Of a stretch of 12,369 bases of DNA, positions 1 to 12,369 are shown piece after piece (position 1 is the stretch's first letter; every line of letters starts with the position of its first letter). The DNA comes from Candidatus Iainarchaeum sp. GTDB taxonomy: Archaea > Iainarchaeota > Iainarchaeia > Iainarchaeales > UBA10191. The position numbers and the translations under genes were made by a program. The notes below the pieces were generated by a model. It saw only the letters and a program-made list of their open reading frames with translations, did not search any database and was not told where the DNA came from. The stretch lies in NCBI GenBank assembly GCA_030649735.1, contig JAUSFL010000012.1:1-12369 (forward strand), written 5' to 3'.

Positions 1-58
1 ACCAGGCCTTGCAGGGAATGCAGTAAGGCAAATAGTCAAAGTCGCCCATGTTTTTCAT
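1..58 (-). CDS. N-terminal fragment of a putative Cys-cluster protein (YkgJ / CxxCxxCC-like), truncated by the window edge
   Basis: Own translation of the minus strand from ATG at 58 (alternative ATG at 49) gives MKNMGDFDYLPYCIPCKAW, with the next codon starting with T. CxxCxAx(C) near the N-terminus resembles YkgJ-family starts. Only 19 codons are visible. Confidence 0.4.
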   Translation of the reverse strand, partial: MKNMGDFDYLPYCIPCKAW

Positions 59-96
59 TGCAAGCCCTTGGTTCAATAATTTTCCAATATTTCGCT

Positions 97-630
97 TTAG
101 CTTTCCCCGCGCTGCTTCTCACTTTCAATATACTCGTCAACTAAAGAAATAAGTTTTGCTATTTCCCCAAAAGCAAACTCGTCTCGCTCTTCAGCAACCA
201 AGCACTGGGTAATATAAGGAGAGCCAAAATCAAAGCCATAAAGAGTGTAGCAGCCGCGAAAGCGGCCGGCGCTTCCATATATTTCACTAACGCTAACAAG
301 ATGCTCTTTCAAGCGCTTAATAAGAGATTCTCGCTCAGAGGGCCCTGAACTTTCTATTTCTTTAATTTCTTCAGCCAGCACCTCTTTTTGCTTAACCATG
401 CTGCGAATTTTATCAGCGTTATTTCTCAAGAAATCTTGCACCCCATCAAAGATTTTCTTTGTAGTGGAAGCATCTGCAGAGAATTCTTTTCTCTCACGCC
501 TTCCACTTCCCCCAGAGCCAGTGGAAACCGTGCGAGCCTCGCTAAAACTGCCATCAGGAAGGAAAACAAATGAAGTGCCAGAGCCTTCGCCGCTCCACGC
601 AGAATACCTGATGCCCAATTCTGATACCAT
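97..630 (-). CDS. Hypothetical protein (177 aa); signal-less paralogue of the repeated domain of the upstream lipoprotein, with a charged helical insertion
   Basis: ORF track. GAGGGA SD-like motif about 6 nt before the ATG, which lies 14 nt after the stop of the upstream gene. By-eye alignment to lipoprotein aa 192-309 (IRYS..GEGSG..LPDG / IEYS..GFEGGG..YPNG; YTLYGF / YSLIGF; AFGEIAK / GFAEFDK). Confidence 0.8.
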   Translation of the reverse strand: MVSELGIRYSAWSGEGSGTSFVFLPDGSFSEARTVSTGSGGSGRRERKEFSADASTTKKIFDGVQDFLRNNADKIRSMVKQKEVLAEEIKEIESSGPSERESLIKRLKEHLVSVSEIYGSAGRFRGCYTLYGFDFGSPYITQCLVAEERDEFAFGEIAKLISLVDEYIESEKQRGES

Positions 631-644
631 TACATTTCCCTCAT

Positions 645-2846
645 TTAATCAAACACGCTGAAGCCGTGCTCTGAATACGCTGTTTCATTGAATTTGGCTA
701 CTGTTTGGAAGAAATAATCATACAGGAATTTTGCAGGCTGGCCTTTCTTGAAAACCAATGCATGGCTCATGCTTGAAGGCTGCTTGTCATTTCCGACTGT
801 AAAGTCAAGCCATGCTTGGCTTCCGTCAGGCAAGTCATAAACCACAATGTAATTCGGGCTTGCTACTTTCCAGTCAGGAGCTCCCCAAAGAACGTCAACT
901 TCATTAAACATTACATAATCTGCAGAAGTCTGGGTTCCTTTAGGCTTTGAGGCAATCAATTCCTCAAGCTGGGAAACTTTTTTCACGCCGCCCATGTCCA
1001 CATACAACGGGGCTTCAGGAACTGTGCCTTTAGGGTAAGGCTCTAAAACAACCTCGATTTTTGAGATTTTGAAATATGATTCTTCATGCGCTGGAGTAGT
1101 GCTTGATCCAATGCTTCTTTCAGCGGCAGTCAATTTCACGACTTCTCCAGTGATTTCAACAGGCAGTGTTTGGAAGAATTGCTCCAAGAAAAAGTTTTGG
1201 TTTTGCATTTCTGAAGGCTTTACTTCAACAACGCCAAAAGCGTCTCCTGCATTGTCCTGAACCCAAACAACGATTGTGTTCTCTTGCTTGAAAGGCAGGC
1301 TTTCTACAGAAGGCATTGGCTTCCAGTAAAGCGATAAATCGTGCTTGTAAAAGTCCTGCAATACTGCCTTTATCTTGAATTTTTCTCCAATGCTTTCCTT
1401 CAACTGCTTTATTGAAGGCTGGATTTCAAAAAGGCTTGAGAATGCAGGCACTTGCTTTAAGACAGCCTCTGCCTTTTTTGAGTCTAATTTTACGCTTTCT
1501 TGGGAGAAGAAAGAATTTGAATAATGCCCGCTGCTTTCAAACCTGTAGGCAGTCACTGTCTCAAGGCCGTGGTCGACATTGTTGAAGCTTTCTACAATTC
1601 CATTATTGTCTGCAATTGCCTGCAATTGAGTGAAAATTTTCTGCACTTGGGCTTCAGAAAGGCCTGCCACTTGCGCGTTAGGATAAAGCTCCTTGATTTT
1701 GTCCTTAAAAGAGTCGATTCCTGAAAACTCAAAATACTCCAAGTCATTAATGCTTGCGTAAGATTCATTAGGCACTGGAATCAAGACAGCCAGTCCAGAA
1801 ACGTGCAAAAGCCCAACATACTCTTTGACTGAAGGGTCAGTGCTTTTCACATTAAAGCTCAAGCGGTTAATCAAGAAGGGAGAACGGTGGTAATTCACTT
1901 CGCCAAATTTATTGGCTGTTGCTTTAGAAAGCATTGACTGGAATGACTTGTCAAATTCTGCAAACCCGGGGTCTTTTTCTGAAAGCGAAGCAATGCCATT
2001 CTTTGCGCCTGGAAAGCCAATCAAACTATAGCTTTTCACATATCTTTCAAGCCCGACTCCTGAAGAATCCGCAAGCCCTGAATCTTTTGAGGCCTTTTCA
2101 GCAGCTTTAAATAATTCATTGGCTGTTTTGCCATCAACTTGGTAATAATAATCTTCAATCCATATTCCGGCGCCTGGAGAAATCCTCAAATGATTTACAA
2201 GCAAGCCATTAGGGTAAAGCGTTAGGGTTGCTCCGCCGCCTTCAAAGCCGTGAACTTCAGAATACTCAATTCTTTTCTCTTGATTTTCCTCATCAACTGA
2301 AATTGGAAATTCTCCAATCTTTGCCTGATTGACTGCCTTAGCCAATTCAACAAATGCCGGGTTTGTTGAAACTTCCAATTGATTTGCTTCCTCGCCGCCA
2401 ATGTTTTTTTCCGCCGCGCTCAAGTAAATGTTTTCTTTGGAAAAGCCATACAATGCAATGATTGCGTTCTTTTGCCTCGCCTCTGCCTGAATACCTGACG
2501 GCTTTGCGCCAGGCCTGTAAGAAGAAGCTGTTTTTTTAACAGCGGCAAAAAAAGCGTCTGCCGCTTTCTTTTCCAATCTTCCATAAAAAGTTTCGACAGT
2601 CGGCCCGTACTTTTCAAAACGTTTTTCCTTAACCCAAGAGCCGTCAGAGTTTATAGTAATCAATTGCCTTACATTCACTGTTTGGGCAAGCTCTTTGCTC
2701 TGCTCGTCAAATTCTGAATAGTAAACTATTGTAGCATTCTTGTCAACCATTGAAAAACCACCATTTTCAGTTCCATTGTTTTCTGCAACACAGCCTGAAA
2801 AAGCCAATGCTGCCAATAAAATTGCCGTTATTGCAAACAAGCGCAT
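645..2846 (-). CDS. Large multidomain surface lipoprotein (733 aa): three internal repeats, a putative OB-fold and a putative BLIP/SmpA-like C-terminal domain
   Basis: MRLFAITAILLAALAFSG|C is a signal peptide with lipobox (Cys19 at 2790-2792). N-glycosylation sequons NGT, NAT, NES and NET are present. TATA-like TTTTTAAA lies 23-30 nt upstream. Domain calls are by eye. Confidence 0.85.
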   Translation of the reverse strand: MRLFAITAILLAALAFSGCVAENNGTENGGFSMVDKNATIVYYSEFDEQSKELAQTVNVRQLITINSDGSWVKEKRFEKYGPTVETFYGRLEKKAADAFFAAVKKTASSYRPGAKPSGIQAEARQKNAIIALYGFSKENIYLSAAEKNIGGEEANQLEVSTNPAFVELAKAVNQAKIGEFPISVDEENQEKRIEYSEVHGFEGGGATLTLYPNGLLVNHLRISPGAGIWIEDYYYQVDGKTANELFKAAEKASKDSGLADSSGVGLERYVKSYSLIGFPGAKNGIASLSEKDPGFAEFDKSFQSMLSKATANKFGEVNYHRSPFLINRLSFNVKSTDPSVKEYVGLLHVSGLAVLIPVPNESYASINDLEYFEFSGIDSFKDKIKELYPNAQVAGLSEAQVQKIFTQLQAIADNNGIVESFNNVDHGLETVTAYRFESSGHYSNSFFSQESVKLDSKKAEAVLKQVPAFSSLFEIQPSIKQLKESIGEKFKIKAVLQDFYKHDLSLYWKPMPSVESLPFKQENTIVVWVQDNAGDAFGVVEVKPSEMQNQNFFLEQFFQTLPVEITGEVVKLTAAERSIGSSTTPAHEESYFKISKIEVVLEPYPKGTVPEAPLYVDMGGVKKVSQLEELIASKPKGTQTSADYVMFNEVDVLWGAPDWKVASPNYIVVYDLPDGSQAWLDFTVGNDKQPSSMSHALVFKKGQPAKFLYDYFFQTVAKFNETAYSEHGFSVFD

Positions 2847-2868
2847 GAAAGAATTTAATACTTGCAGG

Positions 2869-2876
2869 TTTAAAAA
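2869..2876 (-). promoter_or_regulatory. Putative archaeal TATA box for the lipoprotein gene (leaderless)
   Basis: TTTTTAAA on the minus strand at -30..-23 from ATG 2846. No SD motif before the ATG. Confidence 0.55.
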
Positions 2877-2888
2877 GAATGCTGTTTT

Positions 2889-3176
2889 TCAAAGGTGGTA
2901 ATGGAAGGATTTGAAAAAATCCGCTGTAACTCCAGCGTCAAGCCAAGCGTGCGCGTAAGAAACAGCAGCCAAGGCGCGGGCCTTGTCGCCTTGAGCTTCA
3001 AAGTACAGCGAATCTTCAAAATAGCATTTTGCATTCTGCAAAAACTCTTGCGCAATCTTGCGGTTTTTTGCGGAAATCTTTTGCGCAAATTCCAATTCTG
3101 AAATGACTTTTAAAGTTACTTTGCGGTAGCGAGAAAGCTTTTCTTCAATGCCTTCAATCTTTGGCTTTTTTTTCAC
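2889..3176 (-). CDS. DUF357 domain protein
   Basis: Signature AKCYFEDSLYFEAQGDKARALAAVSYAHAWLDAG. The GTG start overlaps the upstream TGA (GTGA). DUF357 is commonly next to dph5 in archaea. Confidence 0.9.
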   Translation of the reverse strand: MKKKPKIEGIEEKLSRYRKVTLKVISELEFAQKISAKNRKIAQEFLQNAKCYFEDSLYFEAQGDKARALAAVSYAHAWLDAGVTADFFKSFHYHL

Positions 3177-3853
3177 AAAATCACTTCCAGCAAGCGATTG
3201 TAGTCTTTTTCCTTTATGACAATTTTTGCAGCATTCTCCAACTCTTTCACATGCGGATTGAATGCAATTCCCAACCCGACTGCCTTTATTGCTTCAATGT
3301 CATTTCCCCCATCTCCAACAAAAGCAATCTCTTCCATCTTCAAGCCCTCAAATTTTGCAATATTTTTAACATGCGCAAGCTTTTCTAAAGCGCAAAAAAG
3401 CTCAACGCGCTCAAGCTTTTCTTTTTCATTAAAGACCGCCCTTTCTGTAATAACGTGGTCAAAAAGGCTTTTTGGGAAGAAAACTTCGAAAGCAAAGTCC
3501 AAACTGCCTGAAACCAAAGCCAGTTTTATTCCCCGAGCCTTCAATTTTTTCAGCACTTTCAAGGAATTCTTCATTGCCTTTGCTTTTTTCAAATGCTCCA
3601 ATAATTCTTTTCTTGAAACTCCCTTTTCTATCCAAAGCTTAGCTTCCCTCAAAGGCCATTCAGAATAAGGAATTTTTCCATCAAGAAAATCATTTTGAAT
3701 CAGCTTGACTTTTTCCAAAACCCCGAGTTTTTCGCTCAAAAGCCCCCAACTTGAAATGTGCGGGGTAAAGTCCACCAGAGTATTGTCAAAGTCAAAGCAG
3801 ACAAGCTTTATTTTGGCCTTCGGCTTTCTTGAAGCCTTTTTTGCAGGAGTCAT
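3173..3853 (-). CDS. HAD-superfamily subfamily IB phosphatase, archaeal phosphoserine-phosphatase-like
   Basis: Motif I DFDNTL, motif II LVSGS, motif III Lys (EKL), motif IV GDGGND, and GIAFNP. SSW after motif I matches the archaeal PSP-like (TIGR01491-type) group. ATGA overlap with dph5. Confidence 0.88.
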   Translation of the reverse strand: MTPAKKASRKPKAKIKLVCFDFDNTLVDFTPHISSWGLLSEKLGVLEKVKLIQNDFLDGKIPYSEWPLREAKLWIEKGVSRKELLEHLKKAKAMKNSLKVLKKLKARGIKLALVSGSLDFAFEVFFPKSLFDHVITERAVFNEKEKLERVELFCALEKLAHVKNIAKFEGLKMEEIAFVGDGGNDIEAIKAVGLGIAFNPHVKELENAAKIVIKEKDYNRLLEVIL

Positions 3854-4614
3854 TCCTTAAGGCCTGCCAGGGTTTGAAGGGCTTCATGCTCTTTCTCTGA
3901 AAGCGCTCCGCAGACAATCATGCATTGCGGGAATTCGTTAAAGCCAAAAGTCTTCAGGCGCCTTGCACTGCCGGCTTTCAATTGCATTTTAGCGCTTCCA
4001 GCGCCTGCAATTCCCACAAGAATCGCGCCTTTAAGCAAGGAATCCTTGCGCTTTTCCCCAATTTCTTCAAGCACAGTGATTGCCTCTTTAATGCTCATTA
4101 ATTTTTTCTTTTCCCGCTTTATGTCCAAAAGGCACAGCGAATGCAATCCAAGCTTTTGGTTTTCCCTAAGCAAGTCAAAAAAGGATTCTGGGGAGTAATT
4201 CTTTTCAGGCAGGACAATTGTCACTGCCCTCCCGAACTTGTACTCTTGCAGGCCAGTATGGCCAATGAAGTTGGTGATGGAAATACCGGGAATTACGGCA
4301 TAAGGCGTTTTGATTTGCTGACAGTCCAAAATCAATTGAATGTGGGTTGTTGCAGTCAAGGGATTGCCAAAAACCAGCAATGCAATGTTTTGCGATTTTG
4401 AAAACTCCAATTTTTCCTTAAACTTGGTTTCAACCTCGTGCCTGTCAGTCATTATTATCTTCCTTCCAAGCAAGGCCTCCAAAAATTCAATGCTGCCTTC
4501 AGAATACTGTGAAGTGTACTGCTCAATGTAGATTTCACTGCACTCTTTCAAGGCATTCTGCGCCTCCAAAGTCAAATGCTCTGGCTTTAGCCCAATTCCA
4601 ACCAAGTAAAACAT
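3850..4614 (-). CDS. dph5: Diphthine synthase (diphthamide biosynthesis methyltransferase)
   Basis: Motifs MFYLVGIGL, EQYTS, DR..VE, G[N]PLTATTH, GLQEYKFGRAVTI and N..LGLHSLCLLDI. Start moved from TTG 4626 to ATG 4614, which gives the family N-terminus and has a GGGTGA SD just upstream. Confidence 0.93.
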   Translation of the reverse strand: MFYLVGIGLKPEHLTLEAQNALKECSEIYIEQYTSQYSEGSIEFLEALLGRKIIMTDRHEVETKFKEKLEFSKSQNIALLVFGNPLTATTHIQLILDCQQIKTPYAVIPGISITNFIGHTGLQEYKFGRAVTIVLPEKNYSPESFFDLLRENQKLGLHSLCLLDIKREKKKLMSIKEAITVLEEIGEKRKDSLLKGAILVGIAGAGSAKMQLKAGSARRLKTFGFNEFPQCMIVCGALSEKEHEALQTLAGLKE

Positions 4615-4618
4615 TCTT

Positions 4619-5485
4619 TCACCCAAAAATTCCTGCAGGCATTGCTGAAAACCCGATTGTCAAGGCATCCCTTAGTCCGGGTGCCATTCCAAAAATCAAA
4701 ACCAAAATCTTAATGAATCCCTTCAGGTTTTTGTCCTCAATTTCCTTGTCAGCATAGTAAAGGATTGCCAAAATCAATGCAATTTTCACGATCGGGAACA
4801 GAATTGGCGAAATTGCAAGAATTCCAGCGCTTACTGGATGCTGTTCCCAATAGCCAAAAAACCCAATTGCAGTAAAAGTCGCAACTCCATCCAACAACTG
4901 GCCAGAAAATGCAAGCTTGTTCAAATTATCTTCCAAAAGATTTATTTTCAAAAATTTCAAGAGGAAATAAACTATTGCAAAAAAGACTGCAAAGAAAGCA
5001 ATTACCAATGCAAGGCCATAGAACTGCTGGTAACGCAAGAAAGCAAAAGCAAGGAAAGGCAATGCTGCAATTCCGCCAATAATTCCAAAAACCTTAATCT
5101 TGTCAATCTTGAACTTTTTCTCTGCAAAAACCGCAAAAGCCAAGGCAAGGATTGCAAAAATTCCAACAGCAAGGTAAATTCCAGGAGTTATGAGATAAAA
5201 ATTAGGGCTTAAAACTTCACAAGTCCTCAAATTGACATTAATGCTTCCATAATAGTCATCAATCAACCTTGCTGAACTTCCAAGAAGGATAAACCCAACT
5301 AATGCCAAAGCAAATTTTGAGTCAAACTTCACATTTTTTTTGAATAATGGATAAATTATAAAGAACGCAATGGCCAATGCAATCAATGCAAATGTTATTG
5401 TGTTTATAAAATTATATGGGGCCGCTTCTCCCATTATTGGCTGGCAAAAGTAAACATTGTACAAGTCCTGAAAAACTGAAAGCAT
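4619..5485 (-). CDS. DUF63 family multi-pass membrane protein
   Basis: Motifs YNFINTITFA, LITPGIY, LDGVATFTAI..GYWEQH and GMAPGLRD. About 9 hydrophobic segments. Confidence 0.9.
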   Translation of the reverse strand: MLSVFQDLYNVYFCQPIMGEAAPYNFINTITFALIALAIAFFIIYPLFKKNVKFDSKFALALVGFILLGSSARLIDDYYGSINVNLRTCEVLSPNFYLITPGIYLAVGIFAILALAFAVFAEKKFKIDKIKVFGIIGGIAALPFLAFAFLRYQQFYGLALVIAFFAVFFAIVYFLLKFLKINLLEDNLNKLAFSGQLLDGVATFTAIGFFGYWEQHPVSAGILAISPILFPIVKIALILAILYYADKEIEDKNLKGFIKILVLIFGMAPGLRDALTIGFSAMPAGIFG

Positions 5486-5506
5486 GAAACATTAATTTTG
5501 GGAAGA

Positions 5507-5514
5507 GTTTAAAA
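5507..5514 (-). promoter_or_regulatory. Putative TATA box for the DUF63-dph5-HAD-DUF357 operon
   Basis: TTTTAAAC on the minus strand at -29..-22 from ATG 5485. Confidence 0.5.
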
Positions 5515-5534
5515 GCAAAAAGCATTAGTCGCTG

Positions 5535-5762
5535 TCAGTCGCCAATAAACTCAAACCTTGGAATTTCCTTCCCGTCCTTGAGGATTTTTTCAAGAAACAT
5601 TGCTTTCGGGCGAACCCACAAGGCATTCTTACCAAACTCCGAATCATACAAGGCGCGGTAGACTACAAACTCTTCCAAAGTCTCAGAATGCCTGCCAATC
5701 CCCAAAACCTCATACATTTTGCCCTTGAAATGCCTATACTTGCCTGGCTTCACTGAATCCAT
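5535..5762 (-). CDS. DUF1653 domain protein (small SH3-like)
   Basis: GKYRHFKGKMYEV, HSETLEEFVVYRALY, LWVRPKAMFLE and PRF make up the complete DUF1653 signature. Confidence 0.93.
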   Translation of the reverse strand: MDSVKPGKYRHFKGKMYEVLGIGRHSETLEEFVVYRALYDSEFGKNALWVRPKAMFLEKILKDGKEIPRFEFIGD

Positions 5763-5795
5763 ACTAATAAAATTGTTTATTAGCCTTTTAAAATT
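5763..5795. promoter_or_regulatory. 33-bp divergent promoter region with overlapping TATA-like boxes and an 8-bp inverted repeat
   Basis: TTTTAAAA at 5786-5793 is -31..-24 from ATG 5762 on the minus strand. TAATAAAA at 5765-5772 is -31..-24 from ATG 5796 on the plus strand. CTAATAAA-ATTG-TTTATTAG spans 5764-5783. Confidence 0.6.
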
Positions 5796-6623
5796 ATGGA
5801 CTTAAAAGCAGCCTTGAAGGGAAAACTTTCTGAAAAACAGCTTGCAATCTTGAACAAGAGCTTTGACTCTGTCGGGCAAGTCGCAATCATCGAGATTCCT
5901 GAAGAGCTGCAAAAAAAGAAAAAATTGATTGCTGAAACTTTACTCAAGCAAAACAAGCAGTTCAAGACCATTGCTGAAAAAGTATCTGGTGCTGGCGGAA
6001 AATACAGAATTAAGAAATTGAAAGTAATAATCGGCTCGAAAAGCCTTACTGCAGAATATCGCGAAAGCGGGTGCTCTTTCAAGGTTTCTTTGGGAAAAGT
6101 GTACTTTTCCCCAAGGTTTGGGACTGAAAGATTACGGCTTGCAAAACTCGTTCAGCCAAAAGAGAATGTTGGAGTGTTTTTTGCGGGCTGCGGGCCCTAC
6201 TGCATTGTAATAATGAAGCATTCGAAAGCCACAAGCTGCGTTGGGTTTGAATGGAATCCAGTTGCCGTAAAAGACTTTGAAGAAAACATCCGCAAGAACA
6301 AAATGCAAACGCAAGTTCAAGCAGTCAAAGGAGACGTGAAAAAAACCGCGGAAAAATTCAAGGGAAAGTTTGACCGCATAATCATGCCTTCGCCGTCAAA
6401 CGCGATTGAATACTTCAAGACTGCATTGCAATGCTGCAAAAAAAATGCCGTAATACACTATTATTGCTTTTCTGAAACTTCAGGGCCTTTCAAAAAACGC
6501 CTTGAAGAAGTGAAGAAAATCGCAAGAGAGAATGGAAAAAGCCTTAAATTGCTCGATTCTAAAGTAGTAAGGCCTTACAGCAAGGAAATTTGCCAAATAG
6601 TATTGGATTTGCGGGTGAAATAA
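5796..6623 (+). CDS. Trm5/Taw2 (Met-10+) family SAM-dependent tRNA position-37 methyltransferase, short form
   Basis: Motifs SFDSVGQVAII, ESGCSFKV, KVYFSPR..TERLR, FAGCGPY, EWNP, FDRIIMPSP and IHYY. At 275 aa it lacks the N-terminal D1 domain. Subfamily unresolved. Confidence 0.88.
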   Translation: MDLKAALKGKLSEKQLAILNKSFDSVGQVAIIEIPEELQKKKKLIAETLLKQNKQFKTIAEKVSGAGGKYRIKKLKVIIGSKSLTAEYRESGCSFKVSLGKVYFSPRFGTERLRLAKLVQPKENVGVFFAGCGPYCIVIMKHSKATSCVGFEWNPVAVKDFEENIRKNKMQTQVQAVKGDVKKTAEKFKGKFDRIIMPSPSNAIEYFKTALQCCKKNAVIHYYCFSETSGPFKKRLEEVKKIARENGKSLKLLDSKVVRPYSKEICQIVLDLRVK

Positions 6624-6624
6624 A

Positions 6625-7269
6625 ATGATTTTAGTGTTTTTGGGAAAGGCAGGAACTGGAAAAGGGACCCAAGCGCAGCTCTTGGCTAAAGAGACTGGAA
6701 TTTTGCAGGCTTCAATGGGAGACATTCTCCGCGAAGAAATTGCAAAAAAAAGCGCTTTAGGAAAGCAAATTGAAGCAGTAGTGAGTTCTGGAAAGCTAAT
6801 TCCTGATGAATTAAGCGCTCAAATGCTTGATGTCTGGCTTGACGAAAAAGACATGAGTAAAGGCGTTGTTTTTGACGGGTTTCCACGGACAATCGAGCAG
6901 GCAGACATGCTTGACGAACTTTTGGAAAAAAGAAATTTGAAAGTTGACTTGGTTTTGAACTTTGCAGTGCCAGAGAATGCATTGGTGAAAAGGCTTTCTG
7001 AAAGAAGGACATGCAAAATTTGCAAGCGCGTTTACAACATTTCAACAAACCCTTCAAAAAAAGCCGGAGTTTGTGACATTGACGCTGGAGAATTACTGCA
7101 GAGGAATGACGACACTGAAGAGGCAATAAAGGCAAGGTTCAAGATTTACAACCAGCAAATAAACCCAATAATTGAAAAGTACAAGGGAAAATTGATTGAA
7201 GTTGACTCACAGCCTCCAATTGCAGAAGTGGCAAGACAAGTGGAAAAAATCCTCGAAAAGAAAAAGTAA
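6625..7269 (+). CDS. adk: Adenylate kinase, bacterial type with zinc-binding LID
   Basis: P-loop GKAGTGKGTQ, SMGDILR, GKLIPDE, DGFPRT..QA, LID C-X2-C-X16-C-X2-D (7012-7083) and QRNDD. GGGTGA SD at 6613-6618. Confidence 0.95.
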   Translation: MILVFLGKAGTGKGTQAQLLAKETGILQASMGDILREEIAKKSALGKQIEAVVSSGKLIPDELSAQMLDVWLDEKDMSKGVVFDGFPRTIEQADMLDELLEKRNLKVDLVLNFAVPENALVKRLSERRTCKICKRVYNISTNPSKKAGVCDIDAGELLQRNDDTEEAIKARFKIYNQQINPIIEKYKGKLIEVDSQPPIAEVARQVEKILEKKK

Positions 7270-7277
7270 AATCTAGG

Positions 7278-7304
7278 TTTTAAAGGCCACCAGCGCCTTT
7301 AAAA
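7278..7304. repeat. Perfect 10-bp inverted repeat with 7-nt spacer between adk and purK, overlapping the purK TATA box
   Basis: TTTTAAAGGC-CACCAGC-GCCTTTAAAA. TTTAAAAT at 7298-7305 is -30..-23 from ATG 7328. Confidence 0.8.
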
Positions 7305-7327
7305 TAATTCTCGCCCACCTTAAATGC

Positions 7328-8488
7328 ATGAGAGTTGACTGCCTTAGCGGCAAGTTTCCAAGAATCGGGATTGTGGGCGGAGGGCAATTGGGAAAAATGC
7401 TCTGCCTTGAAGCAAAAAAAATCGGCCTGCACGTTACAGTGCTGGATCCTACAGAAAAATGCCCTGCTTCAAGCGTGAGCGACGAGCAAATAATCGCTGA
7501 TTTTAAGGACGAGACTGCAATCCGTGAGCTTGCTTCAAAAAGCGATTTCATAACTTTTGAGATTGAACTTGCAAACTCAAAAGTCTTGAAAGAGCTTGAG
7601 GAAAAAGGCTGTATTGTGAACCCAAAGCCGGAAACACTTTACATTATCCAAAGCAAGCTAAGGCAAAAAAACTTCCTTAAAGAAAACAATCTTCCAGTTC
7701 CAGAATTTGTTGAAGTCAAAACATTGCAGGATTTGAAGAATGGCTTGGAAAAGTTTGGAAATCATGCAATGCTGAAATTAAGCCAAGACTCTTATGATGG
7801 CAGGGGCAATTTTGAATTGAATGCAGAAACAAATCTTGAAGAACTGTTCAAAAAAATTGAAGGAAATGAAATGTTCCTTGAAGACTGGGTTGATTTTGAA
7901 AAAGAACTTTCAGTAATGGTTGCAAGGAATGATTCTGGAGAAATTGCAGCATATCCTGTTTCAGAAAACATTCACAAGGAAAGCATTCTTGATGTTTCAA
8001 TAATTCCAGCCCGTGTCAGCGAACAATCAAAAGAAAGCGCAAGGCAAATTTCTGAAAAAGTCATGAACTGCCTTAAAGGAAGCGGGGTTTTCGGGATTGA
8101 ATTGTTCCTGACAAGGCAGGGAAAAGTATTGATTAATGAAATAGCGCCGCGCGTGCACAATTCAGGCCATTATACAATTGAAGCCTGCAAGACAAGCCAG
8201 TTCGAACAGCACTTGCGCGCAATTTTAGACTTGCCTTTGGGAAGCACTGAACTATTGCAAAATGTCGTAATGGTGAATATCTTGGGGAATGAAAAAACAG
8301 GAAGCTTCAGGCTCGAAGGGTTGAAAGAAGTCTTGAAAATTGAAGGCGCAAACCTGCACATTTACGGAAAGCACGAGTCAAAGCCGAAAAGAAAAATGGG
8401 CCATGTTACAATACTCGACAATGACTTGGAAAACGCGCTAAAAAAGGCTTTTAAGGTTAAAGAAGTATTAGTAATGCGAGGGGAGTAA
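7328..8488 (+). CDS. purK: N5-carboxyaminoimidazole ribonucleotide synthase (ATP-grasp)
   Basis: Motifs [59 protein letters not shown] and RKMGHVT. Confidence 0.97.
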
Positions 8489-8490
8489 GA

Positions 8491-9000
8491 ATGGGAAAAG
8501 TTGCAATAGTGATGGGAAGCGATTCAGACCTTCCAACAATGAGTGATGCTGCAAAAGTCCTGGAAGAGTTTGGGATTGAATACTTTATTTCTGTGGTTTC
8601 AGCGCACAGGACTCCAGAAAGAATGTTTGAATTTGCAAAAAACGCGCACAAAACTTTTGATGTTGTAATTGCAGGCGCCGGTGGCGCGGCGCACTTGCCC
8701 GGAATGATTGCCTCAATGACCCGCCTGCCAGTAATTGGAGTCCCAATAAAAACTTCAACTCTAAGCGGAATTGATTCTTTGTATTCTATAGTTCAAATGC
8801 CGGCAGGAATTCCCGTGGCTACAGTCGCAATCGGCAATGCAAAAAATGCCGGACTTTTGGCAGCGCAAATCATTGCATTAAAAGACGAGAGAATTGCCGA
8901 GAAAATCGAAGAATTCAGGAAAAAGCAAAGCGGAGAAGTCTTGGAGAAAGCGAAAAAACTGGAGGAATTGGGATGGGACAAGTACTTGGGAACCAAATAA
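8491..9000 (+). CDS. purE: N5-CAIR mutase (class I PurE)
   Basis: Motifs [26 protein letters not shown] and [14 protein letters not shown]. Adjacent to purK, with a GGGGAG SD. Confidence 0.98.
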
Positions 9001-9962
9001 TTGGAAAAGTAAAAACAGTAACAATTCTAAAGCAGCCGACAGCAAGCGAATTTGGGCTTGCAACTTTTGACTTTCGAGACGAGTATTCCATTTTTGATTA
9101 CGGACGAATGCCTGACGACATTCCATTCAAGGGAGAAAGCCTTTGCAGAATGTCAGCCTACAATTTCCAAGAACTTGCAAAGCAAGGAATTCAAAACCAT
9201 TTCATAAAATCTCTTTCTCCAAAAGTTTTCGAAGTGAAAACTGTTAGAATTTTGTATCCTCAAAAAGGAGAGCTTAATGAAAACTCTACAAACTTTTTGA
9301 TTCCTTTAGAAATTGTTTTCAGGAATTCTTTGCCTGCAGGAAGCTCAATGCTAAAGCGCTTGCATAATGGAACGCTTTCGCTTGAAGAAGCCGGACTTTC
9401 AAAAATGCCCCAAGAGGGGGAAAGGCTGGAAAAGCCAATAGTGGATTATGCGACAAAACTTGAAGCGACAGACAGGCACTTGAAAAACAATGAAGCGCAA
9501 GAAATGGCTTTCCTTAAAGATTCTGAAATGCAGGCCTTGGAAGAAACCGCGCTGCAAGTAAACTCGTTCTTGAATGAACGGGCTGAAGCAATTGGATTAG
9601 AGCACGCTGACGGAAAGATCGAAATGGCATTCACTCCAAAACGCGAGCTAATGCTTGTCGACACTTTTGGAACTTTGGATGAAGACAGGTTCTTGCTGGG
9701 AAAAACGCACTTGAGCAAGCAAATTTTGCGCGATTATTACGTGAAAACCTGCTGGCAGGAAGCCATTGAAAAAAAAGAGGCAGGACTGCCTTACGAGCTT
9801 AGCGCTCCGCCAAAATTGCCTAGAGAACTTTTGGAACTGGTTTCAAACATGTACAAGAGTGTTTGCGAAGCATGGGTTGGAAAGCAAATCTGGAACGCGC
9901 CAAAAATCGAAGAAATCGTTGAAGAATTGAACGAGTTTTCTGAAAGCCTGAAAAGCAAGTGA
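8973..9962 (+). CDS. purC: SAICAR synthetase, long archaeal-type form
   Basis: Motifs [55 protein letters not shown] and [16 protein letters not shown] at 8961-8965. Overlaps purE by 28 nt. Confidence 0.95.
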
Positions 9963-9966
9963 GCCA

Positions 9967-11751
9967 ATGGAAAAAATCATTGTGTTGGATTTTGGCGGCC
10001 AGTATGCCCACTTGATTGCAAACAAGATTAGGAGACTGAATGTTTTCTCAGAAATCCTTGAGCCAAATACAGAAACAGAAAAATTGAAAGATACAAAGGG
10101 AATAATTTTTTCAGGCGGCCCTGCTTCAGTTTACGAGAATGACGCGCCGGCATTCAATCAAGAAGTCTTCTCGCTGGGAATTCCAATTCTTGGAATTTGC
10201 TACGGGCATCAATTGACAGTTCACGCGCTTGGCGGAGTTGTTGAGAAAGGAAAAACCCAAGAATACGGCATTGCAAAACTGCGCGTGAAAAAGGCAAGCC
10301 AATTGCTTGAAGGATTTGAAGGAAATGGGCAAGTGTGGATGTCCCACGCAGACATTGTGAAAGAACTGCCTGAAGGATTTGAAACAATCGCTTCAACAAG
10401 CCATTGCGAAAACGCATTGATTGAAAACAAGGAAAAGAAAATCTTCGGGCTGCAATTCCACCCTGAAGTAGTGCACACAACCAATGGAATGAAAATCCTT
10501 GACAATTTCCTGAAAATCTGCGATTGCAGGAAAGACTGGACAATGAAGAATTACGTTGCTGAAAAAATTGCTGAAATCAAGCAAAGCGCTGCCGGCAAAA
10601 ATGTTTTCTTGCTCGCCAGCGGCGGAGTGGACAGCACGGTTTGCCTTGCATTATTGAACAATGCATTAGGCAATGACAGAGTCAGGGCGCTTCACATTGA
10701 CAATGGATTCATGAGAAAGAACGAAAGCGCATTAGTAATGAAGGCTTTGAAAAAGCAGGGCTTTGAAAACCTGCAAATTTTAGACGCTTCAGAATACTTC
10801 TTGGAAAAAACCAGCGGAGTTACAAGCCCTGAAGAGAAAAGGAAAATCATTGGAAACGCGTTCATTGAAGCGCAAAAGCAAGCCCTTGAAAAAATGGGTT
10901 TGGATTCTGGAGACTGGCTTTTAGGCCAGGGAACAATTTATCCAGACACTATAGAAACTGGCAGGACAAAAAACTCTGCAGTGATTAAAACACACCACAA
11001 CAGGGTTGAAATAATACAAAAAATGATTGAGGAAGGAAAAGTCATTGAGCCCTTAAACCTGCTTTACAAGGATGAAGTCAGGGAAATTGGGGAAGAATTA
11101 GGACTGCCAAAAGAACTTGTTTGGCGGCATCCTTTTCCAGGCCCTGGATTGGCGGTTAGGGCATTATGCACTGAAGGCATTGAAGAAAAAGTTTCAGAAA
11201 GCGTGAAAGCCAAGGTGCAAGCAATTGCTGGAAACTTTGGATTGGAAAGCACTGTTCTGCCGCTCAAGAGCGTTGGAGTGCAAGGAGATCATAGAACTTA
11301 CAAGCACCCTGCAGTATTGAATGGAATTGCAGAATGGGAAGAGCTGGAACAGGCTTCAACAAGAATTACGAACGAAGTTCAAGAAATCAACAGGGTTGTT
11401 TGGCTTGTTGCGGGAGAAATTGAGGAAAAGACCCAGCCAGCAACTTTGACAAAGGAAAGAATGGATGATTTGCGTGAGGCTGACGCAATTGTTGAAGAAA
11501 AGCTTTTAGAGTTTGAACTTTATGACAAGGTTTGGCAGTTTCCAGTGGTTCTAGTTCCGCTGGACGTTCAAGGAAAAGAGGCAATAATCCTGCGGCCTGT
11601 GCTTTCAACAGAAGCAATGACCGCAAGGTTTGCAGACTTGCCTTTAGAATTTGTTAAATCAACAGCACAAAAAATCATGCAAACAGGAAAGTTCGGCGCA
11701 GTGCTTTACGACATCACGCACAAGCCGCCCGGAACTATTGAATGGGAATAG
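9967..11751 (+). CDS. guaA: GMP synthase (glutamine-hydrolysing), fused GATase + ATPPase, long form
   Basis: Motifs LDFGGQY, SGGPASV, GICYG (catalytic Cys), QFHPE, PP-loop SGGVDS, IKTHHN, RHPFPGPGL and KPPGTIEWE. Confidence 0.97.
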   Translation: MEKIIVLDFGGQYAHLIANKIRRLNVFSEILEPNTETEKLKDTKGIIFSGGPASVYENDAPAFNQEVFSLGIPILGICYGHQLTVHALGGVVEKGKTQEYGIAKLRVKKASQLLEGFEGNGQVWMSHADIVKELPEGFETIASTSHCENALIENKEKKIFGLQFHPEVVHTTNGMKILDNFLKICDCRKDWTMKNYVAEKIAEIKQSAAGKNVFLLASGGVDSTVCLALLNNALGNDRVRALHIDNGFMRKNESALVMKALKKQGFENLQILDASEYFLEKTSGVTSPEEKRKIIGNAFIEAQKQALEKMGLDSGDWLLGQGTIYPDTIETGRTKNSAVIKTHHNRVEIIQKMIEEGKVIEPLNLLYKDEVREIGEELGLPKELVWRHPFPGPGLAVRALCTEGIEEKVSESVKAKVQAIAGNFGLESTVLPLKSVGVQGDHRTYKHPAVLNGIAEWEELEQASTRITNEVQEINRVVWLVAGEIEEKTQPATLTKERMDDLREADAIVEEKLLEFELYDKVWQFPVVLVPLDVQGKEAIILRPVLSTEAMTARFADLPLEFVKSTAQKIMQTGKFGAVLYDITHKPPGTIEWE

Positions 11752-11761
11752 AAAACAAAAC
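11752..11761 (-). terminator. Possible oligo-T terminator of the convergent LamG-dockerin gene
   Basis: The minus strand reads GTTTTGTTTT a few nt after the TGA, within the 14-nt convergent gap. Confidence 0.35.
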
Positions 11762-11765
11762 CTAA

Positions 11766-12368
11766 TCAGCAATCCTGCCCAAAATGCCCAGCAATCTTTT
11801 GCAGGTCTTGAATGTTCACGCCATCATTTCCCAAAACATCAGCAGCATCGCCTGCAGGATTTCCCAAACGCAAAGAAACAAAAACCAAGTCAAACAAATC
11901 CACTTTACTATCGCTTGTCAAGTCAAGGCAGGTTGGAGGCGGAGTATCTCCAGCCATCATTGCCTGAATTTCTTGCTGGGATAAAGCACTGTCATAAACC
12001 CTGACATCATCAACCAAACCATTCAATGGAGCGCCAGTACTTTGGCTATAATTCGCAATCCTCAAAAGAGCCTTTGGAGTAAATCCTGCAGATCCATTAA
12101 TCTGGCCAGACTGCAAAACACCATCCAAGTAATACTTAATATTGACAGTATTGCCCGAAACAGTGTAAGCAAAAGCAACATGATGCCAAGAGTCCAGCGA
12201 AATCAAGCTGCCAGTCAAATCACCATAAACAGCAACCCCAGAACCATTAGTATAACCAGCCCTCCATTGCGTTCCATTAGACCTCAAACCAAAATAATCC
12301 CCAACCTCATCGCCAAACAACATGTTATAACTGCCAGTCTTGTAAGACGCCAATTTAATCCAAGCAGC
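11766..12368 (-). CDS. C-terminal part of an extracellular protein: LamG-like (concanavalin A-like) domain, Pro/Thr linker and dockerin type I-like domain; 5' end outside the window
   Basis: The frame stays open past the ORF-track TTG at 12353 (AAWIKL), matching LamG 'xAWIK'. Also WHHVAFAY, YLDG and NGLVDDVRVYDSALSQQEI. Duplicated calcium-binding repeats DLTSDSKVDLFDL and DVLGNDGVNIQDL. Confidence 0.88.
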   Translation of the reverse strand, partial: AAWIKLASYKTGSYNMLFGDEVGDYFGLRSNGTQWRAGYTNGSGVAVYGDLTGSLISLDSWHHVAFAYTVSGNTVNIKYYLDGVLQSGQINGSAGFTPKALLRIANYSQSTGAPLNGLVDDVRVYDSALSQQEIQAMMAGDTPPPTCLDLTSDSKVDLFDLVFVSLRLGNPAGDAADVLGNDGVNIQDLQKIAGHFGQDC

Positions 12369-12369
12369 C

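Follow-up and report, generated by a model that had tools for sequence, protein, structure and literature searches.

A narrow domain family with a predicted Mago-like fold, shared by a putative surface lipoprotein and a small gene carried by one of two co-existing haplotypes

Contact with other cells is essential to DPANN archaea, whose surface proteins mostly belong to no known family. The described systems closest to the locus reported here come from quite different settings. Mago nashi/Magoh (PF02792; PDB entries 1hl6, 1p27, 2hyi and 3ex7) belongs to the core of the exon junction complex of eukaryotes. In that complex, Mago nashi forms an obligate heterodimer with the RRM protein Y14. DUF6438 (PF20033) groups small uncharacterised bacterial proteins. 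In polymorphic toxin-immunity cassettes such as CdiA-CT/CdiI, a surface protein ends in a variable C-terminal toxin, and a separate immunity gene stands behind each variant; we know of no immunity protein that resembles the N-terminal repeats of the neighbouring surface protein. The locus examined here invites comparison with all of these, as a lipoprotein gene with tandem domains of Mago-like predicted fold (lip) is followed by a small gene for a single copy of the domain (sm), and the junction between them lies on a patch of DNA that varies within the population.

The window, meaning the whole stretch of 12,369 nucleotides of an Iainarchaeial genome that was analysed, carries both genes on the minus strand near its first position (Table 1). 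The N-terminus of lip (MRLFAITAILLAALAFSGC) combines a positive charge at Arg2 with a hydrophobic core (Kyte-Doolittle 2.49 across residues 3-17) and an FSGC motif at residues 16-19, which places the lipobox Cys within the first ~25 residues. The simple lipobox pattern fits 27 of the 7221 ORFs of the genome. On this pattern, lip is predicted to be a lipid-anchored protein of this DPANN archaeon and would be located at its surface. The TATA-box-like element TTTTTAAA upstream of lip is a putative promoter, and the GAGGG in the spacer between the two genes is a putative ribosome-binding site. Beyond sm, the contig end cuts a CxxCxxCC gene whose start agrees at 67 of 69 positions with C22:442-510, on a second contig of the same assembly (C22), with two 1-nt gaps that fall in the spacer; the C22 copy of this gene matches PF03692 (Pfam E 2.8e-7).

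Table 1. Features of the lip-sm locus, with positions numbered along the window.
Feature	Position	Strand	Description	Basis
CxxCxxCC (PF03692) gene start	1..57	minus	first 19 codons, rest cut by contig end; continues at C22:450-950	
sm	97..630	minus	177-aa signal-less single-domain protein; in this haplotype only, not in that of C22	
sm helical hairpin insertion	286..420	minus	residues ~71-115, placed after helix 1 and before strand 5	
Spacer lip/sm	631..644	minus	14 nt; GAGGG at 638-642, ~8 nt before the sm ATG	direct reading
lip	645..2846	minus	733-aa lipobox protein; stop codon 645-647	ORF list
Allelic patch	648..972	minus	last ~105 lip codons, differing from the C22 allele	
lip C-terminal region	648..1406	minus	residues 481-733; orphan, sole relative the C22 allele	
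lip module 3	1407..1886	minus	residues 321-480; possible degenerate third copy, additional helices	
lip repeat 2	1887..2285	minus	residues 188-320; copy with the best model	
lip repeat 1	2289..2738	minus	residues 37-186	Smith-Waterman vs repeat 2, AF2 elements
lip signal peptide + lipobox (putative)	2790..2846	minus	residues 1-19, MRLFAITAILLAALAFSGC, Cys19	pattern match only
TATA-box-like element	2869..2876	minus	TTTTTAAA; centre ~26 nt before the lip ATG	sequence reading

Self-BLAST of lip returned no internal repeat at E<=10, and the repeats became visible only with Smith-Waterman alignment against shuffled sequences and with profiles. Repeats 1 and 2 align with a z of 5.8, a score reached by 0 of 500 shuffles, and the order of their predicted secondary structure is identical. 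The AF2 elements of repeat 1 run E39-50, E55-66, E70-77, E83-90, H93-108, E125-133, E140-147 and H163-174; its HMM domain value of 1.4e-38 comes from a profile that had repeat 1 in its training set. Module 3 is colinear with a protein found outside this genome (P0004) and with a three-module paralogue encoded on contig C30. Pairwise Smith-Waterman comparison with the other repeats detected no similarity for module 3 (z 0.5-1.0), hhalign against the repeat 1/2 profile gave E 0.005 with a probability of 7%, and no structural matches were listed for it. As module 3 is undetectable pairwise and weak by profile-profile comparison, we count two sure copies and one possible copy in lip. A further candidate pair of short repeats near the C-terminus, FFLEQFFQT and FLYDYFFQT, was not significant (z 1.26, a score reached by 112 of 1000 shuffles). 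Residues 481-733 had no match in Pfam, and full-length lip gave nothing meaningful against NCBIfam, PADLOC or PHROGs.

The initial annotation had read the locus as a lipoprotein with three copies of one domain, followed 14 nt on by a co-oriented gene for a signal-less protein with a fourth. The lipoprotein-type N-terminus, the orientation and spacing of the genes and the nature of the small protein were all borne out, while of the three copies only repeats 1 and 2 are firmly in place and the third is weakly supported. sm has no lipobox and no hydrophobic stretch (Kyte-Doolittle maximum 0.96). It carries one copy of the lip repeat domain, as the initial annotation had proposed from alignment by eye, with moderate support from sequence and stronger support from fold. 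Pairwise, the resemblance is marginal, with a BLASTP E of 0.014 and a Smith-Waterman z of 3.3 against repeat 2 (3 of 500 shuffles reach the score; P ~0.008 before correcting for four comparisons). An HMM built from six repeats recovered sm with 15.9 bits (E 0.0058 in a search of 7221 six-frame ORFs) in a full-length match (HMM 8-114 of 118) that is colinear in both halves across a 45-residue insertion, and this score was reached by 0 of 2000 shuffles (best 10.3 bits) and not by the reversed sequence (3.4 bits). The insertion corresponds to a hairpin of two AF2 helices, H72-94 and H97-114, with pLDDT 75-85. Once independent family members joined the profile, the score rose to 20.2 bits: in an eight-sequence HMM built without sm, sm was the top non-training match among the 7221 ORFs (E 2.5e-4), with the next at 0.095. 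The HHalign comparison suggested with the initial annotation came out negative for sm alone, giving a probability of 2.3% over just 34 columns against a four-repeat profile and 16% against six repeats. The three single-domain proteins of the genome taken together reached 93% against the six repeats (E 3.6e-7, 121 columns). A profile without the lip repeats gave sm an E of 0.99, and sm was not reported at E<=0.01 by a class-wide profile search.

The family comprises six genes, five of them in this Iainarchaeial genome and the sixth in an Omnitrophota MAG from groundwater. Besides lip, the members here are a small protein with a lipobox-like N-terminus (C37) and three signal-less proteins, namely sm, the single-domain C46 and the three-module C30. 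When HMMs were built without the protein tested and run against the 7221 ORFs, sm (E 2.5e-4), C46 (E 4.8e-6) and C37 (E 1.4e-4) were each the best non-training match, with noise starting from 0.095. Directly upstream of the gene for C46 is a gene for a lipoprotein that has a transglutaminase core. Among 1.84e9 representative proteins, lip matched only P0003, a fragment of its C22 allele, and P0004 (E 8e-4), which was the only relative outside this genome in that search. When 5.8e9 proteins were searched by word seeding, sm and lip as queries each retrieved only themselves, and a seven-sequence alignment used as the query retrieved sm, the C37 protein and P0006, a close orthologue of C37. No credible relative was found in 40 related genomes (for sm the best outside match was partial, at E 0.022; for lip there was none) or in the other 214 of the 215 genomes of a class-wide search. 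Four partial outside matches in the latter (E 1e-3 to 6e-3, over 46-78 of 128 positions) were judged noise. Searches for related loci in metagenome contigs with P0004 as query and in genome contigs with alignment A1 as query found none, and neither lip, its four parts nor sm matched Pfam at E<=10. The family is very small, fast-evolving and paralogous, and its domain is undescribed. The residues kept across it are an F in helix 1, a G-F after strand 5 and a P-x-F at helix 2, all hydrophobic or structural. As none of the conserved residues is of a catalytic type, the domain may be a binding or scaffold module rather than an enzyme.

The domain spans ~125 residues in the order beta4-alpha-beta2-alpha, in which one helix follows the first four strands and another the last two. 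Models predict that it folds like Mago nashi, with a flat antiparallel sheet backed by helices; in these predictions the fold has two layers, with a six-stranded antiparallel sheet and the helices on one face. One and the same PDB chain was the best whole-domain match for both the sm model and repeat 2, and the structure comparison in this respect agrees with the shared domain. The AF2 model of sm is not independent of the repeats, as its alignment included those of lip, and its C-terminal third has pLDDT below 50. A single-sequence ESM Atlas model of sm also falls on a Mago_nashi cluster (TM 0.56/0.60). The likeness to Mago nashi would be one of fold only, with no relationship in sequence: whole-domain structural alignments gave 9-15% identity at an rmsd of 4.1-4.5 A, PDB sequence searches found no match, PF02792 had no match at E<=10 in six frames of the whole genome, and neither lip nor sm reached its curated cut-off of 27 bits. 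Unlike Mago nashi, the domain occurs here in tandem copies on an archaeal lipoprotein, probably without Y14 as a partner or any link to splicing. Among the matches listed, papers on Mago-like folds all concerned eukaryotic genes, mostly from plants. A second resemblance is to DUF6438: in the ESM Atlas model of lip, residues 190-321 align to a DUF6438 cluster with a TM of 0.56, below the naming threshold, and residues 30-181 align to a cluster of archaeal proteins with DUF6438 in 13% of its members, likewise below that threshold. PF20033 had no match at E<=10 in the genome or in the lip and sm proteins (cut-off 30 bits). As we found no paper mentioning DUF6438, no function can be transferred from it.

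The second contig revealed an alternative form of the locus. C22 begins within lip, runs through a diverged C-terminus to a stop codon and reaches the CxxCxxCC gene within ~15 nt, and sm is absent. Nucleotides 1-115 of C22 are an exact match to window positions 1087-973, after which identity drops to ~70-80% until the stop codon. Over the 104 codons of the patch dS is 1.35 and dN 0.22 (dN/dS 0.17), whereas the preceding 40 codons have a dS of 0.04; the two C-termini are ~63% identical across the diverged codons. Pieces of Logan contigs break at positions 973-1002, the branch point. In the single run that holds the stretch, contig depth was 16 in the flank and 7.4 and 3.6 in the sm-bearing arm, figures that stand for one value per contig, are no proof of haplotype frequency and would look similar for a collapsed two-locus duplication. 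Runs X2 and X3 contain next to nothing of the stretch. Two haplotypes thus co-exist whose flanks are identical and which differ in the patch that contains the 3' end of lip and sm.

The explanation that we favour, and consider probable though by no means settled, is a lineage-specific family of binding domains in which lip is a variable surface binder with a recombined distal end and sm is an accessory paralogue on a strain-variable patch. The N-terminal ~440 residues of lip hold the two clear domain copies and possibly the degenerate third, and recombination would exchange the distal end of this variable binding protein at the cell surface. sm, with a helical hairpin of ~45 residues inserted and no export signal, would be an accessory cytoplasmic paralogue carried by one allele. 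It is present on one haplotype; on the other it is missing, and the C-terminus of lip is deeply diverged. sm may be dispensable.

sm appears to be a separate gene, probably co-transcribed with lip. That it is instead a dispensable relic or non-expressed ORF, an old partial duplicate left open on one haplotype and functionless, strikes us as unlikely. It occurs on only one of the two haplotypes, is an orphan whose sole match among 5.8e9 proteins in the word-seeded search is itself, and lies on the arm with the lowest contig depth in the run that holds the stretch. Its codon score of 0.253 is mediocre beside the in-frame mean of 0.344. Real in-frame windows place it at their 15th percentile, and 14% of off-frame windows score higher. 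The relic reading nevertheless has to account for 177 open codons that encode exactly one complete domain, an ATG with GAGGG upstream, a reading frame that scores highest of all six, and structural motifs kept in both domain halves at only ~20% identity to the paralogues. For the same complete domain, start signals and frame, we do not favour the view of sm as a decayed fragment.

The initial annotation had likened the layout, with one fold outside the cell and the same fold inside it, to inhibitor/immunity or ligand-binding pairs. The layout itself was found, with a predicted lipid-anchored multi-copy form and a signal-less single-copy form 14 nt downstream, but not a dedicated functional module. 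Conserved pairing failed: the C22, C30 and P0004 loci have no partner, with the downstream neighbour of the C30 gene on the opposite strand and no co-oriented small gene, and the P0004 gene followed by a convergent helicase gene. The search for a recurring pair drew a blank in 40 related genomes and in 214 of the class, and the CxxCxxCC relatives in G003 and G004 adjoin unrelated genes with no lip-like gene upstream. As the pairing is not conserved, the functional-module reading is unsupported, and as the co-existing strain lacks sm, lip-sm is not a fixed two-gene system.

A related proposal, that the variable C-terminal ~105 residues of lip and sm (whether cognate binder, chaperone or immunity-like partner) form a functional cassette exchanged as a unit between strains, we regard as distinctly unlikely. 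It draws on the 14-nt spacer with its GAGGG, which suggests translational coupling, on an allelic patch that, with identical sequence on either side, takes in exactly sm and the 3' end of lip, and on C46, another signal-less single-domain paralogue directly behind a lipoprotein gene, whose position could hint at a real lipoprotein-partner rule. As in toxin-immunity cassettes, the last ~100 residues of lip switch abruptly from identical to diverged and a small signal-less ORF lies close behind. Unlike in such cassettes, however, the C-terminal alleles are homologues of each other that evolve under purifying selection, no immunity-like or other partner gene separates the stop codon of the C22 allele from the CxxCxxCC gene, and searches of lip against Pfam, NCBIfam, PADLOC and PHROGs found no toxin, delivery or enzyme domain, no demarcation motif and no other family match. 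The absence of partners at the C30 and P0004 loci also argues against exchange as a unit, and so does the resemblance of sm to the N-terminal repeats of lip rather than to the variable C-terminus. The bolder form, in which the lip tip and sm are a co-exchanged strain-specific cassette and the same rule operates at the transglutaminase-core lipoprotein locus of C46, is highly doubtful. Finally, it is very improbable that the resemblance of sm to the lip repeats is chance or convergence and that sm stands outside the family, as the marginal pairwise statistics, the low hhalign values for sm alone and its failure with a profile lacking the lip repeats would have it, given the shuffle controls, the gain in score from independent members, the colinearity of both domain halves despite the insertion, the PDB chain shared with repeat 2 and an independent ESM Atlas model of the same fold.

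The value of this analysis is so far descriptive and consists of the family, the fold assignment and a corrected reading in which lip and sm are no fixed two-gene system. The new domain family is very narrow, has a predicted fold recognisable as Mago-like and occurs in predicted exported and cytoplasmic forms. The locus is also a clear case of one allele replacing another within a population, here at the tip of a putative surface protein and with a whole small gene gained or lost. Should the cassette proposal prove true, a DPANN archaeon would exchange the recognition or effector tip of a surface protein along with a dedicated intracellular partner (a chaperone, immunity-like binder or sensor). 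Episymbiotic archaea would then have a polymorphic surface-partner system based on a Mago-like fold so far undescribed in prokaryotes. If the domain is a binding module, lip becomes a candidate host-contact or substrate-contact protein.

The gene for the lipobox protein, lip, and the signal-less ORF, sm, lie on the minus strand at the left end of contig C17, all 12,369 b of which make up the window, in a 1.28-Mb assembly of 51 contigs that is 92.7% complete; one public run, a groundwater metagenome, contains the window stretch. The ORF layout and sequence bear out the initial annotation's description of the two genes as co-oriented and closely spaced. In the lip N-terminus, MRLFAITAILLAALAFSGC, a basic residue is followed by a hydrophobic core (Kyte-Doolittle 2.49 for residues 3-17) and FSGC with Cys19, and sm was correctly described as devoid of a signal peptide or lipobox, having no lipobox pattern and no hydrophobic stretch (Kyte-Doolittle maximum 0.96). 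The rest of C17 (window 2889-11751) is housekeeping with no link to lip or sm; Pfam names DUF357, a HAD hydrolase, a TP_methylase-family protein (probably diphthine synthase, a guess), DUF63, DUF1653 and Trm5/Tyw2, and adenylate kinase, purK, purE, purC and guaA were named by eye from translations only. An ORF at window 11766-12368(-), open at its 5' end, encodes a Laminin_G_3 domain (E 6.5e-21) and a Cys-bracketed tail that looks dockerin-like by eye (C..DLTSDSKVDLFDL..DVLGNDGVNIQDL..C).

Features of the lip/sm locus and family members elsewhere in the same assembly (G000; L010, L021 and L022 are loci cut from contigs C30, C46 and C37)
Feature	Position or length	Strand	Remark
DUF357 gene	2889-3176	-	next to lip
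lip	645-2846	-	733 aa
lip-sm spacer	14 nt	-	carries GAGGG ~8 nt ahead of sm ATG
sm	97-630	-	177-aa ORF
spacer after sm	39 nt	-	precedes gene truncated by contig end
CxxCxxCC (PF03692) gene start, first 19 codons	1-57	-	truncated by contig end
C30 three-module paralogue of lip N-terminal region	G000:C30:19394-20710 = L010:1501-2817	-	tblastn
C46 signal-less single-domain ORF, 190-199 aa by start codon	G000:C46:22140-22739 = L021:2641-3240	+	HMM
C37 small protein, lipobox-like N-terminus (ISAGC), 170-178 aa by start codon	G000:C37:27144-27677 = L022:2645-3181	+	HMM

Judged by sequence, lip and sm are near-orphans. Word-seeded searches of 5.8e9 proteins recovered only the queries themselves, and an exhaustive phmmer search with lip, run on 1.84e9 representatives, returned two proteins: P0003, a fragment encoded by another contig of this assembly, C22, and 75% identical to lip 588-733, and P0004, a 444-aa outside protein (E 8e-4). 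Searching the own genome with tblastn revealed a 439-codon open frame on C30 with 24% identity across lip 37-355. This frame is read from a TTG right after an in-frame TGA and lacks a signal peptide; it may represent a cytoplasmic version or a copy in decay. Since P0004 and the C30 protein run colinear with lip 1-480 for ~440 residues, the three N-terminal modules constitute a family unit, to which lip 481-733 is an addition. Three tandem copies had been proposed within lip; self-BLAST detected no internal repeat, and Smith-Waterman comparison upheld the first two (39-176 versus 192-309; z 5.8, 0 of 500 shuffles as high) and gave no pairwise support for the third (z 0.5-1.0), which matches the repeat profile weakly in profile-profile comparison (E 0.005, probability 7%). 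In the C-terminal region (window 648-1406(-)), FFLEQFFQT and FLYDYFFQT at residues ~548-560 and ~707-719, each preceded by an IVV-type strand, hint at an internal duplication, with a Smith-Waterman z of only 1.26.

The alignment of sm with repeat 2 proposed in the initial annotation was suggestive and no more when assessed pairwise (z 3.3, score reached by 3 of 500 shuffles; BLASTP, E 0.014). An HMM of 118 positions was built from six sequences, repeats 1 and 2 of lip, P0004 and the C30 protein, and searched against the own genome's full set of 7221 six-frame ORFs with a minimum length of 60 aa. This recovered sm with an E of 0.0058, covering HMM positions 8-114 with one ~50-residue insertion opened, together with the C46 ORF (E 0.0034) and the C37 protein (E 0.11); the sm score of 15.9 bits was reached by none of 2000 shuffles (best 10.3), and reversed sm scored 3.4. 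In leave-one-out tests sm (2.5e-4), C46 (4.8e-6) and C37 (1.4e-4) were each the top non-training match genome-wide, with noise starting at 0.095, while a profile lacking the lip repeats did not recover sm (E 0.99). Profile-profile comparison with the repeats gave a low probability for sm alone (16% only; 2.3% over 34 columns in HHalign against a four-repeat profile) and a high one when sm was grouped with C46 and C37, the three single-domain proteins matching the six repeats at 93% probability (E 3.6e-7, 121 columns). The family, which is absent from Pfam and the other libraries searched, has exported (lip, C37) and signal-less (sm, C46, C30) forms, and P0006, from another public sample, is a close orthologue of the C37 protein. 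Its conserved residues are only structural, an F in helix 1, G-F after strand 5 and P-x-F at helix 2, and no catalytic-type residue is conserved across it.

AlphaFold2 modelling of lip 1-480 with a three-sequence alignment (pLDDT 59, pTM 0.61) placed four strands, a helix, two strands and a helix in identical order in repeats 1 and 2. The sm model (seven-sequence alignment, pLDDT 64) has the same order, with two long extra helices (72-94, 97-114) after the first helix and a poorly modelled C-terminal part, but it is not independent of the repeats because its alignment included them. Foldseek against the PDB matched the lip model to Mago nashi/Magoh chains at probability 1.00 and the sm model at 0.90-0.99 (E 0.1-0.4, 51-66 columns), and the single-sequence ESM Atlas model of sm (pLDDT 0.52), which is independent of our own alignments, aligned to a Mago_nashi cluster with TM 0.56/0.60. 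Pfam gave zero matches at E<=10 for lip or sm, the Mago_nashi (PF02792) and DUF6438 (PF20033) profiles had no match in the own genome, and structure-based whole-domain identity to Mago nashi is 9-15%, with no sequence membership. We take these results to mean that sm and the repeats have a fold in common, and that their likeness to Mago is one of fold, without evidence of common descent. No paper describing a prokaryotic Mago-like domain turned up in a limited literature search.

The locus is polymorphic. The first 115 nt of C22 equal window 1087-973 exactly, inside lip, and are followed by a diverged form of the last ~105 lip codons, a stop codon and, ~15 nt further, a gene starting MKNMGDFDYLPYCIPCKAW..., whose first codons equal window 57-1. 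As the CxxCxxCC start thus follows the lip stop directly, the locus is present on C22 but lacks sm; the indel comprises the spacer and the entire sm ORF, with short similar strings at its borders. An assembly bubble is the reason why C17 ends, and because the contigs overlap on both sides of the variable patch (window 1-57; C22:1-510), C22 (71 kb) is its continuation. Between the two lip versions dS is 0.04 over the first 40 aligned codons and 1.35 over the other 104 (dN 0.22, dN/dS 0.17). This points to two alleles, both old and functional, that sit between identical flanks, the pattern that import through homologous recombination should leave. By tblastn in the own genome no contig besides C17 carries a copy of the upstream lip part, so both paths most simply share it; a collapsed duplication could nonetheless underlie the C17/C22 pattern. 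Logan contig pieces from the run holding the window break at the branch point (973-1002), with depths of 16 for the upstream-running piece, 7.4 for 535-1002 and 3.6 for 144-392. Taking the two versions as alleles, these values, a crude measure, fit an sm-bearing haplotype in about half of the population or less.

The initial annotation's dedicated two-gene system is not supported: C22 lacks sm, the gene after the C30 paralogue has the opposite strand, and the 3' end of P0004, which lies on a 2.2-kb contig (Candidatus Omnitrophota MAG, groundwater), is followed by a convergent helicase gene. No credible relatives of lip or sm were found in 40 related genomes or in 214 other genomes of the class. 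The gene 3' of the pair encodes an ordinary CxxCxxCC protein, followed by a DAC-domain gene, and the neighbourhoods of its weak relatives, known from two related genomes, are unrelated. Running counter to this absence of pairing, the C46 member lies 76-100 nt downstream of L021:1165-2565(+), whose product is a Cys-rich lipoprotein of 466 aa containing a transglutaminase core (PF01841, E 2e-5), so that both loci have a lipoprotein and then a signal-less family member. A small Cys-rich exported protein is encoded after the C46 member.

The fold itself is already known, and allelic replacement is well known in populations. Of the six frames at sm, its own gives the highest codon score, yet this falls at the 15th percentile of true in-frame windows. 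We propose that the domain may be a binding or scaffold module and that lip probably binds its partners at the cell surface, with a distal end that strains exchange. In this reading sm is probably a cytoplasmic paralogue with an accessory role, carried with one lip allele and probably co-transcribed with lip.
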